From contig VEQI01000001.1 in NCBI GenBank assembly GCA_018883305.1, forward strand, positions 1 to 58,411: DNA of 58,411 bases, in the 5' to 3' direction. Source of the stretch: Limnohabitans sp. GTDB taxonomy: Bacteria; Pseudomonadota; Gammaproteobacteria; Burkholderiales; Burkholderiaceae_C. Shown in pieces: positions 1 through 58,411 of this stretch. How positions within the stretch are numbered: position 1 is the first letter of the stretch; each line of letters opens with the position of its first letter. The translations under genes were made by a program, and so were the position numbers. A model generated the notes under the pieces. The model did no database searches and was not told where the DNA came from. It saw only the letters and a list, made by a program, of their open reading frames with translations.

Positions 1-2
1 GC

Positions 3-320
3 AGTATCCGGCAAGCCACCTTGGTGAAAACCGTGCGTTCGGATCAGGTGGTGGACATGATGCTCTCTCAACAACTCGAGGTGGCCGCAGGCGTCAAGCA
101 ACAACTGGAGCGTGACATGCAGCGCGTATCCGGGCTGCGCATGTTGCAGCCGAGCTTCATGCAGATTCAGCAGGCCATGGCCACCGCAGATGGCCATCCG
201 CAAGGCGCTCGCTACTTGCGCCGCTTTGTGGAACAACTTAAAGCGTCCGGCTTTGTGCACCAAGCCCTGGCGCGTCACCGCATTGAAGGGGTCACTGTCC
301 CACCTGCCAGCCCTGCTTGA
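3..320 (+). CDS. ABC transporter substrate-binding protein (polar amino acid/PBP2 type), 5'-truncated at window edge
   Basis: The frame is open from the window start. The C-terminus (VAAGVKQQL...FMQIQQAMA...YLRRFVEQLKASGFVHQALARH) resembles family 3 solute-binding proteins. Confidence 0.7.
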   Translation, partial: SIRQATLVKTVRSDQVVDMMLSQQLEVAAGVKQQLERDMQRVSGLRMLQPSFMQIQQAMATADGHPQGARYLRRFVEQLKASGFVHQALARHRIEGVTVPPASPA

Positions 321-391
321 CGGGCCACCACGTGACAACCAAAGCAACGCCAGTCACGTTGAGGAAGCACGTGGACAAGAAAGCCCTCCTC

Positions 392-634
392 ATGAAAAAA
401 ACTGCGCTCCTCATCGTCCTCACCACGCTGGGACTTCAGGCTTGTGTGATGGCACCGCCGCAGCCTGTGCCGGTGGTGGTTCAACAGCCACCCGGTGTCG
501 TGGTGCCCCCGGGGGTGGTTTATGTGGCGCCCACTTATCCCGCACCTACTGTGGGTTTTATTTGGGAGTTCCATCCGCACTACGGCTGGGGTTGGCGCCA
601 CCCACAGCGTGGCTGGCATCGCGGCTGGCGCTGA
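392..634 (+). CDS. Small Pro/Val-rich, Trp/Gly/His-tailed lipoprotein
   Basis: ATG at 392 gives MKK, a hydrophobic stretch and lipobox LQAC. A PxPV/PPGVV-rich middle is followed by YGWGWRHPQRGWHRGWR. Confidence 0.7.
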   Translation: MKKTALLIVLTTLGLQACVMAPPQPVPVVVQQPPGVVVPPGVVYVAPTYPAPTVGFIWEFHPHYGWGWRHPQRGWHRGWR

Positions 635-706
635 GTCAGCAAGGATGGAGGGCGTTTTCAGGGTCTGTCAGCACCCATTCTGGTGTCACGCGTGGCGCCA
701 GAACAC

Positions 707-752
707 GACACAAAAGATATCACCACCGTTGATTTCCAATATTGGACGTTAA
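707..752 (+). promoter_or_regulatory. Putative LysR-type binding site, copy 1
   Basis: GACA-N7-TATCAC-N16-TATTGGACG-N-TAA, with the same blocks and spacing as the copy at 2698-2743. Confidence 0.65.
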
Positions 753-822
753 CGCCGTCAACTCCTAAGATCTGGCGCCAAGCGATCGACGGACGTGTCG
801 ATGCATCAAAGAGGAGACACGC

Positions 823-1803
823 ATGCGGATCATCCAACGTTTGATCTGGACCCTGGTCATGATGGGATGGACCGCTCTGAGTTGGTCGCAAACGGCTTAC
901 CCATCCAAACCCATACGTTTGATCATGCCATTTGCCGCGGGAGGCCCTAGCGATGTCTTGGCCCGGGCTTTGGCCAAAGGCTTGTCTGATGAGTTAGGCC
1001 AACCCGTGACGGTGGAAAACCGATTAGGTGCCGGAGGCAGCATCGGGATTGACTTGGTCGCCAAAGCCCCTGCGGATGGTTACACCCTGGGCTTCGCGCA
1101 TACCGGCTCCATGGAGATCAACCCCCATTTGTATGCCAAGCATCCGTTCAATGCACTGACAGACCTGACCCCCATCTCGCCCGTGGTGTCCTACACCAAT
1201 GTGCTGGTCGTCAATCCCACGGTGCCGGCCAAAACACTCAAGGAATTCATCTCTTGGGCCCGGGAAAATCCTTCTGCCGCCAACTATGCCTCTGGCGGCA
1301 ACGGTGCCACCAATCATTTGTCAGGTGAGTTGCTCAAGGCGCTGGCGGACATCAACTTGCGGCATATTCCGTATAAAGGCAACGCGCCCGCCATGGTTGA
1401 TGTGATGAGTGGCAACGTGGCCGCCATGTTCGATATCCCGACCACGGCCCTGCCGCAAATCAAGGCCGGCAAGGTTCGCCCTCTGGCCATCACCAGTGCA
1501 AAACGCAGCACCTACATGCCCGATGTACCCACCATGCGTGAGGCCGGGTTGCCAGGCTTCGAAGAAGCTGGCAGTGACCTCTGGTTCGGTGTGGTCGGCC
1601 CCGCCCATCTGCCGGCACCGATTGTCGATCGTCTTTATCAAGCCATCGTGCGGGCCACCAGCAAACCCGATCTGCAAGAAACCATCAAGGCCATGGCTTA
1701 TGAAAAATGGCTCATGCCGCCTGCAGAATTCAAGCAGTGGTTGAGCCAGGACTACCCCAAATGGGCCAAGGTGGTGAACTTATCGGGCGCGAAGATTGAC
1801 TGA
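823..1803 (+). CDS. Bug/TctC tripartite tricarboxylate transporter substrate-binding protein
   Basis: Signal peptide followed by YPSKPIRLIMPFAAGGPSD, ENRLGAGG, APADGYTL, YKG and PDVPT motifs. GAGGAG RBS. Confidence 0.93.
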   Translation: MRIIQRLIWTLVMMGWTALSWSQTAYPSKPIRLIMPFAAGGPSDVLARALAKGLSDELGQPVTVENRLGAGGSIGIDLVAKAPADGYTLGFAHTGSMEINPHLYAKHPFNALTDLTPISPVVSYTNVLVVNPTVPAKTLKEFISWARENPSAANYASGGNGATNHLSGELLKALADINLRHIPYKGNAPAMVDVMSGNVAAMFDIPTTALPQIKAGKVRPLAITSAKRSTYMPDVPTMREAGLPGFEEAGSDLWFGVVGPAHLPAPIVDRLYQAIVRATSKPDLQETIKAMAYEKWLMPPAEFKQWLSQDYPKWAKVVNLSGAKID

Positions 1804-2697
1804 CCGCCGACGATCCAGGTCCACCAACAATTCGCGAAATCGTCTGGCCGCGGGCGGCTCCGTGCGAGCATTGGTGGCCACCGCCAGCGCCAACCCCAAA
1901 TGATTGGCCGGTTGCGTGAGTGTTCGAAATGTCAAGGCCTTGGATGCCTGCACCTGACAAATGGATGGCACCAGGGCTACCCCCATGCCACTCTCCACCA
2001 AGCTCAGCATGGTTTGCACTTGTACGGCCTCCTGAGCCACATGCGGCGTGAAACCGACCGCCTGGCAGGCCGTCACCACCTGAGCGCGCATGTTCGCGGC
2101 CAGGCTGGCCGAGTACATGACAAACGGCTGATCGGCCAAATCTTTGAGGCCCAGGCGCTTGCGATGCACCAGCGGGCTGTGTTTGGATAGCACCAGAACC
2201 AGCTGATCCGGCTCAACCGGCTGAAGTCGTGCCTGGGTGGCTTCAATGAGTGGGTACCTCACGATGCCCAAATCAAGATCATTGCTTTCCACTTCACGCA
2301 GAATGCGTGTCGTCGTGAGTTCTTTCAGATCCAGAACGACGTGGGGATACTTCTCGCGGAACAGGGGCAAGGCTTGGGGAAACAATTTGTAAGTGGCTGA
2401 CCCCACAAAACCGATAGACAAACGGCCGCCAATGCCCTGATCCGCCTCCTGCGCAGCCTTGCGCAACTCCAGCGCATGGAATTGAATTTGACGGGCGTGA
2501 TCCAGGACGGTTTGCCCCACTGTGGTCAAGCGAAGACCACGTCGCTCTCGCATGAAGAGCGTCACACCCAGATCTTGCTCCAGACGCTTGATGGAAACCG
2601 ACAGCGGCGGCTGCGCCATGTGCAGCCGCTCCGCGGCCTTGCGGAAATTCAGCGTTTCAGCCACCATCAAGAACTGGTTGAGTTGTCGCAGATTCAT
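1780..2697 (-). CDS. LysR family transcriptional regulator
   Basis: N-terminal HTH MNLRQLNQF...NFRKAAERLHMAQPPLSVSIKRLEQDLGVTLF. Start set at ATG 2697. Divergent from the acyl-CoA dehydrogenase. Confidence 0.95.
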   Translation of the reverse strand: MNLRQLNQFLMVAETLNFRKAAERLHMAQPPLSVSIKRLEQDLGVTLFMRERRGLRLTTVGQTVLDHARQIQFHALELRKAAQEADQGIGGRLSIGFVGSATYKLFPQALPLFREKYPHVVLDLKELTTTRILREVESNDLDLGIVRYPLIEATQARLQPVEPDQLVLVLSKHSPLVHRKRLGLKDLADQPFVMYSASLAANMRAQVVTACQAVGFTPHVAQEAVQVQTMLSLVESGMGVALVPSICQVQASKALTFRTLTQPANHLGLALAVATNARTEPPAARRFRELLVDLDRRRSVNLRAR

Positions 2698-2743
2698 GAC
2701 AAAAATAGTATCACTGATGGCAAAAACTTGTATTGGACGATAA
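2698..2743 (+). promoter_or_regulatory. Putative LysR-type binding site, copy 2 (divergent promoter)
   Basis: GACA-N7-TATCAC-N16-TATTGGACG-N-TAA abuts the LysR start codon, the usual position for LTTR autoregulation. Confidence 0.7.
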
Positions 2744-2809
2744 GGGCAGACCACCCTACAGTCAGCCATTGGCATTGCATGCCCGAGTCCCTGTTGGAGA
2801 ACATCATCC

Positions 2810-3961
2810 ATGAGTGAGCGTGAAGAAACACTGGCGTTACTGGTCGAGGCCTGTCGCCGTTTTGCCCGGGAAGTGCTGATCCCCGCGGAACCGGTCGTCG
2901 AGGAAACGGGCCAAATTCCAGACCATGTCGTCCAAGGTCTGCGCGATCTCGGCTTGTTCGGCATGACCATTCCCGAAGCCTACGGTGGCTTGGGTCTGTC
3001 TGTGTATGAAGAGGTTCGCCTGGTGCAAGAGATCTGTTATGCGCAACCCGCCTTTCGCTCCTACTTTGGCACCACCAACGGAGTGGGCACGCTGGGCATC
3101 ATTCATTTCGGCACCGAAGCGCAAAAACAACGCTATCTGCCTCGATTGGCCACGGGCGAGATGATGGCCTCCTTTGCCTTGACGGAACCGGATGCCGGCT
3201 CCGATGCCGCGTCACTCATCACACGGGCCGTGCAACAAGGTGATCACTACGTCATCAATGGCTCGAAGCGGTTCATCACCAATGCCGTCCATGCTGGTGT
3301 ATTCACGGTCTTTGCTCGCACCGGTGGCAAAGACAGTGGGGCCAGTGGCATCTCGGCATTTCTGGTGGATCGCGATACGCCCGGTCTGTCCGTGGCGCCC
3401 CCCTACGAGAAGATGGGGTTTGCAGGTTCGCATGAATCCGATGTCATGTTCGACGACGTCAAAGTCCCCGCATCGGCCATGCTTGGCGCGCAAGGCACAG
3501 GCTTCAAGAATGCCATGCGCTCACTGGACCATGCCCGGATACACATGGCGGCGGTGGCCACTGGCTTGTGCCACCGCCTGATCGATGAAGGGTTGCGTTA
3601 CGCCATGGAGCGCAAACAATTCGGGCAATCCATCTCGAAATTTCAATTCATCCAAGGCATGCTGGCAGAAAGTCAGGCCGAAGCCTATGCTGCGCGCGCC
3701 ATGGTGGAACGAGCCGCACATGACATGGATACGGGCAAAAAAATCACCAAGGAAGCCGCTTGCTGCAAATACTTTGCCACTGAGGCTGCCAGTCGCATCG
3801 CCGACCGAATGTTGCAAATTCATGGTGGCAATGGCTACATCAAGGCGTATCCCATTGAGCGACTGTATCGGGACGTCCGGCTGTTGCGGATTTATGAAGG
3901 CACCAGCCAGATACTTCAATTGGTCACTGCACGTGAAATGCTGCGCGAAGCAGGCGCTTAA
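2810..3961 (+). CDS. Acyl-CoA dehydrogenase
   Basis: FALTEPDAGSDA, GSKRFITNA, ERKQFG, QIHGGNGY and RIYEGTSQI motifs. Confidence 0.95.
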   Translation: MSEREETLALLVEACRRFAREVLIPAEPVVEETGQIPDHVVQGLRDLGLFGMTIPEAYGGLGLSVYEEVRLVQEICYAQPAFRSYFGTTNGVGTLGIIHFGTEAQKQRYLPRLATGEMMASFALTEPDAGSDAASLITRAVQQGDHYVINGSKRFITNAVHAGVFTVFARTGGKDSGASGISAFLVDRDTPGLSVAPPYEKMGFAGSHESDVMFDDVKVPASAMLGAQGTGFKNAMRSLDHARIHMAAVATGLCHRLIDEGLRYAMERKQFGQSISKFQFIQGMLAESQAEAYAARAMVERAAHDMDTGKKITKEAACCKYFATEAASRIADRMLQIHGGNGYIKAYPIERLYRDVRLLRIYEGTSQILQLVTAREMLREAGA

Positions 3962-3972
3962 AGGTTGACACC

Positions 3973-5172
3973 ATGAGTGGACCTCTGGATGGCATCAAGA
4001 TCATTGACTTGACCTCGGTGGTGATGGGCCCCTATGCCAGTCAGGTCCTGGCTGACTATGGTGCAGATGTCATCAAGGTGGAGGGGGTCGACGGTGAGGT
4101 GATGCGTAAATCGGGCCCCATGCGTCATGCGAGCATGGGACATTTGTATCTGGCGCTGGGACGAAACAAACGTTCCGTGGCCATCAACCTCAAGAGCGAG
4201 CAGGGTCTGCAAGTCTTGTTGCGAATGTTGAAATCGGCGGATGTCTTGATGTACAACATTCGCCCTCAGGCCATGGAACGGCTCGGCTTGGGGTATGAAA
4301 CATTGCAACGCATCAACCCAGGCCTGATCTACGCTGGCGCCTTTGGATTCAGTCAACAAGGGCCGTATGCCGAACGTCCTGCGTATGACGACTTGATTCA
4401 AGGGATGTGCGGCATCCCTTGGTTGGCCAGCGAAGCGGGGGCGCCTATCCCTCGCTATGCGCCCTTTGTGCTGGTTGATCGAATGGTGGGCCTTCAATTT
4501 TCCAATGCCATCACCTCCGCATTGTTATTTCGCGAGCGTACCGGCAAAGGTCAGCGCGTCGATGTTCCCATGTTCGAAGGCATGTTGTCCGTGATCCTGG
4601 GAGAGCACCTGGCCGGTGAGCAGTTCGTGCCCCCCGTGGGACCGGTGGGATACCAGCGCAGCCTCGCCAAGGATCGCCGTCCGTACGCCACGCAGGACGG
4701 CTTCATCTGCGTCTTGGTCTACAACGACAAGCATTGGAAAAATTTCTTTGATCTGATTGGTCGGCCCGAGGTCTTTCAATACGATCGACGTTTTCAAGAA
4801 CAGAACCTGCGTCTTGAAAACATCGACTATGTCTACGATTACCTGAGTCAAGTCTTGGCCACGCGCACCACGGCCGATTGGTTGGCGGCCTTTGCACAGG
4901 CGGATATCCCTGCAGCGCCCATGTATGACCTGGATGACATTTTGAAGGACGAACACGTCCAGGCCATCGACTTCATTCGTGAAGTCGAGCACCCCACTGA
5001 AGGAACCTTGCGCATGACGTCGATCCCCACCGAGTGGTCGGTCTCTGTGCCAGAGCACCGTCATCATGCGCCACTGCCCGGAGAGAACACACGCGATGTC
5101 TTGATGGCGCATGGTTTCACCGAACACGAAGTGGACGATTTGTCCGCATCGGGCGTGGTTCGTACGCTTTGA
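3973..5172 (+). CDS. CaiB/BaiF family (class III) CoA-transferase
   Basis: GPLDGIKIIDLTSVVMGP, LADYGADVIKVE, RNKRS, AYDDLIQ and APLPGENT motifs. Confidence 0.95.
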   Translation: MSGPLDGIKIIDLTSVVMGPYASQVLADYGADVIKVEGVDGEVMRKSGPMRHASMGHLYLALGRNKRSVAINLKSEQGLQVLLRMLKSADVLMYNIRPQAMERLGLGYETLQRINPGLIYAGAFGFSQQGPYAERPAYDDLIQGMCGIPWLASEAGAPIPRYAPFVLVDRMVGLQFSNAITSALLFRERTGKGQRVDVPMFEGMLSVILGEHLAGEQFVPPVGPVGYQRSLAKDRRPYATQDGFICVLVYNDKHWKNFFDLIGRPEVFQYDRRFQEQNLRLENIDYVYDYLSQVLATRTTADWLAAFAQADIPAAPMYDLDDILKDEHVQAIDFIREVEHPTEGTLRMTSIPTEWSVSVPEHRHHAPLPGENTRDVLMAHGFTEHEVDDLSASGVVRTL

Positions 5173-5264
5173 ATCCAGCTTCAGATATGTCTGACCGCCG
5201 CAAGTGCCCGAGAAGTCCGCTCGTGCCGCCATAATTCGGTCACATCGAACCATCCACGGACCCC

Positions 5265-6032
5265 ATGCAACCTCCTCTGCACACCGTCCTCACCGGCCAG
5301 CTGGCCGTCATCACAGGCGCGGCGCATGGCATCGGAGCCGCCATTGCCAACACACTGGCATCCGCAGGCGCGCAGGTGTTGTTGCTGGATCAAGACATGG
5401 CCGCGGCTCAAGCACTGGCCACGGGCTTGCAACAGCAGGGACACACCGCCCAGGCTTACGCGCTGGACGTTCGAGAGGCAGCCGCCTGTCACGGCCTGGC
5501 CAACCGCATTGAGCAGGCGCATGGCCCGATCTCGGTGCTGGTGAACAACGCTGGCATTTTGCGCCGCGTGGCCATGGATCATCCGCAGGCCGATGCTGCC
5601 TGGCACGACACACTGGCCGTGAACCTCACAGGCACCTACCAGGTCAGCACTGCCTTTCTTGAGCAATTGAAAAAAAGGCAGGGCTGCATCGTCAATGTAG
5701 CTTCCATTCATGCCTTTGCTTCGCCGGGGGTCTCTGCGGCCTACACGGCATCCAAAGGGGGCATCGGCCAGTTGACCAAGGCCATGGCGGTGGAGTTGGC
5801 GCCCCATGGCGTTCGGGTGAATGCGGTGGCACCAGGCATGGTGGCGACAGCCATGACGCAAAGCACCCTGGACAATCCTGCGCAATCTGCCGCCTTTTTG
5901 CAGCATGTCCCCATGAAGCGTGCTGGCCAGCCAGACGAAGTGGCGGCGCCGGTGCTTTTCCTGGCCAGCGCCGCCGCCAGTTACATGACAGGCGTGGTGC
6001 TGCCTGTGGATGGCGGTTACCTCAGCTATTGA
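5265..6032 (+). CDS. SDR family oxidoreductase
   Basis: TGAAHGIG, NNAG, YTASK and VDGG motifs. Confidence 0.93.
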   Translation: MQPPLHTVLTGQLAVITGAAHGIGAAIANTLASAGAQVLLLDQDMAAAQALATGLQQQGHTAQAYALDVREAAACHGLANRIEQAHGPISVLVNNAGILRRVAMDHPQADAAWHDTLAVNLTGTYQVSTAFLEQLKKRQGCIVNVASIHAFASPGVSAAYTASKGGIGQLTKAMAVELAPHGVRVNAVAPGMVATAMTQSTLDNPAQSAAFLQHVPMKRAGQPDEVAAPVLFLASAAASYMTGVVLPVDGGYLSY

Positions 6033-6054
6033 ACCCCTTGAAGGAGGTCTTCGC

Positions 6055-6984
6055 ATGACTTCACGTCCCCTGCCTCGCGTCGACAACCGTGGCGTGCTTG
6101 ATCTGCATGTGCACATTGGCCCCGAGTTGTTGAGACGTCGCTACAGTGCGGCCTCACTGGCGGAGGAAGCTCGGCGCGAAGGATTTGGCGTGGTGATGAA
6201 AAACCACTTCCAACCCACCACCGGCTGGGTGTCGGGTGTCAGGCGTGCCGATGACCAGGTCCCCTTGATCGGTTCGGTGGCGCTGAACGCCTCCTGTGGC
6301 TGGGTGGATGACCATGGCGTGCGTGCCGCGCTGTCCGGCGCCAAGACAGACGTCGGACAGGCCGACCCCGATCCGGGTCGCTTTGTGGTGTGGATGCCCA
6401 CCCTGTGCACCGAGGCCCACCTCCAATTGTTTAACCGCAAGGACACCCCCGAGGAATGGGGCGTGAACGGTCGCTATGCACGCTTCTTTCCCGTGGGAGA
6501 GGGCTATACCCTGGACGAAAGCAACGCACAACGCATGCAGGCGCTGGACCGCTGCCTGGATGCCATTCGCGAGAATGATCTCATCCTGGCCACCGGCCAT
6601 TTGAACAAGGATGAAACCCAGCGTCTGGTGCGGCGCGCCCATGCCCGTGGATTGCGACGCATCATCATGACGCATCCGCTGTTTCAGGCCACGCAACAAG
6701 ACATCGACACCCTGCTGAGCCTGTGGCAGGAATGCGGCGCCTATACCGAGCTGGCCTATGTCAACATCGCCATGGACCACTTGAGTTACGACGCCTACGC
6801 AGCGGTGATTGAAGCGCTAGGGCCCCAGGCGGTGGTGCTGTCCTCTGATTTGGGGCAACCCTTTTCGCCTCCGGTGGGCGAAGGACTGCGCGACTACTTC
6901 GCGCAATTGCAGCGACACGGCGTGTCAGAGGACGCCATTGCGGAGATGGCGGTCATCAACCCCAACCGCCTGGTGCTGGATTGA
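6055..6984 (+). CDS. Amidohydrolase-fold metalloprotein (DUF6282-like)
   Basis: DLHVH, VMKNH, TGH, THP and SSDLGQ metal-ligand pattern, ending in NPNRL. AGGAGG RBS before ATG 6055. Confidence 0.75.
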   Translation: MTSRPLPRVDNRGVLDLHVHIGPELLRRRYSAASLAEEARREGFGVVMKNHFQPTTGWVSGVRRADDQVPLIGSVALNASCGWVDDHGVRAALSGAKTDVGQADPDPGRFVVWMPTLCTEAHLQLFNRKDTPEEWGVNGRYARFFPVGEGYTLDESNAQRMQALDRCLDAIRENDLILATGHLNKDETQRLVRRAHARGLRRIIMTHPLFQATQQDIDTLLSLWQECGAYTELAYVNIAMDHLSYDAYAAVIEALGPQAVVLSSDLGQPFSPPVGEGLRDYFAQLQRHGVSEDAIAEMAVINPNRLVLD

Positions 6985-6991
6985 ATGCGTC

Positions 6992-7714
6992 TCAGGTCAG
7001 TCCCAGGAACATGGCACGAATTTCCGGGTGATTCAGCACCTCGCGCGCTGGCGCATGCAGGCTGACGCGTCCCATCTCCATCACCACACCGGCATCGCAA
7101 CGCTCCAGCGCCTGCTGGGCGTTTTGCTCCACCATCAGCACGGTCATGCCGGATGCCGTCAACTCGCGGATGGTGTCGAACACCATGTCCATGGCCTGCG
7201 GTGACAAACCCAGCGAGGGCTCATCCAGCAAGAGCAAGCGTGGACGCGCCATCAACACCATGGCCATCTCCAGGATTTGCTGCTCACCACCACTGAGGTT
7301 GCCAGCCAGGGTATTCCAGCGCGCGCGCAAGCGAGGAAAGCGATCCGCCATGGCGTTCGCTTCCTCCATCAGGGTCTGTCTTGGCAAACGCCGGGAATAG
7401 GCCCCGAGTTGAAGGTTCTCACTGACACTCAGCGCAGGAAAATTGCAACGCCCCTGTGGCACCAGACCGATGCCCCCGCGCAACCGCGCCAAGGCGTCCA
7501 GCCGGGTGATGTCCTGCCCCTCAAAGCGCAGATGCCCGGTTCGACAAGCCAGCAAGCCCGCCACCACCTTGAGCAAGGTGGACTTGCCCGCGCCGTTGGC
7601 ACCAATGATGGTGGTCCAGCTGCAGGCGGCCACTTGCAGGTCAACCCCATGCAAGATGGTGAGGTCACCATAACCCGCCTGCACCGATTGAACCTCAAGC
7701 ACCACGTCAGTCAA
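6992..7714 (-). CDS. livF: Liv-type ABC transporter ATP-binding protein (LivF-like)
   Basis: GANGAGKST, LSGGEQQ, LLDEPSLGL and VEQN. Probable TTG start at 7714, overlapping the livG stop. Confidence 0.9.
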   Translation of the reverse strand: MTDVVLEVQSVQAGYGDLTILHGVDLQVAACSWTTIIGANGAGKSTLLKVVAGLLACRTGHLRFEGQDITRLDALARLRGGIGLVPQGRCNFPALSVSENLQLGAYSRRLPRQTLMEEANAMADRFPRLRARWNTLAGNLSGGEQQILEMAMVLMARPRLLLLDEPSLGLSPQAMDMVFDTIRELTASGMTVLMVEQNAQQALERCDAGVVMEMGRVSLHAPAREVLNHPEIRAMFLGLT

Positions 7715-8498
7715 GCTGGCTCTCCTGTTCGCGCCGACCCAGATAAGCTTGCATGACACGTGGGTCATTGGCGATGTCTTCGGGGCGGCCCTGGGCCAAC
7801 AGCTTGCCCTGGTCCAGCACATAAATGGTGTCGCAAATTTCAAACACCAGCTTGAGGTTGTGCTCCACGATGAGCAGGCTGACGCCACGCGCACGGATGT
7901 CCAGCAAATTCTGCTTGAGCCCCTCCACCAGCGTCGGGTTGACGCCCGCCATCGGCTCATCCAGCATGAGCAGCTTGGGCTGGGTCATCAGTGCCATGCC
8001 CAGTTCCATGAGTTTTTTCTGTCCGTAGGACAGGCCTGCGGCGGCATGATCAGCCACCGCTTCCAGTCGAATGTCATGCAAGACTGTTTGCGCCAGTTCA
8101 CGCATCTGCGCTTCATGCTGACGCACGGCCCGGGTGCTGAACATCTCTTGGAGATAACCAAACCCTGGCGAGGATTGCGCCGCGGTGAGCAAATGGTCTC
8201 GCACCGACAATTCTGGAAAGAACCGAAGTTGCTGGAACGTGCGTCGCAAACCCAGCCGGGCAATCTGGTGCGGGGCCATGCCACTGATGTCTTGCCCTTG
8301 CAACAAAACCTGGCCCTGGTCCTTGGCCTGAAAGCCGGTAATGCAATCAAACAGCGTGGATTTGCCGGACCCATTGGGCCCGATGAGGCCGGTGATGGAG
8401 CCGGCCTGCACCTCGATGGACACGCCTTGCAAGGCCTGAACACCATGGTAGTGCTTGTGCACCGCCTGGGCCTGAAGCAAAGGCACACCTGCGCTCAT
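7707..8498 (-). CDS. livG: Liv-type ABC transporter ATP-binding protein (LivG-like)
   Basis: GPNGSGKST, RTFQ, LSYGQKK, LDEPMAG, EH and AYLG motifs. Confidence 0.92.
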   Translation of the reverse strand: MSAGVPLLQAQAVHKHYHGVQALQGVSIEVQAGSITGLIGPNGSGKSTLFDCITGFQAKDQGQVLLQGQDISGMAPHQIARLGLRRTFQQLRFFPELSVRDHLLTAAQSSPGFGYLQEMFSTRAVRQHEAQMRELAQTVLHDIRLEAVADHAAAGLSYGQKKLMELGMALMTQPKLLMLDEPMAGVNPTLVEGLKQNLLDIRARGVSLLIVEHNLKLVFEICDTIYVLDQGKLLAQGRPEDIANDPRVMQAYLGRREQESQLD

Positions 8499-9454
8499 GC
8501 TCGGGGCTCCGGTCGACCAAACCAGCTGGCCAGCCCGCGCGGCATGCGCAGCACAATGAAGAACAACAGCAAGCCATAGAGCAGCGAGCGGACTTCAGGC
8601 GCCACCCGCAACAACTCGGGCAGCAAGGTGAAGACCACCGCGCCAAACACCGGCCCCCACAAGGTCCCCGAACCCCCCAGAATCACCATGATCAGCAAGG
8701 CTTCCGAGAACGAAAAACCAAACACGCCCGGATCAATGAACGTGAGGTAATGCGCATAACAGGCACCCGCCGCACCCGCCAAGGCGCCAGACACGGCAAA
8801 GGCCAGCAACCGAAGCCGAAAGACATCCAACCCGATGGCGGTGGCCAGCGGCTCGTTGTCTCGAGCCGCCACCATGGCGCGGCCAATGCGGGATGACACC
8901 ATGCGTCCCACCAAAGCGATACCCACAGCGGACAACCCCAGCATCAGGTAATACCACTGCAACTTGGATTGAATGACCCAGCTGCCCACACGGGGCGCAG
9001 GAATCCCCGACAAACCCAGGGAGCCGCGCGTCAAATCGACCCAGTTGTTGGCCAACAATTGCAGCAGCAGGGTGGACGACAAGGTCACGATCACAAACGA
9101 GTGACGAGACACGCGCAAGGAAGGGATACCCATCAGCAAACTGGTCAAGGCACCACCCGTGACCGCGCACAGGAATGTCAAACTGGAGTCCCACCCCAGG
9201 CGCAAGGACAGCAAGGCACTGACATACGCGCCCATGCCCAGAAACGCCGGTGTGGCCAGTGACAGCAGACCCGAGTAACCCAGCACCAGGTTGAGGGACA
9301 GCACCAGCAACACATAGATGCCGGTCATGATCATGATGTGCAGGACATACACCGACGAGATCAGCAACGGTGCCACCACGAGCAAAGCCACCAGCACCGA
9401 AAGCACCAGGGTGCGCTGCTCGGACACACGTTGGGACAACCAGGCCGCGTTCAT
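8495..9454 (-). CDS. livM: Liv-type ABC transporter permease (LivM-like)
   Basis: Multiple TM segments, LNLVLGYSGLLSL, SRIGRAMVAARDN, ILGGSGTLWGP and PRGL. Confidence 0.9.
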   Translation of the reverse strand: MNAAWLSQRVSEQRTLVLSVLVALLVVAPLLISSVYVLHIMIMTGIYVLLVLSLNLVLGYSGLLSLATPAFLGMGAYVSALLSLRLGWDSSLTFLCAVTGGALTSLLMGIPSLRVSRHSFVIVTLSSTLLLQLLANNWVDLTRGSLGLSGIPAPRVGSWVIQSKLQWYYLMLGLSAVGIALVGRMVSSRIGRAMVAARDNEPLATAIGLDVFRLRLLAFAVSGALAGAAGACYAHYLTFIDPGVFGFSFSEALLIMVILGGSGTLWGPVFGAVVFTLLPELLRVAPEVRSLLYGLLLFFIVLRMPRGLASWFGRPEPRA

Positions 9455-10329
9455 CACACCCTCACCGATTTGCCAAAAATGCCCTGAGGTCGCAGCATCA
9501 GCATCAGGATCATCAGGGTGAAGCCAATCCCGTCACGAACCGCCGTGTTGAGCAAGCCACCGGCGAAGCTTTCCGCCAGTCCCAGCAAAACACCCGCCAG
9601 CGCGGAACCAAACACATTGCCCATCCCACCGATGATGACCACGGCAAAACTTTTGAAGACCACATCCGACCCCATGTTGGGATACAGATCAAACAAGGGA
9701 GCAATGGTGGCCGCCGCCAGGCCCGTCATCAAGGCACCCAGCGTGGCCGTGATGCGTGTCATGCGCCGAATATCGATGCCCACCATCAAAGCCGCGTCCT
9801 TGTTCTGTGCCACCGCGCGCATGGCGCGACCGGTCTCGGTATGACGCAGGAACAGCCCCAGACCGATAAAAGACATCACCCCCAAGCCCACAATCAACAA
9901 ACGCTGACCAAAAATCAGCACGCCACCCCACTCCAGAATGACGGCCTCCAGCGGTGCCTCCACTTCCCGGGGTGTGGCGCCATAGATCAGGCGCACCGCG
10001 TTTTGCGCCACCACCGACAAGGCAAACGTGGCCAGGATGACCGACTCAAACGGACGGTTCAAGGTGGGCAGCAAGGCGATGCCCGCCAGGGCATAGCCCA
10101 TGGCGGCACTGAGCAGCAGCGTGAGCACAAAAGCCGCCGGGTAGGACAGACCCAGCCCATGCGCGCTGGTGAACATCACAAAGGCACTGAGCATGTACAG
10201 CTCGCCATGCGCGAAGTTCACTTGCTCCAGAATGCCAAAGACCAGCGCCAGCCCCACCGCGGCCAGCGCATAGCCCATGCCCACGCTCAAGCCATTGGCG
10301 GCGAGCTGAATGATGAAAGTGGCGTCCAA
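9454..10329 (-). CDS. livH: Liv-type ABC transporter permease (LivH-like)
   Basis: GLALVFG...VNFAHGE, GRAMRAVAQN, IIGGMG and RPQGIFG. Confidence 0.92.
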   Translation of the reverse strand: MDATFIIQLAANGLSVGMGYALAAVGLALVFGILEQVNFAHGELYMLSAFVMFTSAHGLGLSYPAAFVLTLLLSAAMGYALAGIALLPTLNRPFESVILATFALSVVAQNAVRLIYGATPREVEAPLEAVILEWGGVLIFGQRLLIVGLGVMSFIGLGLFLRHTETGRAMRAVAQNKDAALMVGIDIRRMTRITATLGALMTGLAAATIAPLFDLYPNMGSDVVFKSFAVVIIGGMGNVFGSALAGVLLGLAESFAGGLLNTAVRDGIGFTLMILMLMLRPQGIFGKSVRV

Positions 10330-10368
10330 CGAACCGAACCTCTGGTGGGACCGATGCCCACCACCGAG

Positions 10369-11493
10369 TTACTGACCCGAGACCAGGTCCTTGACGCCCA
10401 GCTTGCCGCCTTCAACCAGCATGTACATCAGGTTGTTGTGCGATTGATGGTTGGCATCAAAGCGCACCTGTCCCAGAATGCCTTTGTAATTGGTCTTGAG
10501 CAGCGCCTCACGCACCGCCCCGGCATCCGTGCTGCCTGCACGCTTGATGGCATCCGCGGCAATCAGCATGGATTCGTAAATGCCATAGGCAACATAGTGC
10601 GGGGGTTGCTTGTTCTTGTCGTTGAACGGCTTGGTGAACGCATCGTTCTCGGGTGAGCTGTACTTGTCGTAGTACGGATAGACCGTCCAAGAACCATTGA
10701 ACTTGCCCGTGGCCAGCAAGTCATTGACCAGGGGCGACACCAAAGGCGGACGCCCCACCAGCGGTGCTGTCAGGCCAAACTGCGCGTATTGCTTCATCAA
10801 GTTGGCGCCTTGCTGATCCAGCATGTAGACGCCAATCGCGTCCGGCTTGGTGGAGCGCAAACGGGTGAACACCGGCAGGAAATCGGTTTCGGATTGCTTC
10901 ACATAGTCTTCCGACAAAATCTTGATATCGGGGCTCAGCTTTTCCTTGAGCAGCTTGATGGCACCGCGTCCATAGTCGGTGTCCTCGGCCACGAAGGCCA
11001 CGGTCTTGTAGGGGCGCATCTGCTTGGCAATCACATTGGCCAGCATGATGTCGTTGGGCACACTGCGAAACACCCACTTGTTGCCGCCCGCGCCCGCTTT
11101 CTGGGTGATCTCAGGCAAGGTGGAAATCGACACAATCATCGGCTTCTCAGCCTTTTCGATCACGGGCATCAGGGCCAACGTGGCGCCAGAGCACAAGTCG
11201 CCCAACACCACATCCACTTTGTCCTGCGACAACAAGCGCTCGGTGGCGGCCACCGAGTCAGCCGGGCGGCACATGCTGTCTTGCATGACAAAGCTCACCT
11301 TGCGCCCCAACACACCACCGCGTCGATTGATCTCTTCCGCGGCTTGCTCGGCGCCCCACTTCATGTGCTGCCCCAGGAAGGACACTGGGCCCGTGACGGG
11401 ACCAGGGAATCCAATTTTGATGTCCTGGGCCTGAGCCGCAGCACTGAACAACACACAGCCGGTGAGCAACGCGCCCATCAGGGATTTCAACAT
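10369..11493 (-). CDS. Liv-type (PBP1) ABC transporter substrate-binding protein
   Basis: Signal peptide, IKIG..GPVTG, EEINRRGGVLGRK, GDLCSGATLA and DTDYGRG. First gene of the Liv cassette. Confidence 0.92.
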   Translation of the reverse strand: MLKSLMGALLTGCVLFSAAAQAQDIKIGFPGPVTGPVSFLGQHMKWGAEQAAEEINRRGGVLGRKVSFVMQDSMCRPADSVAATERLLSQDKVDVVLGDLCSGATLALMPVIEKAEKPMIVSISTLPEITQKAGAGGNKWVFRSVPNDIMLANVIAKQMRPYKTVAFVAEDTDYGRGAIKLLKEKLSPDIKILSEDYVKQSETDFLPVFTRLRSTKPDAIGVYMLDQQGANLMKQYAQFGLTAPLVGRPPLVSPLVNDLLATGKFNGSWTVYPYYDKYSSPENDAFTKPFNDKNKQPPHYVAYGIYESMLIAADAIKRAGSTDAGAVREALLKTNYKGILGQVRFDANHQSHNNLMYMLVEGGKLGVKDLVSGQ

Positions 11494-11583
11494 GAAGGTC
11501 TCCTCTTTCTTATGACCTGAAACGGTTCAATTCATTCTAGCCCCAGCGCAGACAGACAACATCCGTCATCACCTCTGGGGCAC

Positions 11584-12588
11584 TCACTCCAGCCGAAGGT
11601 CCAAGCGCCGGACGATGTCTTCCCAGCGCCGGAGTTCCGCCACCACCAATTGGTCCGCCTGCGTGGTGGTGTTCTTCATGGGCTCCAGTCCCAGCTTTTC
11701 CAGCGCCGTTCGGGTGTCGGGATCATCCAGGGCCTGTTGCAGCAACGCGTTCAAACGCGCCATCACCACGGCCGGCGTTTTCACAGGCGCAGCCATGATG
11801 TAGGTGGACTCGAACACATAGCCCGGCACACCGGCCTCGGCCGTGGTGGGCAATTGCTCCCAGCCCTTCATGCGCTTTTCACCCGTGGTTGCCAGCGCCA
11901 CGATGCGGTTGTCCCTGATGAGTGGCAGCGCCAGCGTGGGGCTGGCAAAGGCCACGGGCACACGCCCGCTCACCAGATCGGGCACGGTGTCTGAGACGCC
12001 CTTGTAGGCAATGTGTTCCATCTGCACACCCGCCAATGACTTGAACAACTCTGCCCCCAGATGCGGGTTGCTGGCCGGCCCCGCCGAAGAGAACGCAAGC
12101 TTGCCCTCATCGGCCTTGGCACGCGCAATCAACTCTTTGACTGACTTGACGTTGAGTGAAGGCGCCACCACCAGAAAATTGGAACTGCTGCTGAAGATGC
12201 CCACAGCGGACATGTCAGACAAGGTGTAGCCCGCAGACTTGGGACGCAACATCGGTCCCAGGGTGTGGGCCAGCGTGCCATTGAACACCACGGTGTAACC
12301 ATCCGGCGCTGCGCGCGCCACCAGGGCGGTGCCGATGGTGCCACCCGCACCGCCACGGTTCTCCACCGTGAAGGGTTGACCACTGGCATTGGCCATGTAC
12401 TTGGCCACAGCGCGCGCCATCATGTCGACCGGACCACCCGCCGAATAGGGCACCACGACCCTCACCGGTTTGACAGGGAACTCCTGCGCATGTGCACACA
12501 ACGATGCCGTCAGCGCCAGCAGGGGCAGGCCGGTCAAGACCGACCACACACCACGTCGCGAAGAACGCAAGCCCATCACCTGTGTCAT
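11584..12588 (-). CDS. Bug/TctC substrate-binding protein
   Basis: FPVKPVRVVVPYSAGGPVD, ENRGGAGG, APDGYT and YKG. GGAGG RBS before ATG 12588. Confidence 0.92.
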   Translation of the reverse strand: MTQVMGLRSSRRGVWSVLTGLPLLALTASLCAHAQEFPVKPVRVVVPYSAGGPVDMMARAVAKYMANASGQPFTVENRGGAGGTIGTALVARAAPDGYTVVFNGTLAHTLGPMLRPKSAGYTLSDMSAVGIFSSSSNFLVVAPSLNVKSVKELIARAKADEGKLAFSSAGPASNPHLGAELFKSLAGVQMEHIAYKGVSDTVPDLVSGRVPVAFASPTLALPLIRDNRIVALATTGEKRMKGWEQLPTTAEAGVPGYVFESTYIMAAPVKTPAVVMARLNALLQQALDDPDTRTALEKLGLEPMKNTTTQADQLVVAELRRWEDIVRRLDLRLE

Positions 12589-12694
12589 CTTGTCCTCCAG
12601 CTTTTCATGCAACAGAACCAAGGGGTCCACCAATTGCGCCGCATGATAGCGGAAGCCTTTCGCTGGACCAGTCGTCTAGGCGCAGCAGGCATGT

Positions 12695-12722
12695 GCCGAG
12701 CGTGACCCGGATCACGCTCGGC
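12695..12722. repeat. Perfect 11-bp inverted repeat in a divergent intergenic region
   Basis: GCCGAGCGTGA-cccgga-TCACGCTCGGC. Confidence 0.8.
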
Positions 12723-12782
12723 GTTGACCCAGGCGCATGGATGCGGTAGAAAGCGCGTCATCCCACACACCTCGGAGCTTTC

Positions 12783-13586
12783 ATGAGTTTGTTCAGCGCC
12801 CCGTTCTCCCCTGACCGCGAAGCCGCCCTGGTGACCGGCGCCGGCAACGGCATTGGTCGCGCCGTTGCCCAGGCCCTGGTGGGTGAAGGCGTTCGAACCG
12901 TGTTTGCCGATGCGCGCGAGGAAACGGTCCGGGCCGCGGTGGCCACCTCACCACGACCTGAGTTGGCCATCCCCTGGGTGGGCGATCTGGCTCAGCCCGA
13001 GTCCTGCGAGGCGCTGATGCAATTCGCGCAATCCAAGCTGGGCCTGGTGACTCATTTTGTTCACAGCGCCTCGCCACCGCGCCGCGAAGTGGATCACGTG
13101 CTGGCCGTGGATGACGCCACTTGGCGGCAGATGCGTGCCGTCAATGTGGATGCCGGCTTTCAGCTGGCTCGCGGCCTGGCACGCACACTCATCGCCGCGC
13201 AACGGCCGGGCTCGTTCCTGATGCTCACGTCCTTGCACGCTGAAACGCCCCGCAATTTGCCGCACTACAGCACCTCCAAGGCTGCCCTGGCCATGCTGGT
13301 CAAGGAGTTGGCCAAATCTCTGGGGCGCTTTGGCATCCGGGTCAACGCCCTGGTGCCAGGCGCCATTGCGGCGGGCGGGTTTGTGGCGGACCCGGCACTG
13401 GCCAGGCACATCCCCCTGGGTCGGCTGGGCAAGAGCGACGACCTGGCGCCCATGGCCCTGACCGTGTTGTCCAACACACTCAGCGGTTACGTCACGGGCG
13501 CGGCCTTCGTGGTGGATGGCGGTCTGGCCTTGACCAACTGGTTTGACCCGCCCGTGTTTGACGACACCTCAGCCAGCCCCCCCTGA
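12783..13586 (+). CDS. SDR family oxidoreductase
   Basis: TGAGNGIG, YSTSK, GIRVNAL and VDGG. The NNAG motif is replaced by HSAS. Confidence 0.92.
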   Translation: MSLFSAPFSPDREAALVTGAGNGIGRAVAQALVGEGVRTVFADAREETVRAAVATSPRPELAIPWVGDLAQPESCEALMQFAQSKLGLVTHFVHSASPPRREVDHVLAVDDATWRQMRAVNVDAGFQLARGLARTLIAAQRPGSFLMLTSLHAETPRNLPHYSTSKAALAMLVKELAKSLGRFGIRVNALVPGAIAAGGFVADPALARHIPLGRLGKSDDLAPMALTVLSNTLSGYVTGAAFVVDGGLALTNWFDPPVFDDTSASPP

Positions 13587-14525
13587 GGCTGCGTACTGGT
13601 TGATGTGGTCAAACGTCTGGCCCAGGTAGCTCTCGTAATTGTCCAGTTCCACAAAGCCCAGATGCGGTGTGCACAGGCAGTTGGGCATATCCTGCAAAGG
13701 ATGTCGGTCCTTCAGCACTGGCTCCTGCTCATACACATCCACGGCGGCAAACCCGGGACGGCCAGCACGCAAGGCCGCCACCAAAGCACCCGGCTGGATC
13801 AATTCGGCACGCGCCGTGTTCACCAGAATGGCATCCGGCTTCATGCGCGCCAGGTCCTCGGCCGTGACATGGCCCCGCGTTTGGGGTGACAGACGAATCA
13901 GGATGCACAGCACATCGGCCTGGGCAAAAAACGCTTCGCGAGAGGCGGCCACCGTCCAGCCGTTTTCAGCGGCTTTCTGACGCGACCCTTCACGCCCCCA
14001 CACCAGTATGTTCGCACCCAGTGCCTGAGCGGCCCGCGCCACTTGCTCGCCAATGCGGCCCAGCCCCAGGATGGCCAACGTGCGTCCGTGCAACTGACGT
14101 CCCAGGGTGCGTTGCCACACGCCGGCATTCATGTTGGCCACTTCGGGCACCAGATTGCGCAAACTGGCCAGGATCATCAGCAGCGTGAATTCTGCCGTGG
14201 CCACCGAGGTGCCCTGGGTTTCATACACCACTACACCATGTGCCTTGCAGGCCTCCAGGTCCAGGTGCCGTCCGGCTTTGCCGGTTTGCGCAATCACTTT
14301 CAGATCCGGCAACCGGGACAACAAGGCCTCGTCCACCACCGTGCGCTCACGGATGAGCACCAGCGCCTGCACGCCCTGCAACTGGCGGGCCAGCTCCTGC
14401 GGATCACCGAAGTGCTGGTTCAGGACCAGCACCTCATGGCCTTTCAACTTGGCAAAGCAGTTCAGCGTTCGCACGCAGTCCTGGAAATCATCAAGAATGG
14501 CAATTTTCATGGCGAGGGTCTTCAT
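13569..14525 (-). CDS. D-2-hydroxyacid dehydrogenase family protein
   Basis: MKIAILDD, GLGRIG, NTAR, DVYEQEP and TPHLG. ATGA overlap with the upstream Bug. Confidence 0.93.
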   Translation of the reverse strand: MKTLAMKIAILDDFQDCVRTLNCFAKLKGHEVLVLNQHFGDPQELARQLQGVQALVLIRERTVVDEALLSRLPDLKVIAQTGKAGRHLDLEACKAHGVVVYETQGTSVATAEFTLLMILASLRNLVPEVANMNAGVWQRTLGRQLHGRTLAILGLGRIGEQVARAAQALGANILVWGREGSRQKAAENGWTVAASREAFFAQADVLCILIRLSPQTRGHVTAEDLARMKPDAILVNTARAELIQPGALVAALRAGRPGFAAVDVYEQEPVLKDRHPLQDMPNCLCTPHLGFVELDNYESYLGQTFDHINQYAASGGAG

Positions 14526-15490
14526 TCGGCCTTGATGCCGGCGTCCTTGGAGAGTTTGCTCAAACGCGCCACCTCGGCGCGCACTTGTTGCCCAAAGGCC
14601 TCGGGCGTGGGGCTGGCCGCCAGCTCGATGCCTCGCTCGGCAAACTTGGCGATCAGTTCGGGTTGTGTATAGGCTTTCACCACTTCTGCATGCAAGCGAT
14701 TCACAATCTCCTTGGGTGTGCCTGCCGGGGCCAGCAGCATGTTGAGCGTGACGTCCTCATAGCCTGGATAGCCAGACTCTGCAATGGTGGGCACATCGGG
14801 GAACAAGGGCGAACGGTTCAGGCTGGTGACGGCCAGGGGGCGCAGCTTGCCACTGCGCACATGCCCGATGGAGGTGCTGAACTGGTCATACAGCAACTGC
14901 GTCTGACCACTCACCACATCCACCACCGCTTGTGCATTGCCTTTGTAAAACACATTCAGCATGCGCAAGCCTGCACGGCTGGCAAACACCTCGCTGGCAA
15001 TGTGGCCGGTGGATCCGTTGCCGCTGCTGGCCACGCTGAAGGTGCCAGGCTTGGCCTTGGCCTGCTGCACCAGGTCATCCAGGTTTTTCAATGATTGGCC
15101 CGCCCCCGTGACCAGCACCATGGGCGCCTTGCACGTGAGGGTGATGGGCGTGAAGTCTCGAACCGGGTCATAGCCTGCGTTGGTGGAAATGAGTGGTGCG
15201 GTGAAGAAGGTGCTGGAATGCGCCAGCAAGGTATAGCCATCCGGCGCGGCTTTGGCGACCAACTGGGTGCCCACCAGCGACGCTGAGCTGGGCCGGTTTT
15301 CCACCACGACAGACTGCCCCAGATTCTTGCTCAACTCCTGCGCCAGCATGCGGGCCACGATGTCCACGGTTCCGCCAGCCGCCACCGGCACAATCAACTT
15401 GATGGGGCGACTGGGCCAGACGTCCTGCGCCAAGACGGCATGACACAGCCCGCTGATCAACAAGGCAAACGCAAGTTTCAACTTCAACAT
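14522..15490 (-). CDS. Bug/TctC substrate-binding protein
   Basis: WPSRPIKLIVPVAAGGTVD, APDGYTLL, SSGNGS, YKG and PDVPT. Start could be 15490, 15496 or 15508. Confidence 0.92.
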   Translation of the reverse strand: MLKLKLAFALLISGLCHAVLAQDVWPSRPIKLIVPVAAGGTVDIVARMLAQELSKNLGQSVVVENRPSSASLVGTQLVAKAAPDGYTLLAHSSTFFTAPLISTNAGYDPVRDFTPITLTCKAPMVLVTGAGQSLKNLDDLVQQAKAKPGTFSVASSGNGSTGHIASEVFASRAGLRMLNVFYKGNAQAVVDVVSGQTQLLYDQFSTSIGHVRSGKLRPLAVTSLNRSPLFPDVPTIAESGYPGYEDVTLNMLLAPAGTPKEIVNRLHAEVVKAYTQPELIAKFAERGIELAASPTPEAFGQQVRAEVARLSKLSKDAGIKAE

Positions 15491-15520
15491 ATTCATCCAT
15501 CCATTCAAGAAGTGTGGGGG

Positions 15521-16402
15521 TTAGAAGTCATACAGCTGGGCCGGGTTGTCTTGCAACATCGCCACCCATTCATCCGCGGACAGCCACTCGCTCATGCGCT
15601 GCAAGGCGCGTGCGTCATTGACCGGATGAAATGGCTCCAGCTTGTCTGGCGTACGGGGTTGCCCTGGCCAGGCCCCGGGATGCGGCCAGTCGGTGCCCCA
15701 CAGCATGCGTTGCGGATTGGCTTGCACCAGGGCACGTGCCACAGGCCGTGCGTCCTCACAATCGGGCAGCTCTGAAATGCGTTGCGCGGCGGACAGCTTG
15801 ACCCAGGCCCGGCCGCTGGCCACCAGGTCCAGCAACGCATCGAATCCCGGTTGCGACACACCGCGTGCAGCCGTGGCGCGGCCGAAGTGGTCAATGACCA
15901 AGGGCACGGGCAGCGTGGCCAACGTGTCGGCAATGGCGGCAATCACGGGCAGGGTGGTGTAGGTTTGCACATGCCATCCCAGGGGTGCCACGCGCTGCGC
16001 CGCTTGTTGCATCAACGCGCGGGCCACCTCGGGGTTGTGTTGTCCGGCAGACTCCAGGTTCACGCGCACACCGCGCACGCCGGCCTGATGCAGTGCACGC
16101 AATTGGACATCGGTGGTGTGATCGTCGATGACGGCCACGCCACGCGCCTGCATCACGCCGGTGGCATTGATTTGCTGCAAGGCATCGGCCAGACAGGCGT
16201 TGTCTGCGCCTTGTGGACTGGCCTGCACGATCACCACACGGGTCAGACCCAGGCGCTTCAACAGCGCTGTCAGGTCCGCCACCGAAGCGGGGCCGGGCGT
16301 GTATGCCCGATCCGGCGCAAGCGGAAATTGGTCAAACGGGCCGAACACATGCACATGGCAATCACAGCCATGGGGCGGCATCGGGTGTTGACAAGCGTTC
16401 AT
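15521..16402 (-). CDS. Amidohydrolase-family lactonase/isomerase (LigI / galactarolactone isomerase-like)
   Basis: DCHVHVFGP, YTP, IVQAS..GADN, GVRVN, DHFG, WVKLSA and WGTDWPH. Start could be 16402 or 16438. Confidence 0.88.
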   Translation of the reverse strand: MNACQHPMPPHGCDCHVHVFGPFDQFPLAPDRAYTPGPASVADLTALLKRLGLTRVVIVQASPQGADNACLADALQQINATGVMQARGVAVIDDHTTDVQLRALHQAGVRGVRVNLESAGQHNPEVARALMQQAAQRVAPLGWHVQTYTTLPVIAAIADTLATLPVPLVIDHFGRATAARGVSQPGFDALLDLVASGRAWVKLSAAQRISELPDCEDARPVARALVQANPQRMLWGTDWPHPGAWPGQPRTPDKLEPFHPVNDARALQRMSEWLSADEWVAMLQDNPAQLYDF

Positions 16403-16444
16403 GGGTGACAAACATCCTTTCAATTCATGAGAGGGCACGCGCCG

Positions 16445-17380
16445 TCACACCACTCGGTGGTACGGCTCTCCCCCATTCAACACATGCCATAACTGCTGCG
16501 CCACGGCCAGAGAACTCGCCGCCTGGGTCTGTGTCGTGCTGCCGGCCGCATGCGGGGTGGCAATGACTTGGGGCAGTTGCAGCAACGGGTGATCTGACGC
16601 AGGCGGCTCCGTCTCTTCCCAGGCATCCAAGGCCGCACCAGCCAAGTGACCGCGCTGCAAGGCTTCGAACAAAGCGGCCTCATCCACCAGGCCACCCCGC
16701 GACACGTTGACCAGCAAGGCGGTGGGCTTCATCATGGCCAGTGCCCGCGCATTGACCAGATGGTGATTGTCCTGGTGGTAGGGCACATGCAAGGACACCA
16801 CATCGCACTGCGGCCACAGCTCATCCAGATGAGATGCCCGCTGATGCGGAATGTCGGCCCATCCGGGGTTGGCCCCCCGGGGGGCGTACGCCAGGATGCG
16901 GGCCCGAAATGCCGCCTGCATCATGCGGGCGAATTCCGTGCCGGTGTTGCCCATGCCAATCACCCCCACGGTTTTCCCGGTGAGCTCCAGGCCCAGAAAA
17001 TGGTTGCGATTGAAGTGAACACCTTGTCGGATGAGGCGATCTTGCTGCGTGACACGACGCGCCAGGTTCAGCACCAGCGCCATCGCCATTTCAGCCACCG
17101 CCACCCGATTGATGCCAGGCGTGTTGCACACCGTCACGCCACAGGCCCGAGCCGCTTCCAGATCGAGCCGGTTCACACCCACGCCCTGCTTGGACACCAC
17201 CTTCAAGTGACGTGCCTGCTGAAAGTCTTGCCCAGTGATGGAATGGGCCCGCACCATGACGCCCTGCGCATCGTCGTGCCAATGCGCACACCGGGGGTCA
17301 TCCCAACGGATCACCTCGGTGCGCTCGCTCAGCCACGCCAGGCCTGCGAGATGCATTTCATCCAGCACATAAACTTTCAT
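16445..17380 (-). CDS. D-2-hydroxyacid dehydrogenase family protein
   Basis: KQGVGV, NTPGIN, GMGNTG, NVSRGG and TPHAAG. Confidence 0.92.
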   Translation of the reverse strand: MKVYVLDEMHLAGLAWLSERTEVIRWDDPRCAHWHDDAQGVMVRAHSITGQDFQQARHLKVVSKQGVGVNRLDLEAARACGVTVCNTPGINRVAVAEMAMALVLNLARRVTQQDRLIRQGVHFNRNHFLGLELTGKTVGVIGMGNTGTEFARMMQAAFRARILAYAPRGANPGWADIPHQRASHLDELWPQCDVVSLHVPYHQDNHHLVNARALAMMKPTALLVNVSRGGLVDEAALFEALQRGHLAGAALDAWEETEPPASDHPLLQLPQVIATPHAAGSTTQTQAASSLAVAQQLWHVLNGGEPYHRVV

Positions 17381-17517
17381 AGGGTCACGACCATGCCGTC
17401 TTTGCCATCCTTCAACGACTCGCATTACACGACAAACGGGCGACTTGGACCAATCTTTTTTTATGGCAGACTGTCTCTCGTTTGACCCTTTTCCATCGCG
17501 CCCGCTAAAGGTCCCTC

Positions 17518-18306
17518 ATGGCTTATCACACGGATTTCCCATCCATCCAGTCTCAGGTCAGTGCTGAGGAATGGCAGGCTCGTCTGGACCTGGCCGCCAC
17601 CTACCGTCTGGTGGATCTTTACGGCATGACGGACCTGATCTACAACCACATCACGTTGCGGATTCCGGGCACCGACCATCTGCTGATCAACTTGTATGGT
17701 CTGCTCTACAAGGAAATCACCGCCTCCAACCTGGCCAAGATCGACCTGGAAGGAAACATCCTGTGGAAACCCGACACAGATTACGGCATCAACCGCTCCG
17801 GCTTTGTGATTCATGGGTGCATCCATCAAGCCCGACACGATGTGTCATGCGTGCTTCACACCCATACCCGCGCGGGCATGGCCGTCTCCACCATGAAGTG
17901 CGGCTTGCTGCCGCTCACGCAAACCGGCATTCGCTTTGAAGGCCACCTGGCGTACCACGAGTACGAGGGGCCGGCCATTGATCTGGCCGAGCGTGAGCGG
18001 CTGGTGCGCGACTTGGGTGAGCACAACGCCATGATGCTGAACAACCACGGGCTGCTCACTTGTGGCCCCTCCTGCGGAGAAGCCTTCAACCTCATGTACA
18101 ACCTGGAGCTGGCCTGCCGCGCCCAAGTGGATGCCATGGCTGCCCGAACCGAATTGCGCCAGCCCAGTGCCGAAGTGCTGGAGAGAACCGCGCATCTTTA
18201 CCAGCCAGGCGCGCGCAGACCCTATGGTGTGCTGGAATGGCACGCCATGCTGCGCCTGCTCAAGGCCCAATCCTCGTCGTCCGGCTTCCCCCCTTACTGG
18301 AGCTGA
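17518..18306 (+). CDS. Class II aldolase/adducin family protein
   Basis: EEWQARLDLAATYRL, NHIT, EITAS, HTHT and NHG (Zn ligands). Confidence 0.93.
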   Translation: MAYHTDFPSIQSQVSAEEWQARLDLAATYRLVDLYGMTDLIYNHITLRIPGTDHLLINLYGLLYKEITASNLAKIDLEGNILWKPDTDYGINRSGFVIHGCIHQARHDVSCVLHTHTRAGMAVSTMKCGLLPLTQTGIRFEGHLAYHEYEGPAIDLAERERLVRDLGEHNAMMLNNHGLLTCGPSCGEAFNLMYNLELACRAQVDAMAARTELRQPSAEVLERTAHLYQPGARRPYGVLEWHAMLRLLKAQSSSSGFPPYWS

Positions 18307-18376
18307 AAGCGCACCGACCGAAGTCTGACCCCTGGATGCAGACTCTTCAGACACTCCCTTTCTTGCAAAAACCGTC

Positions 18377-19165
18377 ATGAACACCTCTGGTCGTCTCTCC
18401 ATTGAATCCATGCAGGGCCGCTGCTCCGAAGCCGAGTGGCAGGCTCGCGTGGATCTCGCTGCCTGTTACCGACTGGTCGATCTGTACGGCATGTCCGACA
18501 TGATGGCCAATCATGTGTCCATGCGCGTGCCCGATGAAGAGGGTGCCTTCCTCATCAACGCTTACGGCATGATGTACGAGGAGATCACTGCCTCCAGCCT
18601 GATCAAGATCGACGTGGCGGGCAACATCTTGTCAAAGCCCGATTTCGGCGAACTGGACTACGGCATCAACCGTGCCGGCTATGTCATTCACAGTGCCGTG
18701 CATGAGGCCCGCCCTGAAGTGGCCTGCGTCATCCATACCCACAGCTGGGCCTCCATGGCGGTGTCTGCGCTGGAATGCGGTTTGCTGCCCATCACACAAA
18801 CGGCGATGCGCTTCCTGAAAATTGGCTATCACGACTTTCAAGGCGTGGTCCTCAATGAACAAGAGCAAGCCTCCTTGCTGCGCGACATGGGTGACAAAGA
18901 GGCTTTGCTGTTACGCAACCACGGCGCACTCACCGTAGGCCGTACCGTGGGTGAGGCCTTCAACTGGATGCATCGCCTTGAATTGGCTTGCCGGTCTCAA
19001 CTGGCCGCCATGGCCTGCAACACCCCACTGGTAAAAGTGTCGCCCGATGTTTTGGAAGAGACTTGGAACAACTACCAACGTGGCACCCGCCGGCCGTATG
19101 GCCTGATGGAATGGCCGGCGCTGCTGCGCAAACTCGATCGGCTGGACCCCAGCTACCGCGACTGA
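18377..19165 (+). CDS. Class II aldolase/adducin family protein
   Basis: EWQARVDLAACYRL, NHVS, EITASSL, HTHS and RNHG. Confidence 0.93.
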   Translation: MNTSGRLSIESMQGRCSEAEWQARVDLAACYRLVDLYGMSDMMANHVSMRVPDEEGAFLINAYGMMYEEITASSLIKIDVAGNILSKPDFGELDYGINRAGYVIHSAVHEARPEVACVIHTHSWASMAVSALECGLLPITQTAMRFLKIGYHDFQGVVLNEQEQASLLRDMGDKEALLLRNHGALTVGRTVGEAFNWMHRLELACRSQLAAMACNTPLVKVSPDVLEETWNNYQRGTRRPYGLMEWPALLRKLDRLDPSYRD

Positions 19166-19198
19166 ACCACGGCGGCTCACCTGCAAACTCCCCGTCCG

Positions 19199-20206
19199 AT
19201 GAGCGCCACTTCGTCACCGCTGCGCCTGCTGCTGTCTTCACAGGCGCTGCTGGCTTGGCGAACGCCCATTGAACAGGCGCTGGGTGAACAGGCCCACGAA
19301 TTGGTGTGCTTGGAAGACGCTGTGGCCCAGGCCCGCGACGACATCGACCTGGCCTTCATCTCGCGCGACATCACCGGCCTGTCCACCAAGCACGAGTTAG
19401 CCCCCGAGACACGTGCCTGCTATGACGTGATGCGTCGATCCGCTGGGTTGCAATGGGTCCACATTCACTCTGCCGGCGCTGATCGCCCCATCTTTCAGGA
19501 GCTGCGTGCGCGTGGCGTGAGCGTCACCACGTCTTCGGGTGCCAATGCCGAGGTGGTGGCGCAAAGCGCGTTGGCCGGTGTGCTGGCCCTGGCACGCCGC
19601 TTGCCGATGTTGTTCGATGCGCAACGGGCACATCGGTGGATGCCCCTGCTGGGCGAACACCTGCCGCGCGATCTGTCCGGCCAATGCGCCATGATCGTGG
19701 GTTGGGGCCCGATCGGTCAGCGCATCGGGGCCTTGCTGCACATGTTGGGACTGCAGGTCCAGGTGGTGCGTCAACGTGCCCATCAGACGTCTGAACAAGG
19801 CTTCACCATGATCGGGTTTGATCAGATGGCCGCCGCCCTGCCACAGGTTGACTGGCTGATTCTGGCCTGCCCGCTCACCGATCAAACGCGCGGACTCATC
19901 AACGCCCATGCCTTGTCTGCTTTGCCTCAGGGTGCTTGCCTGATCAATGTGTCACGCGGCGAGGTGGTGGTGGAGCCGGATCTTTGCACCGCCTTGCAAT
20001 CGGGCCATCTGGGCGGCGCCATGCTGGATGTGTTTGCGCATGAACCGCTGCCCGCTGATTCGCCGCTGTGGGACATGCCAAACGTCATCGTCACGCCCCA
20101 CTCTGCCGGTCACTCGGACGGCAACGAAACGCGCGTGGCCCATCAGTTTCTGGACAATTTGCGAGCCTGGTGCACGGGGCAAACTCTGCGCAATCGGGTG
20201 CGCTGA
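19199..20206 (+). CDS. D-2-hydroxyacid dehydrogenase family protein
   Basis: WVHIHSAGAD, GWGPIG, PLTDQT, NVSRG, DVFAHEPL and TPHSAG. Confidence 0.92.
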   Translation: MSATSSPLRLLLSSQALLAWRTPIEQALGEQAHELVCLEDAVAQARDDIDLAFISRDITGLSTKHELAPETRACYDVMRRSAGLQWVHIHSAGADRPIFQELRARGVSVTTSSGANAEVVAQSALAGVLALARRLPMLFDAQRAHRWMPLLGEHLPRDLSGQCAMIVGWGPIGQRIGALLHMLGLQVQVVRQRAHQTSEQGFTMIGFDQMAAALPQVDWLILACPLTDQTRGLINAHALSALPQGACLINVSRGEVVVEPDLCTALQSGHLGGAMLDVFAHEPLPADSPLWDMPNVIVTPHSAGHSDGNETRVAHQFLDNLRAWCTGQTLRNRVR

Positions 20207-20228
20207 TCATTCTTGGGAGACAAGCCAC

Positions 20229-21221
20229 ATGAGAACACACACCATCACATCCTTCCAGTCCAGCCGGTGGAGGCACATCCTGCTTGCATCACTGCTGACG
20301 CTGCTGGCACCGGCACTGTGGGCACAGAACTATCCCGAAAAACCGATCAAACTGGTGGTGTCTTTCACCGCCGGCGGCACCACCGACATTCTGGCGCGCG
20401 AGGTGGCCAACCAGCTCACCCAGCGTTGGGGCGTGTCGGTGGTGGTGGAAAACAAGCCCGGTGCTGCTGGCAACCTGGGCACCGAAATCGTGGGGCGTGC
20501 TGCACCCGATGGCTACACCCTGCTGGCCAACTCCTTTGGGCCCATCGCCATCAATCCCACGCTCTTCAAGAACCTGGCCGTCAATCCGCATACCGAACTG
20601 CAGCCCGTGGCCATGCTGGCGGAGGTGCCCACCGTGCTGGTGGTCCCCACCAGTCTGGGCATCCAGACCCTGGCCGACTTGCTCAAGTACGCCAAGGCGC
20701 ACCCGGACGAGATGAGCTATGGCTCCACGGGCATTGGCACCGCGGCCCACATGACCGGTTTTCTGTTCAGCCAACGTACCAGCATGAACGCGTTGCATGT
20801 GCCGTACAAAGGCGCTGAAGCCACGCGGGACCTAGTGGCTGGCCGTTTGCAGTTCATGTTTGCCACCGTGCCCTCGGTGGTTCCGCTCATCAAGGCCGGC
20901 CAGCTCAAGCCGCTGGCCATTTCCACCAAGATGCGCTCCCGCAGCCTGCCCGATGTCCCCACCCTGCGTGAACAAGGTGTGGACATGGCCACGGGGTCCT
21001 GGTTTGGTTTGTTCGTCCCCAAGGCCACGCCCGCGGCCATCGTGAACAAGCTGAATGACGCTGTCGTCAAAATTCTGGACGCGCCTCAGGTCAACAGCCG
21101 GCTGGTGGCCCAAGGTGCGGAGCCCGTTCCCATGAACGTGGACGAGTTCAGCCGCTTCGTGCGTCATGAATACGAGAGCTGGATTCCCATCGTGAAGGCC
21201 TCGGGCGCTCGGGCCGAGTGA
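20229..21221 (+). CDS. Bug/TctC substrate-binding protein
   Basis: YPEKPIKLVVSFTAGGTTD, ENKPGAAG, APDGYTLL and HVPYKG. Start at ATG 20229. Confidence 0.92.
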   Translation: MRTHTITSFQSSRWRHILLASLLTLLAPALWAQNYPEKPIKLVVSFTAGGTTDILAREVANQLTQRWGVSVVVENKPGAAGNLGTEIVGRAAPDGYTLLANSFGPIAINPTLFKNLAVNPHTELQPVAMLAEVPTVLVVPTSLGIQTLADLLKYAKAHPDEMSYGSTGIGTAAHMTGFLFSQRTSMNALHVPYKGAEATRDLVAGRLQFMFATVPSVVPLIKAGQLKPLAISTKMRSRSLPDVPTLREQGVDMATGSWFGLFVPKATPAAIVNKLNDAVVKILDAPQVNSRLVAQGAEPVPMNVDEFSRFVRHEYESWIPIVKASGARAE

Positions 21222-21229
21222 GTGCAGGC

Positions 21230-23314
21230 TCAGACCAACACCGCCACGCCATCCGCCGCCCGCACCCCTTGCCCTTGCGGCAGCACGAACAAGGGGTTGA
21301 TCTCCGCCTCGATCAGACGATCCCCGCATTGTGCCGCCAGGTGGGAAAACGCCACGATCGCGTCCACCAGGGCCTGCACATCGGCCCGGGGACGACCACG
21401 ATACCCATCCAGCAGCGGCCAGGTCTTGAGCTCTCTTGCCATCGACAGGGCCTCCTCGCGGCTAAGCCCGCCCTGCGCGGGCAGCAATCGCAGGCAAGTG
21501 TCCTGGAACAGTTCGGCCGTGACACCGCCCATGCCCAGCAAGATCGCCGTGCCCAATGCATCTCGATGCAAGCCCAGAATCAACTCTGTGCCACCGCTCA
21601 CCATTTCCTGTACCAGATAGCGATTCGGCGCGGCACCCGTGGCCGCCTGCACGGCATCGGCCATCTGCTGCATGCGGCGTGGCAATTCCTCCACACGCAC
21701 ACCCACGGCCACACCACCCACATCGCTCTTGTGGGTGATTTCGGAAGACAGCATCTTCAACACCACCCGTTCACCCAGCGCGCTGGCAGCCGCTTGTGCC
21801 TCTTCAGCGGTGCTCACCACGCGTTCTTGCACGCCAGGAATGCCGTGTTGTGCAAACCATTGCTTGGCCTGGGCCTCATCCAGTGAACCGCTGGGCAACG
21901 CAACGCTTGCTGCTGTTGTTCTGGATGACGGCTCATCCTGCGGCGCACGAAACTCACGCGCATGACGCATGGCGTTGAACGCGGCGGCACAGCTTTCAGC
22001 CGCAAAATACGCCGGCACACCACGCTGGGTGAGCAGGCGAGCCACCTCGGGCGCATGCGGACTGACATAGGCGAACACCGGTTTGTCCGAAGCGGGCAGG
22101 CAGTCCTGCAGCGCACCTGCCATCAGCTCGGGTTGCGCAAGACCCGATGAGCCAACGATGATAGTCAAGGCATCGTAGGTCGGACTGGCCAATAACGTTT
22201 TGATGGCGCCACGCAACAAGTCAGGGCGCAGGCCCGCCAGCGTGACATCGATGGGGTTGCGGTCCAGCACGGCTTCGGTGCCACTGTTAAGGGCACGCAA
22301 GGCGGCAGCGGTGGCCGCATCTGGCGCAGGCGTCTCAAACGATGCCAGCCCCAACTCGTCCGATACCAGGGTGCCCGCGCCGCCGGTGGAGGTGAGGATG
22401 GCCACACGGTTGCCGTGCAGCCGCCGCCCCGTGGCCAGTGCGGCTGGCACATCCAGCAAATCGGAGAAGTGCTGCACACGAATCACACCCAGTTGCCGAA
22501 ACAAGGCGTCATACATGCGGTCCGAACCTGCCATGGCCCCCGTGTGCGAGACTGCGGCACGTGCGCCCGCCTCGGAACGCCCAATCTTGAACGCCACCAC
22601 CGGCTTGCCGGCCCGTGCGGCCTTGAGGCAGGCCGCACGAAACTTCTCGGGCTGACGCACGCTTTCGATGTAGAGGGCGATGACCGACGTGGCAGGATCA
22701 TCCACCAGATGATCGATGAAATCGGCCAACCCCAGATCCACTTCGTTGCTGGTGGAGATCAGCTTGGATAGACCAATGCCGCGCGCCGCCGCGCGTGAGA
22801 GCACCGATCCCAGAATGCCACCGCTTTGTGACACCACTCCGATCGAACCCACCGGAAAATGGTCCATCTCCAAGGCACCTGAGGGTGACAGCACGATGTT
22901 GTCGGTCAAGTTGACCAACCCGATGGTGTTGGGGCCCAACAAACGCATGCCCCCCGCGGCCTCCACCAGCCGCTGCTGTCGTTGCCCACCTTCCTCCCCG
23001 GTTTCCGAGTACCCACTGGCCAACACAATGGCCGCTCCACACCCCTGTGCTGCGAGTTCACGCACCGCTTGTTCAGCACGTTCGGCCCCCAGCAGCACCA
23101 TGGCCACATCGGGGACCACCGGGAGTGAGGCGATGTCGGGATAGCAGGTCCATGCCCCAATGCGATCCACCTTGGGGTTGACGGGATAAATGCGTCCGGC
23201 GTAACCGTGCTTGTCCAGATAGGCAATCGGCCGTCCGGCGGTTTTGCCTGGATCGGCCGAGGCGCCGATGACCGCCACGCTGGCGGGACGAAGCATTCGG
23301 GCAATGGCGTCCAT
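21230..23314 (-). CDS. ADP-forming acyl-CoA synthetase (acetate-CoA ligase family, fused alpha/beta)
   Basis: PASVAVIGAS, YPVNP, GPNTIG, SQSGG, SHTGA (phospho-His), NPIDV, HKSDVGGV and EINPL. Confidence 0.93.
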   Translation of the reverse strand: MDAIARMLRPASVAVIGASADPGKTAGRPIAYLDKHGYAGRIYPVNPKVDRIGAWTCYPDIASLPVVPDVAMVLLGAERAEQAVRELAAQGCGAAIVLASGYSETGEEGGQRQQRLVEAAGGMRLLGPNTIGLVNLTDNIVLSPSGALEMDHFPVGSIGVVSQSGGILGSVLSRAAARGIGLSKLISTSNEVDLGLADFIDHLVDDPATSVIALYIESVRQPEKFRAACLKAARAGKPVVAFKIGRSEAGARAAVSHTGAMAGSDRMYDALFRQLGVIRVQHFSDLLDVPAALATGRRLHGNRVAILTSTGGAGTLVSDELGLASFETPAPDAATAAALRALNSGTEAVLDRNPIDVTLAGLRPDLLRGAIKTLLASPTYDALTIIVGSSGLAQPELMAGALQDCLPASDKPVFAYVSPHAPEVARLLTQRGVPAYFAAESCAAAFNAMRHAREFRAPQDEPSSRTTAASVALPSGSLDEAQAKQWFAQHGIPGVQERVVSTAEEAQAAASALGERVVLKMLSSEITHKSDVGGVAVGVRVEELPRRMQQMADAVQAATGAAPNRYLVQEMVSGGTELILGLHRDALGTAILLGMGGVTAELFQDTCLRLLPAQGGLSREEALSMARELKTWPLLDGYRGRPRADVQALVDAIVAFSHLAAQCGDRLIEAEINPLFVLPQGQGVRAADGVAVLV

Positions 23315-23326
23315 GTCGGTTTTCCC

Positions 23327-24112
23327 TCAACCGGCCGACTTGGCCAGAAACGCCTCCACCGCGGCACGGTGCTCGCTGCTGGTGTAGCAAATGCCCTGGG
23401 CCTGACTGCCCTGGGCAAACACATCGTGCGAGGTCAATTCAAAGCTTTGATTGAGAATGGTTTTGCTCAAGGCGAGCGCTGTGGAGGATGCTCGACTCAG
23501 CTCCGTCGCCCAGGCCCGCGCCTGGTCCAGCAACACATCGGCACCCACCTGGCGGTCCACGATGCCCAGCGACAGGGCTTCATCCACCTCCACCTTGCGG
23601 CCACTGAAGATGAGTTGCTTGGCCATCGACAGCCCGACACGGCGCGGCAGGAAATACATGCCGCCGCCATCCGGAATGATGCCGCGCTGGATGTAAGACC
23701 AGGTGAAGCTGGCCCATTCACTGGCGATGATGAAGTCACAAGCCAGCGCCGTGTCCGCGCCCAGCCCGGAGGCCGCGCCGTTGACCGCCGCAATGACCGG
23801 CTTGGGGCAAGTGTGCAGCAGTGACTGCGCATGGTGCACACGCTGCTGACGATGCCAGCCATTGAAGCCCACCTCACCAGCGGGCGCGTTCATGCGCTGC
23901 TTCATGCCACTGATATCGCCGCCCGCACAAAACCCCTTGCCCGCGCCCGTCAGCACCAGGGCCTTGATGGCCTTGTCCGCGGTGATGTGTTCCAGCGCGT
24001 GGATGAATTCGGTGCGCATGCCATCGCTCATGGCGTTGCGTTTGTCGGGTCGGTTAAGGGTCAGCGTGGCAATGCCCTGCTCCACCTGAAGTTCGATCAA
24101 TGAATAGTCCAT
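23327..24112 (-). CDS. Enoyl-CoA hydratase/isomerase (crotonase) family protein
   Basis: LNRPDKRNA, FCAGGD, KPVIAAVNG, ALACD and GIIPDGG. Start at ATG 24112. Confidence 0.93.
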   Translation of the reverse strand: MDYSLIELQVEQGIATLTLNRPDKRNAMSDGMRTEFIHALEHITADKAIKALVLTGAGKGFCAGGDISGMKQRMNAPAGEVGFNGWHRQQRVHHAQSLLHTCPKPVIAAVNGAASGLGADTALACDFIIASEWASFTWSYIQRGIIPDGGGMYFLPRRVGLSMAKQLIFSGRKVEVDEALSLGIVDRQVGADVLLDQARAWATELSRASSTALALSKTILNQSFELTSHDVFAQGSQAQGICYTSSEHRAAVEAFLAKSAG

Positions 24113-24126
24113 GGGTGTGTCAGCGT

Positions 24127-25155
24127 TCAATCGGGTTTGATGTGGTTGTCTTTGACGATACGGCGCCAGCGCGCCTCCTCGCGGCGGATATAAGCGTCCA
24201 GCTCGGCGGGAGATCCGGCGTCCACCACCAGGCCTTCGGGCTCCAGCTTGCGTTTGAATTCGGGCGTCTGCGTGGCTTGCACCATCGCGGCGTGCAGACG
24301 GGCAATCACCTCGGGTGGCGTGCCCGCTGGTGCCAACAGACCATACCAGCTCTCCACGCTGTATCCTGGCACCCATTCAGCGACAGTGGGCACTTGTGGC
24401 AAAGCGGCTGAGCGTTCACTGGAAGTCACTGCCAGGGCGCGCAACCGGCCACTGGCGATGTGAGGTGCCACAGCTGCGGCGGTCGCAAACATCATGTCGA
24501 CTTGCCCACCGAGCAGATCGCTCATCGCCGGCCCGGCCCCCCGATAGGGAATATGCGTCATGCGGACCCGCGCCAGGTTGTCAAACATTTCGCCGGCCAG
24601 ATGCGCGGACGTGCCGTTGCCCTGGGAGGCATACGACAGTTTGCCCGGCTGTGCACGCGCCAGGTCCAGCACATCGCGCAAGCTTTTGAGTGCGCTGTCC
24701 GAACGAACCACCAGCACATTGGGGCCACGGGCCACCATGCCCACGGCGGCAAAAGCACGTTCGGTGTCAAAAGGCAACTTGGCCACCAGGCTGGGGTTGA
24801 CGGCATGGGCAAAGGTGGCCATCACCAGCACATAGCCATCCGGTGCGCTCTTGGCCACAAAATCCGACCCGATCACCGTGCCCGCACCCGGCTTGTTTTC
24901 CACCACCACGGACTGTCCCAGTCCTTGCGCCATGCCCACGGCCAGCGCACGCGTGATGCTGTCCGTGCCCCCTCCGGGTGAGAAGGGCACCACCAGCTTG
25001 AGCGGACGGTCCGGGAAAGCCGCCCAAGCGCCGGGCACCAGCAGCACCGTCATCAGGCAGACCGACAAGCCGAGCAAGACCCAAGACCGACACGCCGTCC
25101 ACCAAGCATGCGTCTTGGTCGCGTCAAATCCGCGAATCGTGTGAGCAACAGTCAC
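24127..25155 (-). CDS. Bug/TctC substrate-binding protein (start uncertain)
   Basis: FPDRPLKLVVPFSPGGGTD, ENKPGAG, APDGY, SQGNGTSAHL and YRG. Confidence 0.9.
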   Translation of the reverse strand: MTVAHTIRGFDATKTHAWWTACRSWVLLGLSVCLMTVLLVPGAWAAFPDRPLKLVVPFSPGGGTDSITRALAVGMAQGLGQSVVVENKPGAGTVIGSDFVAKSAPDGYVLVMATFAHAVNPSLVAKLPFDTERAFAAVGMVARGPNVLVVRSDSALKSLRDVLDLARAQPGKLSYASQGNGTSAHLAGEMFDNLARVRMTHIPYRGAGPAMSDLLGGQVDMMFATAAAVAPHIASGRLRALAVTSSERSAALPQVPTVAEWVPGYSVESWYGLLAPAGTPPEVIARLHAAMVQATQTPEFKRKLEPEGLVVDAGSPAELDAYIRREEARWRRIVKDNHIKPD

Positions 25156-25282
25156 GTGGGTGCCTTGAAGGGTCGTGTCAACAGGTGCAGAGTCTAGCCA
25201 ACCCGCTTTAAACTGCCCTGTCACGCACGGGCAAGTCCACTGGGCCCCGTTCACTGTCACCATCCTGGAGCGTCGCACCCCC

Positions 25283-26746
25283 ATGAGCATGACCTCACGT
25301 CGCCAATGGCTGGCCTTGTCCAGCGCGCCCCTGTGGGGCGGCTTGTGCACCCCGTTGCTAGCAGCCACGGCACCCACCGCCGTGATCAGCCCTCACATGA
25401 CCCGGCTGAGTGACTACATGGCGCAAGCACCGCTCGCCACCTTGCCCACCGAAGTGGCCGAGCAAGCCAAGCACCATCTGCTGGACACATTGGCCTCCAT
25501 GGTGTCTGGGGCAGAACTGGAGCCCGGCCAAGCGGCCCGTCGATTTGCATCCTTGCATGCAGGCCAGGGCCGTGTGCCCATCATTGGCATGAAAGGACTT
25601 TTTTCGGCGGGCGATGCCGCGCTGGTTCACGGCATGATGGCTCATGCGGACGAAACCGATGATTCGCACAACCGGTCCCGCACGCATCCCGGCTGCGCGG
25701 TGGTGCCGGCCGCGCTGGCCGTAGCCCAGGCCCTGGGTTGCGACGGTGCCCGTCTGCTGCAATCTGTGGCGCTGGGCTACGACATCGGGACACGCATCGT
25801 CATGGCCATGGGAGGCTTTGATCTCAGCTACAAGAGCAGCCTGGCCACCCACAGCATCGGGGGCAATTTCTGCGCTGCGGCTGCAGCGGCCGGGGTGGCT
25901 GGCCTGAACGCCCAGCAGATGCGTTGGGTGCTCGATTACGCCTCACAACAATCGTCAGGCATCCTGGCGTGGCGGCGTGACACGGACCACATTGAAAAGT
26001 CCTTTGTGTTTGGGGGCATGCCCGCTCGCAACGGCGTGCTGTCAGCCCTGGGGGTGCACGCGGGCTGGAATGGCGTGACCGATATCTTCAGCGGACAAGA
26101 CAATTTCTTTCAGGCCTATGCGCCCCAAGCCCGCCTGGAATTGTTGACGCAGGCACTTGAAACACGCTTTGAGATCGTGCACACCGATTTGAAAAAATGG
26201 ACCGTGGGCTCCCCCATCCAGGGACCACTGGACGCCATCGAGTTGCTGCAACAACGCCACGATTTCACAACCGATCAGATCCACCAGGTGACCGTGCGTC
26301 TGGCGCCTTCCGTGGCCGCGGTGGTGGACAACCGCGACATGCCGGACATTTGCCTGCAACACATGGTGGCGGTGATGCTGATGGATCGCACCGCCTCGTT
26401 CAAGGCGGCCCATGACAAGGCCCGCATGAGCGACCCCGCCACCCTGCGTCAGCGTGCCAAGGTGCAACTGGTGCGCGACGAAGCCCTGGTGCCCGCACTG
26501 CCGGTTAGAGTCGCGGTGGTGGAGATTGAATTGGCCGACGGACGAACCCTCCGCGAACGGGTGTCGGCGGTACGTGGCACGCCTCGCAACCCGATGTCGC
26601 GCCAGGAAGTCGTTGCCAAGGCCCGCGATTTGATGGCGCCCGTGCTGGGTGCGTCCTCCGCGCAGTCGCTGATCGACTCGGTCTATCGCATCGAATCCGT
26701 GCCGGATGTGAGGGTCTGGAACGCGTGGTTGTCGGTGCCTGGCTGA
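25283..26746 (+). CDS. MmgE/PrpD family protein with Tat-like leader
   Basis: LLDTLAS..SG, HADETDDSH..THPG, GYDIG, GGMPARNG and RGTPRNPM. N-terminal SRRQWL plus a hydrophobic stretch. Confidence 0.9.
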   Translation: MSMTSRRQWLALSSAPLWGGLCTPLLAATAPTAVISPHMTRLSDYMAQAPLATLPTEVAEQAKHHLLDTLASMVSGAELEPGQAARRFASLHAGQGRVPIIGMKGLFSAGDAALVHGMMAHADETDDSHNRSRTHPGCAVVPAALAVAQALGCDGARLLQSVALGYDIGTRIVMAMGGFDLSYKSSLATHSIGGNFCAAAAAAGVAGLNAQQMRWVLDYASQQSSGILAWRRDTDHIEKSFVFGGMPARNGVLSALGVHAGWNGVTDIFSGQDNFFQAYAPQARLELLTQALETRFEIVHTDLKKWTVGSPIQGPLDAIELLQQRHDFTTDQIHQVTVRLAPSVAAVVDNRDMPDICLQHMVAVMLMDRTASFKAAHDKARMSDPATLRQRAKVQLVRDEALVPALPVRVAVVEIELADGRTLRERVSAVRGTPRNPMSRQEVVAKARDLMAPVLGASSAQSLIDSVYRIESVPDVRVWNAWLSVPG

Positions 26747-26766
26747 GATCCGGGTTGACACAAAAT

Positions 26767-26786
26767 CTGATGGCGCCATCGCAAAG
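26767..26786 (+). promoter_or_regulatory. Shared motif of the Rieske island, copy 1
   Basis: CTGATGGCGCCATCGCAAAG, 17/20 identical to 28668-28687, with palindromic core GATGGCGCCATC. Confidence 0.6.
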
Positions 26787-26867
26787 ATTTGTTTTGTCAG
26801 CCGCGATCGCGTTCCTACACTCCCAACGAATGCTTGCCGCACGGCAAGTGGACCGATGGGAGACTTC

Positions 26868-27617
26868 ATGCGATTGGCGGGCAGGCGAATACTCATCACG
26901 GGGGGTGGTTCCGGCATTGGCCTGGCCACGGCAGAGCGCTTTGTCACTGAAGGCGCTCAAGTGGCCATCCTGGACCGCTCTCCACAGTCCTTGGCACGCG
27001 TGAAAAATGCGCTGCCGGGTGTCGTTGCCCTGGCATGCGACGTCAGCCAGGAGGCCGATGTCCAACAGGCGGTGCCATTGGCTGCAGCACACCTGCAAGG
27101 GCTCGACGGTGTCTGCAATGTGGCGGGCATCGGCACGCGCAAAAGTTTCGACGACACCACCGCCGAGATCATGATGACGGACATTGCCGTCAACCTGATG
27201 GGGCCCTTTCACGTCTCCAAAGCCGCCTTGCCCTTCTTGCGGGCGGCCGGTGGAGGCACCATCGTCAATGTGGCTTCGGGTCTGGCCTTGCGCCCCACGG
27301 AAGGTCGCACTGCCTACGGCGCCTCCAAGGGCGGACTGATCACCATGACCAAGGCCATGGCCATTGACCTGGCCAAAGACCAGATTCGGGTCAACGTGGT
27401 CTGTCCTGGCCTGATCGACACACCGTTGGTGAAGGACGCCAGTCATGGCGCCACCTTCACCCCTGCGCAGTTTGAGAAATTGATGGATCGCCGCATCCTG
27501 CGTCGGATGGGGCAGGCCGAGGAAATTGCCCAAGCCATTTTGTATCTCACCAGTCATGAGTCCTCCTTCGTCACCGCCACCACGCTGGCGGTGGATGGTG
27601 GTGGCTCCATGCACTGA
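26868..27617 (+). CDS. SDR family oxidoreductase
   Basis: TGGGSGIG, NVAG, YGASK and VDGG. GGGAG RBS before ATG 26868. Confidence 0.93.
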   Translation: MRLAGRRILITGGGSGIGLATAERFVTEGAQVAILDRSPQSLARVKNALPGVVALACDVSQEADVQQAVPLAAAHLQGLDGVCNVAGIGTRKSFDDTTAEIMMTDIAVNLMGPFHVSKAALPFLRAAGGGTIVNVASGLALRPTEGRTAYGASKGGLITMTKAMAIDLAKDQIRVNVVCPGLIDTPLVKDASHGATFTPAQFEKLMDRRILRRMGQAEEIAQAILYLTSHESSFVTATTLAVDGGGSMH

Positions 27618-27648
27618 ACGTTTGAACACCCCACGCTGAGAGGTCTGC

Positions 27649-28635
27649 ATGTGTGCTTTGTCTCGTCGCACCTGGTTGAAAGCCGCGTCCACCACGGCCG
27701 CCTCGGTAGCCGTGCCAGCCGCTGTGTTGGCACAGACCCGATTTCCCACTAAACCCATTCGTCTGATCATTGGTTTTCCGGCGGGTGGCATCACAGACAT
27801 CGTGATGCGCACGGCGGCTGTGGAAGCTGAGAAGAAACTGGGACAAGCGGTGGTGGTGGAAAACCGCCCCGGTGCAGCAGGTGTGCCCGCGTATCTGGCC
27901 ATGAAGGCTGCAGCGCCGGATGGGCATGTGATTGGTGGCGTGAACCCGGCTTTGTGGCGTCAACCCGTGTTTGAAAACGTGGCGTATGACCCCCTCAAGG
28001 ATTTCACCTACATCCTGAACATGGTCGACAACATCTTCGCCGTGGTGGTCGCGGCAGACTCACCGTTCAAAACTTGGGCAGATTTGCTGGCTTATGGTCG
28101 GGCCACGCCGCAAAAAGTGTCGTATGGCGCGCCTCCTGGACTGGGTCAGAGCGCGCACGTCTTCATGGAAGAGGTGACCAGCGTGGAAAAGGTGCAGTGG
28201 CAGCCCATTGGCTACAAGGGCAGCAGCGAGAGTGTCACGGCCTTGCTGGGTGGCCATATCACCTTTGCCGTGGACACAGTGATCAGCACCAGCGCCCATG
28301 TCCGCTCTGGCAAAGCCCGTTACCTGGCGGTGGCATCCAACCAGCGCATGAAGAGCTGGCCCGGTGTGCCCACCATGAAAGACCTGGGTTACCAGATTGC
28401 CATTGACAGCCCCATCGGACTGGGTGGCCCGGCAGGCATTCCTCCAGACGTGGTGCGCGTGCTCCACGACGCCTTCAAGTTTGCCATCGAGCAACCCGCC
28501 TTCATCGCCTTGCTTGACCGCTCCGACCAGTCTCCACGCTACATGGATACGGCCCAATTCAACGAATTTGTCCAGCGATCCACCGTTGAGCAGCGGGCTC
28601 TGCTGATCAAATATGGCATGGACAGCAAGCGGTAA
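27649..28635 (+). CDS. Bug/TctC substrate-binding protein (Tat-like leader)
   Basis: SRRTWLK leader, FPTKPIRLIIGFPAGGITD, ENRPGAAG and YKG. Confidence 0.92.
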   Translation: MCALSRRTWLKAASTTAASVAVPAAVLAQTRFPTKPIRLIIGFPAGGITDIVMRTAAVEAEKKLGQAVVVENRPGAAGVPAYLAMKAAAPDGHVIGGVNPALWRQPVFENVAYDPLKDFTYILNMVDNIFAVVVAADSPFKTWADLLAYGRATPQKVSYGAPPGLGQSAHVFMEEVTSVEKVQWQPIGYKGSSESVTALLGGHITFAVDTVISTSAHVRSGKARYLAVASNQRMKSWPGVPTMKDLGYQIAIDSPIGLGGPAGIPPDVVRVLHDAFKFAIEQPAFIALLDRSDQSPRYMDTAQFNEFVQRSTVEQRALLIKYGMDSKR

Positions 28636-28667
28636 GTGCAGAGATAAGTGCAGCGATCCAAGAATTG

Positions 28668-28687
28668 CTGATGGCATCATCACAAAG
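28668..28687 (+). promoter_or_regulatory. Shared motif of the Rieske island, copy 2
   Basis: CTGATGGCATCATCACAAAG upstream of the hemerythrin-reductase-Rieske operon. Confidence 0.6.
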
Positions 28688-28728
28688 TATTGGTGGATTG
28701 CCAGACGTCCCCCCTCTACAGTTGGCAC

Positions 28729-29166
28729 ATGTTGATGTCTTCTTCCACTGCTTTACCGTCGTCACTGGGAACGGGCCATGCCGGCATCGACCATGACCAC
28801 GAAGAATTGATGGCCCTGTGCCAGTCGCTGCCTCAGACGCTTGACGATGAACTGCCTGCAGCATTTCATGCCTTGCACACGCGGTTTGCCGCCCATTTTG
28901 CCCAAGAGGATGCCTTGATGGCCCAGCAAGACTTCTCCTCTCGTCAGTGTCATCTGGACGAACACGCCGCGGTGCTGCAATCCTTCGAGGACGTTGGCGC
29001 TGCACTGCGGGAAGGCCGGATGGACCCTGCACGCCGCATGGGCGCGGCCCTGATCGACTGGCTCCCCGAGCACATCGACGCCCTGGATCGGCATCTGGCC
29101 AAGTTCATGTTCTATCAACAGACGGGGGGCGCACCCGTGCTGATCCGTCGACCAGGACGCGCATGA
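28729..29166 (+). CDS. Single-domain bacteriohemerythrin
   Basis: Full di-iron ligand set: IDHDH, HFAQE, HLDEH and WLPEHIDALD. Confidence 0.88.
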   Translation: MLMSSSTALPSSLGTGHAGIDHDHEELMALCQSLPQTLDDELPAAFHALHTRFAAHFAQEDALMAQQDFSSRQCHLDEHAAVLQSFEDVGAALREGRMDPARRMGAALIDWLPEHIDALDRHLAKFMFYQQTGGAPVLIRRPGRA

Positions 29167-30122
29167 CGCAAGGCATCCTTTCACTGCGCGTGAACGCCAT
29201 CCGTCATGAGGCGCAAGGCATTTTGTCGTTCGAATTCGTCGACCCTTCGAGTCATTCCCTGCCGGCGTTTCAGGCGGGGGCTCACATCGACGTCCATTTA
29301 CCAAATGGGGAAGTTCGATGCTATTCGCTTTGCAACAGCAGTGAGGAAACCCACCGTTACGTGGTGGCCGTGGCACGCGATGCCCATGGCCGAGGTGGCT
29401 CTGCCTACATGCACGACACGCTCAGAGTGGGACACACGCTGCGCATCGGCAGGCCACGTCAACATTTCCCGCTGCGCGAAGACGCCACTCAGACGGTTTT
29501 GATCGCCGGGGGCATCGGCATCACGCCGATCTGGAGCATGGTGCAGCGACTTCAGCAACTGGGGCGTGACTGGTCATTGCATTACGCCACACGCAGCCGT
29601 GCACACGCGGCATTCCTAGCCGAGTTGACGGCTTTGGGGCAGGCACATCCTGGCCGTGTTCATCTGCATTTTGACCAAGAGCAGGGCCTGTTCGATCTCG
29701 CCCCCCTCTTGCGAAACGGTGCCAAGGCTGGCACCCATGTGTACTGCTGTGGCCCCAGACCGATGTTGGCCTCCTTTGAACTGGCCACCTCGGACTGGCC
29801 GCCCGAGCAAGTGCATCTCGAATACTTTCAAGCCCAGGATGTGCCTGCCCTGGTGCAGGGCCTGGAGGTTGAGCTTCATCGCGCCGGCAAGACACTGGTA
29901 GTGGCCGAAGGCCAATCGGTGCTGGACGCCGTGCTGGATGCCGGTGTGGATGTGGCGTTCTCCTGCATGGCGGGCATTTGTGGCTCATGCGAGGTGACCG
30001 TGCTTGCGGGCGAGCCTGATCACCGTGACAGTGTGCTGTCCGAGCAACAAAAGGCCACCAACAAGACCATGATGATTTGCTGCTCCGGGGCCAAGTCAGC
30101 GCGTCTTGTCCTCGACCTGTGA
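29163..30122 (+). CDS. PDR/VanB family FMN/[2Fe-2S] reductase
   Basis: RCYSL, GRGGS, AGGIGITP, YCCGP, EYF and SCMAGICGSC...CCS. ATGA overlap with the hemerythrin stop. Confidence 0.95.
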   Translation: MTQGILSLRVNAIRHEAQGILSFEFVDPSSHSLPAFQAGAHIDVHLPNGEVRCYSLCNSSEETHRYVVAVARDAHGRGGSAYMHDTLRVGHTLRIGRPRQHFPLREDATQTVLIAGGIGITPIWSMVQRLQQLGRDWSLHYATRSRAHAAFLAELTALGQAHPGRVHLHFDQEQGLFDLAPLLRNGAKAGTHVYCCGPRPMLASFELATSDWPPEQVHLEYFQAQDVPALVQGLEVELHRAGKTLVVAEGQSVLDAVLDAGVDVAFSCMAGICGSCEVTVLAGEPDHRDSVLSEQQKATNKTMMICCSGAKSARLVLDL

Positions 30123-30157
30123 GTCGCCCTGAGACCTTATTTCTCTAAGGAATTCCA

Positions 30158-31435
30158 ATGCTTAGCCATGAACAAAACGAGATCCTGACCCGCGTGGGCA
30201 AAGGCACCCCCATGGGCAACACGATGCGCCGCTACTGGCACCCGATCGCCTTGTCCACCGAATTGCCACAACCCGATGGCGACCCCATTCGAGCCAAGTT
30301 GCTGGGCGAGACCTTTGTGGTGTTTCGAGACTCCAACGGCAAAGTGGGGGTGATGGACGAACTGTGTCTGCACCGTGGCGCCTCCATGGCCCTGGGTCGG
30401 GTCGAGGATGGCGGCATTCGCTGCCTCTACCATGGCTGGAAGTTCGACGTCAGCGGCAAGTTGCTGGAAACACCCAATCATGCCGATCCTCGGGTGAAAG
30501 AACGCCTGCATGCCAAAGCCTATCCCGTGCGCGAACAATCCGGGCTGATCTGGACCTACATCGGCCCGAAAGAACACGAACCTGTCTTTCGCGAGTATGC
30601 CTACGACAAGGTCCCCAGCGGCCAACGCATCCTGTTCAAGCTGGTGGTCAAGGCCAACTACTTGCAAATGTGGGAGGGTGGCACCGACAGTTCGCACGTC
30701 AGCATCCTGCACAGCAATGTCACTCGTCCCGGTTGGTTGGCTGAGTCGGGTGGCGCGCCCCCCGTCAATGACATGGTCAACCCCGCCTGGGACGACATGT
30801 CGCCACAGTTGGAAATCGAGAACACGGGGTTTGGCTTCCATTACGTGGGAAAGCGCAAGTCAGCGCAACCGGGGCAGAGCAACATCCGTCTGGTGCCGTT
30901 GTTCATGCCCACGGGACGCATCATCGAATTCCCAGACTTCTACACCACGGTGTTCGACACACCGCTTGATGATGAAACCACGGCCAGCTATCTGATTGAT
31001 GCCAGCGATACCCGCCCACTGAATCTGGAGGATCGACTGACACGCTCGGGCCTGCGTGAAGAGCGGTTCTTTAAAGACAGTCACTTCATGGCGTCTTGGG
31101 ACAACCAGTTCCACCAGGACCGACAAGCCATGCGTGAAAAACGCAGTTGGAGCGGGTTTCATGGGATCACCCAGGAAGACGCCGTGATCTCTACCTCCAT
31201 GGGGCCTATCTACGACCGGACCACCGAACACCTGGTGGCGGCGGACGCGGCCATCGTTCGTCTACGCCAACGCCTGCTGGATTCGGTGCGCTTGTGCGAG
31301 AGCGGGCAGCGGCCCATCGGGGTGGACTTGCATGACCTGACACAGATGCGCGGATTTGACAAAAACATCCAGGAAGACGAGTCCTGGAAACCACATGCCG
31401 CCTACCATCTTGAGCACTATCCGGTGAAAGACTAA
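30158..31435 (+). CDS. Rieske non-heme iron oxygenase (phthalate 4,5-dioxygenase/LigXa-like)
   Basis: LTRVGKGTPMG..MRRYW, CLH-x16-CLYH, EGGTDSSHVSILH, QED and EHL..AD. Confidence 0.93.
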   Translation: MLSHEQNEILTRVGKGTPMGNTMRRYWHPIALSTELPQPDGDPIRAKLLGETFVVFRDSNGKVGVMDELCLHRGASMALGRVEDGGIRCLYHGWKFDVSGKLLETPNHADPRVKERLHAKAYPVREQSGLIWTYIGPKEHEPVFREYAYDKVPSGQRILFKLVVKANYLQMWEGGTDSSHVSILHSNVTRPGWLAESGGAPPVNDMVNPAWDDMSPQLEIENTGFGFHYVGKRKSAQPGQSNIRLVPLFMPTGRIIEFPDFYTTVFDTPLDDETTASYLIDASDTRPLNLEDRLTRSGLREERFFKDSHFMASWDNQFHQDRQAMREKRSWSGFHGITQEDAVISTSMGPIYDRTTEHLVAADAAIVRLRQRLLDSVRLCESGQRPIGVDLHDLTQMRGFDKNIQEDESWKPHAAYHLEHYPVKD

Positions 31436-31438
31436 GGC

Positions 31439-32323
31439 ATGGCGCCGGTTGAATTTGATGTGGTCACACGCCTCTATCAGAACCGTTTTGACCCCGAGGT
31501 GATGGCCGCCACCGTGGCGCACTGGACGCCACGGGTCGTTGATCGACAGACCGACCGTCTGCCCTGCATCACTGACATGGCCTATGGTGACGATGAACGT
31601 CACCGGCTGGATATTTTCCCCGTCAAAGGTCGTGGTGCGCCGGTGGTGTTGTTCGTCCATGGGGGCGGGTTTGTAGGTGGAGACAAGCGTGTGGCCCCAC
31701 CCTTTTACGCCAATGTGGGCATGTACTTTGCCGCACACGGCATGGTAGGCGCCTGCATGAACTACCGGCGTGCGCCCACCGGTGGGTGGCCGGCAGCGGC
31801 GCAAGATGTGCATGCCGCCGTGCAATGGTTGCTGAACCGCTGTGACTTGTATGGCGGTGACCCTGCCCGATTGGTGGTCGTTGGTCAGTCGGCGGGAGCA
31901 TGCCATGTGGCCACCTGGCTGTTTGACGATGCCTTCAACAGTGACGTGCGTCAGCGTGTGAGCGCCGTCATTCTGATGAGTGGTTTCTACCAGGCGACAG
32001 CGCCACTGAGTCCGGGGCAGAGGGCTTACTTTGGGGACAACGTTGCCCTGTACGAATCGCGGTCTCCACTGACCCATGCGAAGGCGCTGGCGCAGCCTGT
32101 GTTGATCACCCGCGCCGAATTCGATCCGCCGGATCTGCGACGACAGTCGCAGGCGTTGATGTCGGCCATGACCAGCGCTCACCGCACACCGCAGACCCTG
32201 GACTTGGCGGGTCACAACCATGTGTCTCCGCTCATGAGTCTGGGCAGCGACGATGATCAAGTGGGGCTGCTGTTGCGCCGTTTCATTTCACATGCCACAG
32301 CGCCTGCGGCCCAGACGGCCTAG
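31439..32323 (+). CDS. Alpha/beta hydrolase (HSL-like esterase)
   Basis: HGGG oxyanion hole, GQSAG nucleophile, EFDP and GHNH. Confidence 0.92.
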   Translation: MAPVEFDVVTRLYQNRFDPEVMAATVAHWTPRVVDRQTDRLPCITDMAYGDDERHRLDIFPVKGRGAPVVLFVHGGGFVGGDKRVAPPFYANVGMYFAAHGMVGACMNYRRAPTGGWPAAAQDVHAAVQWLLNRCDLYGGDPARLVVVGQSAGACHVATWLFDDAFNSDVRQRVSAVILMSGFYQATAPLSPGQRAYFGDNVALYESRSPLTHAKALAQPVLITRAEFDPPDLRRQSQALMSAMTSAHRTPQTLDLAGHNHVSPLMSLGSDDDQVGLLLRRFISHATAPAAQTA

Positions 32324-32336
32324 GACACACCACATG

Positions 32337-33248
32337 TCAGGCCAATCGTTGCAAATGCTCTCTTACCAGATCCAGGAAGGCATGCGTGGTCTCCGACAGG
32401 ACGTGGCCTTGGCGTGTATGCACCAGCAGACTGCGCTCTATGGTGGGATCATGCAACTGCTTGGCCACCAGCGAAACCTCATGCGGACTGCCCTTGACCA
32501 GGTAACCGGGAACCACCACCACGCCCAGGCCCTGCGCCACCAAGGCCAGCGCGGTGTGGATGTACATCACCTCATACGCGGGCCAGTAGGTTCGACCCAC
32601 CCGCGCCAGCGCGTCGCTCACGATTTGCTGCACCTGGGTGCCACGTGTCAGGTTGATCAAGGGTACTTCGCGCAAGTCCTCCCAAGTCACACGCTTGCGT
32701 TTGGCCAGGGGCGAATCCTTGGTACACACCACGCACAGATGATCCACCACCAGTGGATGCCGGGTCACCGCCTCGGGTTCGTGCTCAAAAAAACCGATGC
32801 TGAACTCGACATCTTCACTGAGCACACGCTGGATCAGGCTGGAATCGGCCGCGTCGTGAAACAGGATCTTGACCTCAGGGAACCGGCGCTTGAATTCCGC
32901 CAGTACCGTTGGCACCAGTGTGGACGACAGCGCTGGAGCGCAGGTAAACGCCAGTGCGCGCTCCATTTGCTCCGCATGGTCGCGCATGTGAATGCCCAGC
33001 GTGTCCACATTGTTCAGAATGATCTCTACTTGCCGGTAAGCCTCATCTGCCGCTTTGGTGGGTCGCAGGACACGCGGCGTGCGCTCAAACAACTGCACGC
33101 CCAGCTCTTCCTCGAATTGTCGGATGAGCGCACTCATGGCGGATTGGGTCACATGCTGCGCCTCGGCCGCATGCGTGAGATTGCGCAATCGGTAGGCCTC
33201 CACAAAGGCGCGCATCTGGCGCAGGGTGATGTTCAAACGGGCCGGCAT
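32337..33248 (-). CDS. LysR family transcriptional regulator
   Basis: ITLRQMRAF...NLTHAAEAQHVTQSAMSALIRQFEEELGVQLFERT. Divergent from a Rieske gene. Confidence 0.95.
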   Translation of the reverse strand: MPARLNITLRQMRAFVEAYRLRNLTHAAEAQHVTQSAMSALIRQFEEELGVQLFERTPRVLRPTKAADEAYRQVEIILNNVDTLGIHMRDHAEQMERALAFTCAPALSSTLVPTVLAEFKRRFPEVKILFHDAADSSLIQRVLSEDVEFSIGFFEHEPEAVTRHPLVVDHLCVVCTKDSPLAKRKRVTWEDLREVPLINLTRGTQVQQIVSDALARVGRTYWPAYEVMYIHTALALVAQGLGVVVVPGYLVKGSPHEVSLVAKQLHDPTIERSLLVHTRQGHVLSETTHAFLDLVREHLQRLA

Positions 33249-33304
33249 GATTCATTATCACATCGGGATATGCCGCTTGCAGTCCCACACGTCGAGGAGA
33301 AACC

Positions 33305-34576
33305 ATGCTGAATGATGAAGACAATCAGCGCATGTGTCGAGTGGGGGCCAATCAACCCATGGGGCGTTTGCTGCGGCGGCACTGGCTCCCTGTGATGTCG
33401 ACGGATCGCCTGAAGATAGGAGGCGATCCCTTGCCCGTCAGACTGGTGGGCGAAGACTTCGTGGCGTGGCGGGACGACAGCGGTCGCGTCGGCTTGTTTG
33501 ACCAGTCATGTCTGCATCGAAGCGCCTCCATGTCGCTCGCGCGTGCTGAAGGTGATGGACTTCGATGCATTTACCACGGCTGGAAGTTTGCCGTGGATGG
33601 GACCGTACTCGACACACCCAACGTCGCTGACCCGGCCTTTGCGCGTCGTTTAAAAGGCCGAACCCACCCGGTGCGAGAGGCGGGTGGCTTGCTATGGACC
33701 TACTTAGGACCGCCAGACGAGATGCCCGCATTTCCTGATTGGCCTTGGATGTCCTTGCCCGACGCCCAACGCCTGGTGGTGCCTCATGTGCAGGCCTGCA
33801 ATTTCGTGCAGGTGATTGAAGGACTGGTTGACTCTTCTCACCTGGGCGTTTTGCATTCCAACGGCTTGCGTCAGGCCACCCGCAGTGACCTGGGCTTTGC
33901 GCAGAAGGTTCAGTCCATGCAGTTCAACCTGGCACCACGCCTGGAAGCGCAGGACTCGGACTTTGGCTTTTATTACGCTGCCCTGCGTGACAGTCCTGAC
34001 GCCACCACCGTGGAAGCTCGCGTCACCGCCTTCGTGGCCCCTTTCACGGTCCTGAACCCGAACGGCGACATCATGTCCTTGCTGGTGCCCATCGACGACA
34101 CGCACACAGTTTTCTACCACGTGTTCTGGAGCCCCACCGAGCCACTCAATCGCGAGCCTTTGCGCAGTCGCCACCTGGACTTCATCGGACTGACGGATGA
34201 CGCACTGGTGCGATTCGGTCTGACACCGGACACCATGGGCACACCGGGCACGCCATCACCCGCCAACAACTTTCAGCAAGACCGTGTCGCCATGCGCGGG
34301 GGCTTGAGCTTCAGTGGCCTGCCAGGACTGATTGAGGAAGATGTCGCGGTGGCGGTTTCTTCCGGGCCGGTGCGAGACCGAACGCGTGAAGTCCTGTGCG
34401 GCGCGGACGTGGCCATTCGGCGTCTGTATAACGCGTTGCTGCGCGCCCTTGATCAACCGGTGCCCCCCATCGACTACCAGACCATTACCGGCACGCATGC
34501 CCAACTGGACAGCCGCGCTGACTGGCGTGAACTCCTCCCCACCCTGCAAACCTCTACACCGCAAGGAGACCACTGA
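33305..34576 (+). CDS. Rieske non-heme iron oxygenase (phthalate 4,5-dioxygenase-like)
   Basis: PMGRLLRRHW, CLH-x16-CIYH, EGLVDSSHLGVLH and EED. Confidence 0.93.
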   Translation: MLNDEDNQRMCRVGANQPMGRLLRRHWLPVMSTDRLKIGGDPLPVRLVGEDFVAWRDDSGRVGLFDQSCLHRSASMSLARAEGDGLRCIYHGWKFAVDGTVLDTPNVADPAFARRLKGRTHPVREAGGLLWTYLGPPDEMPAFPDWPWMSLPDAQRLVVPHVQACNFVQVIEGLVDSSHLGVLHSNGLRQATRSDLGFAQKVQSMQFNLAPRLEAQDSDFGFYYAALRDSPDATTVEARVTAFVAPFTVLNPNGDIMSLLVPIDDTHTVFYHVFWSPTEPLNREPLRSRHLDFIGLTDDALVRFGLTPDTMGTPGTPSPANNFQQDRVAMRGGLSFSGLPGLIEEDVAVAVSSGPVRDRTREVLCGADVAIRRLYNALLRALDQPVPPIDYQTITGTHAQLDSRADWRELLPTLQTSTPQGDH

Positions 34577-35550
34577 TGCAACGACGAACCCTGCTGGCCA
34601 GTGCAGTCCTCACGCCTCTGGGGCTGGGGAACGCACACGCCCAGACACCAGCCTATCCCGCCAAGCCCATCAAGCTGCTGAACTCCAGCCCACCCGGCAG
34701 CACCTTCGACACCATTGCGCGCGCGGCTTGCGTTGAAGCAGAGAAGCGCCTGGGGCAACCCATCATCACGGACTATCGCTCCGGTGCTGGTGGCACGCCT
34801 GCTTTTGTGGCCGCCAAGCGTGCCGCACCAGATGGCTATACCCTGGTGGTGCTGTCGTTGAGCACGATTCGCCAACCCATTCAACAAGACGTTGGCTATG
34901 AAAGTGTGCAAGACTTCACCTGGATTGCCTCACTGGCGGAAATCAACTTTGGGGTGATCGTTCCGGCTGACTCACCGTTCAAGAGTTGGAAAGACTTGCT
35001 CGCCTTCGCCAAGGCTGACCCCAAGAAAGTCACCTATGGCTGTCCTTCGGGCTTGGGCAACAGCGCCCACATCTTCGGTTCTGAAATCGGTGCGCGCGAA
35101 GGACTGGACTGGCTGCCCGTGCCGTTTCGTGCCAGCAATGACTGCATGACGGCACTGCTGGGTGGACAACTCACTTTTGCCATCGACACCCTGATCAGCG
35201 CTGCACCGCAGGTGAAAGCCGGCAAGGTGCGTGCCCTGGCCTTGGCCACCTCCCAACGCTCCAGACTGTGGCCCGATGTACCCACCATCAAGGAGCTGGG
35301 CTATGACATCACCATCGAGAGCCCGGTGGGCATTGGTGGACCCGCTGATATGCCAGCGCCCGTGGTGCAAGCACTGCAGGAAGCCTTTCGTTTTGCAGCA
35401 GAGCGTCCGGCCTTCATTCAACTGTTGGAAAACGGCGCCCTGCGCCCCTGGTTCATGCCTGCCACGGAGTTCCAGAGTTTTGCGCTTCGAGCCGAGCGCG
35501 AACAACGTGCGCTGATGACCAAGTACGGCTTTGCCAAAAAACCCGGCTGA
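34576..35550 (+). CDS. Bug/TctC substrate-binding protein
   Basis: QRRTLL leader, YPAKPIKL, APDGYTL and PDVPT. TGATG coupling to the Rieske gene. Confidence 0.9.
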   Translation: MQRRTLLASAVLTPLGLGNAHAQTPAYPAKPIKLLNSSPPGSTFDTIARAACVEAEKRLGQPIITDYRSGAGGTPAFVAAKRAAPDGYTLVVLSLSTIRQPIQQDVGYESVQDFTWIASLAEINFGVIVPADSPFKSWKDLLAFAKADPKKVTYGCPSGLGNSAHIFGSEIGAREGLDWLPVPFRASNDCMTALLGGQLTFAIDTLISAAPQVKAGKVRALALATSQRSRLWPDVPTIKELGYDITIESPVGIGGPADMPAPVVQALQEAFRFAAERPAFIQLLENGALRPWFMPATEFQSFALRAEREQRALMTKYGFAKKPG

Positions 35551-35566
35551 CCCATTAGGAGCGCGC

Positions 35567-36406
35567 ATGCCATCCCACCCCTCCTCAATCACGCCCGCCA
35601 TGTCGGATATGTCCTACCGCGGCCTGCTGTCACTGCAGGGTCGTGTCTTTGTGGTGCTCGGTGCCGGTCAAGGCATTGGCGAACAGGTGAGCCACGCGTT
35701 GTCCGAATGTGGCGCCACGGTGGTCTGTGTCGATTCAGATCCTTGGCGGGCACAAGCAGTCGCAGAGACGGTTCATGGGATTCCCGTGTCCGCCGATATC
35801 ACCCAGGCCAGCGACATGGAGCGGGTGTTTCAGACGGCCAGCGCCTTGCCTGCCAGCGGGCCGCTGGGCCTGGTGGATGTGGTGGGCATGGTGATCCCCA
35901 ATGACCTGACCCATGGCACCGAGTCTGGGTGGTCGCGTCAATTTCAGTTGGTCCTCGACCACGCCTGGCTGGCCATGCGCGTGGGAGCGCGTGCCATGCA
36001 GGGTCGTGGCGGATCCATGGTGTTCATTGGCTCGATTGCCGGCACGGTGGTACGCAGTGGTGCTGCACTGGCGTATGCCAGCGCCAAAGCGGCTCTTCAC
36101 CACCTGGTCAAGGGTGTGGCGCAAGATCTGGCTCCGCAAGGCATACGAGTCAATGCCGTTGCACCGGGGCTCACACGCACGCCCCGGTTGGTGGCCTCCA
36201 ATCCAGACAGTTTCTGGACCACTGAGGCCGCACGCATCCCGCTGCGGCGTGTAGGCATGCCTTCAGACATTGCAGCCGCCGTGCTGTTTCTCTCTTCTCC
36301 GCTGGCAGACTTTGTCACCGGACAAATTCTTGCCGTGGATGGCGGGTCTTCACTGGCCTCCGGCGGTGGGTTCAATCTGGCGGCATCTGGACCAGCCCCG
36401 ACTTGA
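35567..36406 (+). CDS. SDR family oxidoreductase
   Basis: GAGQGIG, YASAK, GIRVNAVAPG and VDGG. AGGAG RBS before ATG 35567. Confidence 0.92.
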   Translation: MPSHPSSITPAMSDMSYRGLLSLQGRVFVVLGAGQGIGEQVSHALSECGATVVCVDSDPWRAQAVAETVHGIPVSADITQASDMERVFQTASALPASGPLGLVDVVGMVIPNDLTHGTESGWSRQFQLVLDHAWLAMRVGARAMQGRGGSMVFIGSIAGTVVRSGAALAYASAKAALHHLVKGVAQDLAPQGIRVNAVAPGLTRTPRLVASNPDSFWTTEAARIPLRRVGMPSDIAAAVLFLSSPLADFVTGQILAVDGGSSLASGGGFNLAASGPAPT

Positions 36407-36414
36407 CCCCCTCC

Positions 36415-37659
36415 TCAGGACTCGACCGTCTCACTCAGCACATACTCGGACCACACGTCAGTGGCATCCACATCCCGACCAAGTGACTCGCCCTGGGACT
36501 GGTGCTTGGCCAGGGCATCCAGCAGAACCCGCCGCCCCTCCACCACAGCTCGATCCACCGGCCCCAGCTGTTCCTGGGAGCGGTCATAGTCAGCCTGACT
36601 CTCCAAGACGTAGTTGTCCTCGGCCAACAAGGTGAGGGTCGGCACATCCTCAACAAAGCCGGAGAAACTCTCTCCTCGTGCCATGGCCCCGCGGTCCTGA
36701 TTCCATCGGGTCTGGGCAGAACGATCCGGACCAGCTCGCAAGTTGTTGAACAGGTCGTCACGGTCCTTCACTCGTCCCAGGTTGGTCATGCCAAAGCCGG
36801 TTGATTTGAGGGGGCCGTGACGATTGAAGACCACTGACCACAGCAATGTGGTGTGGTCGTCGATGGGCACGCTGATTTTCAAAGCTTTGTCTTCCAGCGG
36901 GTCTGGACTCACCGAGTGGAACTGAACACATGGCATCACAAAATGCCCGGTGGTTTGCTTGCGCGCATCGCGATTGATGTGCATGAAGCCATAAGGCTTG
37001 CGCTCCACCAGCATCTCTGGATAGTCATATTGCATGCCGGTGTCGGTTCGACGACCTTCCTTGGAAAAATAGTTGTCGCCACGAAACGGCATCTGGCGAT
37101 TGGCATCGTGATGCAGGATTTGCGAGTGGAAGACATCCCACAGCGTTTCCAGAGGGCGCAGCCAATTGCAATGCACAATGGCCGTGGCCGTGATGACCTG
37201 ATCATCCGGCAGTGTGGTGAATGCCAGTTCGCGAAACGGTGGCGGCGTGCCCTTGCCCAGCCAGGTCCAGACCATGTCTTGCCGAACCTGCACCGGATGT
37301 GAACGAGACTTGAGACGCTCCAGCGGAAAATGTTCCGGATGCGTGGGTGCTTCCGTCACCAGACCGGCCGCCGAGATTTTCCAGCCGTGATAGATACAAC
37401 GCAGCCCATGGGACTCGTTACGCGCCAGTGCCATGGACGCCGCACGATGGGGGCAGGCCTCATCCATCAGGCCAATCTCGCCCTCAGGCGAACGAAAGGC
37501 CACCAGGGGCTGGCCCAAAATGGTGAGCCGATGCGGTGGCGCTCCGGCGATAAGCTGCGAGGTGCGAATGACCGGGATCCAGTATTCCCGCATCAGCTGG
37601 CCCATGGGCGCATCCCCGGTACATTGGGTGATCAAACGGCTTTTTTCGCGATCCAGCAT
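36415..37659 (-). CDS. Rieske non-heme iron oxygenase (divergent phthalate 4,5-dioxygenase-like)
   Basis: PMGQLMREYWIP, CPH-x16-CIYH, ETLWDVFHSQILH and AED. Confidence 0.92.
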   Translation of the reverse strand: MLDREKSRLITQCTGDAPMGQLMREYWIPVIRTSQLIAGAPPHRLTILGQPLVAFRSPEGEIGLMDEACPHRAASMALARNESHGLRCIYHGWKISAAGLVTEAPTHPEHFPLERLKSRSHPVQVRQDMVWTWLGKGTPPPFRELAFTTLPDDQVITATAIVHCNWLRPLETLWDVFHSQILHHDANRQMPFRGDNYFSKEGRRTDTGMQYDYPEMLVERKPYGFMHINRDARKQTTGHFVMPCVQFHSVSPDPLEDKALKISVPIDDHTTLLWSVVFNRHGPLKSTGFGMTNLGRVKDRDDLFNNLRAGPDRSAQTRWNQDRGAMARGESFSGFVEDVPTLTLLAEDNYVLESQADYDRSQEQLGPVDRAVVEGRRVLLDALAKHQSQGESLGRDVDATDVWSEYVLSETVES

Positions 37660-37699
37660 AAAGGCTCCCCGAGCTGTTGACGTTGATAACCAGCGCGGC

Positions 37700-38698
37700 T
37701 CAGCGCTTCTTGGCAAATCCGTAGCGCGTGAGCAGCTCGCGCTGATCAATGTTGGACTGAGCCACAAATTTGCGGTAATCCTCGGTGGACATGTAACGTG
37801 GTCGCTGGTCCACCTTGTCGAGGGCGGCGATCACACTGGGCTGCTCCAGCGAAAACTTGAAGGCATCATGCAATACGCGCACCACTTCAGGCGACATGCC
37901 CGCGGGTCCGCCCAGGCCGGTAGGGCTGTCAATGATGATGGCGTAACCCAGGTCACGCATGGTGGGCACATCGGGGAAGCTTTTCATCCGATGCTCGGAG
38001 GCCACCGCCAGATAGCGTGCCTTTCCGGCGCGCACACTGGCACTGGTGCCAATCACCGTATCCACCGAAAAGCTCACATGCCCCCCCAGCAACGCAGTGA
38101 CACTCTCCGCACTGCCTTTGTACGGCACAGCTTGCCACGCCACTTTTTCACGCGCGGCCACTTCCTCCATGAACAGGTGGGCGCTTTGCCCCAGGCCAGG
38201 CGGCGCTGCGTACGACACCTTCTGCTGGTTGGCGCGGCCCCAGGCCAGCAGATCAGCCCAGGTCTTGAAAGGCGCATCGGCTTGCACCGTGACCGCAAAG
38301 ACGTTGTCCACCATGTTGATGATGTAAGTGAAGTCTTTCATCGGGTCATAGATGGCGTCCTCCATCACGGGCTGTCGCCAAAGCGCCGTGTTGACGGCGC
38401 CAATCGTGTGCCCGTCTGGCGTAGCACTGCGAATGCCCAGAAACGATGTCACGCCTGCTGCGCCGGGGCGGTTCTCGATCACCACGTTCTGGCCCAGCTT
38501 TTTTTCGGCCTCCAATGCCGCCACCCGCATGAAGATGTCCGTAAAACCGCCTGCGGGATAACCCACAATCAATTTGATCGGGCGTGAAGGGAAGGTGGAC
38601 TGCGCCAGGACGGATGGCGCAGCCAGCCAACCCGTGCTGGCCCCTGCGGTGGCCAGCACTTGTCGCCGTGACCATCGCCGTTGAAGCTCGTGACTCAT
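37700..38698 (-). CDS. Bug/TctC substrate-binding protein (Tat-like leader), paralog of 27649-28635
   Basis: SRRQVL leader, FPSRPIKLIVGYPAGGFTD and ENRPGAAG. AGGAGG RBS before ATG 38698. Confidence 0.92.
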   Translation of the reverse strand: MSHELQRRWSRRQVLATAGASTGWLAAPSVLAQSTFPSRPIKLIVGYPAGGFTDIFMRVAALEAEKKLGQNVVIENRPGAAGVTSFLGIRSATPDGHTIGAVNTALWRQPVMEDAIYDPMKDFTYIINMVDNVFAVTVQADAPFKTWADLLAWGRANQQKVSYAAPPGLGQSAHLFMEEVAAREKVAWQAVPYKGSAESVTALLGGHVSFSVDTVIGTSASVRAGKARYLAVASEHRMKSFPDVPTMRDLGYAIIIDSPTGLGGPAGMSPEVVRVLHDAFKFSLEQPSVIAALDKVDQRPRYMSTEDYRKFVAQSNIDQRELLTRYGFAKKR

Positions 38699-38744
38699 CG
38701 CTGATTCCTCCTGGGATTTGCATCGTTGGCCTGGAAACACCGCA

Positions 38745-39320
38745 TCATGTGAGATCGATGCCCATACTGCGCCGCTCGCGAAAAATGAAGTCATCCTGGT
38801 TACGTTGCCCCACCAGCGCCCCAGGACGGTTGGGCGCCACGTTGGGCACTTCGGTGATTTGCTTCCAGTCCTGCACCAGGGTGCGTCGCCAGACGCGCCA
38901 CGTGCCATCCCGCCGCTGCACCCGGTCGATGTAGCGCGAACGCGAGTGAAGATCGACATAACTGTCCTGGGCAAACTTGGCATCCGTGAGTTGCGCCAGA
39001 CTATTCCCCGCGCCAGGCGCGTAGCGCTGCACAATCGTCATGTAGGTTTCCACCAGCGCGTTGTCGTCGTCCGCATAATCAATCAACACATTGGTGGCTT
39101 GATGCATGGAGAAAGTGATGACCCGATGGCGTTCACGAATCCACTCGATCAGACCGGCGACGTCACCGCGATAAGGCCCATGGTCGTCATAGGCATCGGG
39201 ATGGAACAAAGCTGGCATGGCGTCAAAATCCAGCCGATCGGCCGCACGACACCAACGGAACACCAGGTCTTGAATGGCAAGCGTGTCGGCCACACGCGAC
39301 GGTGAGGAAGGATTCATCAT
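38745..39320 (-). CDS. SnoaL/NTF2-like protein (LinA/BaiE-like)
   Basis: D..AIQDL..RWCRAADRLD, FHPDAYDDHG, MHQATN and RYID...RDGTWR. Confidence 0.85.
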   Translation of the reverse strand: MMNPSSPSRVADTLAIQDLVFRWCRAADRLDFDAMPALFHPDAYDDHGPYRGDVAGLIEWIRERHRVITFSMHQATNVLIDYADDDNALVETYMTIVQRYAPGAGNSLAQLTDAKFAQDSYVDLHSRSRYIDRVQRRDGTWRVWRRTLVQDWKQITEVPNVAPNRPGALVGQRNQDDFIFRERRSMGIDLT

Positions 39321-39441
39321 CAGATCAGGACAGGGTGACGCCACACAGCCGACCCGACGACGGTGCATCACACGTCCGCTTGGGCCTGCCTACGATGCAG
39401 CGCAGTATCGGCCGCCCGTGACGAAGTCGCGGCGAAATTTA

Positions 39442-39470
39442 TGAATGGCACTATCGCAAAAAGTTGGATC
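39442..39470 (-). promoter_or_regulatory. Shared motif of the Rieske island, copy 3 (weaker)
   Basis: The plus strand reads ATGGCACTATCGCAAA. The minus strand reads GATCCAA-N8-GAT-N5-CAT, as at 28655-28680. Confidence 0.45.
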
Positions 39471-39490
39471 AGTGCCAGCACTCAGCCGCC

Positions 39491-40474
39491 CTACTGCCCC
39501 GCCTTGATGTTGTTCTCGCGAACCACTTTGCCCCAACGGGTCACTTCGCTACGGACAAACTGACCAAACTCCTCCGGACTGGAGGCGGAGACCTGCACAC
39601 CCATTTCGACCAGACGCTCTTGCACGGCGGGCAGTTTCAGGACCTTCGCCATTTCAGCGTTCATCTTGTTCACGATACCTGCCGGCACACCGGCGGGCGC
39701 CAACATGCCCCACCAGGCCTGCGCCTCAAATCCCGGCAAGCCTTGCTCAGCCAAGGTGGGGACATCGGGCAGTTGTGCCATGCGCTTGGGCGACGTCACG
39801 GCCAGCGCACGCAAACGCCCTGAGGCCAGGTGCGGCGCCCACAAGGCATAAGTGGCCAGTGTCACGGGCACATGTCCGGCAACGCCGTCGGTGGAGAGCG
39901 GACCGCCGCCCTTGTAGGGGATGTGTGTCCAATCCACCTTGAGCTGGTTGCCCATGGCTGTCATGGCCAGATGCGCCAGACTGCCCGAACCGATGGTGCC
40001 GTAACTGATCGAACCCGGCTTGCTGCGCGCGGCCTGGAGCAGTTCGGTAAAAGTTTTGTGCGGTGTGCTGGCATGGGCAGTTAACACCATGGCCCCAGTG
40101 CCGATGAGCATCACGGGCGCCAAGTCCTTGAGCGTGTCAAACGGCATGTTGGGGATCAGGCTGGGGTTGACGCCGTGGGTGTCAAACACCATCACCCAGG
40201 TGTTGCCGTCCGGGGCCGCCTTGGCCACCAAGCCCGTGCCAATGGCACCAGAGGCCCCCACCCGGTTGTCGATAACGACGGGTTGCCCCAAGGCCTGTTG
40301 CATGTGGGGTTGCAGCAGACGTGAGATCTGATCCACGGTTCCGCCGGTGGGAAAGGGCACGATCCACTTGATGGGCTGGCTGGGCCAGGCCGCGGACTGG
40401 GCGCAGACCATCACGGGCCAAACAGCCCCCAACAAGGACAAAAGAGCAATTCGTCTGAACCAGCAACGCAACAT
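39491..40474 (-). CDS. Bug/TctC substrate-binding protein
   Basis: WPSQPIKWIVPFPTGGTVD, DNRVGASG, APDGNT and HIPYKGGG. Confidence 0.92.
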   Translation of the reverse strand: MLRCWFRRIALLSLLGAVWPVMVCAQSAAWPSQPIKWIVPFPTGGTVDQISRLLQPHMQQALGQPVVIDNRVGASGAIGTGLVAKAAPDGNTWVMVFDTHGVNPSLIPNMPFDTLKDLAPVMLIGTGAMVLTAHASTPHKTFTELLQAARSKPGSISYGTIGSGSLAHLAMTAMGNQLKVDWTHIPYKGGGPLSTDGVAGHVPVTLATYALWAPHLASGRLRALAVTSPKRMAQLPDVPTLAEQGLPGFEAQAWWGMLAPAGVPAGIVNKMNAEMAKVLKLPAVQERLVEMGVQVSASSPEEFGQFVRSEVTRWGKVVRENNIKAGQ

Positions 40475-40595
40475 GGAGCAACTCCTGAGCAAGGCCATGA
40501 ATGCGTCGATGCTACGAAGCTTGCCGCCAATCTGGCATCGGGTGAATCCCTGTTCAGGGTGATGCGGGCCAGAGCGAGGTAAGCTCTGGCCATGG

Positions 40596-41048
40596 ATGAC
40601 ACCCCCTTCACCGCTGTCCGCTGCGCCCACCCGTTGGAGGAACTTGATGCCTGATGAGGCCTTGCCTTTGATCGACGCCCAGAAACTCCGTCACCAGGCT
40701 GACCTGGCGCCACCCGAACAGTGCGTCTGCGTTCTGAAAGTGTGCCAGGGATGGGAAAGTGTCAGCGAAGACCGCTGGCCTGCCGCGCACATGCACCTCT
40801 TGGGAACGCTGCGACAGCCCTTGCCCGAAGGCCAGACGGAACCCACCTTTGAGGAGTTCCATCCGCAAGGCACGCGCTATGAATCACCTCTGGCGCCCAT
40901 TGCTCTGGCGTATTTTCCATTCAATCGTTGTGACGTGCACACATGCAGCCGGTGTGGATGTACCGCGTTGAAATACACGGAATATGGTGGCTATTATGTG
41001 GATCATCGCGTGCGGTTGGTGAGGTCGGGCTTGATCGTGGAAGGCTGA
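40596..41048 (+). CDS. Hypothetical Cys-rich protein, possible Zn-binding
   Basis: CxC..C..GWES and FPFNRCDVHTCSRCG...YTEYGGYYVD. It fills the gap upstream of arfB. Start is 40596 or 40647. Confidence 0.7.
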   Translation: MTPPSPLSAAPTRWRNLMPDEALPLIDAQKLRHQADLAPPEQCVCVLKVCQGWESVSEDRWPAAHMHLLGTLRQPLPEGQTEPTFEEFHPQGTRYESPLAPIALAYFPFNRCDVHTCSRCGCTALKYTEYGGYYVDHRVRLVRSGLIVEG

Positions 41049-41087
41049 CACCGTCGCTGCGTGGCGCCACCTCCCACCTCCTTGACC

Positions 41088-41489
41088 ATGAACCGCCTGC
41101 GCATCATCCCCACAGAAGTGGATCTCACGGCCATCCGTGCGCAAGGTCCGGGTGGGCAAAACGTGAACAAGGTGTCCAGCGCCATCCAGCTACGCTTTGA
41201 CGTGCGCACCTCCAGCCTGCCCGAGGACATCAAGCAACGCTGGTTGCAAGCCACTGACAACCGGCTCACGCCGGAAGGTGTACTGCTCATCAAGGCCCAG
41301 CGTTACCGCACGCAAGAAGCCAATCGGCAAGACGCCTGGGCGCGCCTGCATGAATTGCTGGCTCGATTTGAGCGCGCGCCCACGCCTCGCAAGCCCACCC
41401 GGCCCACGCGGGGCTCAGTGCAGCGGCGGCTAGAAAGCAAGCGGCTGCACAGCCACCTGAAAGCCCGTCGACGGCCTTCAGACGACTGA
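41088..41489 (+). CDS. arfB: Alternative ribosome-rescue peptidyl-tRNA hydrolase ArfB
   Basis: RAQGPGGQNVNKVSSA, RTQEANR and a basic tail PRKPTRPTRGS..RRLESK. Confidence 0.95.
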   Translation: MNRLRIIPTEVDLTAIRAQGPGGQNVNKVSSAIQLRFDVRTSSLPEDIKQRWLQATDNRLTPEGVLLIKAQRYRTQEANRQDAWARLHELLARFERAPTPRKPTRPTRGSVQRRLESKRLHSHLKARRRPSDD

Positions 41490-41525
41490 ACCAGCCTCAG
41501 GAATACCCTGTCGCCATCGATGAAA

Positions 41526-41543
41526 AGTAAAAAATGATTTACT
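41526..41543. promoter_or_regulatory. Palindromic site in an AT-rich promoter region
   Basis: AGTAAA-N6-TTTACT within the AT-rich stretch 41520-41598. Confidence 0.4.
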
Positions 41544-41598
41544 CTGCTCACCGATTACACTATAAAGCACTATCTCTTAATTGGTATTGACGCGTTAG

Positions 41599-42423
41599 AT
41601 GGACGATCTACTCAAGAAATATGGGGGGCTACCCAACCTCAGAAAGCACCTCAAGCTTTTTCATGAAAAGGTGTGCGAGGAAAAGGGTGTGAAGCACTAT
41701 TTCTTTGGCATCCAGCCAGACCTGCTGATTGCAGACCAGGTGAACTTCCGCTCCCTGCTGATGCGCAAGCTCGATCACTTCTACCGCGAGACCCCGCCAC
41801 AGACCGCTCAGCCCACCATTCGCGTCAAACCCGCTGTCTTCGAAGACGTTCGAAAATTGCTGGAGCGTCAGCTCAAGCTCATGGGCGTGAACTGGCGTGA
41901 AATCCCCCGCATGGCTTGTCATATCCTGCCGGTATTGGAAGAAACTCGCGCCCGTGCAGCTGACTTGACCAAAACCTCGGTCACCAGCGACCTGATCAAC
42001 CTGGAATCGATTGACGCCCTGTTGAAGTCGAAAAGCATCAACACCAAGATGCTTGCCAATGGAGAAATGCACATTCTCAAGAGTGACGGCATTGCCTACC
42101 CCTTCTTCCTGCAACTCAAGCCGGCGGAGAAACAAATCGTCCTGGTTGGTCGTGGCTACGCGTTCCAAAGCGTGACGGATGCCGAGCTGGCCGCCATTCA
42201 GGATGGGCTCTCCAAACGTTGGACCTTCATGCCCTTTCAGATCAAACGTGACGGCGAAGGCCGCTTCATCGAAACCCAGCATGTGGCTGATTACTCGGGT
42301 GGCGAGTTGCCCACCCGCCTGTTCTTCACCTTGATCAAAGAGTTTTCCTGGCGCTTTGACGAAGTCATGAAGCAGGACAAAGATGACCGATTGATCAACC
42401 TGGTGGCCGACAAGGCGGCCTGA
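41599..42423 (+). CDS. Degenerate truncated-globin-like domain fused to a YbjN-like domain
   Basis: The N-terminal ~115 aa follow the group 1 2/2-globin pattern (YGG, FH, YF.G, L...QV.F, Y, F..V...L...L...GV....I), with Gln at the F8 position. The C-terminal alpha/beta pattern resembles YbjN/T3SS-chaperone proteins. Confidence 0.65.
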   Translation: MDDLLKKYGGLPNLRKHLKLFHEKVCEEKGVKHYFFGIQPDLLIADQVNFRSLLMRKLDHFYRETPPQTAQPTIRVKPAVFEDVRKLLERQLKLMGVNWREIPRMACHILPVLEETRARAADLTKTSVTSDLINLESIDALLKSKSINTKMLANGEMHILKSDGIAYPFFLQLKPAEKQIVLVGRGYAFQSVTDAELAAIQDGLSKRWTFMPFQIKRDGEGRFIETQHVADYSGGELPTRLFFTLIKEFSWRFDEVMKQDKDDRLINLVADKAA

Positions 42424-42432
42424 GAGACACCG

Positions 42433-42726
42433 ATGAAACGTCTGCCCCTTGCCATCCTCTTCACTGGGTTGCTCATGCTGGCGGGCGCGACGACAGCGGC
42501 TGAGCGCGTGGCCTGCCCCGAAGGACTGAAATGGACCAACGAGGGCTTTTGCAAGGTGGAGCTGGACAGCAAAATGAACACCTGTCCGCAACGCAGCAAA
42601 ATGGCCAAGCCCCGCGTGACCGGCCCTCTCATTTGCCGCGCCAATGGTGACTGCCCCGATGGCACCAGTCCCAACAGTGACGGCTACTGTGTGCCTCCCA
42701 AAGAGCCCAAAAAGAAAAAGGGTTGA
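42433..42726 (+). CDS. Small secreted six-cysteine protein
   Basis: MKR, a hydrophobic core and a small-residue cleavage region (TTAA), then three CP...C units and a KKKKG tail. Starts 9 bp after the upstream stop. Confidence 0.75.
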   Translation: MKRLPLAILFTGLLMLAGATTAAERVACPEGLKWTNEGFCKVELDSKMNTCPQRSKMAKPRVTGPLICRANGDCPDGTSPNSDGYCVPPKEPKKKKG

Positions 42727-42733
42727 GCGGGTA

Positions 42734-43576
42734 TTACAGCCGTTCGGCGTGAATGAGGGCCCCGCCCAGAACGCCGACCTGGTACAGCCCCACGAAGTGC
42801 GCATAGGCCTGGTCGTAGCGCTCATAGTGCTCACGCCCCAAACGTTCCACCGTTTGGGCCTGGAGTGACTGATACATGGCATGACGCTCACGCAGAATGC
42901 GCGTCCACTCTTCGCTCAAGTCCAGCACATGCACCATCCGCATGCCATGGGTCTGCAGCCAGCCGGCGTAGTCATCCACCGAAGCAATCTCGGAAAAGCG
43001 CATGCCGTCAAACAAGCGGCGCGCGTCCTCTTGCGGGAGCGTCTGGCGGCGCAGAATGTCCGAGAACACCAGACGTCCGCCGGGCCGCAGCACTCGCGCG
43101 CACTCACTCACCAGTTGTGCCTTGTGGGGAATGTGTGCAAATGCCTCCTGGCCGATGGCCAGTGTGAAGCTGGCTGCCTTGAACGGCATGGCCAGCGCGT
43201 TGCCCTCCACAAACTGCACGCGGTCTGACAGACCGGCCACCGCCGTCAGTTCCGTGGCGCCTTGCACCCTGCTGCGGGTCAGATCCAGACCCGTGACGCG
43301 GCAACCGGTTTTCCAGGCCAGGTAACGCGCCGGCCCACCCATGCCACTGCACACGTCCAGCACTTCGTCCTGAGCCTGCACCCCGGCTTGCGCCATCAGG
43401 CGATCCACCGCCGCCGTACCCCCGTAGTGGTCCTGGTCGTGGTGTTGCAGCACCTCCTCGGTGATCTCCTGGGGCGTCACCCCACGAGCGGCCACAGCAG
43501 CCAGGATCTGCTGCGCGCTGATGGGATGGAAATCGTAAAAGTGTTCGACGGCTTGCAGGCGTGGATCAGGGTTCAT
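42734..43576 (-). CDS. Class I SAM-dependent methyltransferase (sarcosine/dimethylglycine or sterol/tocopherol MT-like)
   Basis: DQDHYGG, VLDVCSGMGGPAR, VTGLDLT and RVLRPGGRL. Confidence 0.9.
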   Translation of the reverse strand: MNPDPRLQAVEHFYDFHPISAQQILAAVAARGVTPQEITEEVLQHHDQDHYGGTAAVDRLMAQAGVQAQDEVLDVCSGMGGPARYLAWKTGCRVTGLDLTRSRVQGATELTAVAGLSDRVQFVEGNALAMPFKAASFTLAIGQEAFAHIPHKAQLVSECARVLRPGGRLVFSDILRRQTLPQEDARRLFDGMRFSEIASVDDYAGWLQTHGMRMVHVLDLSEEWTRILRERHAMYQSLQAQTVERLGREHYERYDQAYAHFVGLYQVGVLGGALIHAERL

Positions 43577-43710
43577 GATGGGCAGGGTAACTACATCAAG
43601 AAACGTTGAACTTTCCAAGGAAAGTCCATCGCGCGACAACGGACATGGCCAGCATACTCGAGTTCACCACGCTGGCGCCGTCTCGCAGGCGCCAGGACCG
43701 TGCACCCCTC

Positions 43711-45486
43711 TCAGCCCCGAAGACGCGACTCCATCACGGCCATGACCTGCTGAAAACTCACCGGCTTGTGCAACACCGAAATATGGAGCTGTGCAAAATG
43801 GGTGATGTGCGAAGGCGAGGTGTCCGCCGTGACAATCAGCGCCGGGATTTCCTGATTGAACGCTTCACGCAGTTGGCGGATCATCTCGACACCGGTGGTG
43901 TTACGCAGCCGATAGTCACTGATGATGAAATCGATTGACCCGGCATCAAAGGCCGCCAGTTGCGCCTCCAGGGCCTGTGGCTCCTCCTCCACCACCATCA
44001 CTCTGGCGCCGCGGGCTGCCAGCGCGTGGCGGTAGGCCGCCAAAATAGCTTGGTCATCCTCGATGACAGCAATGATTTTGCCGCTGATAGACACCGCTTC
44101 TTGCCCCCCAGGCGTCGCACGGGCCTGCGTCAACTCGCCATCGGCCGCACCCAGCAACGGGTAGCGCGTCACCACGGTGAACGTGGTGCCTTGTCCCGGG
44201 ACGGATGCTGTTTGAATATCGGCCCCGATCAACTTGCACAAACGCCAGACGATGGACAGACCCAGACCCAGGCCATCATGAGAACCGCGCGTTTGATCCA
44301 CCCGGTAGAACTCTTCAAAGATGCGTTGCTGGTCTTGTTCGGAAATGCCGCAGCCGGTGTCAGCAACCCGTACGGCCAGGCATCCTTGTCGATCCTCGAA
44401 GGTCACGGACACCTGACCGCTGTCGGTGTAGTGAATGGCGTTGTCCATGAGATTGAGCAGAATCTGGCGCAACAATTTCTCATCGCCCAGCACAGAGCCG
44501 TGCATGCCCGACATGTGCAGCTGCAACTGCTTGTTGTTCGCCAGGGGCTTGGCAATTTCCCGCAGGGACGTGCTCAATGTTTCAACGGAAAAGGCGTGAT
44601 TCTCTGGTTCATAGCTGTGGCTGTCGAGTTTGCTGATGTTGAGCAAGGCCTCGAACATTTCATTCAATGTCACCACACTGTTCTTGACCTTCTGGATGGT
44701 GGCACGTTCACTGCAAGGAATGGCCTCCAGATTCAGCGAGTCCAAGTACATGTTCACGGCATACATGGGCTGACGCAGGTCATGACTGGCCGACGCAATG
44801 AAATTGGATTTGGCCACGTTGGCAGCAATGGACTCGTCACGCTCGGCCGCCAACTCCTTGAACAATTTTTCGTTGCGCAGTCGCAGACGCACCGAGTCTT
44901 CAAAGGTCTGCGAAAAATTGCGTGAGATCTTCACGACATAGATGAACAGAATGGAAATGCCGATGGAAAAGGGCCACGGGAAAATTTCTCGTGGCCAGAA
45001 AGCGGTCGAGATGGCTGGCACCATGATGGGAATGGTGAAGCTGTAAAACGTCGGCCAGTGCACGCAATAGCCAAACATGCTGTTGAACATGCCGCCAGCT
45101 GTGACGTACAGATAAATCATGCGGTTGACCGTGGTCAGGTCAGGCACCAGCAAGATCCAACCCAGGCCCCAGCCCAGCCCGATCAGCCCCACGCCCAGGG
45201 TCACCACCTTCAGATTTTTCTGGGGATCGGTGATCTTGTCCTCTTCGTGTTCCAGCCTGGCCGTTGTCCAGGTGCGAATCACGGTGGCCGCCACCATGTA
45301 CGTCAGCCACAGTGCCAGCTTGAGCGGGTCGGCGTCATCGTAGAACAACAACAGCGCAAACAAGGGCGCGAAGATGTTCGCCACCGTCACGGAGCGAGCG
45401 GTACGAACGATGTAGGCTGACTTGAGGATCGCCACCTGCCGCTGGCTGGCCTGGTCAAATTCTGTCAGTGTCAAGTTGTCACGCAT
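43711..45486 (-). CDS. Membrane-bound hybrid sensor histidine kinase/receiver
   Basis: About 5-6 TM helices, H-box ASHDLRQP, N-box NLMDNA, DTGCGI and GLGLGL. Receiver motifs IEDD, SDYRL, TAD and KP. Confidence 0.94.
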   Translation of the reverse strand: MRDNLTLTEFDQASQRQVAILKSAYIVRTARSVTVANIFAPLFALLLFYDDADPLKLALWLTYMVAATVIRTWTTARLEHEEDKITDPQKNLKVVTLGVGLIGLGWGLGWILLVPDLTTVNRMIYLYVTAGGMFNSMFGYCVHWPTFYSFTIPIMVPAISTAFWPREIFPWPFSIGISILFIYVVKISRNFSQTFEDSVRLRLRNEKLFKELAAERDESIAANVAKSNFIASASHDLRQPMYAVNMYLDSLNLEAIPCSERATIQKVKNSVVTLNEMFEALLNISKLDSHSYEPENHAFSVETLSTSLREIAKPLANNKQLQLHMSGMHGSVLGDEKLLRQILLNLMDNAIHYTDSGQVSVTFEDRQGCLAVRVADTGCGISEQDQQRIFEEFYRVDQTRGSHDGLGLGLSIVWRLCKLIGADIQTASVPGQGTTFTVVTRYPLLGAADGELTQARATPGGQEAVSISGKIIAVIEDDQAILAAYRHALAARGARVMVVEEEPQALEAQLAAFDAGSIDFIISDYRLRNTTGVEMIRQLREAFNQEIPALIVTADTSPSHITHFAQLHISVLHKPVSFQQVMAVMESRLRG

Positions 45487-45568
45487 GGGCGGGGACTGTG
45501 GTTGGCAATCGCGCCATCGTATCCGCCCATGGGCCGGGGGATTGAACAAACACCCCGAGCCAGAAGGA

Positions 45569-45763
45569 TCAATCCGTACTGGCGGCTGACGCGTCTTGCA
45601 AGGAGGCTTCCGTCCCCTCGCCCCAGCGGAAGATGGGCAAATCCCCGGCCGGGGTTTTCATGGACACAACATGCTTGGTCGTTGGCTCCAGCATCCACAC
45701 GGCAGACGCCCCCACGGACATCAAGGACAACCCCGCCACGGCAATCAGGACAGACGATTTCAT
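45569..45763 (-). CDS. Small exported or membrane-anchored hypothetical protein (64 aa)
   Basis: MKSSVLIAVAGLSLMSVGASA signal-like N-terminus with an AAGGG RBS-like sequence. Directly upstream of the kinase. Confidence 0.5.
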   Translation of the reverse strand: MKSSVLIAVAGLSLMSVGASAVWMLEPTTKHVVSMKTPAGDLPIFRWGEGTEASLQDASAASTD

Positions 45764-45895
45764 AAAACCCTTTCGGACGGGAATCGTAGACAAGTTACTT
45801 GATAATGCCCATCACAAATTTCGTCTAGAACCAAGGGCACAACCGTCCTGTCCTACCGCCCAAGAACGATATCGCCCTGATAAACACCCACCACC

Positions 45896-46876
45896 ATGAC
45901 TCCCAGCGTCCTGATCACCTCCTCACACTGGGCTGAACCTGCCCAACACATTTTGCGTAATGCCGGACTGGACTTGGTCTTCATGGACGATCCGGTGGAT
46001 GAAGCTGCGCTTGTCCAAGCCTACCGCGCCCGACCCTATGTGGCCACGGTACTGCGCGGCAACCGACCGTTCACCGAACAGGTGCTGGCGGCCGCGTCGC
46101 CCGCCCTCCAGGTTCTGGCCAAGAATGGCGCGGGCATTGACGGTGTGGACATCCCTGCCGCCACCGCGCGCGGCATTCAGGTACTGGTCGCCGCGGCCGC
46201 CAATGCCGATGCCGTGGCCGAGCACGCACTGGCCATGATGCTCTCTCTGGTGCGTCAACTCGGCCCGCTGGATGCCCAGATGCGCCGGGGTCAATGGCCC
46301 GCCAGCACTTTCATGGGTACGGACTTTCGCGACAGCACCGTGGGCATTGTGGGATTTGGCAGCATTGGACGACGCACGGCACAACTGTGCGCGGCCCTGG
46401 GTGCTCGCGTGCTGGTGTATCGCCGTGCGGACAGCGCGCCAGTGGGCGAGCATGAAACGGAACATGACTTTCAGCGATTTCTGTCTCGGCTGGACATCCT
46501 GAGTCTGCATTGCCCGTTGAATGCCAAGACCCGCGGCTTGATCGGTGCGCGGGAACTGGCGCTCCTCAAGCCCTCGGCCCTGTTGATCAACACGGCGCGT
46601 GGCCCCGTGGTCGACGAGGCAGCGCTGATCGACGCGCTGCAGCAGGGTCGCTTGCGCGGTGCCGGCCTGGACACCTTTGACATCGAGCCCTTGCCTGCGC
46701 ATCACCCCCTGACGCAGCTACCCACCGTGCTGCTGTCTCCGCATGTGGCAGGCGTGACCCAGCAAGCAGCCACGCGGGTGGCCACCATCACGGCAGAAAA
46801 CATCGTGGGTGCGCTGTCTGGTCAACCCCCCGTGCCAGGACGCCTCATCAATCCCGAGGTGCTGAGCACCCCTTGA
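45896..46876 (+). CDS. D-2-hydroxyacid dehydrogenase (SerA-like, no ACT domain)
   Basis: KNGAGIDGVD, ANADAVAEH, GFGSIG, NTARG, DTFDIEP and SPHVAG. Confidence 0.92.
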   Translation: MTPSVLITSSHWAEPAQHILRNAGLDLVFMDDPVDEAALVQAYRARPYVATVLRGNRPFTEQVLAAASPALQVLAKNGAGIDGVDIPAATARGIQVLVAAAANADAVAEHALAMMLSLVRQLGPLDAQMRRGQWPASTFMGTDFRDSTVGIVGFGSIGRRTAQLCAALGARVLVYRRADSAPVGEHETEHDFQRFLSRLDILSLHCPLNAKTRGLIGARELALLKPSALLINTARGPVVDEAALIDALQQGRLRGAGLDTFDIEPLPAHHPLTQLPTVLLSPHVAGVTQQAATRVATITAENIVGALSGQPPVPGRLINPEVLSTP

Positions 46877-46932
46877 AACCTGATGCGCCGTGACAGTGCC
46901 CCTTCCTGCGTTCTATTGAAGAAAGTGTTGCC

Positions 46933-48384
46933 GTGAATCCCTCTTCTTCGCATGCCGAACTGCTGGCCACGCTGCGCCAGCACCTGGGTGAATCCCATGT
47001 GCTGACCCTGGCGCAAGAGGTGGCCCCCTTTGTCGAAGACTGGCGTGGCCGCTATCGCGGCGAAGTGGTGGCCGTGGTGCAACCCGCCTCCACCGCAGAG
47101 GTCGCCGCAGTGGTGAAGGCCTGTGCCCAGGCCGGCGTGAAAGTCGTGCCCCAAGGCGGTCACACCAGCATGGTGGGCGGCGCCACCCCCGTGGGCGCGC
47201 GACTCAGCGAGGGCAGCGCCCCGGTGGTGCTGAGCCTGCGTCGCATGAGCCGCATTCGCGAGATCGACACCATCGGCAACACCCTGGTGGCCGAGGCCGG
47301 CTGTGTTTTGCAAACCTTGCAAGAAGCTGCGCAAGCCCACGGCCGGCTGTATGGCGTCACGTTTGGTGCGCAGGGTTCGTGTCAAATCGGGGGCAACGTC
47401 TCCACCAATGCAGGCGGCACGGGTGTGCTGAAGTACGGCAACACGCGCGAGCAGGTGCTGGGCCTGGAAGTGGTGCTGCCCGATGGTCGCATCTGGAATG
47501 GTTTGCGCACGTTGCGCAAGGACAATGCCGGGTACAACCTGAAACACCTGTTCATTGGTGGCGAAGGCACCCTGGGCATTGTCACGGCGGTTGCCCTTCG
47601 ATTGCACCCGCAGCCCGCCGTCACCACCACGGCATGGCTCACCCTGGACGATGTGTCACAGGCGCTTAATTGCCTGGCCACCCTGCAATCCATCGCGGGC
47701 GACCGCATCGCTGGCTTTGAACTGCTCAACCGGGCGCAGTTGCAGGCCGTGCTGGCCACCTTCCCCGATATTCGCTTGCCCACCGATCCCGATGCCCCTT
47801 ACGCGGTGCTGGTGGAGTTGTCCGACACCTACGCCAAGGCCAATCTTCAGGGGCTGCTGGAGGACGCCTTGTCCCAGCTGTCAGAGCAGGGCTTGTTGCG
47901 AGATGCCGCGCTGGCCGCCAGTGACACCCAGCGCGCGGCGTTCTGGCACATTCGCCACAGCATCTCGGAAGCCAACCGCAAGTCTGGCATGGGCCTGTCG
48001 ACGGACGTGGCTGTGCCGGTCAAGTCGCTGGCGATGTTCATCAATGAGGCCAGCCGTGCGGTGCAAGCCCGCTGGCCGGAACTTGACATCGTGCTGGTGT
48101 CGCACATGGGCGATGGCAATGTGCACTTCATACCGCGTTTTTCTTTCGAGCAGTGGGCGCGCATTCCCAACCAGGCCGAGGTGGCCGATGCCGTTCGCGC
48201 CACAGTGCATGATGTGGCGGTCGCGCTGGGTGGCACGTTCAGCGCCGAGCATGGCGTGGGACATGTGCTGGTGGACGAGCTGGCTCGACTGCGGCCTCCG
48301 CTGGAGCTGGAGCTCATGCACCGCGTGCGCCAGGCACTGGACCCGCAAGCCCTGATGAACCCGAACAAGTTGCTGGCCCATTAA
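46933..48384 (+). CDS. FAD-binding oxidoreductase (D-2-hydroxyglutarate/D-lactate dehydrogenase type)
   Basis: PQGGHTSMVGG, GGNVSTNAGG, KDNAGY.LK.LFIGGEGTLG, HMGDGNVH, SAEHGVG and NPNK. Confidence 0.93.
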   Translation: MNPSSSHAELLATLRQHLGESHVLTLAQEVAPFVEDWRGRYRGEVVAVVQPASTAEVAAVVKACAQAGVKVVPQGGHTSMVGGATPVGARLSEGSAPVVLSLRRMSRIREIDTIGNTLVAEAGCVLQTLQEAAQAHGRLYGVTFGAQGSCQIGGNVSTNAGGTGVLKYGNTREQVLGLEVVLPDGRIWNGLRTLRKDNAGYNLKHLFIGGEGTLGIVTAVALRLHPQPAVTTTAWLTLDDVSQALNCLATLQSIAGDRIAGFELLNRAQLQAVLATFPDIRLPTDPDAPYAVLVELSDTYAKANLQGLLEDALSQLSEQGLLRDAALAASDTQRAAFWHIRHSISEANRKSGMGLSTDVAVPVKSLAMFINEASRAVQARWPELDIVLVSHMGDGNVHFIPRFSFEQWARIPNQAEVADAVRATVHDVAVALGGTFSAEHGVGHVLVDELARLRPPLELELMHRVRQALDPQALMNPNKLLAH

Positions 48385-48428
48385 GCCCCCCTCACGGGTC
48401 GTTGACACGTTCTTCCTCAACCTTGTCT

Positions 48429-48446
48429 GGATGACCCCCGTCATCC
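48429..48446. terminator. Possible hairpin between convergent genes
   Basis: GGATGAC-cccc-GTCATCC, with no clear U-tract. Confidence 0.3.
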
Positions 48447-48455
48447 CCAAGTGCG

Positions 48456-49298
48456 TCAAGTCGTGCTGTGTCGCCGCATGAAGTCGGTGAACACCGTGGT
48501 CAAAGTCGGAAAGTGCGCTTTCCACTGGGGGAAAGGAATCAGGTCCACGTCTTCGTCCTGGATGGGTAACTGAAAGAGCTCAGCCCCGGGAATCAACGCC
48601 GCAGCCGCCAGTCCACCCTCGCTGTCGTGGGTTCGGTCATTGCCAGGCACCACCAGCGTGGGCACCTGATAGGCGCGGAGCTCGCTTTCTGGCACCCCCA
48701 TCACGGGCCCGACCGGACCACTGGTGAAGTTGGCCAGCCAACGCCCCATCACCGCCATGTAATCACGCGGGTCCATGGCCATCAGGCGCGCGCGGCTGGC
48801 TGGATTGAGCGCCAACCGCTCTCGGTAGGGTTCGGTCTCGCAGACAGCGGCCATGCCGCCGGCGTGCGCAGCCTTGATGTATTGCCCGTAGTAGTTGTTG
48901 GGCAGACGCCCGGCGGCGAAGGCACCACCAGTCACGCGCATGAGCAATAGCCCGGACACGAAGGACGGATGACGGCGATAAACGGTCATGGCCAAGCGTG
49001 CGCCAGCCGAGGACCCCCCCAGAAAGGCCTGCGTCGCCCCGTAGTGCTGCAACAAGGCCCGCAGGTCATCGGCCCAGATGTCCTCTTCGCTGTCATCGCC
49101 GGCAATGATGATGTCCGAGGCACCCGTGTTACGTCGATCATGCACCAGCACCCGAAAGCCTTGGGCCGCGATGGCTTGTGCCAGTGGCGCCATCTCCAGA
49201 TAGCGATGCCGACCACCCGAGGTGAGCGCCAACCAAGGACCTTGTTCGCCATAGACCTCATGAAAGAGGTTGGCGCCATGAATATTCAAATAAGGCAT
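48456..49298 (-). CDS. Alpha/beta hydrolase fold protein
   Basis: DRRNTGAS, GSSAG nucleophile elbow, VPTLVVPGND and IPGAEL. Confidence 0.88.
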   Translation of the reverse strand: MPYLNIHGANLFHEVYGEQGPWLALTSGGRHRYLEMAPLAQAIAAQGFRVLVHDRRNTGASDIIIAGDDSEEDIWADDLRALLQHYGATQAFLGGSSAGARLAMTVYRRHPSFVSGLLLMRVTGGAFAAGRLPNNYYGQYIKAAHAGGMAAVCETEPYRERLALNPASRARLMAMDPRDYMAVMGRWLANFTSGPVGPVMGVPESELRAYQVPTLVVPGNDRTHDSEGGLAAAALIPGAELFQLPIQDEDVDLIPFPQWKAHFPTLTTVFTDFMRRHSTT

Positions 49299-49540
49299 GA
49301 TGTCTCTTGCAGTGCGGCCCCGTGCCAGCGGACATCGCTGAACGGACCCAACGCAGCACGCGACCCTACCCAAAAGGTGAGTCGCTCGCAAGCCTGTCTA
49401 CCCTAGCGTCCTGAGCCACACGTGACAGATCGAGCTGAAATCAATTCCTACTGTTTCTCTCGTGCTTGTTCGGGCCCTTGATTTCACCTACAGTCGCTCG
49501 TCGGTTTTGTGCACAGTTTGTTTGATCTGGATACACCCTC

Positions 49541-50695
49541 ATGAGACTCGGTTATTTCACCATGCCGGTTCACCCGGCTTCCCGCAACCCCACAGACACC
49601 CTGCGGGAAGATCGCGAGATCATCATCCTCGCGGATCAGCTCGGCTATTACGACGCCTTTGTCGGCGAACACCTGACCGACCTGGTGGAAAACATCACCA
49701 GCAGCATGATGTTCCAGGCCACCCTGATTCACTCCACGAAAAACATCAAGCTGGGCACGGGCACCACCAATCTGTCGCACCTGCATCCGGTGCTGGTGGC
49801 ATGTCACGCCGCCATGTTCGACCACATTGCGCAGGGGCGCTTCATTCTGGGCGTGAGCCCGGGCGCCTTGCCCTCGGACGCCGAAGCCTTGGGTATCTTC
49901 CATGAAGACCGCAACAAGATGTTTGCCGAGTCCATCGACGTCATTCTCAAGATCTGGGAATCCAAGGCCCCGTTTGACATCGACTTGCCCGACAACCGTT
50001 TCAAGGTGTCGACCAAGCTCACCTATGACGAGGTGACCAACACCGGCATGATGTACAAGCCTTATCAAAACCCGCGACCCGAAATCGTGGGGACGGTGGT
50101 GGCGCCTTTCTCCAAGGGGGTGATCGCCATGGGCGAGAAGGACTTCCATCCGCTGTCGGCCAACTTCCTCTACGACAAGTGGATCAAGTCGCATTGGGAC
50201 AACTATGTCCAGGGCAAGGCAAATGTAGGCCAAAAGGCCTGTCCGGCCGACTGGCGTGTGGCTCGCACCATCATGGTTCATGACGATGACAAAGTGGCCA
50301 AGCACTACGGGCGAGACTCCGAACAAAGTCCCTACCGCTTTTACTACCGCAACCTGTACCACAAGCTGCGCAAGGGCAAACGAGATGCGGTGTTCAGCAT
50401 GGACGGGAAGACGCCCGAGAACCCGGTGCCGCTGGACGAAATTCTGGACAACCTGGTGATTGCCGGCGGTGTCAACGAGGTGGTGGACCGCATCCTGGCG
50501 CTGCACGAGAAGATTGGCGACTTTGGCGAGTTGGTGTACGCCGGTCTGGATTGGGCTGACCCCGTGCTGGCGCGTCGCTCGATGGTGTTGATGGCGGAGG
50601 AAGTGATGCCTCGCGTCAACAAGGCCCTGGGCCACACTCGCCTGGACCGCTGTGGCGCATGCCAAAGCGGCGCACAACCCCTTTGCAAATCCTGA
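49541..50695 (+). CDS. LLM class flavin-dependent monooxygenase (luciferase-like)
   Basis: MRLGYFTMP, GEH, IKLGTG, HPVLVA..AMFDH..GRFILGV and AEEVMPR. Confidence 0.92.
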   Translation: MRLGYFTMPVHPASRNPTDTLREDREIIILADQLGYYDAFVGEHLTDLVENITSSMMFQATLIHSTKNIKLGTGTTNLSHLHPVLVACHAAMFDHIAQGRFILGVSPGALPSDAEALGIFHEDRNKMFAESIDVILKIWESKAPFDIDLPDNRFKVSTKLTYDEVTNTGMMYKPYQNPRPEIVGTVVAPFSKGVIAMGEKDFHPLSANFLYDKWIKSHWDNYVQGKANVGQKACPADWRVARTIMVHDDDKVAKHYGRDSEQSPYRFYYRNLYHKLRKGKRDAVFSMDGKTPENPVPLDEILDNLVIAGGVNEVVDRILALHEKIGDFGELVYAGLDWADPVLARRSMVLMAEEVMPRVNKALGHTRLDRCGACQSGAQPLCKS

Positions 50696-50704
50696 AGGGC
50701 TTTT

Positions 50705-51913
50705 ATGTTTTTCACTTGTACCGCCGGTTGCCAAGACGATAGCCACGGCCATGGCTTTGAACCGTTCACCTCGCTGACGCGCTCGGCTGAAAAGCGTGCT
50801 GGTGCCAGCACGCTCAAGGCCATCGAGAAGGCGTCTCGCGCCAAGACGGCCACCACCAAAAAAGCGCCCGTCAAACGACCTGCCACGCAGCAGGTGGTGC
50901 GCAACGCCAAGGGCAAGTTCAAGGTGGTGGACATCCATTGCCACTACCTGAACCCCGAGGTCAATCGCAAAACGGCGCATCTGAACGCAGCGCAATACGA
51001 CCCTACCGTCATCTTTGCCAACGAGCTGACCAACCGTACCAACGTGGCCCAGATGCGCGACCGTGCCCCCAAGCTCACCGGCATCGACGAGCGGCTGCGT
51101 GACATGGACCGCATGGGCGTGGACATTCAAGCGGTGTGCCCGGCCCCTTATCACTACTTTTATTTCACCGAGCCCGGCTACGGCGCCGAACTGGCCCGTG
51201 AGGTCAACGAAGGCATCGCCCAGTTGGTCAGCTTGCACCCGGATCGTTTTATCGGCATGGGTTCGGTGCCCCTGCAAGACCCCAAGCTGGCGGTGCGGGA
51301 GCTGGAATACGCCGTCAAGAAGCTGGGCCTGCGCGGTGTGGAGATCAACACCAATGTCAACGGCATGAACCTGACGGACCCGCGCCTGGGCCTGGAAAAG
51401 TTTTTTGCCAAGGCCAATGATCTGGGTGTGGTGATCTTCATGCACCCCCTGGGCTATACCCAGGCAGACCGGCTGACCAATCACTACTTCAACAATGTGA
51501 TCGGCAATCCGCTGGACACCACGGTGGCGCTGAGTCATCTGATCTTTGATGGTGTGATCGAGCGTCATCCCAAGATCAAGTTCATTGCCGCGCACGGTGG
51601 TGGCTTCCTGGCGCACTATTGGGCACGCATGGACCACGCCTGGCGCGCACGCCCGGACACGCGCACCGTCATCAGCAAACGCCCGTCCAGCTACCTGGAG
51701 AAGGTGTACTTTGACAGCATCACCTTCGATCCGCGCATGCTCAAGCAGTTGATTGACCGCTATGGCGCCCGTCACGTGCTGCTGGGAACCGACTACCCCT
51801 ATGACATGGGCGAAGACCATCCGCGCAAACTCATTGCCGGCGTGAAAGGTCTGTCCGACCTGGAGCGCCGCCAGATCGAGGGGCTCAACGCGCGCCGCTT
51901 GCTCAACTTTTAA
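50705..51913 (+). CDS. Amidohydrolase_2 family protein (ACMSD/LigW-like decarboxylase or hydratase) with N-terminal extension
   Basis: DIHCH, DMDRMGVD, FMHP, AHGGG, GTDYPYDM and NARRLL. Confidence 0.92.
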   Translation: MFFTCTAGCQDDSHGHGFEPFTSLTRSAEKRAGASTLKAIEKASRAKTATTKKAPVKRPATQQVVRNAKGKFKVVDIHCHYLNPEVNRKTAHLNAAQYDPTVIFANELTNRTNVAQMRDRAPKLTGIDERLRDMDRMGVDIQAVCPAPYHYFYFTEPGYGAELAREVNEGIAQLVSLHPDRFIGMGSVPLQDPKLAVRELEYAVKKLGLRGVEINTNVNGMNLTDPRLGLEKFFAKANDLGVVIFMHPLGYTQADRLTNHYFNNVIGNPLDTTVALSHLIFDGVIERHPKIKFIAAHGGGFLAHYWARMDHAWRARPDTRTVISKRPSSYLEKVYFDSITFDPRMLKQLIDRYGARHVLLGTDYPYDMGEDHPRKLIAGVKGLSDLERRQIEGLNARRLLNF

Positions 51914-51921
51914 CGGGCGCC

Positions 51922-52599
51922 ATGACCGCACTGCGCATTGCCCTCATTCACGCCACCCCGCTGGCCATTGACCCCATCAAGGAAGCCATCGCCCGGCATT
52001 GGCCTGACGTGCAATGCCAGCACCTGCTGGATGACTCACTGTCGCAAGACCGGGTGCGTGAAGGCAGCCTGACGCCAGCCATGGTGCAGCGCTTTGTCAC
52101 CCTGGCGCGCTATTGCCAGGGCGCAGGCGCACACGGCATTTTGTTCACCTGCTCGGCCTTTGGCCCGGCCATCGAAACGGCGGGACAAGCCACCGGCTTG
52201 CCCACCTTCAAGCCCAATGAAGCCATGTTTGAGCAGGCACTGAGCCTGGCCACCCAGGGCCGTGCTCTGCGCGTGGCCCTGGTGGCCACGTTCGAAGCGT
52301 CCATTGCCTCCATGACCGAGGAGTTCATGGCCATGGCACAGGCGCGCGGTATTGACGCGCACGTCACAGGGTGCTTTGTGCCGCAAGCCATGCAGGACCT
52401 GGCTCAAGGAAAAGCCCAGCAACACCACGACAAGGTGGCGGCGGCTGTCGGCCAGCTGTCCGCCTTTGATGTCGTGCTCCTGGCTCAATTCTCGATGGCG
52501 GCCGCTCAGCCATTGGCCCAGCAAGCCTCTACCGTCCCCGTGCTCTCCAGCCCGGATTGCGCCATCCTGGCCCTTCGTCATCAATTGACCCATGCCTGA
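51922..52599 (+). CDS. Asp/Glu/hydantoin racemase family protein, single-Cys variant
   Basis: IALIHAT, ILFTCSAFG, LAQFSMA and PVLSSP. Confidence 0.82.
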   Translation: MTALRIALIHATPLAIDPIKEAIARHWPDVQCQHLLDDSLSQDRVREGSLTPAMVQRFVTLARYCQGAGAHGILFTCSAFGPAIETAGQATGLPTFKPNEAMFEQALSLATQGRALRVALVATFEASIASMTEEFMAMAQARGIDAHVTGCFVPQAMQDLAQGKAQQHHDKVAAAVGQLSAFDVVLLAQFSMAAAQPLAQQASTVPVLSSPDCAILALRHQLTHA

Positions 52600-53656
52600 C
52601 ATCACCGTCTCCGTTCTGCAACTGCAGCGCTACATCTGCACCTCGTTGCAAGCCGTGGGATTGCCCGCGGCCGACGCGCTCACCGTGGCGCAGCTCATGG
52701 CCGAAGCCGACCTGCAAGGCTCGGATGGTCATGGCGTGATCCGCCTGCCGCAATACAGCCGCCGCATCCTGGCAGGCGGCGTGAACACCCAACCGAACAT
52801 CCGCATCGAGCAAGAGCGCGCCGCCACCGCATTGCTGCACGGCGACAATGGCATGGGCCATCTGGTGATGAAACGCGCCACCGAACTGGCCATTCAAAAA
52901 GCCCGGCACTGTGGCATGGCCTGGGTGGGCAGTCATTTCAGCAACCATGCCGGTCCCGCGTCCCTGTACGCACGCATGGCGTTGGAACACGACATGATCG
53001 GCTTGTATTTCGCCGTGGGCAATGCCAACCACCTGCCGCCCTGGGGCGGGTTGGACATGCTGCTGTCCACCAACCCGATTGCAGCTGCCATTCCCGCTGC
53101 CGAGGAATCTCCGATCGTGCTGGACATGGCCACCACCGTGGCCGCCTATGGCAAGGTCAAGGCCAAGGCACAACGTGGCGAGATGATGCCCGAAGGCTGG
53201 ATGATGGACCGCCAGGGTCGCCCCCTGCTCGACCCCAAGCGCAGCGAGGAAGGCTTTCTGTTGCCTATCGGCGGCTACAAGGGTTATGGCCTGTCCTTGG
53301 TGGTGGGCCTGCTGGCCGGCACGCTCAACGGTGCGGCCATGGGCAAAGACGTGATTGACTTCAACCACGACGACAACAGCGTCACCAACACCGGCCAGGC
53401 CATCGCCATCCTGGACCCGGCGGCTTTTGGCGATGTGAATCACTTCAAGCGCCAGGTGGACGTGTTGATCCGGGACATCCGTGGCAGCGAGCGCATACCT
53501 GGCGTGGAACGCATCTGGTTACCGGGTGAGCAAAGTCAGGCCAGGCGGTCCGCTTATCTGCGCGACGGCATTCCCATCCCCGCGGGCTTGCTGCAAACGC
53601 TGGACAAGCTGGCCGAGCAATTGAAGGTGCCTGCGCTGCGGGACACCACGCCCTGA
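52592..53656 (+). CDS. Ldh_2 family oxidoreductase (ComC/AllD-like)
   Basis: ADLQGSDGHG..RLPQY, SNHAG, STNPIA, LDMATT, GGYKGYGL and LPGE. Confidence 0.93.
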   Translation: MPDITVSVLQLQRYICTSLQAVGLPAADALTVAQLMAEADLQGSDGHGVIRLPQYSRRILAGGVNTQPNIRIEQERAATALLHGDNGMGHLVMKRATELAIQKARHCGMAWVGSHFSNHAGPASLYARMALEHDMIGLYFAVGNANHLPPWGGLDMLLSTNPIAAAIPAAEESPIVLDMATTVAAYGKVKAKAQRGEMMPEGWMMDRQGRPLLDPKRSEEGFLLPIGGYKGYGLSLVVGLLAGTLNGAAMGKDVIDFNHDDNSVTNTGQAIAILDPAAFGDVNHFKRQVDVLIRDIRGSERIPGVERIWLPGEQSQARRSAYLRDGIPIPAGLLQTLDKLAEQLKVPALRDTTP

Positions 53657-53679
53657 CCCACCCTCAGCGGAGAACACCC

Positions 53680-54672
53680 ATGAAACGTCGTGAATGGATC
53701 AACACCAGTGTGGCCAGTCTGTTAGGCGCTGCTGGCTGGCTGGGTGGTGCACCCACGGCGTGGGCGCAATCCCCCTACCCCAACAAGCCGATCAAGATGA
53801 TCATCCCGCTGGCCGCGGGCAGTGCCGTGGACAACGCGGCGCGCATCGTGATGCAAAAAGTGGCACTCAACACCAACGGCGCCGTGGCCATCGAGAACAT
53901 GGCTGGCGCCTCGGGCGTGATTGGCGCCGAACGCGTGGCCAAGTCGGCCCCCGATGGCTACACCCTGGGCGGCTTCAACGACAGCATCATGACCATGCTG
54001 CCCCACATGAACGCCAAGCTGCCCTGGGACATCGTGCGCGACTTTGTGCCCGTGTCACTGGTGGCCACAGTGGAGTGGGGCCTGGTGGTGCCCGCAGACT
54101 CCCCGATCGCCAACGTGGCTGACTTCATCGCGGCGGCCAAACGCACCCCTGGGCAACTCACCTACGGCTCTGGCGGCAATGGCAGTCCGCAGCACATGGC
54201 CATGGCCTTGTTTGCCAGCCAGGCCCAACTGCAACTCACGCACGTGCCCTACAAGGGCGCCACACAAGCCGCTGTGGGTGTGGCGGGCCATGAGGTGCAA
54301 GCCGCGTTTCAAGGTATTGCCACGGTGAACGCGCTGGTCAAGGCGGGGCGTTTGAAACTCATTGCGGTGTGCACGCCCAAGCGTCTGACACAATTTCCCG
54401 AGGTGCCCACCGTGTCCGAGTCCGGGCTGAGCGGTTATGAGTTCAACTCCTGGTTTGCGTTGATGGCGCCTGCTGGCACACCACGCCCTGTCGTGCAGCG
54501 CCTGCATCAGGAAGTGGTCAAGGCCTTGGGCGACGCCAGTGTGCGCGAGCAGTTGCTGGCACAGGGCCTCTCACCCCGTGGCACCAGCCCGGACGAACTG
54601 GCCAGTGCCCTCACGCAGCAACTGGCCCGTTACGAAGCACTGATTCGTCAGGCCGGCATCAAGGCCGACTGA
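53680..54672 (+). CDS. Bug/TctC substrate-binding protein
   Basis: KRREW leader, YPNKPIKMIIPLAAGSAVD, SGGNGS and HVPYKG. Confidence 0.92.
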   Translation: MKRREWINTSVASLLGAAGWLGGAPTAWAQSPYPNKPIKMIIPLAAGSAVDNAARIVMQKVALNTNGAVAIENMAGASGVIGAERVAKSAPDGYTLGGFNDSIMTMLPHMNAKLPWDIVRDFVPVSLVATVEWGLVVPADSPIANVADFIAAAKRTPGQLTYGSGGNGSPQHMAMALFASQAQLQLTHVPYKGATQAAVGVAGHEVQAAFQGIATVNALVKAGRLKLIAVCTPKRLTQFPEVPTVSESGLSGYEFNSWFALMAPAGTPRPVVQRLHQEVVKALGDASVREQLLAQGLSPRGTSPDELASALTQQLARYEALIRQAGIKAD

Positions 54673-54673
54673 C

Positions 54674-55672
54674 TCATTCGCCCTTGATGTTGTTGTCGGC
54701 AATCAGCTTGGCGTATTTGGCATTCTCTGCCGCCAGGAACTGACGAAACTCCGCCTGCGTGCTCATGGTGGCTTCCACACCCAGACCGGCGAAGCGATCC
54801 TTCAGGTCCGGATTGACCATGATTTTGTTCAGCACCTCGACATAACTGTCCACCGCGGCCTTGGGTGTGCCCGCCGGCAGGAACACGCCCCACCAGTTGT
54901 TGGCCACCAAGCCTTCCAGGCCCGCTTCGGCAAAGGTGGGGATGTCGGGACTCATGGGAGAGCGCTTGGCACTGGTGATGGCCAGCGCCCGCAAACGCCC
55001 GGTGCGAATATGCTGGCTCACGGGCAACGCGTCAGACACCACCATGTCAATCTGCCCCGCCAGCAAGTCGTTGACCGCTTGCCCGCCACCCTTGTAGGGA
55101 ACGCCAATCATTTTCACGCCCGCCTGACGCATGATCATTTCACCGGCCAGATGCGACATGCTGCCAGGGCCACTGGTGCCGAAGTTCACGGTATTAGGCT
55201 TGTTGCGCGCAGCGGCCAGCAACTCAGCCAAGGACTTGTACGGCGATGCCGCTGGCACCACCAGGATATTGGGTCCCACGGCCGTGAGCGCCACGGCAAT
55301 GAAGTCCCGCTCCATGCTGTAAGGCACTTTGGTCAGTAAAGGGTTGACGCCGGCGGGCCCCAGATTGCCCACCACGAAGGTGTAGCCATCGGCCGGTTGT
55401 CTGGCGGTGTACTCCATGCCAATGGAGCCTGCTGCCCCCGGCTTACTCTCGATGATGACGGGTTGTCCCCAGACCTCGCTCATCTTCTGGCCCATGATGC
55501 GCGCCATCAAGTCGGAGCTGCCCCCGGGTGGATAAGTGACGATGAGTCGTACCGGCCGATTGGGAAAGGCCTGACTCTGTGCCAGGCTCAGGCCCGGCGC
55601 CAGCGCGGTGGCCAGCAGCAGCGCTGCAGCACCTCGCCCCAACCTCGAGAGAAACGCCATGCGTGTCGTCAT
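54674..55672 (-). CDS. Bug/TctC substrate-binding protein
   Basis: FPNRPVRLIVTYPPGGSSD, KPGAAG, ADGYT and VPYKGGG. Confidence 0.92.
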   Translation of the reverse strand: MTTRMAFLSRLGRGAAALLLATALAPGLSLAQSQAFPNRPVRLIVTYPPGGSSDLMARIMGQKMSEVWGQPVIIESKPGAAGSIGMEYTARQPADGYTFVVGNLGPAGVNPLLTKVPYSMERDFIAVALTAVGPNILVVPAASPYKSLAELLAAARNKPNTVNFGTSGPGSMSHLAGEMIMRQAGVKMIGVPYKGGGQAVNDLLAGQIDMVVSDALPVSQHIRTGRLRALAITSAKRSPMSPDIPTFAEAGLEGLVANNWWGVFLPAGTPKAAVDSYVEVLNKIMVNPDLKDRFAGLGVEATMSTQAEFRQFLAAENAKYAKLIADNNIKGE

Positions 55673-55800
55673 ACTGTCTCCTGTGTGAGTTTTTTGAAAG
55701 GCACACCAACAACTGTGAGCGCTGGTGTCGCCAAGGATAGACGCAGCAAACCGTGGTTTGATTTATATTAGCAGAGCCCCTTCATTTTGAGTGTCACCTC

Positions 55801-57048
55801 ATGCACCACGCGCCCACGCCGGCGGCCCGCGCCGACCAAACCCTGTCCTACAACATGAAGCTGCTGGCGCACCATGAGCTGGCCGGCTTTGGCGGTCTGG
55901 GTGAAGGCATGGCCATGCAACAGACCTCGGATGGACGTCGCATTCTGTGGCTGGCGCATGAGTCGGCGCCAAAGAATTTTTCGGGGGTGGATGTCACGGA
56001 TCCGCGCAACCCCAAGCTGATCGTGCAAACCGATCTGCCGCACATGAAGCTGCGCTCCAACTCGCTGGACGTGGTGGGTGACACCATGGTGGTGGCGTAC
56101 CAGACCAGCACCGTCGGCCTCAAGCCAGCGGGCATTGACATCTTTGACATCAGCCGGCCCGAGACGCCTCGGCTGATTTCCCACTTCGATTGTTCAGGCC
56201 CGCATTCACGCGGCGTGCATGCCGTGTGGTTTGTGGATGGCCGCTATGTACACATGTCCGCCGGTGCGCCCGACTTTCAGCCACGCAACCCGCTGGATGA
56301 CCAGTTCTACCGCGTGATCGACCTGATCAATCCCAGCAAGCCGGTGGAGGTGGGGCGTTGGTGGTATCCCGGCACCCGCGAGGGTGACGAGGCACCGCCA
56401 CCGCCACGCTTGCCCGCGCAGTTCGACACGGGCTTTCGCACACACAACACCAATGTCTTTCCGCAGCGTCCTGATCGCGCTTTTCTGGGCTACATCGACG
56501 GTGGCTCCATCGTGCTGGACATCTCCGACCTGAGCAACATGCGCGTGGTCTCGAAGTGGAACCACTCGCCGCCGTTCAACGGTTTCACGCACACCACGCT
56601 GCCGCTGTTCGATCGTGGCCTGTGGATCGTCAGCGATGAATGCGTGCAAGACAACGGCGCCGACTGGCCCAAGCTGGTCTGGGTGGTGGACGCACGCAAC
56701 GAAGCCAATCCCGTCCCCATCGGCACCTTCCCGGCGCCGTCCTATGAGGCGTTTGCCAAACGGGGCGGCCGCTTTGGCGCGCACAACCTGCATGAGAACC
56801 TGCCGCTGCCCACGTCATTCCAGTCAGACACGCTGATCATCGGTTCGTTTTTCAACGCCGGGGTGCGTGTGTATGACACCTCCAATCCCTACCAGGTGCA
56901 AGAGGTGGCCTACTTTGTCCCCGGGGCGCCCAAGCTGTCACCCGTGGGGGCCATTCAGCTCAACGATGTGTTCGTGGATGATCGACGCATCGTCTACACG
57001 GTGGACCGCTTCACCGGGGGCGTCTACATCCTTGAAATGAACCTCTGA
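55801..57048 (+). CDS. LVIVD-repeat (beta-propeller) protein
   Basis: Repeated units GVDVTDPRNPK, IFDISRPETP, VIDLINPSKP, VLDISDLSN, VVDARNEANP and VYDTSNPYQ. Confidence 0.85.
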   Translation: MHHAPTPAARADQTLSYNMKLLAHHELAGFGGLGEGMAMQQTSDGRRILWLAHESAPKNFSGVDVTDPRNPKLIVQTDLPHMKLRSNSLDVVGDTMVVAYQTSTVGLKPAGIDIFDISRPETPRLISHFDCSGPHSRGVHAVWFVDGRYVHMSAGAPDFQPRNPLDDQFYRVIDLINPSKPVEVGRWWYPGTREGDEAPPPPRLPAQFDTGFRTHNTNVFPQRPDRAFLGYIDGGSIVLDISDLSNMRVVSKWNHSPPFNGFTHTTLPLFDRGLWIVSDECVQDNGADWPKLVWVVDARNEANPVPIGTFPAPSYEAFAKRGGRFGAHNLHENLPLPTSFQSDTLIIGSFFNAGVRVYDTSNPYQVQEVAYFVPGAPKLSPVGAIQLNDVFVDDRRIVYTVDRFTGGVYILEMNL

Positions 57049-57065
57049 GCCCCGGGCTCACCCGC

Positions 57066-58151
57066 ATGAGCTTTCAGCGCGACCCTCTGGCAGGCAAGAT
57101 CCCGGTTTCGCTGATCACCGGGTTTCTGGGCAGTGGCAAGACCACGCTGATTTCGCGCCTGGTGCGTCACCCCGACATGAACCGGGTGGCGGTGGTCATC
57201 AACGAGGTGGGCGAGATCGGCATTGATCACGACCTGGTCAGTCAATCCTCTGAGAACATCAGCTTGCTGGCCAATGGCTGCATTTGCTGCTCGGTGCGTA
57301 CCGACTTGCAGGAAACGCTGCGGGACTTGTTTGCGCGTCGCCATGCCGGTGAGATCTTTGATTTCGACCGCGTCATCATCGAAACCACCGGCCTGGCCGA
57401 CCCGGCCCCGGTCCTTCAGACCCTGATCAATGATGCCCTCATTGGTGCCCGGTTCCGGCTCGATGGACTGGTGGCGCTGGTGGATGCGGTGAATGGCCTG
57501 GGCACCCTGGACACCATGCCCGAAGCGGTCAAGCAGGTGGCGGTGGCAGATCGTCTGTTCATCAGCAAGTCCGATCTGGCCAGCCCCGACACACTGAGCA
57601 CCTTGCAGCAACGACTGGCAGACCTGAATCCGCTGGCACGGCAAGGGACGGTGGTGCACGGCGACCTTGCCCCCCGCGAACTGATGGATCTGGGCTTGAC
57701 CTCGGCACGTGCAAACGACCAGACCCTGCGTTTCCTCGGAGAGTCGATTGAGACTCCGGTGACCGAAACGGGTTCGGCGGGCCGTTACCTGGGCGATCGC
57801 CCGGCTCGGCACGACCCGTCGTTGCGCACACTGTCACTGCGATTCCAGCATCCGTTCAGCTGGTCGGCTTTTTCCAATGCACTGGACCTGCTCACTCAGA
57901 TGCGTGGCCCAGACCTGTTGCGCGTCAAGGGCATTGTCAACGTGGATGGCCAACCCGTGATCGTGCAAGGCGTGCAACATTTATTTCATCCGCCCGTCGA
58001 ACTGGATCAGTGGCCCAGCCAGGACCGGGATTCACGTCTGGTGTTCATCACACGTCACATCGAGGCCGAAGTGATTCGTCGGTTGTTCGATGTCGTTGGC
58101 CAACTGGGGCTGGGTTCAGCCCAACCCGTGGGCGTGTCACCCACTGGCTGA
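57066..58151 (+). CDS. COG0523/CobW family metallochaperone GTPase
   Basis: GFLGSGKTT, NEVGE, NGCICCS, IETTGLADP and SKSD. CobW_C region LLRVKG..QGVQH..LVFI. Confidence 0.94.
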   Translation: MSFQRDPLAGKIPVSLITGFLGSGKTTLISRLVRHPDMNRVAVVINEVGEIGIDHDLVSQSSENISLLANGCICCSVRTDLQETLRDLFARRHAGEIFDFDRVIIETTGLADPAPVLQTLINDALIGARFRLDGLVALVDAVNGLGTLDTMPEAVKQVAVADRLFISKSDLASPDTLSTLQQRLADLNPLARQGTVVHGDLAPRELMDLGLTSARANDQTLRFLGESIETPVTETGSAGRYLGDRPARHDPSLRTLSLRFQHPFSWSAFSNALDLLTQMRGPDLLRVKGIVNVDGQPVIVQGVQHLFHPPVELDQWPSQDRDSRLVFITRHIEAEVIRRLFDVVGQLGLGSAQPVGVSPTG

Positions 58152-58210
58152 CGTCGACACACTTGCATTCGTGATTTAACCGCAGCATCACACACCACCA
58201 GGAGACCAGC

Positions 58211-58300
58211 ATGACGAATGAACACACCACTTCACACCGCACGGCGTGGCGGCCCTCACGGCGCACACTGGCCACCTGGCTGCTGGGCGTGGGTCTCGGC
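58211..58300 (+). CDS. 5' fragment of an exported protein with Tat-like leader (probably another solute-binding protein)
   Basis: AGGAGA RBS and MTNEHTTSHRTAWRPSRRTLATWLLGVGLG. The downstream sequence switches character. Confidence 0.5.
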
Positions 58301-58411
58301 CAGCTTCTTCAGCTCGGCATCGAACTTCGCGTCCTTGGCAGCCAGGTCGGTGGCCAGCTGGCCCTTGGCCTTGGCCAGTTCCGCCTGCGCGTCCTCACCC
58401 AGCTTCTGGTA
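58280..58411 (-). other. Fragment of an unrelated coiled-coil CDS (probable chimeric join)
   Basis: The minus strand reads YQKLGEDAQAELAKAKGQLATDLAAKDAKFDAELKKLAETHAQQ with near-uniform G/C third positions. Confidence 0.55.

Follow-up and report, generated by a model that had tools for sequence, protein, structure and literature searches.

A globin-YbjN protein family of Limnohabitans whose globin-derived domain lacks the heme-ligand histidine

Introduction

The proximal histidine, His F8, is a hallmark of globins (PMC7475203) and is reported to be conserved across truncated hemoglobins (PMC4439042). Known non-heme globins include RsbR, phycocyanin and photoglobin (PMC8717448), the N-terminal domain of MabR (PMC11617747) and a heme-free 'pseudoglobin' reported to serve as a bridge in syNOS (PMC12922734), and further cases have been reported (PMC7475203). 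Globin-coupled sensors of the HemAT and DosC type place an N-terminal globin before a long helix and a C-terminal domain; their globin is a heme-bearing 3/3 globin of the S family, and their outputs are enzymatic or chemotactic (PMC7475203). YbjN proteins (PF10722), described as both the most common and the least studied branch in their clan (PMC13466201), are reported to be dimers that work via protein-protein interaction, with the Rcs phosphorelay as a possible target of AmyR (PMC5398634). They have also been placed among peptide-binding chaperones, in an account whose available portion does not mention globins (PMC9503650).

Here we describe a protein that joins domains of these two kinds, encoded in a 58,411-nucleotide stretch of DNA (hereafter the window) from Limnohabitans sp. 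(assembly GCA_018883305.1, contig VEQI01000001.1, positions 1 to 58,411). It resembles group I truncated hemoglobins (PF01152; 3aq5, Paramecium 1uvy, Mycobacterium tuberculosis HbN 1idr and the cyanoglobins) in its 2/2 topology and in homology over 105 residues, with a common AB-corner Gly-Gly, B9 Phe, CD1, E11, pre-F Tyr and G-helix pattern. It differs from them in lacking His F8, in the predicted loss of the F helix, in an H helix that is four residues longer, in its fusion to YbjN and in scoring below the Pfam cut-off. Residues 126-268 have the fold of Escherichia coli YbjN (6vu7), Erwinia AmyR (5fr7) and Deinococcus DR1245 (4h5b) but, unlike stand-alone YbjN proteins, sit behind a globin-derived domain. 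The protein shares with the RsbR N-domain, phycocyanin, photoglobin, the syNOS pseudoglobin and the MabR N-domain a globin fold without heme histidines, which in those proteins acts in signalling or scaffolding; unlike them, it has a parent that is recognisably a 2/2 group I globin, and its output domain is YbjN. In layout it is similar to globin-coupled sensors, whereas its globin part is derived from the 2/2 group I. Our literature search, which reached few subscription papers, found no paper containing both 'truncated hemoglobin' and 'YbjN', no heme-free 2/2 family and no account of globin-YbjN proteins. Hade et al. 2017, reportedly a survey of multidomain truncated hemoglobins, could list such a fusion. 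Globin-YbjN proteins constitute a real, conserved and apparently undescribed family, in all likelihood of non-heme globins, with a new architecture.

Results

A two-domain ORF and its surroundings

The ORF (P0001) and the features discussed below are listed in Table 1. A first homologue search with P0001 returned 18 full-length or near full-length homologues with 42-99% identity. A profile search of 1.84 billion representatives returned 132 matches, 26 of them at E ≤ 1e-30, and its tail ran into conventional truncated hemoglobins plus a handful of YbjN-like proteins. Neither domain of P0001 matched any Pfam or NCBIfam model, and an Atlas search returned unnamed clusters only. Upstream, across a gap of 109 bp, lies a gene for an RF-1-domain protein (41061-41489). 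We detected no sigma-70-like promoter between positions 41300 and 42900, and the single terminator-like match in that region, inside the ORF, scored below the shuffle mean. A plasmid search gave no match for the gene. Contigs from four metatranscriptome studies span parts of the gene together with its neighbours, which is not proof of expression. A 420-aa ORF overlaps on the opposite strand (41629-42891); of the two frames, the forward one is that with homologues and a confident fold. Elsewhere in the window, a 150-aa Cys-containing ORF without a Pfam match (40596-41048, forward strand) precedes the RF-1-domain gene, and a hybrid histidine kinase with a membrane N-terminal part and a C-terminal receiver is encoded on the reverse strand (43711-45549); the GC fraction drops to 0.51-0.55 over part of the kinase gene.

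Table 1. Features of the globin-YbjN locus, in window coordinates
Feature	Position	Strand	Basis
Globin-YbjN ORF P0001, 274 aa, two domains	41599..42423	+	Translation without stops, homologues, AlphaFold2, fold search
Pseudoglobin domain, aa 1-122, from group I truncated hemoglobins	41599..41964	+	Profile searches, hhalign, model
His33, two residues before Phe CD1	41695..41697	+	Sole invariant His, 94/94
Asp46 at E10	41734..41736	+	Asp in 80/94 members; His in 57/81 globin-only matches
Gln68-Thr69-Ala70-Gln71, family motif replacing the F helix; Gln71 = F8	41800..41811	+	Alignments, model
Glu114-Glu115-Thr116-Arg117, end of H helix	41938..41949	+	93, 94, 68 and 93 of 94 members
YbjN / class I secretion-chaperone fold, aa 126-268	41974..42402	+	Fold search, alignment
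97-aa protein, six Cys, signal-peptide-like N-terminus (by eye)	42433..42726	+	9 bp 3' of the globin-YbjN gene

The N-terminal domain derives from group I truncated hemoglobins

The original prediction, made by eye, was that residues 1-115 follow the group I globin pattern. This is borne out by profile-profile alignment: hhalign pairs residues 2-105 without gaps with 47 canonical relatives that form the nearest canonical subfamily (99.5%, E = 2.8e-23), sets F21, F35, L43, Q47, Y62, F81, V84 and L88 at the predicted globin positions, and pairs Q71 with the invariant His of that subfamily (H78 of its member L011). Searched as a single sequence with phmmer against the PDB, the protein matches the Tetrahymena group I truncated hemoglobin 3aq5 (E = 0.0014), which family profiles find at E = 3.6e-9 and 3.4e-13; group I truncated hemoglobins were the only significant PDB matches of these searches. 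They were also the best globin matches in a fold search with the whole model (Z 8.9, rmsd 3.4 Å, 99 residues), so that profile and fold searches alike return the expected family for the N-domain. Identity to heme-bearing relatives is about 22-26%, and P0001 does not match PF01152, for which the best His-less member reaches 18.5 bits against a cut-off of 21. We conclude that the N-terminal 122 residues come from the group I truncated hemoglobins.

Loss of His F8

We counted residues in a joint alignment of 94 de-duplicated full-length members and 81 globin-only matches, the latter excluding five family fragments and twelve multi-repeat proteins. Helix positions (F8, B10, E10 and so on) are labelled after the usual globin scheme. 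His F8 is present in 0 of the 94 members and in 79 of the 81 globin-only matches, and the two exceptions (P0092 and P0133) sit inside the His-less branch, which has an SH-aLRT value of 100 in a quick tree built from 123 columns. The replacement of His F8 by Gln71, noticed from the sequence alone, is thus confirmed and extends to the whole family, in which the position holds Pro (50), Ile (11), Ser (7) or other residues. Only two of the 94 members have a His elsewhere in residues 63-76, and no His, Cys, Met or Tyr is conserved there; hence a ligand-switched heme, which the original prediction had allowed for, is disfavoured. H60 and H22 were rejected as replacement ligands, since these positions are His in only 21 and 20 of the 94 members, and H60 aligns ahead of the pre-F Tyr and not at F8.

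Other positions have also been rebuilt. Aspartate predominates at E10, where globin-only matches mostly have His, presumably the distal ligand of cyanoglobins. E15, hydrophobic in canonical globins, is mostly Arg, Ser, Met or Gly. The H helix carries a four-residue insertion relative to canonical globins, ahead of Glu114-Arg117. D122 (88 of 94) and Q68 (87 of 94) are strongly conserved, H108 less so (53 of 94). The most frequent Cys column, C26, holds Cys in 22 of 59 sequences, and no bilin-binding Cys of the phycocyanin type is conserved. Several globin-like residues are kept: Tyr B10 in 55 of the 94 members, Phe CD1 in 67, Gln E11 in 52 and the pre-F Tyr in 85. The invariant His33 is not peculiar to the family, occurring in 22 of 81 canonical-type matches that still use His F8. 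Two further traits singled out earlier fared less well. His22 at B10, in the Phe-His pair at B9-B10 of the window protein, is no special trait, being shared with 8 of the 81 globin-only matches. Of the proposed change from Gly-Gly to Arg-Lys in the EF loop, the loss of the first Gly stands (Arg or Pro in the His-less family), but the Lys is also canonical: the nearest canonical subfamily reads G-K-P, and Lys occurs in 31 of the 81 globin-only matches.

The predicted structure lacks an F helix

AlphaFold2 folded P0001 with 59 sequences at a pLDDT of 94.6 and a pTM of 0.90, which suggests two domains in a fixed mutual arrangement. In the model, residues 64-71 are coil, and a helix spanning 102-121 runs continuously into the second domain. 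Residues 2-112 match group I truncated hemoglobins with an rmsd of 3.0-3.4 Å over 97-100 residues (3aq5: 3.0 Å, 97 residues, TM 0.61). As a control, the canonical globin L011, of equal identity, was folded in the same way with 47 sequences. Its model has an F helix (74-78) and matches the same targets at 1.6-1.7 Å over 116-117 residues (TM 0.90); since their chain lengths differ, the two models cannot be compared by Z score. The control itself deviates by 3.3-3.9 Å from the heme-bearing cyanoglobins 2hz2 and 1mwb, so the 3-4 Å distortion speaks for loss of heme without proving it. In the His-less family, a conserved Gln-Thr-Ala loop is thus predicted to take the place of a lost F helix. The best 50 fold matches include no RsbR, phycocyanin or photoglobin, though a fold in common with these may exist.

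The C-terminal domain has a YbjN fold

The C-terminal 140 or so residues had been called YbjN-like, and their best structural matches are indeed E. coli YbjN (6vu7; Z 13.8, rmsd 2.8 Å, 133 residues) and AmyR (5fr7; Z 13.6), followed by DR1245 (11.3) and then secretion chaperones; the next entry with an unrelated name scored Z 11.3. This part aligns over its full length with stand-alone YbjN proteins. One member, P0047, passes the PF10722 cut-off (27.2 bits), P0026 matches weakly and P0001 not at all. Pro238, Arg240 and Phe249 are invariant or nearly so; Ala204 and Asn205, in the central helix through which YbjN homodimers form, are present in 48 and 39 of the 94 members.

Purifying selection and a narrow range

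Of 49 close pairs, which are not mutually independent, 35 gave a usable dS; the median dN/dS was 0.044 in the globin part and 0.062 in the YbjN part. Mean pairwise identity is 0.34 and 0.27, respectively, and in 85% of 4371 pairs the globin sequence is better conserved than the YbjN sequence. Matches occur in 88 of 139 genomes of the window's genus, four of which have only a globin-length match, leaving 84 genomes with the family and up to three paralogues in each. Paralogues that are about 20% identical still share the invariant residues. We found no full-length match in samples of 400, 400 and 399 genomes from outside the genus, drawn from its family, order and class; the family is thus almost confined to one bacterial genus. 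Named records are from Limnohabitans, Comamonadaceae, Burkholderiales and one 'uncultured Bordetella' MAG, and the DNA turns up in sequencing runs of aquatic, wastewater, estuary and groundwater metagenomes. Since one distant member was found in a marine Tara set, the true range may extend beyond the genus. Some members bear the automatic label 'truncated hemoglobin YjbI', which is probably a wrong functional call. One copy (L091; G896:C3:466631-467426) is split into two frames by a frameshift or an assembly error.

Gene neighbours

An OmpR-type regulator and a kinase lie directly upstream of the gene in 12 of 44 family loci. These proteins score best against heavy-metal CusR/CusS/CopR-type models, below the cut-off. 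The 12 loci belong to two distinct branches of the family tree and are kin rather than independent cases. The remaining 32 loci, the window's own included, have no sensor pair, and their neighbours are unrelated metabolic genes; the window's genome has a related pair on a different contig, C86, whose end truncates it. The linked kinase family is found in 71 of 138 genomes of the genus, mostly unlinked. That 18 of the 22 top kinase matches adjoin the family was set aside as circular, since the profile was built from adjacent kinases. Inspection by eye of the regions upstream of the 44 loci revealed no shared motif.

The gene for the 97-aa Cys-rich protein is likely co-transcribed with the globin-YbjN gene. 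A profile of this six-Cys family, built from copies that adjoin globin-YbjN genes, gave 19 matches, spread over 12 of the 139 genomes of the genus; 15 of these matches adjoin a globin-YbjN gene, which is often flanked by one on each side. An Atlas search with the 97-aa protein gave sub-threshold leads only. In a sister lineage the corresponding position is taken by another Cys-rich protein. A second Cys-rich family comprises small, secreted-looking proteins with Cys repeats (L077:6820-7119, L091:5594-5857, L095:5629-5940), and two members scanned against Pfam received no name. This family is weak evidence for a module, because it is mostly unlinked and has matches in as many as 105 of 138 genomes of the genus, frequently more than one per genome.

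Discussion

Sequence, tree and predicted structure support the proposal of a heme-less 2/2 globin joined to a protein-interaction domain. From sequence and model, we consider it very probable that the family does not bind heme in the canonical way. By analogy with YbjN proteins, we suggest that the protein is a heme-free adaptor or regulator that binds other proteins, likely in the cytoplasm, a reading that we put at slightly better than even; by the same modest preference, it would have no small ligand of its own. The two domains are predicted to form one rigid unit via the lengthened H helix. The YbjN domain would dimerise and grip client proteins, in the manner of YbjN/AmyR and the class I chaperones, and the pseudoglobin may have been kept as a docking surface that sets the choice of client through H33, E114, E115, R117 and D122, whose placement in the fold we infer. 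Signalling proteins would be the likeliest clients, for example the CusRS-like pair found ahead of the gene in two lineages. We propose an adaptor because YbjN proteins are reported as protein-protein interactors, AmyR perhaps acting on the Rcs phosphorelay. The pseudoglobin of syNOS provides a precedent for a heme-free globin that serves as a bridge (PMC12922734). The kept distal residues (B10, CD1, E11 and pre-F Tyr) count against a pure scaffold, which need not keep them, and the 32 of 44 loci without a sensor pair count against CusRS-like clients; direct action on such a pair seems unlikely.

A second, less probable reading, to which we give perhaps one chance in four, is a non-heme sensor in which the old pocket, or the cluster of His, Glu, Glu and Asp, would bind a polar ligand or a metal and the H helix would signal to YbjN. 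Where the pocket used to be, conserved residues are polar (D46 in 80 of 94 members, K57 in 81, Y62 in 85, Q68 in 87), and H33, E114, E115 and D122 are of types able to bind metal, but all of these could also be interface or folding contacts. The linked kinase and regulator are closest, below the cut-off, to the heavy-metal CusS/CopR models, but neighbours outside the two lineages have no common metabolic or metal theme. The nearest canonical globins occur in signalling-type fusions (with a receiver in L012 and a rubredoxin-like domain in L062), and known non-heme globins are reported to retain the pocket for another ligand (PMC8717448). The lack of an F helix in the model counts against a sensor. 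In a more specific and somewhat less likely form, a heme-free 2/2 globin with a rebuilt pocket would sense a metal or small polar ligand and signal through YbjN to a CusRS-like system, together with a small disulfide-rich exported protein. If true, this would be the first heme-free branch of 2/2 globins, and a new signalling module expanded in a freshwater genus.

Binding of heme in a non-canonical manner, loosely or through another ligand (H33, H108, a Tyr or a partner's His), with the protein acting as a buffer, carrier or sensor, is improbable. CD1 (Phe or Leu), E11, E14 and G5 are retained, and H33 is invariant and close to CD1. One natural fusion, P0027, also carries an intact truncated hemoglobin, followed by a low-complexity linker, in front of its His-less globin-YbjN unit. 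Yet residues 63-76 offer no conserved ligand, H108 and H60 are too variable, and the His at position 33 is also found in globins that use His F8. Asp at E10 would presumably face a heme propionate, a further point against this reading.

P0027 also invites the view, which we hold to be very improbable, that the family pairs with a heme-bearing relative and couples its O2 or NO state to YbjN clients. Among 34 genomes with a related globin-only gene, 30 also have the family, but 54 of 84 family-bearing genomes, many of them incomplete, show no such globin, the window's own genome, at 87% completeness, matches Bac_globin just once, with what looks to be a group II protein, and P0027 is a one-member cluster. 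Decay into a functionless globin remnant can practically be dismissed: Pfam recognises neither domain of P0001, but a dN/dS of about 0.04, residues that are invariant across paralogues about 20% identical and open frames without stops in 84 genomes contradict it.

For the preferred reading, an adaptor without heme, function is a proposal, and the narrow taxonomic range bounds its importance. With His F8 absent from every member, at about 22-26% identity to heme-bearing relatives, the family gives a near view of a globin's departure from heme chemistry and allows a residue-level comparison of parent and descendant. It also provides a small, well-folding handle on the little-studied YbjN proteins.

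Variant architectures and related globins

Some family members carry additional parts. In one lineage (L050:1489-3204, L056:1489-3114, L095:5995-7779; P0052, P0054, P0229) a coiled coil and the N-terminal domain of an IS5-type transposase (DUF772) stand in frame before the globin-YbjN unit; the DUF772 part is possibly a domesticated DNA-binding domain. P0049 and L094 have a C-terminal extension of about 100 aa. A search for fusions of 525-2000 aa found none, and was insensitive, since the profile search already held such proteins.

Intact group I truncated hemoglobins also occur in fusions of their own. In another family of the order, one is joined to a receiver domain (L012:1063-1851). Others, with His at B10, are joined to a rubredoxin-like CxxC...CxxC domain (L052:499-1047, L058:129-725, L059, L060, L061, L062:1300-1851), and globin-length matches that score like these fusions occur in 34 genomes of the genus. 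Each rubredoxin-like-globin gene is followed by a gene for a lone phage-integrase SAM-like domain without the catalytic domain.
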